In this document: piece by piece, positions 1-32,000 of the stretch
How the letters are laid out: every line of letters begins with the position of its first letter
Numbering within the stretch: the stretch's first letter is position 1
NCBI GenBank assembly: GCA_039725535.1
Contig: CP049827.1
Location: 2,224,556-2,256,555, forward strand
Source: Halomonas socia
GTDB lineage: Bacteria; Pseudomonadota; Gammaproteobacteria; Pseudomonadales; Halomonadaceae
Direction: 5' to 3'
DNA length: 32,000 bases
Notes under the pieces: model-generated
Seen by the model: only the letters and a program-made list of their open reading frames with translations
Databases searched by the model: none
Told to the model about the DNA's origin: nothing
Translations under genes and position numbers: made by a program

Positions 1-114
1 TCCCAAGAAGTAAACGAGATGTGTGTCCGGCCTTGGAGCTCAACTCCATTCCTCCCTGCTGAGCTCACCGGGCGGCCCTGACTGGGGCGCCCGGCTTCTT
101 GAGCGCAGGCCCTG

Positions 115-876
115 TCAGATCCGCAAGCCGCCGTCGCACTCGATCACCCGCCCGGTGAAATAGGCGTTGTCGAAGATGAATGCCACGCTCTCGGCGATAT
201 CTGCCGGCTGGCCGAGGCTGCCCAGCGGAATGCCCTTGGTGATTTTCTCCAGCACCTCGGGGCGAATGGCGGAGGTCATCTCGGTCTCGATGAAGCCCGG
301 CGCCACCGCGCCAACGCGAATGCCGTAGCGTGCCAGCTCCTTCGCCCAGGTCACGGTCAGCGAGGCCACCCCGGCCTTGGCCGCCGAGTAGTTGCTCTGC
401 CCCATGTTGCCAGCGCGGGAAATGCTCGAGATGTTGACGATCACGCCGCCCTGGCCGGCTTCTACCATCTGGCTGGCCGCTTCGCGCCCGCACAGAAAGA
501 CACCGGTCAGATTGACATCGATGACCTGACGCCACTGCCCGAGGGACATGGTGCTCTCCACCTTGCCGTCCCGCGCCTTGACCAGCAGACCATCGCGGGT
601 GATCCCGGCATTGTTGACCAGCCCAGTGATCGGCCCCAACTGCGCGGCGATATCGTCAAATGTCTGACGCACCGAGGTCTCGTCGGCCACATCGACCACG
701 AAACTGGTTGCCTGTACGCCCTGGTCGAGCAGCGCATTGGCCGCGTTGTCGAGCGCCTCGCGTTCGAGGTCGAGCAGCGCGATCCGGGCGCCCTTGCGCC
801 CCAGTACCGCGGCCATGGCCAGGCCGAGCCCGCGCGCGCCGCCGGTAATCGCCACCACCGAATCGTTCCACTGCAT
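115..876 (-). CDS. SDR-family NAD(P)-dependent oxidoreductase (FabG-like)
   Basis: 253-aa ORF. TGGARGLG Rossmann motif near the N-terminus, NNAG motif, and S...YSAAK catalytic motif. ATG at 876 is preceded by an AAGGAG Shine-Dalgarno. Confidence 0.85.
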   Translation of the reverse strand: MQWNDSVVAITGGARGLGLAMAAVLGRKGARIALLDLEREALDNAANALLDQGVQATSFVVDVADETSVRQTFDDIAAQLGPITGLVNNAGITRDGLLVKARDGKVESTMSLGQWRQVIDVNLTGVFLCGREAASQMVEAGQGGVIVNISSISRAGNMGQSNYSAAKAGVASLTVTWAKELARYGIRVGAVAPGFIETEMTSAIRPEVLEKITKGIPLGSLGQPADIAESVAFIFDNAYFTGRVIECDGGLRI

Positions 877-1084
877 AATGGATATCTCCTTATGGGGCCA
901 GTGTGCCTGGCCCTCTCGCTAGATGCGTGCCACCGCTCGACATGTCCAGTGCGGGGCGACCGATATCGTTGTGCATCGCAACATAAATTACCCTAGCACG
1001 AGACGCCGCCTTCGCCCAGCCAACCATTGGCGAAGTCCCGCGCATGCGCCGCCACACTTGGCTATCGGCCATTCCCGCGCGCGA

Positions 1085-1112
1085 CTTGAAAACGCCTGCG
1101 CCACCTCCATAT
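1085..1112 (+). promoter_or_regulatory. sigma-32 (RpoH)-type promoter candidate for fxsA
   Basis: CTTGAAA (1085-1091), 13-nt spacer, CTCCATAT (1105-1112). Consensus is CTTGAAA-N13/14-CCCCATNT. It lies 28 nt upstream of the fxsA ATG. fxsA is a known sigma-32 regulon member in E. coli. Confidence 0.5.
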
Positions 1113-1139
1113 CAAGGCCAAACTACACCAGGAGTCACC

Positions 1140-1658
1140 ATGCCCTTCCTGTTGCTCTTTACCCTCTTCGCCCTGCTCGATTTCGTCATCCTGTTCTCGG
1201 TGGGCAGCCAGATCGGCCTGCTCACCACCCTGCTGCTGGTGCTGGGCACCGGCGTCATCGGGCTACACCTGGTTCGGCGCCAGGGCGTTGCCACTCTGCA
1301 GCGTGCTCAGCAGCGCTTCGCCCAGGGCGAACTACCCTCCGGTGAACTGATTACCGGCGCCGCCTTGATCTTTGGCGGCGCCCTGCTGATGGCGCCTGGC
1401 TTCGTCTCCGACGCACTGGGCTTCATGTGCCTGATTCCCGGCACCCGGCAGCTACTCGGCCGCGCCTTTGGCCGGGTAGGCGTCAAAGCGCGCGGCTTCA
1501 GTTTCCATCAGCAGCCAGAGCCGAGCCCGGATGACTGGCATCAGGCCACCGGCCAGCGCCCGGCCGACGACTGGCAAGCGCATACCCACGGCCATCGTGA
1601 CGATGCCCAGGGGCCCATCGAGGGCGATTTCATCAGCCGCGACGACTCGCGCCGCTGA
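1140..1658 (+). CDS. fxsA: FxsA family inner-membrane protein
   Basis: The ORF track starts at 1044. The ATG at 1140 has a CAGGAG SD and opens directly on the hydrophobic FxsA N-terminus MPFLLLFTLFALLDFVILFSVGSQIG. Position upstream of groES is the conserved synteny. Confidence 0.85.
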   Translation: MPFLLLFTLFALLDFVILFSVGSQIGLLTTLLLVLGTGVIGLHLVRRQGVATLQRAQQRFAQGELPSGELITGAALIFGGALLMAPGFVSDALGFMCLIPGTRQLLGRAFGRVGVKARGFSFHQQPEPSPDDWHQATGQRPADDWQAHTHGHRDDAQGPIEGDFISRDDSRR

Positions 1659-1693
1659 GTGGCTGAAAAACGTAAAAAATTTTACTTGGCGGC

Positions 1694-1721
1694 CTTGAAA
1701 GGCTTCCTCCAGCCCCCACTG
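1694..1721 (+). promoter_or_regulatory. sigma-32 (RpoH)-type promoter candidate for groES-groEL
   Basis: CTTGAAA (1694-1700), 13-nt spacer, CCCCACTG (1714-1721). An A/T-rich UP-like tract (aaaaacgtaaaaaatttta) lies just upstream. The site is about 150 nt upstream of the groES ATG. Confidence 0.55.
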
Positions 1722-1869
1722 TTGGGCTAGAAGACGAGCTTCGGTTGCCGAGGTCCCCTCGGCACCAATGACAATGAAGGCAACCGCCTTCCCGGAAGCC
1801 CGCTTCCGGAGCTGTTATGGACCGTCGTGAACCATCACGACACAGCAAACCATCAGGAGAACGTGAGCA

Positions 1870-2163
1870 ATGAACATCCGTCCCTTGCACGATCGCGTCG
1901 TAGTCCGTCGCGTCGAAGAAGAACAGAAAACCGCTGGCGGCATCGTGCTCCCGGGCAATGCCCAGGAAAAGCCGACTCGTGGCGAAGTCCTCGCCGTCGG
2001 TAACGGCCGGATTCTCGACAACGGCGAAGTGCGTCCGCTGGACGTCAAGGTCGGCGACACGGTGATCTTCAAGGATGGCTTTGGCGTCGAGAAGCAGAAA
2101 ATCGACGGCGAAGAAGTCCTGATCATGAGCGAGTCCGACATTCTCGCCGTGGTCGAAGGCTAA
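1870..2163 (+). CDS. groES: co-chaperonin GroES
   Basis: 97-aa [17 protein letters not shown]...; AGGAGA SD; immediately upstream of groEL. Confidence 0.97.
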
Positions 2164-2210
2164 GCCTCTACCCGTTACTGCACTGCGTTAGTTTCACGAA
2201 CTCAGATTAG

Positions 2211-3864
<1,654 letters not shown>

Positions 3865-4416
3865 GCGACGAGAGTCGCTTAGGTAGCTAGCCTAGCGGGC
3901 TACATCATTGTGGTCACCGACCCTGGAGTCGGTGGCCACACACCCGCAGAAAAAGCAATTTGCTAAACCCGGTATCCGGGGCTTTCTCAAGACCCGGATA
4001 CCGGTCACCTGTAACTAGGGTGTACCGTTCTCGGTGTCTGGGGGAAACCCCGAGTCCTCGCCTCACGGCGACGGATCTATCAATGCTGAAGTTCGGCCAA
4101 ATGGCCGGATGACGTAGCAGAGATTGCCGTGTCTACAAAGCTTGCTGGCACCTAGTGACGCAAGCCTTTCCTGCTATTGTCTCACCTTGGGGTATTTCGG
4201 GGTAACGAGACCTGTTGTTCAGCCAACAGTAGCCTAGGGGTAGTGCATTACTGGCAACGGTGGTGTGCGAAGCTCCCTGACAATGTAGTCCCACCTCGGT
4301 GGACTGTCCGTGCCGCGAGGCACGCCAGTGACTCTGCCAGCAACAGGCGGATGAGACGCTAGGCTGGGTGGTACGACCAACGCAAGTGAACTGCTGATAA
4401 ACACCGTCAACCGCAA

Positions 4417-4441
4417 GGAGCCAAAGTTGCTGACAGGCTTC
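4417..4441 (+). other. candidate EBS2 hairpin of intron domain I
   Basis: Stem GGAGCC/GGCUUC with 13-nt loop AAAGUUGCUGACA. Loop UGCUG (4428-4432) can pair with exon CGGCA (3851-3855, one G-U), 1 nt upstream of IBS1. It lies about 45 nt upstream of the EBS1 hairpin, the expected order. Confidence 0.4.
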
Positions 4442-4463
4442 AACCAAAAGGTGTGTAGCCGGT

Positions 4464-4486
4464 TATGCCCCTTACATCTGGGCATA
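4464..4486 (+). other. candidate EBS1 hairpin of intron domain I
   Basis: Stem UAUGCCC/GGGCAUA with 9-nt loop CUUACAUCU. UACAUC is the perfect complement of the last 6 exon nt GAUGUA before 3863. The hairpin sits on a further 7-bp stem GUAGCCG (4455-4461) / CGGCUAC (4497-4503). Confidence 0.6.
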
Positions 4487-4518
4487 CGCTGACGCACGGC
4501 TACCGGTGGATAGGCAGG

Positions 4519-4526
4519 GTCTAACC
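4519..4526. repeat. 8-bp target-site duplication (left) of IS66 insertion
   Basis: GTCTAACC lies immediately left of the IS left inverted repeat. An identical 8-mer is at 6988-6995. Confidence 0.85.
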
Positions 4527-4609
4527 GTATGCGCCCGGTGAACACACCTTACGCTGAGGCTCCGCGCCGGCGACATTAGGTGTCCACCTATTTTAAGTGG
4601 GCACCTATC

Positions 4610-4975
4610 ATGACGACCCCAAGTACCGAGCGTGAGATTCGCCGCCGGCGGCGCTACACCCGCGAGTTCAAGGCCAGCGTTATCGCCGCCTGTCAGCAAC
4701 CCGATGTTTCGATTGCCCAAGTGGCCCTGGCATATGGGTTGAACACCAACCTCGTCCAGAAGTGGATCCGCCTGGCTAAGAAACAGAGCCACCTGCCGGC
4801 TCCGCCGGATTTCGTGTCGTTGCCTGTACCCACAACAACTCCAGAAAGGCCATCGGCTCAGCCCTCCTCCTCGGACATTACCATTGAGATCCCCAATGCA
4901 CGTGGTGCCATCACCGTTCGCTGGCCGGTCAGCGATGCCGCGCAATGTGTACAGTGGTTGAAGGGGCTGCTGTGA
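4610..4975 (+). CDS. tnpA: IS66-family accessory protein TnpA (HTH, IS3/IS911-type orfA)
   Basis: MTTPSTEREIRRRRRYTREFKASVIAACQQPDVSIAQVALAYGLNTNLVQKWI... ATG at 4610 is chosen over the GTG at 4580. The stop TGA overlaps the tnpB ATG by 1 nt (TGATG). Confidence 0.85.
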   Translation: MTTPSTEREIRRRRRYTREFKASVIAACQQPDVSIAQVALAYGLNTNLVQKWIRLAKKQSHLPAPPDFVSLPVPTTTPERPSAQPSSSDITIEIPNARGAITVRWPVSDAAQCVQWLKGLL

Positions 4976-5310
4976 TGATTCGCATCGATGAGATCTGGCT
5001 GTCCACCGAGCCGTTAGACATGCGCGCCGGTCCCGATACCGCCCTGGCGCGGGTGGTCAAGGTGTTTGGCACCGCCCGACCACACTGTGCCTACCTGTTC
5101 GCCAACCGCCGCGGCAACCGCATGAAGGTACTGATCCACGATGGCTTGGGAGTCTGGCTCTGTGCTCGCCGACTCAATCAAGGCAAGTTCCACTGGGCCG
5201 GCAACTGGCACGGCGACCAGCTGGAACTGTCATCCGAGCAGGTGGCGGCGCTGGTACAGGGCCTGCCCTGGCAACGCATCGGTCCGGCGGGGGCCATTTC
5301 GGTACTGTAA
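4975..5310 (+). CDS. tnpB: IS66-family Orf2 protein TnpB
   Basis: 111-aa MIRIDEIWLSTEPLDMRAGPDTALARVV...FANRRGNRMKVLIHDGLGVWLCARRL, typical IS66 orf2. Translationally coupled to tnpA. Confidence 0.9.
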   Translation: MIRIDEIWLSTEPLDMRAGPDTALARVVKVFGTARPHCAYLFANRRGNRMKVLIHDGLGVWLCARRLNQGKFHWAGNWHGDQLELSSEQVAALVQGLPWQRIGPAGAISVL

Positions 5311-5404
5311 GTCGCGCGGTGAACTTATCGGCACAGAAGGCGAGCCCTGGCCATTCGATAATCTGCGCATCCCTTTGCTGCTGGCGGGCTGGCATAATCA
5401 GAGG

Positions 5405-6955
5405 ATGAAGACGCCGCCTGACTTGTCCCAACTCTCTCCCGATCAGCTCCGCCACCTGGCGGCAACGCTGATGGCGCAGGTGGAGGAAAAGGACCGGGCG
5501 CTGACACAGAGCCAAGAAACGCTACGCCACACCGAGCAGGTCAATCAGAAGCTGACTTATGAATTGGCGCTGCTTAAGCGCCACGCTTTCGGCAAGCGCA
5601 GCGAACAGCTCAACGTCCTGCAGATCAGCCTGCTGGAGGAGATGGTGGATGCCGACATCGCCGCCATCGAGACTGAGCTTGAGGATCTGAAGCTCACCTC
5701 CACTCCGCCGGTGCCCAAGAAGGCCCCCAAGCGCGCCCCCTTGCCTCCCGAGCTGCCGCGCACCGAGGTTCACCATGATCCGGAGAATGATCATTGCACC
5801 TGCGGTTGCCAGCTGCGGCGGATCGGCGAGGAGATCAGCGAAAAGCTCGACTACACGCCAGGCGTGTTCCACGTCGAGCGCCATGTTCGCGGCAAATGGG
5901 TCTGCGACCAGTGTGAGACGCTGATCCAGGCGCCGATGCCGGCCCAGATCATCGACAAGGGCATCCCCACCGCCGGCCTGCTGGCCCAGGTGCTGATCGC
6001 TAAGTATGCCGATCATCTGCCCCTCTATCGCCAAGAGCAGATCTTTGCCCGTGCCGGTGTACCGATTCCGCGCTCCACCTTGGGCGAGTGGGCTGGCATC
6101 TGCGGGGTGCGGCTCCAGCCACTGGTCGATGCGCTGCGTGACCTGTTGCTTGCCGAGCCCGTGCTGCATGCCGACGAGACCCCGGTGCCGATGCTGGCCC
6201 CAGGCAAGAAGAAGACCCACCGTGCCTACCTCTGGGCTTACGCCACGACGCCCTACGCCGGATTGCAGGCGGTGGTCTACGACTTCAGCGAGGGGCGTGG
6301 CGGTCAGCATGCCCGTGACTTCCTCGGTGAGTGGAAGGGCAAGCTGATCTGCGACGACTACAGCGGCTACAAGCAGAGCTTTGCCAAGGGCGTCACCGAG
6401 ATCGGCTGCATGGCTCATGCGCGACGCAAGTTCGTCGACCTACACGTGGCTGCCAAGAGTCAGATTGCCAAACAGGCCATCGAACTGATCGGCCAGCTTT
6501 ACCAGGTGGAGCGCGAGGCCCAGTCACTGAGCGCGGAAGAACGCCAACGACTGAGGGAGACACGGGCGAGGCCCATCGCCGACGCGCTGCACCGCTGGAT
6601 GTTGGCTCACCGCGAGAAAGTGCCAAACGGCTCGGCGACGGCCAAGGCGCTGGACTATAGCTTGAAGCGTTGGGCGACGCTGACGCGCTACCTCGATGAC
6701 GGCGGGTTACCCATCGACAACAACCGGGTGGAAAACCTGATTCGTCCCTGGGCGCTCGGTCGCAGCAACTGGCTGTTTGCCGGCTCGCTGCGCAGCGGCC
6801 AGCGTGCCGCCAACATCATGAGCCTGATCCAATGCGCCAAGCTGAACGGCCATGAGCCCTACGCTTACCTGAAGGATGTGCTCGAACGGCTGCCGACCCA
6901 GAAGGCCAGCCAGCTCCACGAACTCCTGCCCCACAACTGGCAACTCGTCGACTGA
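5405..6955 (+). CDS. tnpC: IS66-family transposase TnpC
   Basis: 516 aa from ATG 5405 (AGAGGA SD). N-terminal coiled-coil, Cys-cluster HCTCGC...CDQC, and the conserved IS66 DDE core (ADETP..., ...CMAHARRKF..., NNRVENLIRPWALGRSNWLF). The upstream part of ORF 5141-6955 overlaps tnpB in another frame and was discarded. Confidence 0.92.
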   Translation: MKTPPDLSQLSPDQLRHLAATLMAQVEEKDRALTQSQETLRHTEQVNQKLTYELALLKRHAFGKRSEQLNVLQISLLEEMVDADIAAIETELEDLKLTSTPPVPKKAPKRAPLPPELPRTEVHHDPENDHCTCGCQLRRIGEEISEKLDYTPGVFHVERHVRGKWVCDQCETLIQAPMPAQIIDKGIPTAGLLAQVLIAKYADHLPLYRQEQIFARAGVPIPRSTLGEWAGICGVRLQPLVDALRDLLLAEPVLHADETPVPMLAPGKKKTHRAYLWAYATTPYAGLQAVVYDFSEGRGGQHARDFLGEWKGKLICDDYSGYKQSFAKGVTEIGCMAHARRKFVDLHVAAKSQIAKQAIELIGQLYQVEREAQSLSAEERQRLRETRARPIADALHRWMLAHREKVPNGSATAKALDYSLKRWATLTRYLDDGGLPIDNNRVENLIRPWALGRSNWLFAGSLRSGQRAANIMSLIQCAKLNGHEPYAYLKDVLERLPTQKASQLHELLPHNWQLVD

Positions 6956-6987
6956 TCATTCACAAAGGGTGATGCCCGTTCGCTTAC

Positions 6988-6995
6988 GTCTAACC
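6988..6995. repeat. 8-bp target-site duplication (right) of IS66 insertion
   Basis: GTCTAACC lies immediately right of the IS right inverted repeat, identical to 4519-4526. Confidence 0.85.
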
Positions 6996-7344
6996 CACTC
7001 ATGTAGAAGGAAAGGAACTCGGTAAGCCCGTATCTCTGCCCTCGGGCAGGCGAGCCGCAAGGCAAGCTGTTGGAGGTGCGGGTAGAGGAGGACAGAAAAA
7101 GCGAATGCCCGTCTGTAATGGACGGGATAGGGGTTCGAACTTTGCCCCGACGCGAAAGCGTGCTGACTTCTGTCTGGTCTCTGATCGCGTGAAGGCGTGT
7201 AAAGCCGCCTGATAAGCACCATCCGCGGTTTGGATGGACAGAACGAATGCCCTTGCGGGGTGAGGCTCACCTTCCCCGCAAGGGGATAGTGCCGTCTTCC
7301 CCCCTCGGGGCATTTTTCGTCAATGCTCAGAGGAGGATAGCAAG

Positions 7345-9000
7345 ATGAGTACTCTTGAAAGCGTACCTGCATTCTCCCACTCGGCATCAAGCTGGCACAC
7401 CATCGATTGGAAGGTCTGCCATCGCCGTGTGAGGAGGCTACAGGTACGGATCGCGAAGGCTGCCCATGACCAGAAGTGGCGCAGGGTCAAATCCCTGCAA
7501 CGCATGCTGGTCCGCTCGTTCTCAGCCAGGGCACTGGCTGTGAAGCGCGTCACCGAGAACCAGGGCAAGAAAACGCCTGGTGTCGATGGGGCATGCTGGG
7601 ACACTCCGGATGACAAGTGGGAAGCGATCTTCCGTTTGCAGCGGAAGGGCTACAAGCCCAGACCGCTTCGCCGGGTCTATATCCCAAAGGCCAACGGTCA
7701 ACGTCGGCCGCTGGGAATCCCGACGATGCTGGATCGCGCCATGCAGGCAATGTACCTGCTTGGGCTCGAACCGGTAGCAGAAACGACGGCGGATCGGAAC
7801 TCCTACGGCTTTCGGCCCATGCGAGCCACCGCGGATGCGATTGAGCAATGCTTCGTCAATCTCAGCCGCAAGCACTCGGCTAAGTGGGTACTCGAAGGCG
7901 ACATCAAGGGGTGCTTCGACAACATCGACCACGAGTGGCTGGTCCGGAATATCCCCATGGATAGGACGGTCCTCCGCAAGTGGCTTAAAGCGGGATACAT
8001 GGAGTCCTCACGGCTCCTTCCGACGACGGCGGGAACACCGCAAGGTGGCATCATCTCGCCGGCATTGGCCAATATGGCGCTTGACGGTTTGGAAGCGGTG
8101 CTCGAATCCCAATTCGGGAAGAAGAACACCAAGGCCAGCTACAAGACCAAGGTCAATTATGTGCGGTACGCGGACGATTTCATCATCACCGGCATCTCCA
8201 AGGAGCTGCTGGAGGAGGACGTGAAACCCATCGTCGAGGCCTTCATGGCCGAGCGTGGGCTCACGCTCTCAGTGGAGAAGTCCGTCGTCACGCACATAGC
8301 GGAGGGATTCGACTTCCTGGGCCAGAATATTCGCAAGTACAGTGACAAGTGCCTCATCAAGCCGAGCCACAAGAACGTGAAGACTTTCTTGGCCAACGTA
8401 AGGAAGCTGTTGAACGCCAACAAGACCATGCCTGCCTGGTGGATCGTGGATCAGCTCAACCCGATGATTCGGGGCTGGACCAACTACCATCGGGGAGTCG
8501 CGGCCAAGGAGACGTTCAACTACGTGGACTACCGCATCTGGAAGATGCTATGGCAATGGTGCAAGAGACGGCACCTGAGCCGGCGCAAGCGCTGGATCAA
8601 GGGGAAGTACTTCCCTCCAGCAGGCAAGCGTCAGTGGGTCTTCCAGGGTGAGTATCCCGGCGGCAAGCGAGCGTATCTGCTCTATGCCAGCGATGTGCCG
8701 ATCAAGCGGCATACCAAGATCAAGGCGGAAGCGAACCCTTACGACCCGGCGTTCGAGACCTATTTCGAGGAACGGCTGGAACGTTCCTGGAAGGAATCGA
8801 CAAAGGGAAGGAAGAAGCTGCAGACGCTCTGGTCCCGGCAAGGCAAGCGCTGCCCGATGTGCCAACAGTTCATCACCTGGGAAACCGGGTGGAACATCCA
8901 CCACGTGGTGGAGAGGCACAAGGGTGGCGGTGACGAGCTGGACAACCTGGTACTGCTGCATCCCAACTGCCACCGTCAGCTGCATCACGGTAGTGGATGA
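7345..9000 (+). CDS. ltrA: group II intron-encoded protein: reverse transcriptase / maturase / HNH endonuclease
   Basis: 551 aa. RT motifs include RPLGIPTMLDR and YADD (VRYADDFIITG). Maturase X motif is MIRGWTNYHRG. C-terminal H-N-H domain is CPMCQQ...HHVVERHKGGGDELDNLVLLHPNCHRQLH. GAGGAGG SD. Located inside domain IV. Confidence 0.95.
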   Translation: MSTLESVPAFSHSASSWHTIDWKVCHRRVRRLQVRIAKAAHDQKWRRVKSLQRMLVRSFSARALAVKRVTENQGKKTPGVDGACWDTPDDKWEAIFRLQRKGYKPRPLRRVYIPKANGQRRPLGIPTMLDRAMQAMYLLGLEPVAETTADRNSYGFRPMRATADAIEQCFVNLSRKHSAKWVLEGDIKGCFDNIDHEWLVRNIPMDRTVLRKWLKAGYMESSRLLPTTAGTPQGGIISPALANMALDGLEAVLESQFGKKNTKASYKTKVNYVRYADDFIITGISKELLEEDVKPIVEAFMAERGLTLSVEKSVVTHIAEGFDFLGQNIRKYSDKCLIKPSHKNVKTFLANVRKLLNANKTMPAWWIVDQLNPMIRGWTNYHRGVAAKETFNYVDYRIWKMLWQWCKRRHLSRRKRWIKGKYFPPAGKRQWVFQGEYPGGKRAYLLYASDVPIKRHTKIKAEANPYDPAFETYFEERLERSWKESTKGRKKLQTLWSRQGKRCPMCQQFITWETGWNIHHVVERHKGGGDELDNLVLLHPNCHRQLHHGSG

Positions 9001-9058
9001 TCGACCAGGGTCAGCACTGCTGCTAGCATGTAACTTCATGTATGCGCAGGAGCTGATC

Positions 9059-9358
9059 ATGGGCGTCACAAAAAGGTGGATGGAGCAGGAAGAGCAAAAA
9101 CTCAACGTCGCCACGGGGATAGCCATACGAGCAGGCGTGCTAGATCGCTGTGAGTTCTGCGATAGTACGGTGTACTCGACCGGCGAAAGCGTTGAGGAAG
9201 CTTATAAAGTCGGTAATACCATGTTCTCAAATGGTGAACTTGATGCGTTCGAGTCTCGCAGAGAGATGACTGATGCCATCAAGGCCACAGTAGAGAGCCC
9301 GGACCATGCCGGCGATTGCTGCTACCACTGCCACGAAAGGATGTTCGGCGACGACTGA
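9059..9358 (+). CDS. hypothetical 99-aa Cys-rich protein (C31xxC34 ... C87C88xxC91), second ORF inside intron domain IV
   Basis: ATG 9059 is preceded by AGGAG (9048-9052) at 6-nt spacing. The stop at 9356-9358 is 2 nt before the 3' strand of the domain IV stem. Sequence: MGVTKRWMEQEEQKLNVATGIAIRAGVLDRCEFCDSTVYSTGESVEEAYKVGNTMFSNGELDAFESRREMTDAIKATVESPDHAGDCCYHCHERMFGDD. I recognise no family. Confidence 0.55.
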   Translation: MGVTKRWMEQEEQKLNVATGIAIRAGVLDRCEFCDSTVYSTGESVEEAYKVGNTMFSNGELDAFESRREMTDAIKATVESPDHAGDCCYHCHERMFGDD

Positions 9359-9403
9359 GCAGATGGCAGTCGGCCTGTACCTTGTACGGGTTTACAGAGG
9401 CTT

Positions 9404-9437
9404 GAGCCGTATGCGGGGAAACTCGCACGTACGGTTC
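9404..9437 (+). ncRNA. group II intron domain V (catalytic hairpin)
   Basis: 34 nt with an AGC triad, 9-bp lower helix, 2-nt AC bulge, 5-bp upper helix and GAAA tetraloop. Confidence 0.92.
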
Positions 9438-9440
9438 TTA

Positions 9441-9475
9441 GGGGGCGGCGGGGCAGAAATGCCCTGCTGCTACCC
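9441..9475 (+). ncRNA. group II intron domain VI with branch-point adenosine (A9472)
   Basis: 15-bp helix (GGGGGCGGCGGGGCA / UGCCCUGCUGCU-A-CCC) capped by GAAA. A single bulged A lies 7 nt from the 3' splice site. The intron ends in AC. Confidence 0.8.
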
Positions 9476-9515
9476 GACAGCCAGCCCCCTGCCCCAGGCA
9501 CTGCCTGAGACAGAC

Positions 9516-9549
9516 CCCGCCGGTGAGAACCGGCGGGTTTTTTTATTTT
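9516..9549 (+). terminator. rho-independent terminator (displaced groESL terminator)
   Basis: Stem CCCGCCGG (9516-9523) / CCGGCGGG (9530-9537), loop TGAGAA, then TTTTTTTATTTT. It lies 37 nt downstream of the intron 3' end. Confidence 0.88.
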
Positions 9550-9581
9550 AGCGCTAAGAGATAAGTAGGAATCTTGTTTCC

Positions 9582-10352
9582 ATGCTCTCCAATATCCGCA
9601 TCGTCCTCGTCCAGACCTTTCATCCCGGCAATATCGGCCAGGCGGCTCGCGCCATGAAGACCATGGGGCTCAGCGACCTGGTGCTGGTGCGGCCGCGCTG
9701 CTACCCAGACCCGGACGCCTCGCGGCTGGCGGCCGGTGCCGAGGACGTGCTCGACGCCGCTCGGGTGGTCGAGACGCTGAGCGAGGCGCTTGCCGACTGC
9801 GTTCAGGTCGTCGGTGCCAGCGCCCGCCTGCGCAGCCTGCCGCTGCCCCACTTTGATGAGCCTGACGCCATGGCCGAGGTGATCGTCGAGCACGCCCGCC
9901 AGTCGCCGGTGGCACTGGTATTCGGCCGCGAGCGCTCGGGGCTGACCAACGACGAGATCCGCCAGTGCAGCCATCAGGTGAGCATTCCGGCCAACCCCGA
10001 CTACGGTATCCTCAACCTTTCCCAGGCGGTGCAGGTGCTGGCCTACGAAGTACACCGCGCCTGGCGCCGGCAGCCGGCCAGCGACTACCGCTATCAGCGC
10101 CCGGCCCAGGCCGAGCCGCCAACCCGTGAGCAGCTAGGTCATTTCCAAGCGCATCTTTCCCGGGTCATGACCAGTAGCGGCTTTCTCACTCAGCCCCACG
10201 CCGCCACCGAGCAGCAGTTGCAGGCGCTGTTCGCCCGCGCTCAACCTTCGCGCCGTGAACTCTCGCTGCTGCGCGGGCTGCTCAGCGCAGTGGAGCAGCA
10301 TATTGCCATTGATTCGCCCGATGACAAGGAAAGGTCACGCAATCGTGACTAG
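9582..10352 (+). CDS. trmJ: tRNA (cytidine/uridine-2'-O)-methyltransferase TrmJ (SpoU/TrmH family)
   Basis: 256 aa. N-terminus MLSNIRIVLVQTFHPGNIGQAARAMKTMGL... and motifs VFGRERSGLTNDE and NLSQAVQVLAYEV closely parallel E. coli TrmJ. Confidence 0.9.
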   Translation: MLSNIRIVLVQTFHPGNIGQAARAMKTMGLSDLVLVRPRCYPDPDASRLAAGAEDVLDAARVVETLSEALADCVQVVGASARLRSLPLPHFDEPDAMAEVIVEHARQSPVALVFGRERSGLTNDEIRQCSHQVSIPANPDYGILNLSQAVQVLAYEVHRAWRRQPASDYRYQRPAQAEPPTREQLGHFQAHLSRVMTSSGFLTQPHAATEQQLQALFARAQPSRRELSLLRGLLSAVEQHIAIDSPDDKERSRNRD

Positions 10353-10493
10353 ACTGTCATCTAACCGGCCTATAACGGTTGGGCGGGCGCAACGGATACT
10401 GCTCTACCTCGTCAAGGATGCGACGGCGCAGGGAGCGCCAACAGGAAATGGCCACGGCCATGGCACCCGGACGGTGCTCAGGGAGGAAGGAAT

Positions 10494-10530
10494 ACGCCAT
10501 GAAGCGTCGGGCTTCATGGCGTTTTCTTTT
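10494..10530 (+). terminator. rho-independent terminator between convergent trmJ and ilvE-like genes
   Basis: Perfect 12-bp stem ACGCCATGAAGC / GCTTCATGGCGT, loop GTCGG, then TTTCTTTT on the plus strand. An A-tract on the other side allows some bidirectional function. It ends 6 nt from the ilvE-like stop. Confidence 0.8.
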
Positions 10531-10535
10531 GTCCG

Positions 10536-11507
10536 CTAGGTGCCCTGTGCGGTGGCTGTCAGCCAGGCGTCATACCCCTCCAACTTACCCCGCGCCAGTT
10601 GCCGATAGAGGCCCTGCAGTCGCGCCGTCACGCTGCGTGCTTCGATGGCCTCGAGCGGCTTGAGGGCATCGGCGCCGCGCACGCCGATACGCCGCCCGTC
10701 GAGCTCGCGCAGCGGCAGAATCTCGGCGGCGGTACCGGTGACGAACGCCTCCTCGGCGGTATACAGCTCGTCGCGAGTGATGCGCCGCTCACGCACCTCG
10801 AGGCCCAGTTCGCGACGCGCCAGTGTGATCACGCTGTCGCGGGTAATGCCCTGCAGGCAGGAAGTGATCTCCGGGGTATGCAGCACGCCGTCGCGCAGCA
10901 AGAATACATTGGCCGCCGAGGCCTCGGCGACATAGCCCTCCGGGTCGAGCATGATGGTCTCGTCGAAGCCCGCCTTGACCGCGGTATTGAGTGCCAGGAT
11001 CGAGTTGACGTAGTGGCCGTTGGTCTTGGCACGACACAGGCTGATATTGACATGATGGCGTGCCCAGGAAGAGGTCAAGGCACGCAGGCCGATCTGCGCA
11101 GCACATGGGTCGAGATAGTCGCCGAGATCCCAGGCGGCGATCATCACATGGGTGGTCAGGCCCTTGGCGCGCAGCCCCATCCCCTCGGCACCGAAGTACA
11201 CCGTCGGCTTGAGGTAGGCATTGGCAAGGTCGTTGCGCCTGACGCACTCACGCTGCGCCTCGAGCAAGTCCGCCGCGTCCCACGCCAGCGGCATATCCAG
11301 TGCATGGGCGCTATCCAGCAGCCTACGGGTATGCTCGGCGGCCCGGAAAAGATGCGTGCCGCCCTCGCCGGCATAGGCGCGCACGCCCTCGAAGCAGCCC
11401 ATGCCGTAGTGCAGGGTATGGCTCAACAGATGGGTGGTGGCCTCGCGCCAGGCCAGCCACTCGCCGTCCTGCCAGATCCATCCGTCGCGGTCATATAGCG
11501 GTGTCAT
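10536..11507 (-). CDS. ilvE: branched-chain-amino-acid aminotransferase (class IV PLP enzyme)
   Basis: 323 aa with a class IV aminotransferase sequence (...HYGMGCFEGVRAY..., ...ISLCRAKTNGHYVNSILA..., EASAANVFLL). AAGGA SD. Confidence 0.85.
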   Translation of the reverse strand: MTPLYDRDGWIWQDGEWLAWREATTHLLSHTLHYGMGCFEGVRAYAGEGGTHLFRAAEHTRRLLDSAHALDMPLAWDAADLLEAQRECVRRNDLANAYLKPTVYFGAEGMGLRAKGLTTHVMIAAWDLGDYLDPCAAQIGLRALTSSWARHHVNISLCRAKTNGHYVNSILALNTAVKAGFDETIMLDPEGYVAEASAANVFLLRDGVLHTPEITSCLQGITRDSVITLARRELGLEVRERRITRDELYTAEEAFVTGTAAEILPLRELDGRRIGVRGADALKPLEAIEARSVTARLQGLYRQLARGKLEGYDAWLTATAQGT

Positions 11508-11554
11508 CGTTTCGTCCTTGCCAAATGAGAGAGCCCCCGGCCAAGCGAGAGCCG

Positions 11555-12829
11555 TCAGCCGAAGCGGCCGGGGCGAAACGCCTCCATCGCCAACGCCGGC
11601 TTGTCACCGTCGATCAGTTGCGCGATCAGCTGGGCGCTGGCCGCCGACAGGGTCCAGCCGAAGGTGCCGTGGCCGGTATTCAGGAACAGGTTGTTGCGCT
11701 TGCCTTCACCAATCACCGGCGGTCCATCCGGAGTCATCGGCCGGAAGCCGGCCCATGACTCGGCGGCGTCGACATCGGCCGCGCCGGCGAATCGCGCTGC
11801 CACGGCGCGGCGTAGCGTCGCCAGCCGCGCCGCCGGAATCTGCCGGTCGTGCTCGGCCAGCTCGGCGAAGCCGGTGACCCGCAGGCGCTCACCGAGGCGC
11901 GTGAATACCACCTTGTAGCGATCATCGATCACCGTCGAGCGCGGTGCCCGGGCAGCATCGCGCAGCGGCATGGTCAGCGAATAGCCCTTCACCGGATAGA
12001 TCGGCAGTCGGGCACCGAACAGCTCTCCGAGGCGCTGCGAGGCGGTGCCGGCACACAGCACGAAGGCATCAGCGGCCAGCGGAGCCTGAGGCTCTCCCGC
12101 GGCGTTGGCCAACGTCAAGGCACGCAGATGGCCGCCGCTGTCACGCTCGGCGCCGGTCACTTGGGTCTCGAACAGGAAATCCACCCCGCGTGCCGCGCAG
12201 ACCGCGGCCAACGCCTGGGTGAAGCGGTGGCAGTCACCGGTGCCGTCGCCGGGCAGCCAGATGCCGCCTACCAGCGGCTGGCTACCGGCCAGGGCAGGTT
12301 CGCGCTCGGCGACCTCGGCCGCCGTCATCAGTTGATGCTCGATGCCCATCTCACCGAGCAGCCCGGCGTTGACCTGCAGCGCCTTGAGCGACTCGACGTC
12401 GCTGGCCAAATCGACCAGGCCGCCCCGACCGGCGTCGAAGGCGAGCGTCGCATCGTCCTCCAGCGCCTCGAAGCACTGGCGGCTATAGGCCCCCAGACGC
12501 AGCATGGCACGCTTGTTGGCCTCGAACAGGCCGGGCTGCTGGGCAAAGCGCCAGGTCGCCGCCAGGAAACTCAAGGTATGCCGCGAGGGCGGCAGTCGCA
12601 GCTTGAGCGGGCCGTCGCGCTTGACCAGCCACGGCAGGGCCTTCTTGAGCATCGCCGGCGAGGCCCAGGGGTAGACATAGCCGTAGCTGCGCTGGCCGGC
12701 GTTGGCACGGCTGGTCTCGAGCCCCGCAGCAGCGTGGCACTCCACCACCGTGACACGGTGGCCGCGCTGCTGTAGGGCATGCGCCGTGGTCACGCCCACC
12801 ACGCCGGCACCGATCACCGCAATCTCCAC
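11555..12829 (-). CDS. dadA: D-amino-acid dehydrogenase (DadA-like FAD oxidoreductase)
   Basis: Strong similarity to E. coli DadA along its length (IAVIGAGVVGVTTA..., ETSRANAGQ, PLKGYSLT, GLRPMTPDG, NTGHGTxGWT). GTG start at 12829 is preferred (GAGGAGAGG SD, Rossmann motif at the N-terminus). An alternative ATG at 12928 would add 33 aa and overlap the upstream gene by 8 nt. Confidence 0.8.
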   Translation of the reverse strand: MEIAVIGAGVVGVTTAHALQQRGHRVTVVECHAAAGLETSRANAGQRSYGYVYPWASPAMLKKALPWLVKRDGPLKLRLPPSRHTLSFLAATWRFAQQPGLFEANKRAMLRLGAYSRQCFEALEDDATLAFDAGRGGLVDLASDVESLKALQVNAGLLGEMGIEHQLMTAAEVAEREPALAGSQPLVGGIWLPGDGTGDCHRFTQALAAVCAARGVDFLFETQVTGAERDSGGHLRALTLANAAGEPQAPLAADAFVLCAGTASQRLGELFGARLPIYPVKGYSLTMPLRDAARAPRSTVIDDRYKVVFTRLGERLRVTGFAELAEHDRQIPAARLATLRRAVAARFAGAADVDAAESWAGFRPMTPDGPPVIGEGKRNNLFLNTGHGTFGWTLSAASAQLIAQLIDGDKPALAMEAFRPGRFG

Positions 12830-12920
12830 GTCACCTCTCCTCAGCACTGGGTATTCGCTGCCCGTCGTCGACCCGGCAGCGCTGATGCGGCTGTACGCCG
12901 GGAGCGTCAGGCGGCTTGGG

Positions 12921-13862
12921 TCATGCACGCCCCTCGAGCTGCTCCCAGACCTCGATGGCCGCCGCCAGGTCCTCCAACGATGCCCCTACCGACTTGAACA
13001 GGGTGATCGCCTCGTTCGAGGAGCGTCCCGGCTTCTCGTTGCGCAGTAGCTCGGCGAGCTCGGCGCCGATATCGTCGAAACGAAAGGCGCCCTCGTCGAT
13101 GGCCTGCAGGATATCGCCGGCCTCGCCCTGGGCGCCGGCATAGGTGTCGACGAACACCTCGCTGCGCGCGAAGCACTCGGCGTCGGTCTCGCGCATGCTG
13201 GGGCGAAAGGCGCCGATCAGGTCGAGATGAGTGCCGGGGCTGAGCCAGGCGCCGCGGATCAGCGGCTCGCTGGAGAGCGTCACGCAGCTGACGATATCCG
13301 CTTCACGGGTGGCCGCCTCGAGATCCTCCACTGCCGCGGTATCGAAATGCCCGGCGTAGCCGGCTGCCAGCCGCTCGGCCTTGTCGCGATGGCGCCCCCA
13401 GATCCGCACGCGCTTGATGGGGCGCACCGCCGCATGCGCCTCGATCACCATCGGCGCCAACTTGCCGGTACCTACCACTAGCAGGGTCTCGGCGTCGTCG
13501 CGGGCCAGCTCGCGGGCGGCCAGCGCCGAGGCCGCCGCGGTACGCCGACGGGTCAGTTCGCCGCCGTCGAGACACGCCAGCGGCCGACCGTGGGCACCTT
13601 CGCTGAGCAGATAGACACCGGCAATCGCCGGCAAGCCGTGGTCGGCGTTCTGGGGAAAGACGTTGACCATCTTGACCCCGATATACCCGGCCTGCTCCCA
13701 GGCCGGCATCAGTAGCAGGGTGGCCTCGCCGTCGGGCCGCTGCATGGCGTGATGGTGGCGCGGTGGTGATTCCACGCCGTTGCGGAAGGTCCGCGCCAGC
13801 CGCTCGACCAGCGCCTGCCACGGCAGCGCCGCGGCTACCTGTTCGGCTGAGATGACACGCAT
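12921..13862 (-). CDS. ornithine cyclodeaminase / mu-crystallin family protein (cyclodeaminase or cyclic-imine reductase)
   Basis: 313 aa from ATG 13862 (MRVISAEQV...). OCD-family features include LLVVGTGKLA. The start lies 1 nt after the stop of the upstream RidA gene. Confidence 0.8.
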   Translation of the reverse strand: MRVISAEQVAAALPWQALVERLARTFRNGVESPPRHHHAMQRPDGEATLLLMPAWEQAGYIGVKMVNVFPQNADHGLPAIAGVYLLSEGAHGRPLACLDGGELTRRRTAAASALAARELARDDAETLLVVGTGKLAPMVIEAHAAVRPIKRVRIWGRHRDKAERLAAGYAGHFDTAAVEDLEAATREADIVSCVTLSSEPLIRGAWLSPGTHLDLIGAFRPSMRETDAECFARSEVFVDTYAGAQGEAGDILQAIDEGAFRFDDIGAELAELLRNEKPGRSSNEAITLFKSVGASLEDLAAAIEVWEQLEGRA

Positions 13863-13863
13863 A

Positions 13864-14220
13864 TCAGGCCCCCGGAATCGCCGCGATGACCATGATCTCG
13901 ACCTTCCACTCGGGCTTGGCCAGCTTGGCTTCGGTGGCGGCGCGCACCGGCGGGCGGCCGGGCACCACCCAGGCGTCCCAGGCGGCATTCATCTGGTCGA
14001 ACTCGGCCATGCTGGTGACCCAGATCTGGGCGCTGAGCAGATGCTCCTTGGAGGTACCGGCGCCAGCCAGCAGGCGCTCGATCTTGGCCAGCACCTGCTC
14101 GGTCTGGCCACGCATGTCGGCGCTGGGATCGTCCGGCACCTGGCCGGCCAGGTAGACGGTGCCATTATGCAAGGTGGCCTGGCTCATGCGGGTGTTGCTG
14201 TCGTGATACTGGATGCTCAT
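13864..14220 (-). CDS. RidA/YjgF/L-PSP family enamine-imine deaminase
   Basis: 118 aa MSIQYHDSNTRMSQATLHNGTVYLAGQV...VEIMVIAAIP. Only the C-terminal third of ORF 13864-14667 is protein-like; the rest is Arg/Gly-rich artefact. Confidence 0.8.
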   Translation of the reverse strand: MSIQYHDSNTRMSQATLHNGTVYLAGQVPDDPSADMRGQTEQVLAKIERLLAGAGTSKEHLLSAQIWVTSMAEFDQMNAAWDAWVVPGRPPVRAATEAKLAKPEWKVEIMVIAAIPGA

Positions 14221-14273
14221 ATGCTGCTCTCTCATGATGGGCTGGCCACCAGGGGCCAAGCGGATGAAAAGAC

Positions 14274-15308
14274 TCAGGAGTGACAGTAGCCGTACATGAA
14301 CGCGGCCAGGTTGGCTCCCAGATACCGGGTAGGATAACCGCCCTCCTGGACGATCACCGTCGGCAGCCCGATGGCTGCCAAACGCTGCCCCAGTGGCGTA
14401 AAGTCCTCGGTCTCCAGGGCCAATCCGGCCAGCGGATCGGCCCGGTGGGCATCGAGCCCCAGCGCCACCACCAGCGCCGTGGGGCGAAACGCCTGCATGG
14501 CCTCGACAAGACGTTCCAGCGCAGCCATGAAGCTCCCTGCGTCGCTGCCCAAAGGTAACGGGATATTGAGATTGGCGCCGGCCCCTTCGCCCTCGCCGGT
14601 CTCGTCGGCGCCACCCCAGAAGAACGGATAGAAATCTGCCGGGTCGGCGTGCAGCGAACCTGTCCACACATCGCCGCGGGCGTAGAAAATATCCTGGGTA
14701 CCGTTGCCATGATGCAGGTCGACGTCGAGGATCGCCACCCGCGCATGCTGCTCACGCAGCACCGTGGCGGCCAGCGCGGTATTGTTGAGGAAGCAGAAAC
14801 CGCCGGCCCGCTCGGGACCGGCGTGGTGCCCAGGAGGCCGGCACAGCGCGTAGGCGCTGGGGGCGCCGTTGGCCACCTGCTCGGTGGCCGCCTCGGCCAC
14901 CGCGGCATTGGCGATGATGCCGGCGAAGCTGTCGGCGGTCATCGGGCAGGCCATGTCGTGCATATGCCAGCCCACCTGACCCACCGGGTGGCGCGGGTAG
15001 TGATGACCGCCGCCGCAGGGGTGGACGTTGGGTGCGACGATCTCGGCGGCATCCGGCAGCGCCTGCCAGCGGGCGTGAATGGTCTCGAGAAATGCGAGAT
15101 AGCGCGGCGTATGAATGCGCGCCAGCCGCTCGCGCAGCCGCGGGCTATCGGTTTGCGCCGGGGCGTCCAGCGTAAACCCCAGCGAGGCCAGCCCCTCGCT
15201 CAGCAGCGTAGCGCGCTCGGGGCCCTCCGGCGAGGCCACCGCACGGCCGCGCAGCAGAAAACTCGGCGGCGCGTGGTGCGCCTGGTCGGGGTGATAATAG
15301 AGTTGCAT
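14274..15308 (-). CDS. histone-deacetylase-family zinc amidohydrolase (acetylpolyamine/acetyl-amino-acid amidohydrolase-like)
   Basis: Motifs RPPGHHA and DVDLHHGNGTQDIF are typical of the HDAC/AcuC/AphA family. ATG at 15308 (MQLYYHP...) is preferred. A GTG at 15317, 3 nt after the dctM-type stop, is the alternative. Confidence 0.8.
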   Translation of the reverse strand: MQLYYHPDQAHHAPPSFLLRGRAVASPEGPERATLLSEGLASLGFTLDAPAQTDSPRLRERLARIHTPRYLAFLETIHARWQALPDAAEIVAPNVHPCGGGHHYPRHPVGQVGWHMHDMACPMTADSFAGIIANAAVAEAATEQVANGAPSAYALCRPPGHHAGPERAGGFCFLNNTALAATVLREQHARVAILDVDLHHGNGTQDIFYARGDVWTGSLHADPADFYPFFWGGADETGEGEGAGANLNIPLPLGSDAGSFMAALERLVEAMQAFRPTALVVALGLDAHRADPLAGLALETEDFTPLGQRLAAIGLPTVIVQEGGYPTRYLGANLAAFMYGYCHS

Positions 15309-15320
15309 AGTCGTCACTGG

Positions 15321-16616
15321 TCAGTACCCCAGTCGCGCCGGTAACCAGGTCACCAGAGCCGGGAAGGCAATCAGGATCACGATAGTCGCGAAGATCGGCA
15401 CCAGGAAAGGCAGTACCGACATCACCACCTGACCGTAGCGCAAACGAGTAATCCCTACCATCAGGAACAACACCGTGCCGAATGGCGGCGTCACCACGCC
15501 CACCGAGAGTGTGATGACCATCACGATACCGAAATGCAGTGGATCGAGCCCCGCCGCCAGCGCCGCCGGCACCACGATCGGTGTAAAAATCAGGATGCTC
15601 TCGATCACCGACATGAAACAGCCAATCAGCAGGAAGAAAAGCGCAAAGCCCAGCAGCAGCACCAGGGTCGATACCTCCAGCCCTGCCACCTCGCCAGCCA
15701 ACGCCTGTGGAATGCCTATCCGTACCAGCAGCCAGCCATAGAAGCTCGATACCGCGATAATCAGCAGGATCGCCGTGCTGAACATTAGCGTGCGGCGGAA
15801 GGCACGATAGAGATCGATCAGACCAAGATCGCGGTAGATCAAGCCACCAAGGACCAAGGCGTAGAGAGAGGCCACCGCCCCAGCCTCTGTGGGGGAGAAG
15901 AAACCGCTCCAGATACCGCCGACGATGATCGCCGGCATCACCAGCGGCAGAATCGCCCGCCGTCCGGTGCGCAGCACCTCGCTTGCCAAGAAGGGTGTCG
16001 GTGCAGGCATCGCCACTCGATTGGTGGCCGCCAGTGCCACGGTCAACCCCATCAACATCAACGCCATCAGGATCCCTGGCACCAGACCGGCCATAAACAG
16101 CGCACCAATACTGACATTGGCCAGCCAGCCATATACCACCAGGGCGATGGAGGGCGGCAGAATCGGGCCAATCACGCTGGAGGCAGCGGTAATACCCGTC
16201 GAATAGCCCAGATCGTAGCCGCGCTCCTTCATCGCCTTGATCTCGACGCTGCCAAGACCGGCGGCATCTGCCACCGCAGTACCCGACATGGTGGCGAACA
16301 GCGAACTGGCCACCACATTGGCGTGCCCCAGCCCCCCTTTGGTAAAGCCGACCAGAGCAGTGGCAAAATCGAAGATTCGCGAGGTCGTGGAACCCGAGTT
16401 CATAATATTGGCGGCCAGGATGAACAGTGGTATCGCTAGCAGGGTGTAATTGTTCAGCGTCTGCACCATGCGTAGCGACATCAGTTCCACCGACAATCCG
16501 GTGGCACTGGTCACCGCCAGTGCAATGAAGGAGGTCATCCCGATCGCCACGACGACGGGTAGGCCAATGGCCATCAACAGCAGCAGGGCACCGACAAAGA
16601 TGATCAGTTCAAGCAT
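15321..16616 (-). CDS. TRAP transporter large permease (DctM family)
   Basis: 431-aa polytopic membrane protein starting MLELIIFVGALLLL. The ATG overlaps the stop of the small-permease gene by 1 nt (TGATG). Confidence 0.9.
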   Translation of the reverse strand: MLELIIFVGALLLLMAIGLPVVVAIGMTSFIALAVTSATGLSVELMSLRMVQTLNNYTLLAIPLFILAANIMNSGSTTSRIFDFATALVGFTKGGLGHANVVASSLFATMSGTAVADAAGLGSVEIKAMKERGYDLGYSTGITAASSVIGPILPPSIALVVYGWLANVSIGALFMAGLVPGILMALMLMGLTVALAATNRVAMPAPTPFLASEVLRTGRRAILPLVMPAIIVGGIWSGFFSPTEAGAVASLYALVLGGLIYRDLGLIDLYRAFRRTLMFSTAILLIIAVSSFYGWLLVRIGIPQALAGEVAGLEVSTLVLLLGFALFFLLIGCFMSVIESILIFTPIVVPAALAAGLDPLHFGIVMVITLSVGVVTPPFGTVLFLMVGITRLRYGQVVMSVLPFLVPIFATIVILIAFPALVTWLPARLGY

Positions 16617-17158
16617 CAGGCGCCCTCCTCGTCCATGTCTGCCATGGGTCGCCAATCGACCGGGCCACGCAGCACTTGCCAGGCCGACAGCACCGCCATA
16701 CCAGCAAAGCCAATCAGGATGCCCAGGTAGAGATAACTAAAGCTGATACCCAGCGACACGGTGCGATTGTTGGCACTGGCACCCACCATGATCCAGGCCC
16801 CCCAGGCGGCGAGCACGAAAAAGCCGCAGGAGAGCAGCGCGACGAGCCGATACTGCAAGTCGCGCGCCACTCCGGCAAGACGGTGACTGAACAGATCCAC
16901 GACCAGGTGCTCGCCACGCACCCAGGCTGAGAGCGAACCGAACCCGATCGCATAGATGGCCAGCATCGAGGCAACCTCCTCGGACCAGGGCATCCCCAGA
17001 CCGAGCAGGTCGCGAGCCACCACGGCGCCAGACAGCAGCAGCAACACCCCTGCCAGCAGCAATACACCCAGGATATCGCAACCCAAGGTCAGCCCCCGCA
17101 AAAGATAAAAGGCCACCCGGTCCAGGGTGGCGACGGGCGGCATTGGGGAACGGGACAC
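16616..17158 (-). CDS. TRAP transporter small permease (DctQ family)
   Basis: 180 aa with four hydrophobic segments. GTG start at 17158 has a GAGGAGGAG SD at 6-nt spacing. Confidence 0.8.
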   Translation of the reverse strand: MSRSPMPPVATLDRVAFYLLRGLTLGCDILGVLLLAGVLLLLSGAVVARDLLGLGMPWSEEVASMLAIYAIGFGSLSAWVRGEHLVVDLFSHRLAGVARDLQYRLVALLSCGFFVLAAWGAWIMVGASANNRTVSLGISFSYLYLGILIGFAGMAVLSAWQVLRGPVDWRPMADMDEEGA

Positions 17159-17189
17159 GGCAGACTCCTCCTCGGAGGTTGTTCACAAT

Positions 17190-17224
17190 GCAGCAGCGGC
17201 GCCCCGCAAGGTCGCCGCTGTTGC
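17190..17224 (-). other. intercistronic stem-loop between TRAP binding-protein and permease genes
   Basis: 12-bp stem (GCAGCAGCGGCG / CGCCGCTGTTGC, one G-U) with an 11-nt loop and no U-tract. It lies between the dctP-type stop (17244) and the dctQ-type start (17158). Confidence 0.5.
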
Positions 17225-17243
17225 CGCTCATAGTGAAAACGCG

Positions 17244-18221
17244 TCAGGCATCATCGCCGAGAGCATCTTCCATCACCCCATCGGCCATTTCCTCTAGCAG
17301 TCGCTCGATGGCCGGCATGGCGGCATCGCGGAAAGCATCGATTTCCGGCTCGATAATTGTCATGCCACGCTCCTCGAGCTGCTCCAGGTAGTACTCGTCG
17401 AGTTCACGTTCACGCTCGGTGCCGTATTCGCGGGCGACATGGATCGCCTCGCTAATCAGCTCCTGGTCGTCAGCATCGAGACCTTCCCACCACTGGCTGC
17501 TGGCCACCCAGTTCCAGGGGAACTGCACATGGCTGGTGAGGATGATGTGGTCCTGCACCTCCCACAGCTGGCGAGTGTAAGGCGAAGAAAGGGAGTTCTC
17601 GTGGCCATCGACCTGACCGGTCTGCATCGACAGGTAGATCTCCGGCGCCGGCACATTGACGACCTGGGCGCCGATCTCTTCCCAGACCTCCAGCCATACC
17701 GGCAGCGACGGCAGGCGGAGGCGGAACCCCTCGAGGTCATCCGGTGAGTGAATCGGCTGGTTGGCAGTCATGTGGCGAGGCCCGCGATGCTGGGTGCCGA
17801 AGTACTTCAGCCCTCCGCGCTCCTCGGCCTGCTCGATCAGCCGCTGGCCAGAAGGACTCTCCATGAAGGCGTCGACCTCCTCCCAGGTAGAGAAAACGAA
17901 CGGCACGGTAATGGCGTCATACTCCTCGGCGTACTGCTGACGCCAGTTGCCGCCGGTGATCGATATCTGGGTCTGACCGAGATTGAGCAACTCGAGTACC
18001 GAGTTCTCACCGCCCAGGGAACCGGCGAGGAAGGGTCGCACATCGAATCGGCCCGGGGCATGCTCTTCCAGATACTCGGCAAAGCGCTCGACGGCATCGC
18101 TTTCGGAGCCGCCCTCGCTCATGGTGTTGTTGACCTGAATCTCAATGGTATTTGCCAAGGAATGAGGGGCCACTGCCAGCATACCGGCAGCGATCAGGGT
18201 GGCGAGCAGTGATTTTTGCAT
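17244..18221 (-). CDS. TRAP transporter substrate-binding protein (DctP family)
   Basis: 325 aa. Signal peptide MQKSLLATLIAAGMLAVAPHSLA. DctP-family sequence. First gene of the minus-strand operon. Confidence 0.88.
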   Translation of the reverse strand: MQKSLLATLIAAGMLAVAPHSLANTIEIQVNNTMSEGGSESDAVERFAEYLEEHAPGRFDVRPFLAGSLGGENSVLELLNLGQTQISITGGNWRQQYAEEYDAITVPFVFSTWEEVDAFMESPSGQRLIEQAEERGGLKYFGTQHRGPRHMTANQPIHSPDDLEGFRLRLPSLPVWLEVWEEIGAQVVNVPAPEIYLSMQTGQVDGHENSLSSPYTRQLWEVQDHIILTSHVQFPWNWVASSQWWEGLDADDQELISEAIHVAREYGTERERELDEYYLEQLEERGMTIIEPEIDAFRDAAMPAIERLLEEMADGVMEDALGDDA

Positions 18222-18255
18222 CAGACTCTCCCTTTAATGTTGTGATTATGGTTGA

Positions 18256-19278
<1,023 letters not shown>

Positions 19279-19368
19279 GATTGACGAAGCCCGAGATCAC
19301 CATCGCCTAATTGTCTCGCGCCCGTTCGAGGCGTCATCCTGAGTGACAAGCCGCCAAGGAGTACTTCA

Positions 19369-20574
19369 ATGACAGCAGCCGAGACTCGTCAGCTTCCCCT
19401 AGCCGGGCTCAAGGTTCTCGAACTCGGCCAGCTCATTGCTGGCCCCTTTGCCACCAAGCTGCTAGGTGAATTTGGCGCCGACGTGATCAAGATCGAGCCA
19501 CCCGGCACCGGCGATCCTCTTCGCAAATGGCGAATCATCGAGGATGGCACCTCCCTCTGGTGGCACGTCCAGAGCCGCACCAAGCGCTCGGTGTCACTCG
19601 ACTTGCGTGCACCCCAGGGCCAGGACCTGGTCCGTCGCCTGGTTCATGAGGCCGATGTGCTGGTCGAGAATTTCCGCCCCGGTACGCTTGAAGGATGGGG
19701 GCTCGGCTATGAGGCACTCGCCGCCTTCAACCCGCGACTGATCATGGTACGGATCTCTGGCTACGGCCAGACCGGTCCTTACCGCGACAAGCCCGGCTTC
19801 GGGGTGATCGGCGAAGCCATGGGCGGGCTGCGCTACCTCACCGGCCACCCTGGTGAACCCTCGGTGCGGGTCGGAGTGAGCATCGGCGACTCCCTCTCCG
19901 CCCTCTACGCGGTGATCGGGACTCTGCTCGCACTGCAGGAGCGAGGCCGCAGCGGGCTCGGCCAGGAGATCGACGTGGCGCTCTACGAATCTGTGTTCGC
20001 CATGATGGAGAGCCTGCTACCCGAGTACGACGCCATCGCTCAGGTGCGGGAGCCCAGTGGCAGCGCCCTGCCCGGCATCACGCCGTCGAATGCCTACCGC
20101 ACCCGCGACGGCGACTTCGTGCTGATTGCCGGCAACGGCGACAGCATCTTCAAGCGCCTGATGCAGGTGATCGAGCGCGACGATCTGGCCGAGGACCCGG
20201 CGCTGGCTCACAACGACGGTCGCAGCCGCCGCGCCGCCGAGATCGATGCTGCCATCGAGGCCTGGAGTCTGACCCTCGGTCGCGACGAGATTCTCGCCGC
20301 TCTGGATGCCGCCCGGGTGCCTGCGGGCTTTCCCTATACCGCTGCCGACATTGCCAGCGACCCGCACTACCTGGCCCGAGAGATGATTCAGACCATCACC
20401 CGCCCCAGCGGCGGCCCGCTCAAGGTCCCCGGCGTACTGCCCCGACTCAGTGCCACCCCGGGCCGGCTCGGCGATGGCGGCCCGGCCCTGGGCCAGCATA
20501 CCGAGGAGGTGCTTGACGAGCTGGGCATTGATGACGAGACCCGCGCCAAGCTACGCAGCGCCGGCATCATCTAA
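19369..20574 (+). CDS. CaiB/BaiF family (class III) CoA-transferase
   Basis: 401 aa. N-terminal LAGLKVLELGQLIAGPFATKLLGEFGADVIKIEPP is typical of family III CoA-transferases. AAGGAG SD. Confidence 0.88.
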   Translation: MTAAETRQLPLAGLKVLELGQLIAGPFATKLLGEFGADVIKIEPPGTGDPLRKWRIIEDGTSLWWHVQSRTKRSVSLDLRAPQGQDLVRRLVHEADVLVENFRPGTLEGWGLGYEALAAFNPRLIMVRISGYGQTGPYRDKPGFGVIGEAMGGLRYLTGHPGEPSVRVGVSIGDSLSALYAVIGTLLALQERGRSGLGQEIDVALYESVFAMMESLLPEYDAIAQVREPSGSALPGITPSNAYRTRDGDFVLIAGNGDSIFKRLMQVIERDDLAEDPALAHNDGRSRRAAEIDAAIEAWSLTLGRDEILAALDAARVPAGFPYTAADIASDPHYLAREMIQTITRPSGGPLKVPGVLPRLSATPGRLGDGGPALGQHTEEVLDELGIDDETRAKLRSAGII

Positions 20575-20589
20575 CCCCGGGGAGCTTCC

Positions 20590-20772
20590 ATGCCTTCATT
20601 ACAGATCAACGAGGTGGCGCCCCGCGACGGGCTGCAGATCGAAGCCGATTTTGTGCCCACCGTAGACAAGATACGCCTGATCGACGCCCTCTCCGCCACC
20701 GGCCTTGCGCGCATCGAGACGGCCAGCTTCGTCTCGCCCAAGGCGATCCCCCAGCCCATGCCGGCCCGCTGA
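20590..20772 (+). pseudogene. truncated hydroxymethylglutaryl-CoA lyase-like gene (N-terminal ~56 codons only)
   Basis: The 60-codon [58 protein letters not shown]... matches the conserved HMGL N-terminus (EVGPRDGLQNE...IE.TSFVSPKWVPQ). It then stops. Full-length enzymes are about 300 aa, and the next gene (opposite strand) ends 24 nt later. Confidence 0.65.
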
Positions 20773-20795
20773 TCGCGGGCTCGCGTGGCTGGGGG

Positions 20796-22070
20796 CTAGT
20801 CGGCCCCCTGCTGCCAGCGGCACACGAATAGCGCATAGGCCTTGAGGGTATGGCGGATCGACTCGATGTCGACCCGCTCATCGATGCCGTGGATGCGTTC
20901 CGCTACCGGCCCGTAGCAGCTACCCGGCACGCCGCCCGCAACGTGGAAGGCGCACAGGTCGGTGATGCAGGTAGAGAGGTAGTGTTCCGGATCGCGGCCG
21001 GTCAGCGTCCGGTGGCACTCCTCGAGCAGCCCGATACCCGGCGCCGCGAGGTCGACCAGATGCCCCGGCGAGCGAAAGCCGTGAAATTCGACCCGTGGCG
21101 CCTCACCGACCAGCCCCAGCTCGCGATGCGCGCGAGCCACGCAGTCCTCGAAGCGCTGCATGATCTGCTCAGGCGCCACCCCCGGCGCAAAACCGACCCG
21201 CCCCTCGATTTCCGCATGGGCGGCTACGCTGGAGGCCCAGTTACCGCCATCGAAGCGGCCGATGTTGAGGCTGAAGGGCCGCGCGTAGGCGTCGTAGGGC
21301 GGCTCGCGCTCGGCGTTGAGTTCATCCTCGAACGCCCTGAGCGCCGGGATCAGCCGCTGCATGGTGTCGATGGCATCGCTGCCGGACGCGGGGTCGAGCA
21401 CATGGGCCGGCACGCCATCGACGCGTATCCGGAAGCGCACCACACCGGTCTGGCCGGCGTAGAGGCGCGGCCCGAAGGGCTCGGGAATCAACACGAAATC
21501 GCCGCCGTGGCCGGCATTGACGCAGGCCAGCGCGCCGTTGCCGCTGCACTCCTCCTCGATCACGGCCTGCAGCGTCAGCGGTGTGTCGATGGCGACGCCG
21601 GCACGCCGCACCGCCACCACCGCCATGACCATCGCCGCCACTCCCGCCTTCATGTCGCCGGCGCCGCGTCCGTACAGCCAGCCATCCCGCCGCCAGGGCT
21701 GCCAGGGCGGCCGAGACCAGGTGTCGATGGGCTCTGCCGGCACCACGTCGAGATGGCCGTTGAACACCAGGTGCGGCCCGGGGGCGTTGCGATTCAGTGC
21801 CGAGACCAGGCAGTAACGGCCGGCGCCGGACCACGCCACTGGCGCATGCTGGGAGTGCTGCAGCAGGCTCGGCTCATCCATCGCCACCCGCTCCACCGGC
21901 AGATCGAGCCGCGTAAGTGCTGCTTCCATCGCCGTCAGCACGCCCTGCTCCTGGCCAAGCACGCTGTATTCACGCACCAGGGTTTCGGTCAAGGCCAGGG
22001 TCTCCTCGAAGCAGGCATCGCACTGCTCGAGCACACGCTGTTCACGCTCACTCAGTTGCTCGCTCGACAT
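20796..22070 (-). CDS. M20-family metallohydrolase (ArgE/DapE/acetylornithine deacetylase-like)
   Basis: 424 aa. Motifs NGHLDVVPA and GRGAGDMKAG are typical of ArgE/DapE/ACY1 peptidase M20. GGAGG SD. Confidence 0.82.
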   Translation of the reverse strand: MSSEQLSEREQRVLEQCDACFEETLALTETLVREYSVLGQEQGVLTAMEAALTRLDLPVERVAMDEPSLLQHSQHAPVAWSGAGRYCLVSALNRNAPGPHLVFNGHLDVVPAEPIDTWSRPPWQPWRRDGWLYGRGAGDMKAGVAAMVMAVVAVRRAGVAIDTPLTLQAVIEEECSGNGALACVNAGHGGDFVLIPEPFGPRLYAGQTGVVRFRIRVDGVPAHVLDPASGSDAIDTMQRLIPALRAFEDELNAEREPPYDAYARPFSLNIGRFDGGNWASSVAAHAEIEGRVGFAPGVAPEQIMQRFEDCVARAHRELGLVGEAPRVEFHGFRSPGHLVDLAAPGIGLLEECHRTLTGRDPEHYLSTCITDLCAFHVAGGVPGSCYGPVAERIHGIDERVDIESIRHTLKAYALFVCRWQQGAD

Positions 22071-22104
22071 CGTCCCTCCCCGGCGCTCGGTTGCAGCTGG
22101 CGCG

Positions 22105-22779
22105 TCAGGCGCCCAGCCCCTGAATCACATAGTCCCTGGCCACGCCGATGTGGTAGTCCACCGCCTCGCGGCAGCGCTCGGGCTTGCCGCTGGCCAGGGC
22201 CTCGATCAGCGGCCAGTGGTTGGCGGCGATGCGCTCGGGCTCGGCGTGGGTGCGCTCGATCAGCGCCATGCACAGCCGCAGCTCGTGGGATAGATCATCG
22301 AAGGCCTTGAGCAGGCGGCGGTTGCCGGCCATCTCGAACACCAGGCGATGAAAGTGCAGGTCGGCCTCGATCTTGCGGCCGTCATCGCTCCCCGCAGCCA
22401 GCTCGCACATGACCTCCACCTGCCGTGATAGCTCGGTGTGGACGGCATCGTCGAAGCGCGCCGCCAGCAGCTCGAAAGCGTGGCGTTCGTAGCACAGACG
22501 CAGGTCGAAGACATCGGCCAGGTCGTCGCCGATGAGTTCGCGCACGTAGAAACCCTTGCGCGGCCGCGATATCAGCAGGCCGCGGCTCTCCAGCAGCCGC
22601 GCCGCCTCGCGCACCGGCGCGCGACTCACGCCCAGCTCGCGGGACAGCTGCACCTCCGACAGTCGCACTCCCGGCGCGTAGTGGCGCGCGATGATCGCCT
22701 CGGTAAGGTAGTCGGCCACCTGCTCGACGAGGTTGGTCTGCTGCAGCCGCGGCGCAGCAGGCGGGGGGTTGGCATGCAT
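22105..22779 (-). CDS. GntR-family transcriptional regulator (FadR/FCD subfamily)
   Basis: 224 aa. N-terminal winged HTH (...LSEVQLSRELGVSRAPVREAARLLESRGLL...) and a C-terminal all-helical FCD-type domain. Divergent from the ABC transporter genes. Confidence 0.88.
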   Translation of the reverse strand: MHANPPPAAPRLQQTNLVEQVADYLTEAIIARHYAPGVRLSEVQLSRELGVSRAPVREAARLLESRGLLISRPRKGFYVRELIGDDLADVFDLRLCYERHAFELLAARFDDAVHTELSRQVEVMCELAAGSDDGRKIEADLHFHRLVFEMAGNRRLLKAFDDLSHELRLCMALIERTHAEPERIAANHWPLIEALASGKPERCREAVDYHIGVARDYVIQGLGA

Positions 22780-22845
22780 TGAAGTCCCTCTGCTCCAGAA
22801 TCCTGAGACGCTAATGTGTTTACAGTATGGCCAAACATCACGCTA

Positions 22846-22867
22846 TGTCGACCACCGACTGTCGACA
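22846..22867. promoter_or_regulatory. candidate GntR-type operator (two TGTCGAC boxes)
   Basis: TGTCGACC (22846-22853) and the perfect palindrome TGTCGACA (22860-22867) fit the GT-N-AC core of FadR-subfamily operators. They lie in the divergent intergenic region, 67-88 nt from the gntR-type start. Confidence 0.3.
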
Positions 22868-22987
22868 GCTTGGGTGAGCGTTGCTATGTTCAAAGGCGAC
22901 CCGATGATTTGCCATCGACGCACCACGACCAACAAGACGTATTAGAGAAACAAGACGTACCAAGACCAACAACAAGGGACGTAACCT

Positions 22988-24541
22988 ATGAAGACTCCTC
23001 TGGCCCTGGCCATTGCCGCCACGGCGTTCACCCTCTCCGGCGCGCATGCCGACGAGCCGCGGCACGGTGGCACCATTGACACCATCATCCAGCCCGAGCC
23101 GCCCGGCCTGGTGCTGGGCATGATCCAGAACGACCCGACCCGCAAGGTGGCAGGCAACATCTACGAAGGCCTGCTCAGCTACTCCACCGACCTGGAGCCG
23201 CGCCCACAGCTGGCCGAATCCTGGGACGTCGATGACGACGGCCTGGTCTGGACCTTCCAGCTCCGCGAGGGGGTGACCTGGCACGACGGCGAGCCCTTCA
23301 CCGCCGAGGACGTGGTGTTCTCCGCCGATGTCTTCCATCGCGAGCTCAACCCCAGCGCCCGCGCCGTGCTCGACCACGTCGAGAGCATCGAGGCCGACGG
23401 CGACCACACCGTGGTGTTCACCCTCAAGCAGCCTTTCGGGCCCTTCCTGCTCTCCTTCGAGGCCGGCACCTTCACCATGGTGCCCAAGCACCTCTACGAG
23501 GGGACCGACTTCCGCGATAACGAGCACAACAGCCACCCCATCGGCACCGGCCCCTTCAAGTTCGAGAACTGGGACCGCGGCACGGTGATCGAACTGGTGC
23601 GCAACGACGACTACTACGTGGATGACCTGCCCTACCTCGATGGCATCAACTGGCACGTGATCCCCGACGGTGCCTCACGCGCCGTGGCCTACGAGAACGG
23701 CACCGTCGACGTACTGCCCAACGGCACCGTCGAGAACTTCGACATTCCGCGCCTGGCCGAGCTCGACAACACCTGCATGACCGAAGAGGGTCACGAGTAC
23801 TTCAGCCCCTTCGCCATGCTGTGGATGAACAATCGCGAGGGGCCTACCGAGGACAAGCGTTTCCGCCAGGCGGTTATGTACGCCATGGATCGCGAATTCG
23901 CCCGCGATGTGCTTTGGAACGGGCTCGGCAATGTGCCGCTCTCGTCGTTCGGCTCCAACGCCCGCTTCCAGCACGACGGCCTGGAGCCCTACGACCACGA
24001 TCCGGATCGCGCCCGCGAGCTGCTCGACGAGATGGGCTATGACGGCGAAGAGGTGCGCCTGCTGCCGCTGCCCTACGGCGAAACCTGGACGCGCTGGGCC
24101 GAGGCGGTGCAGCAAAACCTGCGCGAGGTGGGCATCAACGTGCGCACCCAGTCCACCGACGTGGGCGGCTGGAACCAGCGCCTCGGCGACTGGGACTACG
24201 ACCTCGCCTTCACCTTCCTCTACCAGTACGGTGATCCGGCGCTGGGTATCTCGCGCACCTACCTCTCCAGCAATATCGAGCGCGGCTCGCCGTGGAACAA
24301 CGTCGGCGGCTACGAGAACGAGCGCGTCGACGAGCTGTTCAACGAGGCGGCCACGGCCTTCCCGGATGAAGAGCGGGAGTCGCTCTACCGTGAGGTCCAG
24401 GAAATTCTCCACGAGGACGTGCCGGTGGGCTGGTTGATGGAGCTCGGCTTCCCGACCCTCTACCGCTGCGACGTCAACGACCTGGTGACCTCCGGCGTCG
24501 GCGTCAACGACGGTTTCAAGGACGCTTGGCTGGACCGCTGA
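22988..24541 (+). CDS. ABC transporter substrate-binding protein (peptide/nickel/opine family 5, DppA/GsiB-like)
   Basis: 517 aa. Signal peptide MKTPLALAIAATAFTLSGAHA. Family-5 SBP sequence. Confidence 0.88.
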   Translation: MKTPLALAIAATAFTLSGAHADEPRHGGTIDTIIQPEPPGLVLGMIQNDPTRKVAGNIYEGLLSYSTDLEPRPQLAESWDVDDDGLVWTFQLREGVTWHDGEPFTAEDVVFSADVFHRELNPSARAVLDHVESIEADGDHTVVFTLKQPFGPFLLSFEAGTFTMVPKHLYEGTDFRDNEHNSHPIGTGPFKFENWDRGTVIELVRNDDYYVDDLPYLDGINWHVIPDGASRAVAYENGTVDVLPNGTVENFDIPRLAELDNTCMTEEGHEYFSPFAMLWMNNREGPTEDKRFRQAVMYAMDREFARDVLWNGLGNVPLSSFGSNARFQHDGLEPYDHDPDRARELLDEMGYDGEEVRLLPLPYGETWTRWAEAVQQNLREVGINVRTQSTDVGGWNQRLGDWDYDLAFTFLYQYGDPALGISRTYLSSNIERGSPWNNVGGYENERVDELFNEAATAFPDEERESLYREVQEILHEDVPVGWLMELGFPTLYRCDVNDLVTSGVGVNDGFKDAWLDR

Positions 24542-24550
24542 CCCCTGATC

Positions 24551-24572
24551 GAGGCGGCCTTCGGGCCGCCTC
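24551..24572 (+). other. intercistronic stem-loop after the ABC binding-protein gene
   Basis: 9-bp stem GAGGCGGCC / GGCCGCCTC with a TTCG tetraloop, 10 nt after the SBP stop and 22 nt before the permease ATG. No U-tract. Confidence 0.5.
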
Positions 24573-24593
24573 CTCGCTTGCAGAGACCCTCCC

Positions 24594-25571
24594 ATGCTCT
24601 ATGTCCGCTTGATCCTGATGCGGCTGTTGAAGGCCGTGGTCGTGCTGTTCATGATCATCATCTTCAACTTCGTGTTGATCCAGCTCGCCCCCGGCGACCC
24701 CGCGGCCATCCTGGCCGGTGAGGCCGGCGCCACCGACGAGGAATTCCTGCGTCAGCTGCGCGAACGCTTCGGCCTAGACCAGCCCCTCTACGTGCAGCTG
24801 TGGCGCTACGTCTCCGGCGTCGCCATGCTCGACTTCGGCTTCTCCTACCGCCAGCAGATGCCGGTCCTCGACCTGATTCTGGCGCGCCTGCCGGCTACCC
24901 TGCTGCTCACCGGCACCGCCTTCGTGCTCTCCCTGGTACTGGGCATCGTCGCCGGCTCGCTGGCCGCTGCCCGGGCCAAGAAGGCCTCCGGCTCGATCAT
25001 CATGGCCCTGGCGCTGCTGTTCTACGCCACGCCGCTGTTCTGGGTCGCACTGATGTCGGTGGTGCTGTTCTCCGTCTACCTGGACCTGCTGCCCGCCTAC
25101 GGCATGTACACCGTGGGTGCCGGCCACACCAGCCTGGCCCTGGTCCTCGATGTGGGCAAACACCTGATCCTGCCGGCCTCCACCCTGGCGCTATTCTTCA
25201 TGGCCATCTACACCCGCATGACCCGCGCCTCGATGCTCGAGGCCAGCCAGCAGGACTTCGTCAAGACCGCCCGCGCCAAGGGGCTCAAGAACAGCGTCAT
25301 CCAGCGACGCCACATCCTGCGCAACGCGCTGCTGCCGATCATCACCCTGGCCGGCCTGCAGGCAGGCCAGATGGTCGGCGGTGCCATCCTCACCGAGACG
25401 GTGTTCGCCTGGCCCGGCATCGGCCGACTGATGTTCGAGGCGCTGCAGCAGCGCGACTACAACCTGCTGCTGGGCATCTTCTTCTTCTCGGCGGCCCTGG
25501 TGATCCTGTTCAACATCATCACCGACCTCGTCTACGGGCTGGCCGACCCGCGCATCAAGGAGGGCTCATGA
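24594..25571 (+). CDS. ABC transporter permease (DppB/GsiC-like)
   Basis: 325-aa polytopic protein. The stop overlaps the next ATG (ATGA). Confidence 0.88.
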   Translation: MLYVRLILMRLLKAVVVLFMIIIFNFVLIQLAPGDPAAILAGEAGATDEEFLRQLRERFGLDQPLYVQLWRYVSGVAMLDFGFSYRQQMPVLDLILARLPATLLLTGTAFVLSLVLGIVAGSLAAARAKKASGSIIMALALLFYATPLFWVALMSVVLFSVYLDLLPAYGMYTVGAGHTSLALVLDVGKHLILPASTLALFFMAIYTRMTRASMLEASQQDFVKTARAKGLKNSVIQRRHILRNALLPIITLAGLQAGQMVGGAILTETVFAWPGIGRLMFEALQQRDYNLLLGIFFFSAALVILFNIITDLVYGLADPRIKEGS

Positions 25572-26404
25572 GCTTCTTCGCCCGCTTTGCCCAGAACCGC
25601 GGCGCCCTGATCGGGCTGATCATTCTCCTCACGATCATCGCCATGGCGATCCTTGCTCCGCTGCTATTTCCCGAGTCGCCCTGGCGCATGGTGCAGCGCC
25701 CCTTCCTGCCACCCATGGAGGTCGACGGCTTTCCGCTCGGCACCGATACCATGGGCCGCAACGTGGCCGCGGGGCTGATGCACGGCGCCTGGGTGTCGCT
25801 GCTGATCGGCCTGGTCTCGACCACGGTGGCACTGGCCATCGGCGTACCGCTGGGCGCCATCGCCGGCTACTACGGTGGCCTGATCGACGACGCCCTGATG
25901 CGCTTTACCGAGTTCTTCCAGACCATTCCCAACTTCGCCCTGGCAATCGTGCTGGTGGCCATCATGCAGCCCAGCATCACCTCCATCGTGCTGGCCATCG
26001 CCATCGTCAGCTGGCCCCCGGTGGCGCGCCTGGTGCGCGCCGAGTTCCTGTCGCTGCGCAACCGCGAGTACGTCGAGGCGGCGCGCCTGGTCGGCCAGTC
26101 CAACACCACCATCATCCTGCGCCAGATCCTGCCCAACACCCTGTCGCCGATCATCGTGCTGGCCTCGCTGATGGTCGCCACCGCCATCCTGCTGGAGTCC
26201 GCCCTCTCCTTCCTGGGCCTGGGGGATCCCAACGTGATGTCATGGGGCTACATGATCGGCGCGGCGCGCACCGTGATCCGCCAGGCCTGGTGGCTGAGCT
26301 TCTTCCCCGGCGTGGCGATCCTGCTCACCGTACTGGCCCTCAATCTGGTGGGCGAAGGCCTCGACGACGCCTTGAACCCGAAACTCGCCCGCGAGCGCTC
26401 CTGA
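25568..26404 (+). CDS. ABC transporter permease (DppC/GsiD-like)
   Basis: 278 aa from ATG 25568 (MSFFARFAQNRGALIGLIILL...). The upstream part of ORF 24800-26404 is an out-of-frame overlap with the previous permease and was discarded. Confidence 0.88.
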   Translation: MSFFARFAQNRGALIGLIILLTIIAMAILAPLLFPESPWRMVQRPFLPPMEVDGFPLGTDTMGRNVAAGLMHGAWVSLLIGLVSTTVALAIGVPLGAIAGYYGGLIDDALMRFTEFFQTIPNFALAIVLVAIMQPSITSIVLAIAIVSWPPVARLVRAEFLSLRNREYVEAARLVGQSNTTIILRQILPNTLSPIIVLASLMVATAILLESALSFLGLGDPNVMSWGYMIGAARTVIRQAWWLSFFPGVAILLTVLALNLVGEGLDDALNPKLARERS

Positions 26405-26415
26405 GGGGAAACGAC

Positions 26416-28041
26416 ATGACCGATAGCCAAGCGACGCCCCTGCTCAGCCTGCGCCATGTCAGCATCGCGCTGCCCAAGGGCGCCGACCGCGCCCTGGCCG
26501 TGGAGGACGTCAGCTACGACGTGTTTCGCGGCGAGATCCTGTGCGTGGTGGGCGAATCCGGCTCCGGCAAGTCGATGGCCGCCAACGCGGTCATGGGCCT
26601 GCTGCCCAAGGGCGTCTACACCAGCGGCGGCGAGGCGATCTTCGACGGCCAGGACCTGTTGCAACTCAGCGAAAAGCAGCACCGCACCTTGCGCGGACTG
26701 CGCATCGGCATGATTTTCCAGGAGCCGATGACCGCACTCAATCCATTGATGCGGGTCGGTGCCCAGATCAGCGAGGTATTCGAGGCCCACGGCCAGTTCA
26801 ATACCCGCGAGCGCCAGCAGAGGGCGCTGGCACTGCTCACCGAGGTCGGCATCCCGGATCCTGACAAGGCGATTCGCGCCTACCCCTTCCAGCTTTCCGG
26901 CGGCCAGCGCCAGCGGGTGATGATCGCCATGGCGCTGGCCCTGGAGCCGGAACTGCTGATCGCCGATGAGCCGACCACGGCGCTCGACGTCACCACCCAG
27001 GCTCAGATCCTCGAACTGATCCGCGACTTGCAGCAGCGTCGCGGCATGGCGGTGATGTTCATCACCCACGACTTCGGGGTAGTCGCCGAGATCGCCAACC
27101 GGGTCTGCGTGATGCGCTACGGCCAGATCGTCGAACTCGGCGAAGCCGAGGCGGTGCTCAAGCACCCCTCCCACGACTATACCCGGGCGCTGATCGAGGC
27201 GATTCCCAGCGACGTGATTCCCGAGGCGCGCGGCGCCGAGACCGATACGCCACTGCTCGAGGTGGTAGGGCTCAACAAAGTGTTCCGCTCGCGGGGCGGG
27301 CTATTCAAGCCGGCCCGCGAGGTACACGCCCTGCAAGATGTCTCCTTCTCGCTGGTCAAGGGAGAAACCATCGGCATCGTCGGCGAGTCGGGCTCCGGCA
27401 AGTCGACCCTGGGGCGCTGCGTAGTGCGCCTGGAGCGTCCGGACAGCGGCACCCTAAGCCTCTCCGGCACCGATTTCATGCACCTGCAGGGCGAGGCGCT
27501 GCGCCGCGAGCGCCACCGCGTGCAGATGATCTTCCAGGACCCCTATGCCTCGCTCAACCCACGCCATCGGGTCGGCTACTCCATCGCCCAGGGGCCCATC
27601 GCCAACGGCACGTCCAAGGGCCAGGCCATGGCCAAGGCCAAGGAGCTGCTGGCGCTGGTGGGGCTCGAGGGCACCGACGACCGCTACCCCCACGAGTTCT
27701 CCGGCGGCCAGCGCCAACGCATCGGCATCGCACGGGCGTTGGCCATGCAGCCCGAGCTGATCGTCGCCGACGAAGCGGTCTCGGCGCTGGACGTATCGAT
27801 CCAGGCCCAGATCCTCGAGCTACTGGAAGAACTCAAGCAGAAGCTCTCGCTATCGCTGCTGTTCATCACCCATGACCTGCGGGTGGCGGCACAGATCTGC
27901 GACCACATCGTCGTCATGCAGCACGGCCGTATCGTCGAGCAGGGTCCGGCCCGGGAGGTGTTCCTGGCGCCTCGTGAGGCTTACACTCGCGAACTGCTGG
28001 ACGCCATTCCCGGCCGCGAACAGGCGCTGGCCGACGCGTGA
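26416..28041 (+). CDS. ABC transporter ATP-binding protein with two fused ATPase domains (GsiA-like DppD-DppF fusion)
   Basis: 541 aa from ATG 26416 (GAGGGG SD). Two Walker A motifs (GESGSGKS twice) and two signature motifs ([16 protein letters not shown]). Confidence 0.9.
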
Positions 28042-28064
28042 ATCGACTATCGCAAGGAGACGCA

Positions 28065-29453
28065 ATGCACGCACTGCTGGAGAAGATCGCCGCCATCGTC
28101 GGCGACGCTCATGTGCTGACCGGCGAAGCGGTCACCGGTCGCGCGGTGGACTGGATGACCGGCGCCCCCTGCCAGGCGGCGGCCATCGTGCGCCCGGCCA
28201 GCACCGAGGAAGTCGCCGCGGTCATGCGCGCCTGCCACGCGGCGCGCCAGCCGGTGGTCACCCATGGCGGCCTGACCGGCCTGGTACACGGCGCCGAGGC
28301 CGGCGACGATGAGCTGGTCATCTCGCTGGAGCGCATGGCCGCCATCGAGGCCCTCGACCCGGTGGGCGCGACGCTCACCGCTCAGGCCGGCGCACCGCTG
28401 CAGCGCGTCCAGGAGGTCGCCGAAGAGGCCGGCCTGCAGTTCGCTCTCGACCTCGGCGCCCGCGGCAGTTGCACCATCGGCGGCAATATCGCCACCAACG
28501 CCGGCGGCATCCGTGTGATCCGCTACGGCATGATGCGCCAGCAGGTGCTGGGGCTGGAGGCGGTACTCGCCGACGGCAGCGTGGTCAGCTCGATGAACCA
28601 CATGCTCAAGAACAACGCCGGCTACGACCTCAAGCAGCTGTTCATCGGCAGCGAGGGCACCCTGGGTATCGTCACGCGTGCCGTGCTGCGCCTGCAGCCG
28701 CCCACGCCTGCCGTGCAGACCGCGCTGGTCGCCTGCCCCAACTTTTCCGCGCTGACCGCGCTGCTCGGCCACCTCGGCCGTGCCCTGGGCGGCAGCCTCG
28801 CTGCCTTCGAGGCGATGTGGCAGAGCCACTACCGACTGCTGACCGTGGAGAGCCAGCGCCACGTGCCGCCGCTGGCACCGGATGCACCTTTCTATGCCAT
28901 CGTCGAGTCGCTGGGCAGTGACCCCGACAGCCACGCCGCGCAGTTCGCCCAGGCCCTGGAAACGGCCCTCAAGCAGGAATTGATCAGCGATGCGGTGCTG
29001 ACCCACTCCGACAATCAACGCCAGGGGCTATGGGCCATCCGCGAGGACATCGAGGGGCTGATCCAGGGTCTCTCGCCGCTGTTCACCTTCGATGTCAGCC
29101 TGCCGATCGCCGAGATGGAGGGCTATGTCAGCAACGTCGAGGCGGCGATCCACCGCGACTGGCCCGAGGGCCGGGTGGTCACCTTCGGCCACCTCGGCGA
29201 CGGCAACCTGCACCTCTCGGTGGGCGTCGGCAGCCAGGACCCGGCCACCCGGCGCACGGTGGAGCGGCACGTCTATGCGCCCCTGGCCGCACTAGGCGGC
29301 TCGGTCTCCGCCGAGCATGGCATCGGCCTCGAGAAGCGCGACTACCTGCCGCTCTCACGCAGCCGGGAAGAGCTCGCCCTGATGCGCACCCTCAAGCAGG
29401 CCATGGATCCCCATGGGCTGCTCAACCGTCATAAGGTCGTGGCGTACGACTGA
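28065..29453 (+). CDS. FAD-binding oxidoreductase (GlcD / D-2-hydroxyacid dehydrogenase family)
   Basis: 462 aa from ATG 28065 (AAGGAG SD). FAD_binding_4-type N-terminal domain and a C-terminal ...SAEHGIGLEKR... motif. Confidence 0.85.
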   Translation: MHALLEKIAAIVGDAHVLTGEAVTGRAVDWMTGAPCQAAAIVRPASTEEVAAVMRACHAARQPVVTHGGLTGLVHGAEAGDDELVISLERMAAIEALDPVGATLTAQAGAPLQRVQEVAEEAGLQFALDLGARGSCTIGGNIATNAGGIRVIRYGMMRQQVLGLEAVLADGSVVSSMNHMLKNNAGYDLKQLFIGSEGTLGIVTRAVLRLQPPTPAVQTALVACPNFSALTALLGHLGRALGGSLAAFEAMWQSHYRLLTVESQRHVPPLAPDAPFYAIVESLGSDPDSHAAQFAQALETALKQELISDAVLTHSDNQRQGLWAIREDIEGLIQGLSPLFTFDVSLPIAEMEGYVSNVEAAIHRDWPEGRVVTFGHLGDGNLHLSVGVGSQDPATRRTVERHVYAPLAALGGSVSAEHGIGLEKRDYLPLSRSREELALMRTLKQAMDPHGLLNRHKVVAYD

Positions 29454-29491
29454 ACACCGCCACCTCGTATCACGCTTTTTTGGAGTCACCC

Positions 29492-30598
29492 ATGCCCCGC
29501 TTTCCCGACCACCTCAGCGGTGACGGCCCCCACAACCCCTTCCCGGGCGTACGCGTGCTGGAGCGCCGCCTGGGACGCGGTATCCCTCATCAGTTGGGCT
29601 CCAACGAGGGCCTCGACATGCCCCATCGCGCGCTGCGTGAGCACTTCGGCGACGCCATGGCCGAGCACGTCTACAGCTACGGCGACGCCGAGGCGCTGGG
29701 CATCCGCCAGCGGCTGGCCGAGCAGCAAGGCATTGCGCTGGACGCCATGCTGGTCGACGCCGGCGCCGACAGCCTGATCGCGCTGGCACTGCGCGCTACC
29801 CTGGTGTTCGGCGAGTGCGTGGTGGGCACCGCCGGCACCTACCCCACCTTCGGCTACTTTGCCCGCGGCCAGGGCTGCCGGCTGGTGGAAGTGCCCTACG
29901 ACGAGGGGCCCGGCCGCCTGGCCCCCGACCTCGACGCCCTGGCCCGCGCCGCCCATGATCACCAGGCGCGGCTGGTGTATCTCGCCAACCCCGACAACCC
30001 CAGCGGCCACCTGCACAGTGACGACGCCATCCTGACGCTGCGGGCGGCCCTGCCCGACGACTGCTGGCTGCTGCTCGACGAGGCCTATTACGACTTCCGC
30101 GAGGACGCCGGCGGCGAGTTCGGGCGCCGCGTACTGCCCGGGGTGATTCGCCTGCGCACCCTCTCCAAGGCCCACGGGCTGGCCGGGCTGCGGGTCGGCT
30201 ACGCCATCGCCGAACCCGAGACCCTAGCGGTGATGATGAAGGTACGGATTCACTATGCGGTGTCGACACTGACCCAGGCCGCCGCCGAAGTGGTGCTGGA
30301 TGCCCCGCAGGAGAGCGATGCCCACGTCAACGCCGTCCGCGTGCGTCGCGCGCGGCTCAGCGAGCACTTCCGCGCGCTGGGCGCCGACGTGCTGCCCAGC
30401 GCCACCAACTTCGTCGGCCTGCGCCTGCCCAGCGCCGAGCTCGCCGGGCGCGTGCATCGCGAGATGCTCGAGGCCGGCAAGCTGATCGCCCGTCCCGCCG
30501 ACCCGGCGCTGGGCCACGTGCTGCGCATCACCGCGGTGGAGAACGCCCTGGCACCGGGCCAACTGGCCATCCTGGAGCAAGCCCTGACGACAGGCTGA
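29492..30598 (+). CDS. PLP-dependent aminotransferase, class I/II (histidinol-phosphate aminotransferase family)
   Basis: 368 aa from ATG 29492 (GGAG SD). PLP-lysine motif RTLSKAHGLAGLRVGY. NPDNPSG motif. Confidence 0.82.
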   Translation: MPRFPDHLSGDGPHNPFPGVRVLERRLGRGIPHQLGSNEGLDMPHRALREHFGDAMAEHVYSYGDAEALGIRQRLAEQQGIALDAMLVDAGADSLIALALRATLVFGECVVGTAGTYPTFGYFARGQGCRLVEVPYDEGPGRLAPDLDALARAAHDHQARLVYLANPDNPSGHLHSDDAILTLRAALPDDCWLLLDEAYYDFREDAGGEFGRRVLPGVIRLRTLSKAHGLAGLRVGYAIAEPETLAVMMKVRIHYAVSTLTQAAAEVVLDAPQESDAHVNAVRVRRARLSEHFRALGADVLPSATNFVGLRLPSAELAGRVHREMLEAGKLIARPADPALGHVLRITAVENALAPGQLAILEQALTTG

Positions 30599-30604
30599 GC
30601 GTGC

Positions 30605-30823
30605 TCAGCAGCGTCCCTTCTTGCGCTGGCCCGGCGGGCAGAAACCACCGCGGCGACGGTCGTCATAGTGGTAGTAGTGGTGGGACTGCCGGCTGCTACG
30701 ATGGTGGCGATGATCGCGGCCATCGATCTCGATCAGCGGTTCGGGGGTGATCCGCGCCGGCGAGTAGCTGCAGCCGGCCAGGGTCAGTGCCACGGCAGCA
30801 ATCGTCAGGGGTAACAGTCGCAT
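30605..30823 (-). CDS. small lipoprotein, His/Tyr/Arg-rich (72 aa)
   Basis: Lipobox signal peptide MRLLPLTIAAVALTLAGC. GAGG SD 7 nt upstream. Mature part DGRDHRHHRSSRQSHHYYHYDDRRRGGFCPPGQRKKGRC. No family recognised. Confidence 0.5.
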   Translation of the reverse strand: MRLLPLTIAAVALTLAGCSYSPARITPEPLIEIDGRDHRHHRSSRQSHHYYHYDDRRRGGFCPPGQRKKGRC

Positions 30824-31015
30824 GGTCTTGCCTCATGAGGATAAGGAAACGGTCCGTTATCCCCTTCGCTCCCGGTTCGGCCTGCATCTCGGTCCCCCTT
30901 GGGGTCGCGCCTCTGATGGGCGGGCAGGCTCGAACAGCGTTCATTAATTACTATATCCGATCCCTCCCGCCGCCAAGCAGGCAGAATATGAAAACAATAA
31001 GACGCTTGGGGCTGC

Positions 31016-31900
31016 TCAGGCGTTGTAGACAACCTCCCCCAGCTCGCCGAGGTCATACCCTCCGGCCCGCGCCGCCCAATCCCGGCAACGCGGCTCGCGG
31101 GCGAAGCGCATCAGCCGCTGCAGCGGCGCCTCGAAGTAGCTACGGCGGCGCATCAGCAGGTCAAAGCACTCATCGTGCAGGCCGATGAAATCGAGCCCAT
31201 GACGCCGGGCCGCCGCCTCCACCCCAAGCCCCGCATCGGCATCCCCACGGCGCACCGCCAACGCCAGATCATCTTCGCTCAGTGCCACGTCGGCACTCAG
31301 CGACAGCGTCTCCAGACGCATGCCGGCGCGCGTCAGCAGCAGCGTCAAGAGTCGCTCGGCGCCGGCATCCGGCTGGCGATGGGCCAGCACCACCTGGGGC
31401 CTAGCCAGGTCGGCGAGCCCGGCAATACCCAGCGGATTGCCGGGGGCCAGCATCAGCCCCTGGCGGCGCCGTGCCCAGCGGATCGCCACCAGGTCGCGCA
31501 TCCCGCCTAGCCCCAGCGCCAGCGGATCATTGTAGCGGCCACTCTCGGCATCCAGCAGATGCACGCCGGCCACCAGCGCCTGCCCCGCCAGCAGCCGGCG
31601 CACGCCGTCGCCGCTGCCGTGGCACAGCGTCGCCAGCTGCGAGCCCGACTCGCGCACCGCCCACTCCAGCAGCGGGTCCTGGCTGCCGGCGAGGATCGCC
31701 GCCAGCGGCTCGCGGCTACGCTGGTCGCCCTCCAGATGATTCATCAGCCACAGGTCCAGCGCCTGGCGCGGAAACAGCAGCTTGCCGGTCACCCGGGTGC
31801 AGGGGACCAGTTTCTGGCGAACCAGGTCGTAGAGCTTGCGCTCCTTGAGGCGCAGGTAATCGGCGGCCTCGCGGGTGGTGAGGTAGGCGTGGGCGGTCAT
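31016..31900 (-). CDS. helix-turn-helix (excisionase/MerR-type) regulator fused to a periplasmic-binding-protein-like domain
   Basis: 294 aa from ATG 31900. N-terminal YLTTREAADYLRLKERKLYDLVRQKLVPCTRVTGKLLFPRQALDLWL is an excisionase-type HTH. The remainder resembles a PBP-like ligand-binding domain. The longer ORF start (31981) was judged less likely. Confidence 0.7.
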   Translation of the reverse strand: MTAHAYLTTREAADYLRLKERKLYDLVRQKLVPCTRVTGKLLFPRQALDLWLMNHLEGDQRSREPLAAILAGSQDPLLEWAVRESGSQLATLCHGSGDGVRRLLAGQALVAGVHLLDAESGRYNDPLALGLGGMRDLVAIRWARRRQGLMLAPGNPLGIAGLADLARPQVVLAHRQPDAGAERLLTLLLTRAGMRLETLSLSADVALSEDDLALAVRRGDADAGLGVEAAARRHGLDFIGLHDECFDLLMRRRSYFEAPLQRLMRFAREPRCRDWAARAGGYDLGELGEVVYNA

Positions 31901-32000
31901 GGCAAGCCTTGTCGGGCGGTCAAGTGGCAAATTACTGCGTAAGACTGCATTGATTACAGCACATGATGCATACAACGGCATAACGGCACATCATGCAGCG

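What the first reader, a model, noticed from the sequence alone, without database searches (positions are those of the whole stretch)
4519..6995. Complete IS66-family element nested in ribozyme domain I of the intron
A 2461-bp IS66 element lies inside intron domain I, just 3' of the EBS1 arm.
- It has tnpA, tnpB and tnpC, 22-bp imperfect IRs with GTAAGCG-type termini, and an intact 8-bp duplication GTCTAACC.
- The perfect TSD and intact ORFs suggest a recent insertion.
- It should disrupt domain I folding and so disable self-splicing and retrohoming in cis, even though the IEP, domain V and domain VI remain intact.
- Because the intron sits in the stop codon, this inactivation costs GroEL nothing. 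That makes the site a safe harbour where mobile elements can pile up next to an essential gene.
Basis: seen in the sequence. Interest (0 to 1): 0.6.

Follow-up and report, generated by a model that had tools for sequence, protein, structure and literature searches.

The report
IS66 transposon inside groEL intron
[quoted passage not shown] This is a real but ordinary case of one mobile element hitting another, and it probably cripples the intron without harming groEL.

Summary
Window 4527-6987 is a 2461-bp IS66-family element (tnpA, tnpB, tnpC, imperfect inverted repeats) flanked by the 8-bp duplication GTCTAACC.

- **Independent element.** The genome holds five full-length copies with at most one base difference. 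Four have their own 8-bp duplications at unrelated sites.
- **Host.** The host is a group IIB1 intron (window 3863-9478) of the published groEL stop-codon clade.
- **Empty site.** A 97-99% identical intron in Halomonas salifodinae carries one GTCTAACC. So do contigs from three public runs. 47 other groEL introns are uninterrupted at this point.
- **Position.** Covariation in 48 introns places the insertion in the 3' strand of the basal helix of subdomain Id. That is 40 nt after the EBS1 hairpin and 26 nt before the end of domain I.
- **Specificity.** The IS is not intron-specific.
- **Function.** Loss of splicing is plausible but untested. The duplication leaves every helix formally formable, and domain-I-split introns can still splice with their maturase.
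- **groEL.** It keeps a complete frame ending in UAG.
- **Safe-harbour idea.** Support is anecdotal: one other groEL intron holds an IS21.

The scan had already noted the intron, its passenger ORF and the shared gene orientation on this same window.

The parts
2223..3863 (+). groEL (546 aa). Its stop codon TAG is made of exon TA plus the first intron base G.
   Evidence: Pfam Cpn60_TCP1, E 3e-74. Intron-free alleles in related species read ...ATGATGTA|AGCC, giving TAA.
3863..9478 (+). Group IIB1 intron of the groEL stop-codon clade. It is 5616 bp with the IS and 3147 nt without the IS and one copy of the duplication.
   Evidence: Rfam group-II-D1D4-7 at 4211-4358 (114.8 bits) and Intron_gpII (DV-DVI) at 9402-9478 (67 bits). 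Exact limits come from intron-free alleles. Clade description is in PMC12584367.
3873..4164 (+). Subdomain Ia, the 5'-subterminal insertion typical of this intron clade (about 292 nt). It lies between helix I(i) and helix I(ii).
   Evidence: I(i) pairs intron nt 7-10 with 687-690. I(ii) pairs 303-310 with 677-684. Both are supported by covariation in 48 introns. Described for the clade in PMC12584367.
4366..4371 (+). 5' strand of the basal helix 'd' of subdomain Id (intron nt 504-509).
   Evidence: Its six pairs are 99% standard with 26 pair types across 48 introns. Controls with the partner slid by 1-3 columns give 33-48%.
4464..4486 (+). EBS1 hairpin. Loop nt 4473-4478 (UACAUC) pair with the last six exon bases GAUGUA (3857-3862).
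   Evidence: Read directly in the sequence. The 7-bp stem is 100% standard with 23 pair types.
4519..4526 (.). Left copy of the 8-bp target-site duplication GTCTAACC (intron nt 657-664).
   Evidence: A single copy is present in H. salifodinae L018 at 5644-5651.
4527..6987 (+). IS66-family insertion sequence, 2461 bp, in the same orientation as groESL and the intron.
   Evidence: Five full-length copies in the genome, identical or one base different, matching over exactly positions 1-2461.
4527..4550 (.). Left inverted repeat, starting GTATGCG.
   Evidence: Alignment of the two ends.
4610..4975 (+). tnpA (121 aa).
   Evidence: NCBIfam IS66_ISRel24_TnpA, 92.4 bits against a cut-off of 74. Pfam HTH_Tnp_1.
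4975..5310 (+). tnpB (111 aa). Its ATG overlaps the tnpA stop codon by one base.
   Evidence: Pfam TnpB_IS66, E 1.6e-25. NCBIfam IS66_TnpB. Junction read.
5405..6955 (+). tnpC, the DDE transposase (516 aa from the ATG at 5405; a TTG at 5375 is an alternative start).
   Evidence: Pfam DDE_Tnp_IS66 E 1.5e-105, zf-IS66, LZ_Tnp_IS66 and DDE_Tnp_IS66_C. NCBIfam transpos_IS66, 477 bits.
6964..6987 (.). Right inverted repeat. Its reverse complement starts GTAAGCG.
6988..6995 (.). Right copy of the duplication GTCTAACC.
6996..7021 (+). The rest of domain I after the IS. It holds the 3' strands of helix d (6996-7000), I(ii) (7008-7015) and I(i) (7018-7021).
   Evidence: Covariation counts.
7345..9000 (+). 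Intron-encoded protein (551 aa): reverse transcriptase, maturase and HNH endonuclease. It is intact and the YADD motif is present.
   Evidence: Pfam RVT_N, RVT_1, GIIM and HNH. TIGR04416, 373 bits. 97% identical to the H. salifodinae protein.
9059..9358 (+). Passenger ORF in domain IV (99 aa, lambda Ea8.5-like). It is part of the intron, not of the IS.
   Evidence: Pfam Lambda_ea8_5, E 1.2e-10. Called as a gene in a near-identical genome.
9402..9478 (+). Domains V and VI and the 3' splice site.
   Evidence: Rfam RF00029, 67 bits.
9516..9547 (+). Native groESL intrinsic terminator, now 5.6 kb downstream of the groEL stop codon.
   Evidence: It is the only convincing + strand terminator between 1500 and 9700.

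Best explanation
**What is shown**
- A resident, recently active IS66-family element transposed into the DNA that encodes the base of subdomain Id of a groEL stop-codon group IIB1 intron. It is one of five near-identical copies in this chromosome.
- It made the usual 8-bp duplication.
- The hit was not targeted. The other copies sit at unrelated sequences and none is near intron DNA.
- The site is tolerated because the intron lies after the last sense codon of groEL. GroEL is therefore made in full whether or not the intron splices.

**What is inferred**
- About 65% likely: the 2469 extra nucleotides separate the distal part of Id from the 3' strands that close helix d, I(ii) and I(i). The distal part carries the EBS1 hairpin and a candidate EBS2 loop.
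- Domain I would then rarely fold, splicing in cis would fall sharply, and the 5.6-kb composite would no longer be an effective retrotransposon.
- The reverse-transcriptase gene, domain V and domain VI are still intact only because the event is recent.
- The IS genes, the RT gene and the passenger ORF now all lie, in sense, between the groESL promoter region and the only recognisable terminator. Read-through transcription from the heat-shock operon could reach them. This is not shown.
For: **Independent IS**
- Five copies, exact ends, and 8-bp duplications at four of the five.
- IS66 domain and family matches above the curated cut-offs.

**Empty site**
- H. salifodinae L018 aligns to window 1611-4526 and 6988-8985 with the 8-mer shared between the two blocks.
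- Contigs from runs X1, X8 and X16 join 4518 to 6988, skipping 2469 bases with 8 shared letters. None of them covers the IS.
- 47 other groEL introns align straight across the site.

**Position**
- The insertion lies between intron nt 664 and 665, within helix d (504-509/664-669). The helix is 99% standard pairs with 26 pair types, against 33-48% in slid controls.
- Domain I ends at nt 690.
- The loop bases U660, A661 and A662 inside the duplicated 8-mer are the same base in 48, 47 and 45 of the 48 introns.

**Folding**
- The minimum-energy fold of IS-free domain I recovers 39 of 39 comparative base pairs.
- With the IS it keeps I(i) and I(ii) but 0 of 27 Id pairs.

**Not targeted**
- The duplications are unrelated.
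- There is no intron DNA beside the other copies or beside relatives of the IS.

**groEL and homing**
- groEL is intact with a UAG stop (PMC12584367).
- There is a single groEL and no free homing site in the genome.

**Not an assembly error**
- A second complete assembly (CP048812.1) has the same arrangement.
- Three run-level contigs break 29 nt inside the right IS end.
Against: - Splicing was not measured. No RNA run of this strain could be laid.
- Because of the duplication, the d(i) 3' strand is complete upstream of the IS and the helix d 3' strand is complete downstream. Formally the IS is a 2469-nt loop in an internal loop, not a broken helix.
- Ll.LtrB cut within domain I still trans-splices in vivo with its maturase, raising conjugation about 240,000-fold over background (PMC1874635).
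- Minimum-energy folds of 3-kb RNAs are unreliable.
Confidence: 0.75

Rival explanations
1. The composite still works. The duplication lets all domain I helices form around the IS. With help from the intact maturase, the intron still splices at a reduced but real rate. It might even retrohome, carrying the IS as cargo.
For: - The helix strands are intact on both sides of the IS.
- The IEP, DV and DVI are intact.
- Domain-I-fragmented Ll.LtrB trans-splices with LtrA (PMC1874635).
- The clade tolerates the large Ia insertion and long domain IV cargo, and stays highly mobile at 3.2 kb (PMC12584367).
Against: - The insertion is 2.5 kb of translated, GC-rich RNA inside the folding core, not in a peripheral loop.
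- The predicted fold loses all Id helices.
- The invariant UAA loop is next to the junction.
- No composite copy was seen in any other genome or run examined.
Confidence: 0.22
2. The IS66 is a specialised parasite of group II introns and recognises this conserved piece of domain I. Some IS110, serine-recombinase and RIT elements noted elsewhere in this scan behave this way.
For: The target 8-mer covers conserved intron positions. Intron-targeting elements were noted elsewhere in the scan.
Against: - The four other copies lie at unrelated sequences with unrelated duplications.
- No intron DNA flanks them or the 80-84% relatives in other genomes of the family.
- 47 related introns have no insertion at this site.
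Confidence: 0.02
3. The arrangement is an assembly artefact, or the 2.46-kb segment is an original part of the intron rather than an independent element.
For: Repeated elements are a common source of misassembly.
Against: - Two complete assemblies agree apart from a single 1-base indel.
- Independent run contigs end 29 nt inside the right IS end.
- The element has exact ends, a flanking duplication and free-standing copies.
- An empty site exists in a 97-99% identical intron.
Confidence: 0.01

Closest known systems
IS66 family insertion sequences (IS66 of the Agrobacterium Ti plasmid, IS679, ISRel24-type tnpA). Family features are taken from general knowledge of the ISfinder description.
   Same: Size of about 2.5 kb. 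tnpA-tnpB-tnpC order with an overlapping tnpA stop and tnpB start. TnpC with a leucine zipper, zinc finger and DDE_Tnp_IS66 core. Imperfect terminal repeats of the GTAAGCG type. 8-bp duplication. Several identical copies.
   Different: The left end reads GTATGCG instead of GTAAGCG. The nearest relatives found are only 80-88% identical, and many share only the tnpB-tnpC part. It is therefore an unnamed isoform of the family within this bacterial family.
groEL stop-codon group IIB1 introns: Avi.groEL of Azotobacter vinelandii and EcKTE56.groEL of E. coli (PMC12584367).
   Same: Insertion between the second and third base of the groEL stop codon, changing UAA to UAG. 5' GUGCGACGAGAGUCG. A large subdomain Ia at the base of domain I. 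An RT with a C-terminal HNH endonuclease. About 3.1 kb without the IS.
   Different: This copy carries an IS66 in subdomain Id. The published members are uninterrupted and mobile.
Other nested IS in a groEL intron: Halopseudomonas pachastrellae JCM 12285 (locus L080).
   Same: A transposon sits inside a groEL stop-codon intron while groEL stays intact.
   Different: That one is an IS21 (IstA/IstB), antisense, inside the RT gene rather than in the ribozyme.
Fragmented or trans-splicing group II introns: Chlamydomonas psaA intron 1 and engineered Ll.LtrB (PMC1874635).
   Same: Continuity of domain I is interrupted, yet the helices can in principle reassemble.
   Different: In those cases the pieces are separate transcripts that evolved or were designed to reassemble. 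Here a 2.5-kb coding insert remains covalently in place.

Membership tests
IS66 family insertion sequence | Three co-oriented ORFs tnpA, tnpB and tnpC | tested here: met
   NCBIfam IS66 TnpA (92 bits, cut-off 74), IS66_TnpB (86, cut-off 50) and transpos_IS66 (477, cut-off 180). Pfam matches.
IS66 family insertion sequence | tnpA stop codon overlaps the tnpB start codon (translational coupling) | tested here: met
   The TGA at 4973-4975 and the ATG at 4975-4977 share one base. The same gene calls appear in a near-identical genome.
IS66 family insertion sequence | TnpC carries the DDE_Tnp_IS66 core with a zinc finger and a leucine zipper | tested here: met
   PF03050 E 1.5e-105, PF13005 E 1.9e-12, PF13007 E 8.5e-15 and PF13817 E 1.1e-16. 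The catalytic residues were not inspected one by one.
IS66 family insertion sequence | Imperfect terminal inverted repeats beginning GTAA(GCG) | tested here: met
   The right end is GTAAGCG. The left end is GTATGCG, one base off. About 15 of 23 positions match ungapped.
IS66 family insertion sequence | 8-bp target-site duplication | tested here: met
   Four of five copies have perfect 8-bp duplications. The copy at genome 1335241-1337701 has none.
IS66 family insertion sequence | Moves as an independent unit (free-standing copies and an empty site) | tested here: met
   Five copies with identical ends. Empty site in L018 and in runs X1, X8 and X16.
groEL stop-codon group IIB1 intron clade | Inserted between the 2nd and 3rd base of the groEL stop codon, changing UAA to UAG | tested here: met
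   Intron-free alleles join window 3862 to 9479, giving TA|A. The window reads TA|G.
groEL stop-codon group IIB1 intron clade | Group II ribozyme core (5' GUGCG, domain I, domain V, and domain VI with a bulged A) | tested here: met
   Rfam RF02012 (114.8 bits) and RF00029 (67 bits). Covarying domain I helices.
groEL stop-codon group IIB1 intron clade | [quoted passage not shown] | tested here: met
   About 292 nt lie between the I(i) 5' strand (nt 7-10) and the I(ii) 5' strand (nt 303-310).
groEL stop-codon group IIB1 intron clade | CL1-lineage RT with a C-terminal endonuclease domain | tested here: inconclusive
   The domain order RVT_N, RVT_1, GIIM, HNH is present. Dozens of groEL-intron RTs are 66-97% identical. 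No RT phylogeny against named CL1 references was made.
groEL stop-codon group IIB1 intron clade | EBS1-IBS1 pairing with the end of groEL | tested here: met
   The loop UACAUC (4473-4478) is complementary to GAUGUA (3857-3862). EBS2 was assigned only tentatively.
groEL stop-codon group IIB1 intron clade | Splices and retrohomes | not testable with these tools
   No RNA data of this strain could be laid. The runs that hold the intron are other organisms with the IS-free form.

The most novel reading that the evidence does not exclude
The IS66 is now a sense-strand passenger of a heat-shock transcription unit and of a retrotransposon. If the composite intron still folds around the IS (the duplication allows it), two things would follow. 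First, groESL read-through would tie IS66 transposase expression to heat stress. Second, the IS could be copied into the groEL stop codons of new hosts through the intron's RNA intermediate. That route would let a DNA transposon spread by retrohoming.
Probability: 0.06. Interest if true: 0.6.

Novelty: new member of a known kind. Interest (0 to 1): 0.25.

Why it matters
- **Annotation.** The region between groEL and trmJ is one intron carrying one IS and one passenger gene. It is not a string of separate genes.
- **A natural paired experiment.** This strain and Halomonas salifodinae carry 97-99% identical groEL introns with and without a 2.5-kb insert at the base of subdomain Id. Comparing them would show how much interruption domain I of a IIB1 intron tolerates in vivo.
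- **Limits of the finding.** One mobile element landing in another, at a place where the host gene is unaffected, is expected and common. This IS shows no sign of seeking introns.

Tried and rejected
- **Other intron copies in the same genome.** None were found. BLAST returns only the window's own two pieces. The empty site therefore had to come from another species.
- **Same-genus relatives.** The five species of the same genus that were searched lack the intron. That was useful only for fixing its limits.
- **RNA evidence for splicing.**
  - The RNA runs found are metatranscriptomes that hold the IS-free intron of other organisms. They say nothing about this strain.
- **Intron-targeting IS.** Rejected.
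- **A second groEL or a free homing site.**
  - There is none.
  - A look-alike site at genome position 1482308 is the 3' end of another gene, probably the flagellar cap gene fliD. That name rests only on the look of the translated sequence and was not tested. The gene ends ...GGMGGMM with TAG.
- **Fuzzy regex search for domain V.** It timed out and was replaced by blastn-short.
- **Paper search for IS66 interrupting group II introns.** Nothing relevant was found.
- **Naming the organism.** Not attempted further. The nearest named carrier of the intron is Halomonas salifodinae JCM 14803. A near-identical genome is CP048812.1.
Full report
**1. The observation**

The window carries groES (1870-2163) and groEL (2223-3863) on the + strand. 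Directly after the TA of the groEL stop codon the sequence reads GTGCGAC.

Rfam finds a group II domain I segment at 4211-4358 (114.8 bits) and domains V-VI at 9402-9478 (67 bits).

Intron-free groEL alleles from five species of the same genus and one of another genus in the family join window 3862 directly to 9479 (...ATGATGTA|AGCC). The intron is therefore exactly 3863-9478. Insertion turned TAA into TAG.

Inside it, GTCTAACC occurs at 4519-4526 and 6988-6995 and flanks 2461 bp.

**2. The 2461 bp are an independent IS66 element**

- The same genome has five full-length copies matching over exactly positions 1-2461, with 0 or 1 mismatch.
- Four copies have perfect 8-bp duplications of unrelated sequence. 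One copy has none.
- The genes are:
  - tnpA, 4610-4975;
  - tnpB, 4975-5310, with a start codon that overlaps the tnpA stop by one base;
  - tnpC, 5405-6955.
- All three score above the curated NCBIfam cut-offs for IS66. TnpC has the full Pfam set: leucine zipper, zinc finger, DDE core and C-terminal element.
- The ends are imperfect inverted repeats, GTATGCG... on the left and GTAAGCG... on the right.
- Relatives elsewhere in the bacterial family are at most 80-88% identical.

**3. The empty site**

The intron-encoded protein is 97% identical to one in Halomonas salifodinae JCM 14803 (L018). That locus also has the intron in the groEL stop codon.

- It aligns to window 1611-4526 and 6988-8985, with the 8-mer shared between the two blocks. 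It therefore has one GTCTAACC and no IS.
- Contigs from three public runs (one metatranscriptome and two DNA runs) also join 4518 to 6988, skipping 2469 bases. None of them holds the IS.
- 47 further groEL-intron loci from Gammaproteobacteria and a few other groups align straight across the site.
- Only a near-identical genome (CP048812.1, one homopolymer indel in 13.7 kb) shares the IS. Three run-level contigs break 29 nt inside the right IS end.

**4. Where the IS lies in the ribozyme**

The intron belongs to the published clade of IIB1 introns in the groEL stop codon. That clade has a large 5'-subterminal subdomain Ia and an RT with an endonuclease domain (PMC12584367).

I aligned 48 of these introns, using the window's intron with the IS removed, and took an RNAalifold consensus. 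I then counted pairs for each helix.

| Helix | Intron nt paired |
|---|---|
| I(i) | 7-10 / 687-690 |
| I(ii) | 303-310 / 677-684 |
| Id helix d | 504-509 / 664-669 |
| d(i) | 513-516 / 656-659 |
| d(ii) | 529-533 / 651-655 |
| d(iii) | 540-544 / 642-646 |
| EBS1 hairpin | 602-624 |

- All are 89-100% standard pairs with many compensatory changes. Sliding the partner by 1-3 columns drops helix d to 33-48%.
- The EBS1 loop UACAUC (4473-4478) pairs with the last six exon bases.
- The IS lies between nt 664 and 665. That is inside the 3' strand of helix d, 40 nt after the EBS1 hairpin and 26 nt before the end of domain I.
- The duplicated 8-mer (nt 657-664) covers three bases of the d(i) 3' strand, an internal loop and the first pair of helix d. 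Loop bases U660, A661 and A662 are the same base in 48, 47 and 45 of the 48 introns.

**5. What it does to the intron**

This part is inference.

*For inactivation*
- 2469 nt of coding RNA now separate the distal Id from the strands that close d, I(ii) and I(i). The distal Id holds the EBS1 hairpin and a candidate EBS2 loop.
- The minimum-energy fold of IS-free domain I reproduces all 39 comparative pairs.
- With the IS it keeps I(i) and I(ii) and loses all 27 Id pairs.

*Against certainty*
- The duplication leaves the d(i) strand complete upstream and the d strand complete downstream. No helix is formally destroyed.
- Ll.LtrB split within domain I still trans-splices in vivo with its maturase (PMC1874635).
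- No RNA data for the strain were available.

I put about 65% on a severe loss of splicing and mobility and about 22% on residual function.

**6. Cost to the host, and context**

- groEL ends in UAG at the first intron base, so GroEL does not depend on splicing (PMC12584367).
- The only convincing + strand terminator between 1500 and 9700 is the native one at 9516-9537. The IS genes, the RT gene and a passenger ORF therefore lie in sense inside the potential groESL read-through unit. Whether transcription gets that far is unknown.
- The genome has a single groEL and no free homing site.

**7. Targeted or accidental?**

It looks accidental. The other copies have unrelated targets. No intron DNA lies next to them or next to relatives of the IS in other genomes.

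As for 'piling up', one other groEL intron of 47 carries a nested IS. Halopseudomonas pachastrellae (L080, 5362 nt) has an antisense IS21 in its RT gene. That is an anecdote, not a rate.

**8. Verdict**

This is a real, well-delimited and recent IS66 insertion in domain I of a known kind of intron. It is a new member of known kinds on both sides, with an untested but plausible inactivating effect. Interest is modest. The pair of strains with and without the IS would make a neat splicing experiment.

Earlier notes of this scan on the same window had already recorded the intron, the passenger ORF and the shared orientation. I reached the passenger-ORF observation independently, and it agrees with that earlier follow-up.

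Noticed in passing
window 9001-9401 (ORF 9059-9358, +): A 99-aa lambda Ea8.5-like ORF sits in intron domain IV after the RT gene. In the otherwise 97-99% identical H. salifodinae intron, this roughly 400-nt segment is replaced by one encoding a DUF2188 protein. Among 28 post-RT ORFs from related groEL introns, 7 are DUF2188, 4 Ea8.5-like, 1 DUF1508, 1 NarE-like and 15 unassigned. Seven introns have almost no gap here, 11-70 nt between the RT stop and domain V. An earlier follow-up of this scan (e1-2454941) already covers this.
   Followed up: partly
L080:7271-9942 (Halopseudomonas pachastrellae JCM 12285): An IS21-family element (IstA and IstB, antisense) is nested in the RT gene of that species' groEL stop-codon intron. 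It is a second, independent IS within this intron clade.
   Followed up: partly
L035, L047, L042, L044, L023: In several loci the intron 3' end (...CCCGAC) is followed at once by another intron 5' end (GTGCGACG or ATGCGA). L047 has two full cores 3 kb apart. These look like tandem groEL introns.
   Followed up: no
window 2223-9478 compared with L018: groEL is 88.7% identical between the two organisms, but the intron is 97-99% identical. This points to recent horizontal spread of the intron between lineages.
   Followed up: partly
genome G000:C1:1335241-1337701: The fifth IS66 copy has no flanking 8-bp duplication. That suggests a later rearrangement or an adjacent deletion at that site.
   Followed up: no
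genome G000:C1 about 1482285-1482320: Another gene ends ...GGMGGMM with TAG. It is probably the flagellar cap gene fliD, judged only from the look of the translated sequence. It matches 23 of the last 24 bases of groEL, the intron's exon-binding target, yet it is not invaded. Its stop is TAG, so the first 3' base differs from the target.
   Followed up: partly
window 5728 compared with L097 (CP048812.1): The only difference in 13.7 kb between the two assemblies is a run of C (5 versus 4) in tnpC. It truncates the transposase call in CP048812.1. It is probably a homopolymer sequencing error, since all other copies have 5 C.
   Followed up: yes
loci L102-L105 and plasmid NZ_CP130611.1: Many relatives of this IS66 in the family match only from about position 440 onward (tnpB and tnpC). 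The tnpA module therefore seems to have been exchanged between IS66 lineages.
   Followed up: no
window 3969-4004: A 16-bp near-perfect hairpin without a T run lies inside subdomain Ia. Its role is unknown.
   Followed up: no

What the first reader, a model, noticed from the sequence alone, without database searches (positions are those of the whole stretch)
9001..9403. Extra 99-aa Cys-rich ORF carried in intron domain IV downstream of the RT gene
The IEP stop (9000) is 403 nt from domain V, whereas bacterial group II introns usually have only a short tail there.
- The space holds a 99-codon ORF (9059-9358) with a near-ideal AGGAG SD at 6-nt spacing.
- The ORF ends 2 nt before the 3' strand of the domain IV basal stem (9361-9368), so it is packaged in the loop that tolerates cargo.
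- The protein has two Cys clusters (C31xxC34 and C87C88xxC91), suggesting a small zinc-binding fold, plus an acidic N-terminal helix (WMEQEEQK).
- I do not recognise the family.
- By eye the segment is AT-richer than both the host genes and the IEP; I did not compute this.
- A second protein-coding cargo in a group II intron is unusual. It could be an accessory mobility factor, an anti-defence or toxin-like passenger, or a remnant of another insertion.
Basis: partly seen in the sequence, partly recalled or inferred. Interest (0 to 1): 0.7.

Follow-up and report, generated by a model that had tools for sequence, protein, structure and literature searches.

The report
Swappable passenger gene inside groEL intron
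The extra 99-codon gene is real: it encodes a zinc-binding phage-type (lambda Ea8.5 family) protein and sits in a slot of a self-splicing intron at the end of the groEL heat-shock gene, a slot that holds different small phage-like genes in related bacteria, so this intron lineage seems to carry exchangeable passenger genes.

Summary
ORF 9059-9358 (99 aa, AGGAG 6 nt upstream) lies between the stop of the intron-encoded protein (IEP, the reverse transcriptase-maturase; stop at 9000) and domain V (9404).

The host element is a 'groEL intron': subgroup IIB1, inserted inside the groEL stop codon, spanning 3863-9478. This copy carries an IS66 insertion in domain I.

The protein belongs to the lambda Ea8.5 family (Pfam PF20735, above the curated cut-off; PDB 2m7b E 1.4e-9). 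That family has a hybrid homeodomain/zinc-finger fold, and the Cys/His ligands are conserved here.

The gene is under purifying selection (dN/dS 0.05-0.15). It occupies the same slot in groEL introns of Photobacterium, Klebsiella, Enterobacter, Salmonella and others.

Of 46 groEL introns surveyed, 38 have a 200-705 nt slot after the IEP, and the genes in it differ: DUF2188, Ea8.5-like, DUF1508, membrane proteins and others. Seven groEL introns and three of four non-groEL relatives have only 11-70 nt there. Near-identical introns carry different cargo (window versus Halomonas salifodinae, IEP 97% identical).

Most likely it is an exchangeable passenger gene expressed from the groESL transcript and not needed for mobility. 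Its cellular role is unknown.

I found no description of this slot in the literature I could search.

The parts
1870..2163 (+). groES (Cpn10), first gene of the heat-shock operon that transcribes the intron
   Evidence: 97-aa ORF. Cpn10 genes lie in the same position in sister loci.
2223..3863 (+). groEL. Its stop codon TAG is made of TA (3861-3862) plus the first intron base, G3863.
   Evidence: 546-aa ORF. The sequence reads ...ATGATGTA|GTGCGAC. This matches the pattern described for groEL introns in PMC12584367.
3863..9478 (+). Whole group II intron (subgroup IIB1 'groEL intron'), 5616 nt including the IS; about 3155 nt without it
   Evidence: 5' end GTGCGAC at 3863. Rfam group-II-D1D4-7 at 4211-4358 and Intron_gpII at 9402-9478. 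The 3' exon starts with A9479, which restores TAA after splicing.
4473..4478 (+). Candidate EBS1 (UACAUC), complementary to the last 6 nt of the 5' exon (GAUGUA, 3857-3862)
   Evidence: This is an inference from complementarity and position; a second match at 3901-3906 is not excluded.
4527..6987 (+). IS66-family insertion sequence (tnpA 4580-4975, tnpB 4945-5310, tnpC ending at 6955) inserted into intron domain I. The 8-bp target duplication GTCTAACC lies at 4519-4526 and 6988-6995.
   Evidence: Comparison with the uninterrupted sister intron L005. Pfam HTH_Tnp_1, TnpB_IS66 and DDE_Tnp_IS66. Sequence read.
7177..7183 (+). 5' strand of the domain IV basal stem (GUCUCUG)
   Evidence: The MFE fold pairs it with 9395-9401. 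Compensatory changes against other groEL introns: GUCUUUA/UAAAGGC versus GUCUCUG/CAGAGGC.
7345..9000 (+). Intron-encoded protein: reverse transcriptase-maturase with a C-terminal HNH endonuclease domain, intact, 551 aa
   Evidence: Pfam RVT_N, RVT_1, GIIM, HNH. NCBIfam TIGR04416, 373 bits.
9048..9052 (+). Shine-Dalgarno AGGAG, 6 nt before the cargo start codon
   Evidence: Sequence. SD-like motifs precede the cargo ORFs of most sister introns.
9059..9358 (+). Cargo gene: 99-aa Ea8.5-family protein. Predicted zinc ligands are C31, C34, C88 and C91.
   Evidence: PF20735, 42.4 bits against a cut-off of 27. PDB 2m7b E 1.4e-9 and 2m7a E 5e-5. AF2 model against 2m7b/2m7a: probability 1.0/0.99. Ligand columns conserved. 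dN/dS 0.05-0.15.
9367..9392 (+). Conserved 3' element of domain IV: the GYYGG motif (GUCGG here) followed by a hairpin (9372-9392) whose sequence varies but whose pairing is kept. It marks the 3' edge of the cargo slot.
   Evidence: Present just upstream of ..CUUAUAAAGGCUU|GAGCCG in every groEL intron examined, including those without cargo. The hairpin is predicted in both the window and L005 despite different sequences.
9395..9401 (+). 3' strand of the domain IV basal stem (CAGAGGC)
9402..9478 (+). Domains V and VI, and the 3' end of the intron
   Evidence: Rfam RF00029, 67 bits, E 2.7e-11, full-length match.
9516..9547 (+). Intrinsic terminator of the groESL operon, downstream of the intron. 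The whole intron, cargo included, therefore lies inside the operon's transcription unit.
   Evidence: 9-bp GC-rich stem plus T run. No sigma-70-like promoter in 8700-9600.

Best explanation
**Shown**
- ORF 9059-9358 is a genuine gene under purifying selection. It encodes a small Ea8.5-family protein, a zinc-stabilised homeodomain-like fold first described for prophage homologues of phage lambda Ea8.5.
- It sits in a defined slot of a groEL stop-codon group II intron. The slot lies between the stop codon of the intron-encoded protein (IEP, the reverse transcriptase-maturase) and a conserved GYYGG-hairpin element that closes domain IV.
- Across this intron lineage the slot behaves as a cargo position. 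Most members carry one small sense-strand ORF there, occasionally two.
- The ORFs come from several unrelated families, several of which also occur in phages. Closely related introns carry different ones.

**Inferred**
- The gene has no promoter of its own. It is transcribed with the groESL heat-shock operon as part of the unspliced precursor or the excised intron RNA.
- It is translated from its own Shine-Dalgarno site. In some sister introns translation is coupled to the IEP, because the two reading frames overlap.
- It is not needed for splicing or retrohoming.
- It is a passenger that acts in trans on a nucleic acid or a host or phage protein. This gives the carrier cell or the intron an accessory benefit, most plausibly in phage or mobile-element conflict.
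- Cargo is exchanged between introns by recombination or gene conversion in the conserved flanks. Tandem introns at the same groEL site could be one substrate, and reverse-transcriptase template switching between co-resident intron RNAs another.
For: **Family and fold**
- Pfam PF20735, E 1.2e-10, above the curated cut-off.
- PDB 2m7b and 2m7a by sequence and by predicted fold.
- Zinc ligand columns: C31, C88 and C91 are invariant; position 34 is Cys or His.

**Selection and conservation**
- pN 0.10-0.26 against pS 0.56-1.0; dN/dS 0.05-0.15.
- The same slot is occupied in Photobacterium, Klebsiella, Enterobacter, Salmonella and metagenomic groEL introns.
- Domain V follows in those checked with Rfam.

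**Slot variability**
- Of 46 groEL introns, 38 have more than 200 nt after the IEP (median 434 nt) and 7 have 70 nt or less.
- Three of the four non-groEL relatives at 53-57% IEP identity have 17-34 nt; the fourth (L052) has 260 nt with no ORF.
- A sense ORF of at least 65 aa occurs in 29 of 42 long slots, an antisense one in 8 of 42 (p 6e-6).
- Cargo clusters: DUF2188 x11, Ea8.5-like x6, YjcQ-like/TM x5, DUF1508 x3, a Cys-rich family x3, and others.
- Phage-family matches: phrog_6325, phrog_3220, phrog_11465.

**Cargo swaps**
- Window and L005 are 97-99% identical everywhere except 8986-9389, where there is no similarity.
- L003 (Ea8.5) and L004 (DUF2188) show the same boundaries.
- Cargo type is patchy on the IEP tree.
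- Cargo dS is 2.5-5 times the IEP dS in the same pairs, and cargo identities are incongruent with IEP identities.

**Expression context**
- AGGAG at the right spacing; no promoter-like site; the operon terminator lies after the 3' exon.
- PMC12584367 reports that a chromosomal groEL intron is expressed by read-through from the groE operon.

**Dispensability for mobility**
- Cargo-less members have full-length IEP matches.
- In PMC12584367 an intron lacking most of its domain IV ORF section was as mobile as wild type when the reverse transcriptase was supplied.
Against: - There is no expression data for this ORF in any organism. Translation is inferred only from the SD motif and from selection.
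- The biochemical activity of the whole Ea8.5 family is unknown. The papers read only propose a transcription-factor-like role.
- PADLOC has no model matching the Ea8.5 cargo, and no phage record in INPHARED matched at E 1e-3.
- I could not verify that the published deltaORF construct removed the E. coli cargo ORF, because the supplementary primer table is not held.
- About 9 long slots have no ORF of at least 45 aa. Cargo therefore decays in some hosts, or part of the slot is non-coding RNA.
- In this window the intron is interrupted by a 2.46-kb IS66, so this particular copy may neither splice nor move.
- The exchange mechanism is wholly inferred.
Confidence: 0.65

Rival explanations
1. The Ea8.5-like protein is an accessory factor of the intron's own life cycle. 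It might bind the groEL target DNA or the intron RNA, helping splicing, RNP stability or retrohoming, or it might counter a host activity that restricts the retroelement.
For: - The homeodomain/zinc-finger fold suggests nucleic-acid binding.
- The ORF is tightly linked to the IEP, sometimes with overlapping reading frames.
- The cargo evolves under constraint as strong as that on the IEP.
- The lineage has an unusual, unexplained targeting of stop codons.
Against: - The same slot holds unrelated proteins (DUF2188, DUF1508, membrane proteins) in sister introns with near-identical ribozyme and IEP.
- Seven of 46 groEL introns have no slot yet keep a full-length IEP.
- A deltaORF intron with the reverse transcriptase supplied in tandem retrohomes as well as wild type.
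- Free-standing homologues occur in Mu-like prophages, integrase islands and IMG/VR contigs with no intron nearby.
Confidence: 0.15
2. The cargo is a selfish or addictive insert: a small toxin-like or otherwise self-promoting gene, or a separate mini-element that invades the loop of domain IV. It persists because it is hard to lose, not because it benefits the host or the intron.
For: - High turnover and patchy distribution.
- Some slots hold a NarE-like (ADP-ribosyltransferase-like, sub-threshold) ORF or small membrane proteins.
- One non-intron homologue sits next to a SocA_Panacea antitoxin-domain gene.
Against: - No partner antitoxin gene fits in the slot.
- No terminal repeats or own recombinase. 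The only conserved flanking element (GYYGG hairpin) is also present in cargo-less introns and so belongs to the intron.
- The Ea8.5 family has no known toxicity in the literature read.
Confidence: 0.1
3. The cargo modulates the heat-shock or chaperonin system it is co-transcribed with, acting as a regulator or client-like factor of GroESL. Its position after groEL is then functional rather than a safe harbour.
For: - Obligate co-transcription with groESL.
- Lineage-wide fidelity to this site.
Against: - A cargo-carrying relative sits away from groEL, in a mobile-element context (L025).
- The diversity of cargo families argues against one shared chaperonin-related function.
- Homologues in phages are not linked to chaperonin genes.
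Confidence: 0.07
4. The ORF is a chance reading frame or a decaying remnant with no present function.
For: - This intron copy is already damaged by an IS66 insertion.
- Some sister slots lack ORFs.
Against: - Pfam match above the curated threshold.
- Intact in at least 10 independent introns with dN/dS 0.05-0.15.
- Conserved zinc ligands.
- SD motif present.
Confidence: 0.02

Closest known systems
groEL stop-codon group II introns (Avi.groEL of Azotobacter vinelandii; EcKTE56.groEL of E. coli; the 'specialized lineage' of subgroup IIB1 introns at start and stop codons)
   Same: - Insertion between positions 2 and 3 of the groEL stop codon, changing TAA to TAG.
- GUGCG 5' end.
- IIB1-type ribozyme with extra 5' sequence before the core of domain I.
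- IEP with an En (HNH) domain, 66% identical to the E. coli and Klebsiella IEPs.
- Transcription from the groE operon.
   Different: - The descriptions I could read treat domain IV as holding 'its ORF' (the reverse transcriptase) and mention neither a second gene nor its variability.
- This copy carries an Ea8.5-family gene, whereas the E. coli complete-genome copies I examined (two strains of my search, not KTE56 itself) carry a DUF2188 gene.
- This copy is also split by an IS66 element.
Bacteriophage lambda Ea8.5 family (Pfam PF20735; NMR structures 2M7A and 2M7B, Kwan et al. 2013)
   Same: - Length of about 95-100 aa.
- Helix / beta-hairpin / helix layout.
- Cys-x2-Cys/His ... Cys-x2-Cys zinc site.
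- Sequence and predicted-fold match.
   Different: - Known members are free-standing early genes of lambdoid or Mu-like prophages and genomic islands.
- Here the gene is inside a self-splicing retroelement in a housekeeping operon.
- Function is unknown in either setting.
Engineered targetrons carrying cargo genes in domain IV
   Same: Foreign genes placed in the loop of domain IV are carried into the DNA target by retrohoming. The natural slot is in the same domain.
   Different: Targetron cargo is man-made and usually replaces the IEP ORF. Here the cargo is natural, sits 3' of an intact IEP, and is diversified by evolution.
Group II introns with non-reverse-transcriptase ORFs (LAGLIDADG-encoding introns) and twintrons
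   Same: They show that domain IV, or other loops, can hold sequence other than the reverse transcriptase.
   Different: - LAGLIDADG ORFs replace the reverse transcriptase and are themselves mobility enzymes.
- Twintrons are introns inside introns.
- Here a small non-enzymatic-looking protein is added alongside the reverse transcriptase.
Phage 'morons' and integron gene cassettes (analogy only)
   Same: A fixed platform with a defined slot, small promoter-less genes read from an upstream promoter, and high turnover from a shared pool.
   Different: - No integrase or attC-type site.
- The platform is an RNA-based retroelement.
- The exchange mechanism is unknown.

Membership tests
groEL stop-codon group II intron lineage (IIB1, CL1-type IEP) | Insertion between the 2nd and 3rd base of the groEL stop codon, turning TAA into TAG | tested here: met
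   ...ATGATGTA|GTGCGAC at 3861-3863 and ...CCCGAC|A at 9478-9479. This is the pattern described in PMC12584367.
groEL stop-codon group II intron lineage (IIB1, CL1-type IEP) | Group II ribozyme with catalytic domains V and VI and domain I-IV core elements | tested here: met
   Rfam RF00029, 67 bits, and RF02012, 114.8 bits, both full length. The same two families are hit in sister groEL introns.
groEL stop-codon group II intron lineage (IIB1, CL1-type IEP) | IEP with RT, maturase (X) and C-terminal endonuclease domains, closely related to other groEL-intron IEPs | tested here: met
   RVT_N, RVT_1, GIIM, HNH and TIGR04416. 66% identity to the E. coli, Klebsiella and Photobacterium groEL-intron IEPs, against 53-57% for non-groEL relatives.
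groEL stop-codon group II intron lineage (IIB1, CL1-type IEP) | Large 5'-subterminal insertion (subdomain Ia, about 300-700 nt) at the base of domain I | tested here: inconclusive
   About 350 nt separate the 5' splice site (3863) from the first Rfam core match (4211). The 5' ribozyme part is about 1010 nt without the IS, similar to the roughly 1070 nt of EcKTE56. I did not draw the secondary structure.
groEL stop-codon group II intron lineage (IIB1, CL1-type IEP) | Self-splicing and retrohoming activity | not testable with these tools
   Activity is probably compromised in this copy by the IS66 insertion in domain I.
Lambda Ea8.5 family (PF20735) | Score above Pfam's curated gathering threshold over most of the domain | tested here: met
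   42.4 bits against 27; residues 11-93 on profile positions 2-86 of 90. All 120 listed homologues carry PF20735.
Lambda Ea8.5 family (PF20735) | Zinc site formed by an N-terminal Cys-x2-Cys/His and a C-terminal Cys-x2-Cys | tested here: met
   C31, C34, C88 and C91 align with C/H/C/C of 2m7b. C31, C88 and C91 are invariant, and position 34 is Cys or His, in 11 homologues. Metal binding itself was not measured.
Lambda Ea8.5 family (PF20735) | Hybrid homeodomain/zinc-finger fold as in 2M7A and 2M7B | tested here: met
   AF2 model with mean pLDDT 75. Top two Foldseek PDB hits are 2m7b (prob 1.00, TM 0.52/0.63) and 2m7a (prob 0.99); the next hit has prob 0.06. The Foldseek E-values are weak (0.03-0.06), so the sequence match carries most of the weight.
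Lambda Ea8.5 family (PF20735) | Phage or prophage early-region context | tested here: not met
   This member is inside a group II intron in the groESL operon. Context is not a defining feature of a Pfam family, but it is the respect in which this member differs.
Known anti-phage defence systems (PADLOC-DB 2.0) | Match to a defence or candidate-defence protein model | tested here: not met
   No PADLOC family for the Ea8.5 cargo at E <= 0.01. The alternative DUF2188 cargo matches the candidate PDC-S16 at E 2e-38.

The most novel reading that the evidence does not exclude
The groEL-intron lineage is a natural, site-specific gene-delivery platform. It is a retroelement that inserts exchangeable passenger genes, drawn from the phage accessory-gene pool, into the 3' end of the near-universal groESL operon. 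There they are switched on with the heat-shock and phage-infection response. On this reading the Ea8.5-like protein, the DUF2188 cargo (PADLOC candidate PDC-S16) and the other cargoes are phage-interference or host-manipulation factors. Cargo is reshuffled by recombination between tandem or co-resident introns, or by reverse-transcriptase template switching.
Probability: 0.3. Interest if true: 0.9.

Novelty: new variant of a known kind. Interest (0 to 1): 0.75.

Why it matters
- Bacterial group II introns are normally described as minimal selfish retroelements made of one ribozyme and one reverse transcriptase. Cargo in domain IV is known from engineered targetrons.
- A natural lineage that keeps a defined slot for small, selected, frequently exchanged passenger genes would add group II introns to the list of mobile platforms that move accessory genes. 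Phages with morons, integrons and defence islands are on that list already.
- Here the delivery site is a conserved, highly expressed, stress-induced operon.
- It gives a new genomic handle on the function of the uncharacterised Ea8.5, DUF2188 and DUF1508 families.
- It might also explain why these large introns persist at an essential gene.
- An efficient E. coli model of this intron lineage now exists (PMC12584367), so the idea is directly testable.

Tried and rejected
- I looked for a partner. The only near-complement (7229-7236) is part of a local hairpin, and the segment is not conserved in the 97%-identical sister L005.
- Rejected in favour of 7177-7183 paired with 9395-9401.

**Searches with no result**
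- tblastn of the ORF against 50,697 phage records at E 1e-3: no match. An IMG/VR scan with the alignment did find 10 viral contigs.
- PADLOC for the Ea8.5 cargo and eight other cargo representatives: nothing; only DUF2188 matched.
- NCBIfam: only a sub-threshold freyrasin-like match, disregarded.

**Sources that could not be reached**
- Supplementary primer table of PMC12584367, needed to map the deltaORF deletion: not held.
- Michel et al. 2007 (Biochimie, 'Specialized lineages...'): not held.
- Genomic context of P0015 (77% identical, Tara) and P0023: not on record.

**Literature searches**
- 'group II intron' with Ea8.5, DUF2188, cargo gene, or additional or second ORF, and 'PDC-S16': nothing relevant.
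- This is absence in the held library only.

**Remnants in ORF-less slots**
- A search for remnants of known cargo families found none, apart from a shared L051/L026/L018 sequence.

**Own promoter for the cargo**
- Considered; no sigma-70-like site was found.
Full report
**1. The observation**

The window carries groES (1870-2163) and groEL (2223-3863). The groEL reading frame ends ...ATGATG TA|G, and the G is the first base of GTGCGAC.

Rfam finds a group II domain I-IV core element at 4211-4358 (RF02012, 114.8 bits). It also finds domains V-VI at 9402-9478 (RF00029, 67 bits). The base after 9478 is A.

The intron therefore spans 3863-9478 and sits between the second and third base of the groEL stop codon, turning TAA into TAG. 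This is the signature of the 'groEL' lineage of subgroup IIB1 introns (Avi.groEL, EcKTE56.groEL) described by Gomes et al. 2025, PMC12584367.

The intron-encoded protein (IEP, 7345-9000) is intact at 551 aa, with RVT_N, RVT_1, GIIM and HNH domains.

The ORF ATG 9059 to TGA 9358 has 99 codons. AGGAG lies at 9048-9052, six bases before the ATG. Cys residues are at 31, 34, 87, 88 and 91. GC content is 0.52-0.54 in this segment, against 0.55-0.61 in the IEP and 0.61-0.71 in host genes. All the factual points check out except one, covered in section 4.

**2. What the protein is**

The family is recognisable.
- Pfam gives PF20735, 'Bacteriophage lambda ea8.5-related domain': E 1.2e-10, 42.4 bits against a curated cut-off of 27, over residues 11-93.
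- PHROGs gives phrog_6325, function unknown.
- Against PDB sequences, the best hits are 2m7b (Pseudomonas putida PP_3909, E 1.4e-9) and 2m7a (an EPEC prophage ORF, E 5e-5). These are the two NMR structures for which Kwan et al. 2013 described a 'hybrid homeodomain/zinc-finger fold' (cited in PMC8614690).
- In the 2m7b alignment, C31, C34, C88 and C91 of the window protein align with C, H, C, C.
- In an alignment of 11 homologues, C31, C88 and C91 are invariant and position 34 is Cys or His.
- An AlphaFold2 model built on that alignment has mean pLDDT 75 and pTM 0.65, with helices 4-25, 45-57 and 67-84 and a beta-hairpin at 28-40.
- Its top two Foldseek hits in the PDB are 2m7b (probability 1.00, TM 0.52/0.63) and 2m7a (0.99). 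Nothing else exceeds probability 0.13.

What any Ea8.5-family protein does in the cell remains unknown; the papers read only propose a transcription-factor-like role or effects on cell division.

**3. The gene is real and lives in introns**

The closest database relatives are 61-67% identical. Every one whose context I could retrieve lies immediately after the IEP of a groEL intron:
- Photobacterium leiognathi (L001/L002)
- Klebsiella pneumoniae (L003)
- Enterobacter (L084-86)
- two metagenomic assemblies (L087, L088)
- more distant ones at 52% (L097) and at 48% in Salmonella enterica (L094-96, seen on more than 900 contigs)

Where I ran Rfam (L001, L003, L088, L094, L097), domain V follows 43-46 nt after the ORF stop.

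Codon-level comparison of six intron-borne copies gives pN 0.10-0.26 against pS 0.56-1.0. dN/dS is 0.05-0.15 for the three pairs where dS is not saturated. The IEP gives 0.08-0.17 in the same loci.

All ten Ea8.5-type cargo ORFs are preceded by a purine-rich, SD-like stretch: a clear GGAG or AGGAG core in eight, and weaker GGGG or AAGG in L087 and L040. In L088 the start overlaps the IEP stop.

Outside introns, relatives at 41-60% identity occur as free-standing genes:
- in a Mu-like prophage of Aeromonas, between mor and the endolysin gene (L092/93)
- next to a phage integrase and a SocA_Panacea gene (L090/91)
- on ten IMG/VR viral contigs with no IEP or domain V within 3 kb

In a neighbour-joining tree, the Mu-like prophage protein falls inside the intron-borne group. 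This is weak evidence from only about 100 residues, but it suggests gene flow between phages and introns.

**4. Where exactly the gene sits**

I could not support this.

Folding the two ends of domain IV joined by a tetraloop pairs 7176-7183 with 9395-9402. It does so in both the window and its 97%-identical sister L005.

Across about 50 groEL introns, the sequence just before domain V is ...GYYGG, then a hairpin, then CUUAUAAAGGCUU|GAGCCG. The partner GUCUUUA lies 100-190 nt upstream of the IEP start. The window and L005 have GUCUCUG/CAGAGGC where most others have GUCUUUA/UAAAGGC. That is two compensatory pair changes.

The stem is therefore 7177-7183 with 9395-9401.

Between the ORF stop and this stem lies the GYYGG motif (GUCGG, from about 9367) and a hairpin (9372-9392). 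The hairpin's sequence differs between introns but its pairing is kept. The element is present even in introns without cargo, so it belongs to the intron and marks the 3' edge of the slot. The ORF is inside domain IV, as claimed.

**5. The slot is variable across the lineage**

This is the main new result. A scan of one genome per species with the window's IEP returned 79 loci. I located the IEP stop, domain V and groEL in each.

Slot length:
- Of 46 introns with groEL directly upstream and domain V found, 38 have more than 200 nt between the IEP stop and domain V (median 434, maximum 705).
- One has 133 nt.
- Seven have 11-70 nt, with the IEP stop abutting the GYYGG hairpin.
- Of the four non-groEL relatives at 53-57% IEP identity, three have 17-34 nt. 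The fourth (L052) has 260 nt with no ORF.

Coding signal:
- In 42 long slots the longest sense ORF has a median of 76 aa, and it is at least 65 aa in 29 of them.
- The antisense median is 43.5 aa, with at least 65 aa in 8 slots (Wilcoxon p 6e-6).

Cargo families, from clustering of the ORFs:

| Family | Count | Support |
|---|---|---|
| DUF2188 | 11 | Pfam E 2e-25; phrog_3220 E 4e-33 |
| Ea8.5-like | 6 | PF20735 |
| 77-148 aa, weak YjcQ-like N-terminus, C-terminal membrane helix | 5 | sub-threshold Pfam; weak phrog_3675 (E 2e-4) |
| DUF1508 | 3 | Pfam; phrog_11465 |
| Cys-rich, Photorhabdus/Xenorhabdus | 3 | no database match |
| 141-157 aa family | 2 | no database match |
| NarE-like | 1 | sub-threshold |
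| Singletons | several | several with membrane helices |

The DUF2188 cargo of the E. coli intron matches the PADLOC candidate 'PDC-S16' over its full length (E 2e-38). This is a candidate, not a validated system, and I found no paper on it.

**6. Cargo is exchanged**

The Halomonas salifodinae intron (L005) is 97.7-99% identical to the window in the 5' ribozyme, 97% in the IEP, and 100% in domains V-VI. Between window positions ~8986 (the last IEP codons) and ~9389 there is no similarity. L005 has a 74-aa DUF2188 gene there.

The same boundaries separate the Klebsiella (Ea8.5) and E. coli (DUF2188) introns.

On an IEP tree, cargo type is patchy, and several sister tips differ: window/L005, L003/L004, L050/L015, and L001/L049/L037.

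Even within the Ea8.5 cargo, history differs from that of the IEP.

| Pair | IEP identity | IEP dS | Cargo identity | Cargo dS |
|---|---|---|---|---|
| L001-L087 | 92% | 0.41 | 82% | 2.1 |
| L003-L084 | 93% | 0.42 | 76% | 1.04 |
| L003-L088 | 66% | saturated | 78% | saturated |

How the exchange happens is inferred, not shown. Salmonella L094 has two tandem groEL-type introns, shown by two domain I core hits and two domain V hits. The upstream one is intact with Ea8.5 cargo. The downstream one has a broken reverse transcriptase gene and an unrelated 82-aa ORF in its slot. Such arrays would allow gene conversion between copies. Template switching by the reverse transcriptase between co-resident intron RNAs is an alternative.

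**7. How it most likely works**

Shown:
- The gene is on the intron's sense strand with a good SD.
- There is no sigma-70-like promoter in 8700-9600.
- The groESL terminator (9516-9537 plus a T run) lies beyond the 3' exon junction.

From the literature: a chromosomal groEL intron in E. coli is transcribed by read-through from the groE operon and yields active RNPs. An intron lacking most of its domain IV ORF section is as mobile as wild type when the reverse transcriptase is supplied (PMC12584367).

Inferred:
- The cargo is expressed from the groESL-intron precursor or from the excised intron RNA.
- It is dispensable for splicing and retrohoming.
- It acts in trans as a small zinc-stabilised binding protein.

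Three features point to an accessory, conflict-type role rather than a core intron function. The families involved also occur in phages, turnover is fast, and cargo-less introns keep intact IEPs. I give the whole package a confidence of 0.65. The structural part is near-certain and the functional part is uncertain.

**8. State of this particular copy**

Comparison with L005 shows a 2461-bp insertion at 4527-6987, flanked by an 8-bp duplication (GTCTAACC at 4519-4526 and 6988-6995). It encodes IS66-family TnpA, TnpB and TnpC.

It lies about 50 nt downstream of a candidate EBS1 (UACAUC, 4473-4478), which is complementary to the last six exon bases. The insertion is therefore inside domain I.

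The IEP and the cargo are still intact, so the insertion is probably recent. Splicing and mobility of this copy are doubtful. GroEL itself is unaffected, because the intron follows its stop codon.

**9. Comparison with what is known, and novelty**

The element is a member of the known groEL-intron lineage, and the protein is a member of the known Ea8.5 family (see the membership table).

What I could not find described is a second, non-reverse-transcriptase gene in these or other bacterial group II introns:
- The 2015 review lists ORF-less, LAGLIDADG, twintron and degenerate-IEP variants only.
- 'Cargo gene' appears only for engineered targetrons.
- The 2025 groEL-intron paper speaks of 'its ORF' and mentions no second gene.
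- No paper in the library links group II introns with Ea8.5 or DUF2188.

Two caveats apply. Michel et al. 2007 was not readable, and Gomes et al. announce a further survey 'elsewhere'. I therefore rate this a new variant of a known kind, with the reservation that specialists may already have seen it.

**10. Verdict**

The window's ORF is one allele of a lineage-wide cargo slot in groEL introns. Interest 0.75.

Noticed in passing
window 4527-6987 (TSD 4519-4526 and 6988-6995): A 2461-bp IS66-family element (tnpA, tnpB, tnpC, same orientation as the intron) is inserted in intron domain I with a perfect 8-bp duplication GTCTAACC. The sister intron in Halomonas salifodinae (L005) lacks it. It probably disables splicing and mobility of this copy.
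   Followed up: yes
L004 5253-5477 (E. coli), L005 5779-6003 and nine other loci: The commonest cargo in the slot is a 73-78 aa DUF2188 protein (longer, 92 and 142 aa, in L007 and L014). It matches the PADLOC 'phage defence candidate' PDC-S16 over its full length (E 2e-38) and phrog_3220. The E. coli groEL-intron copies I examined (two complete genomes, not strain KTE56 itself) carry it; I did not check the EcKTE56 model intron's own sequence.
   Followed up: partly
L094 3183-9569 (Salmonella enterica; also L095, L096): Two groEL-type introns lie in tandem after groEL. The first is intact with Ea8.5-like cargo (6001-6294). The second has a fragmented reverse transcriptase gene and an unrelated 82-aa ORF (9206-9454) in its slot. 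Rfam finds two domain V copies (6337-6413 and 9493-9569). This suggests re-invasion of an occupied site and offers a substrate for cargo exchange.
   Followed up: partly
L034 8712-8754; L010 23-65 and 3384-3426: Second copies of the domain V sequence lie about 3 kb from the first. This hints at further tandem introns or, for the 3.4-kb contig L010, an assembly that wraps around.
   Followed up: no
L025 1-4000 (Marinomonas flavescens): A cargo-carrying intron of this lineage is not at groEL. Upstream are RadC-like, ArdC-like (HELTHW motif) and ParE-like toxin ORFs, which is a mobile-element context. Its closest relative (L024) is at groEL.
   Followed up: partly
L036 5708-6169 (Photobacterium rosenbergii): The slot holds a 153-aa ORF with a sub-threshold match to NarE, an ADP-ribosyltransferase toxin family (E 3.9e-5, 24.4 bits against a cut-off of 27).
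   Followed up: no
L092/L093 5001-5282 (Aeromonas hydrophila): An Ea8.5-family gene, 60% identical to the window's, sits in a Mu-like prophage between mor and the endolysin gene. In a neighbour-joining tree it falls inside the intron-borne group, suggesting transfer between phage and intron.
   Followed up: partly
L067 4001-8331 (Halopseudomonas pachastrellae): The IEP match breaks at residue 435 and resumes about 2.9 kb further on, just before domain V. This looks like another large insertion inside a groEL intron, this time in the IEP gene.
   Followed up: no
L062-L065 (Promethearchaeota / uncultured archaeon MAGs): IEP relatives at 44-45% identity over residues 2-486 occur on contigs binned as Asgard archaea.
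   Followed up: no
L051, L026, L018 slots: Three Alteromonadales-type introns share a conserved stretch in the slot. It reads as a 64-aa ORF in L051 and appears frameshifted in L018. It could be a decaying cargo gene or a non-coding element.
   Followed up: no
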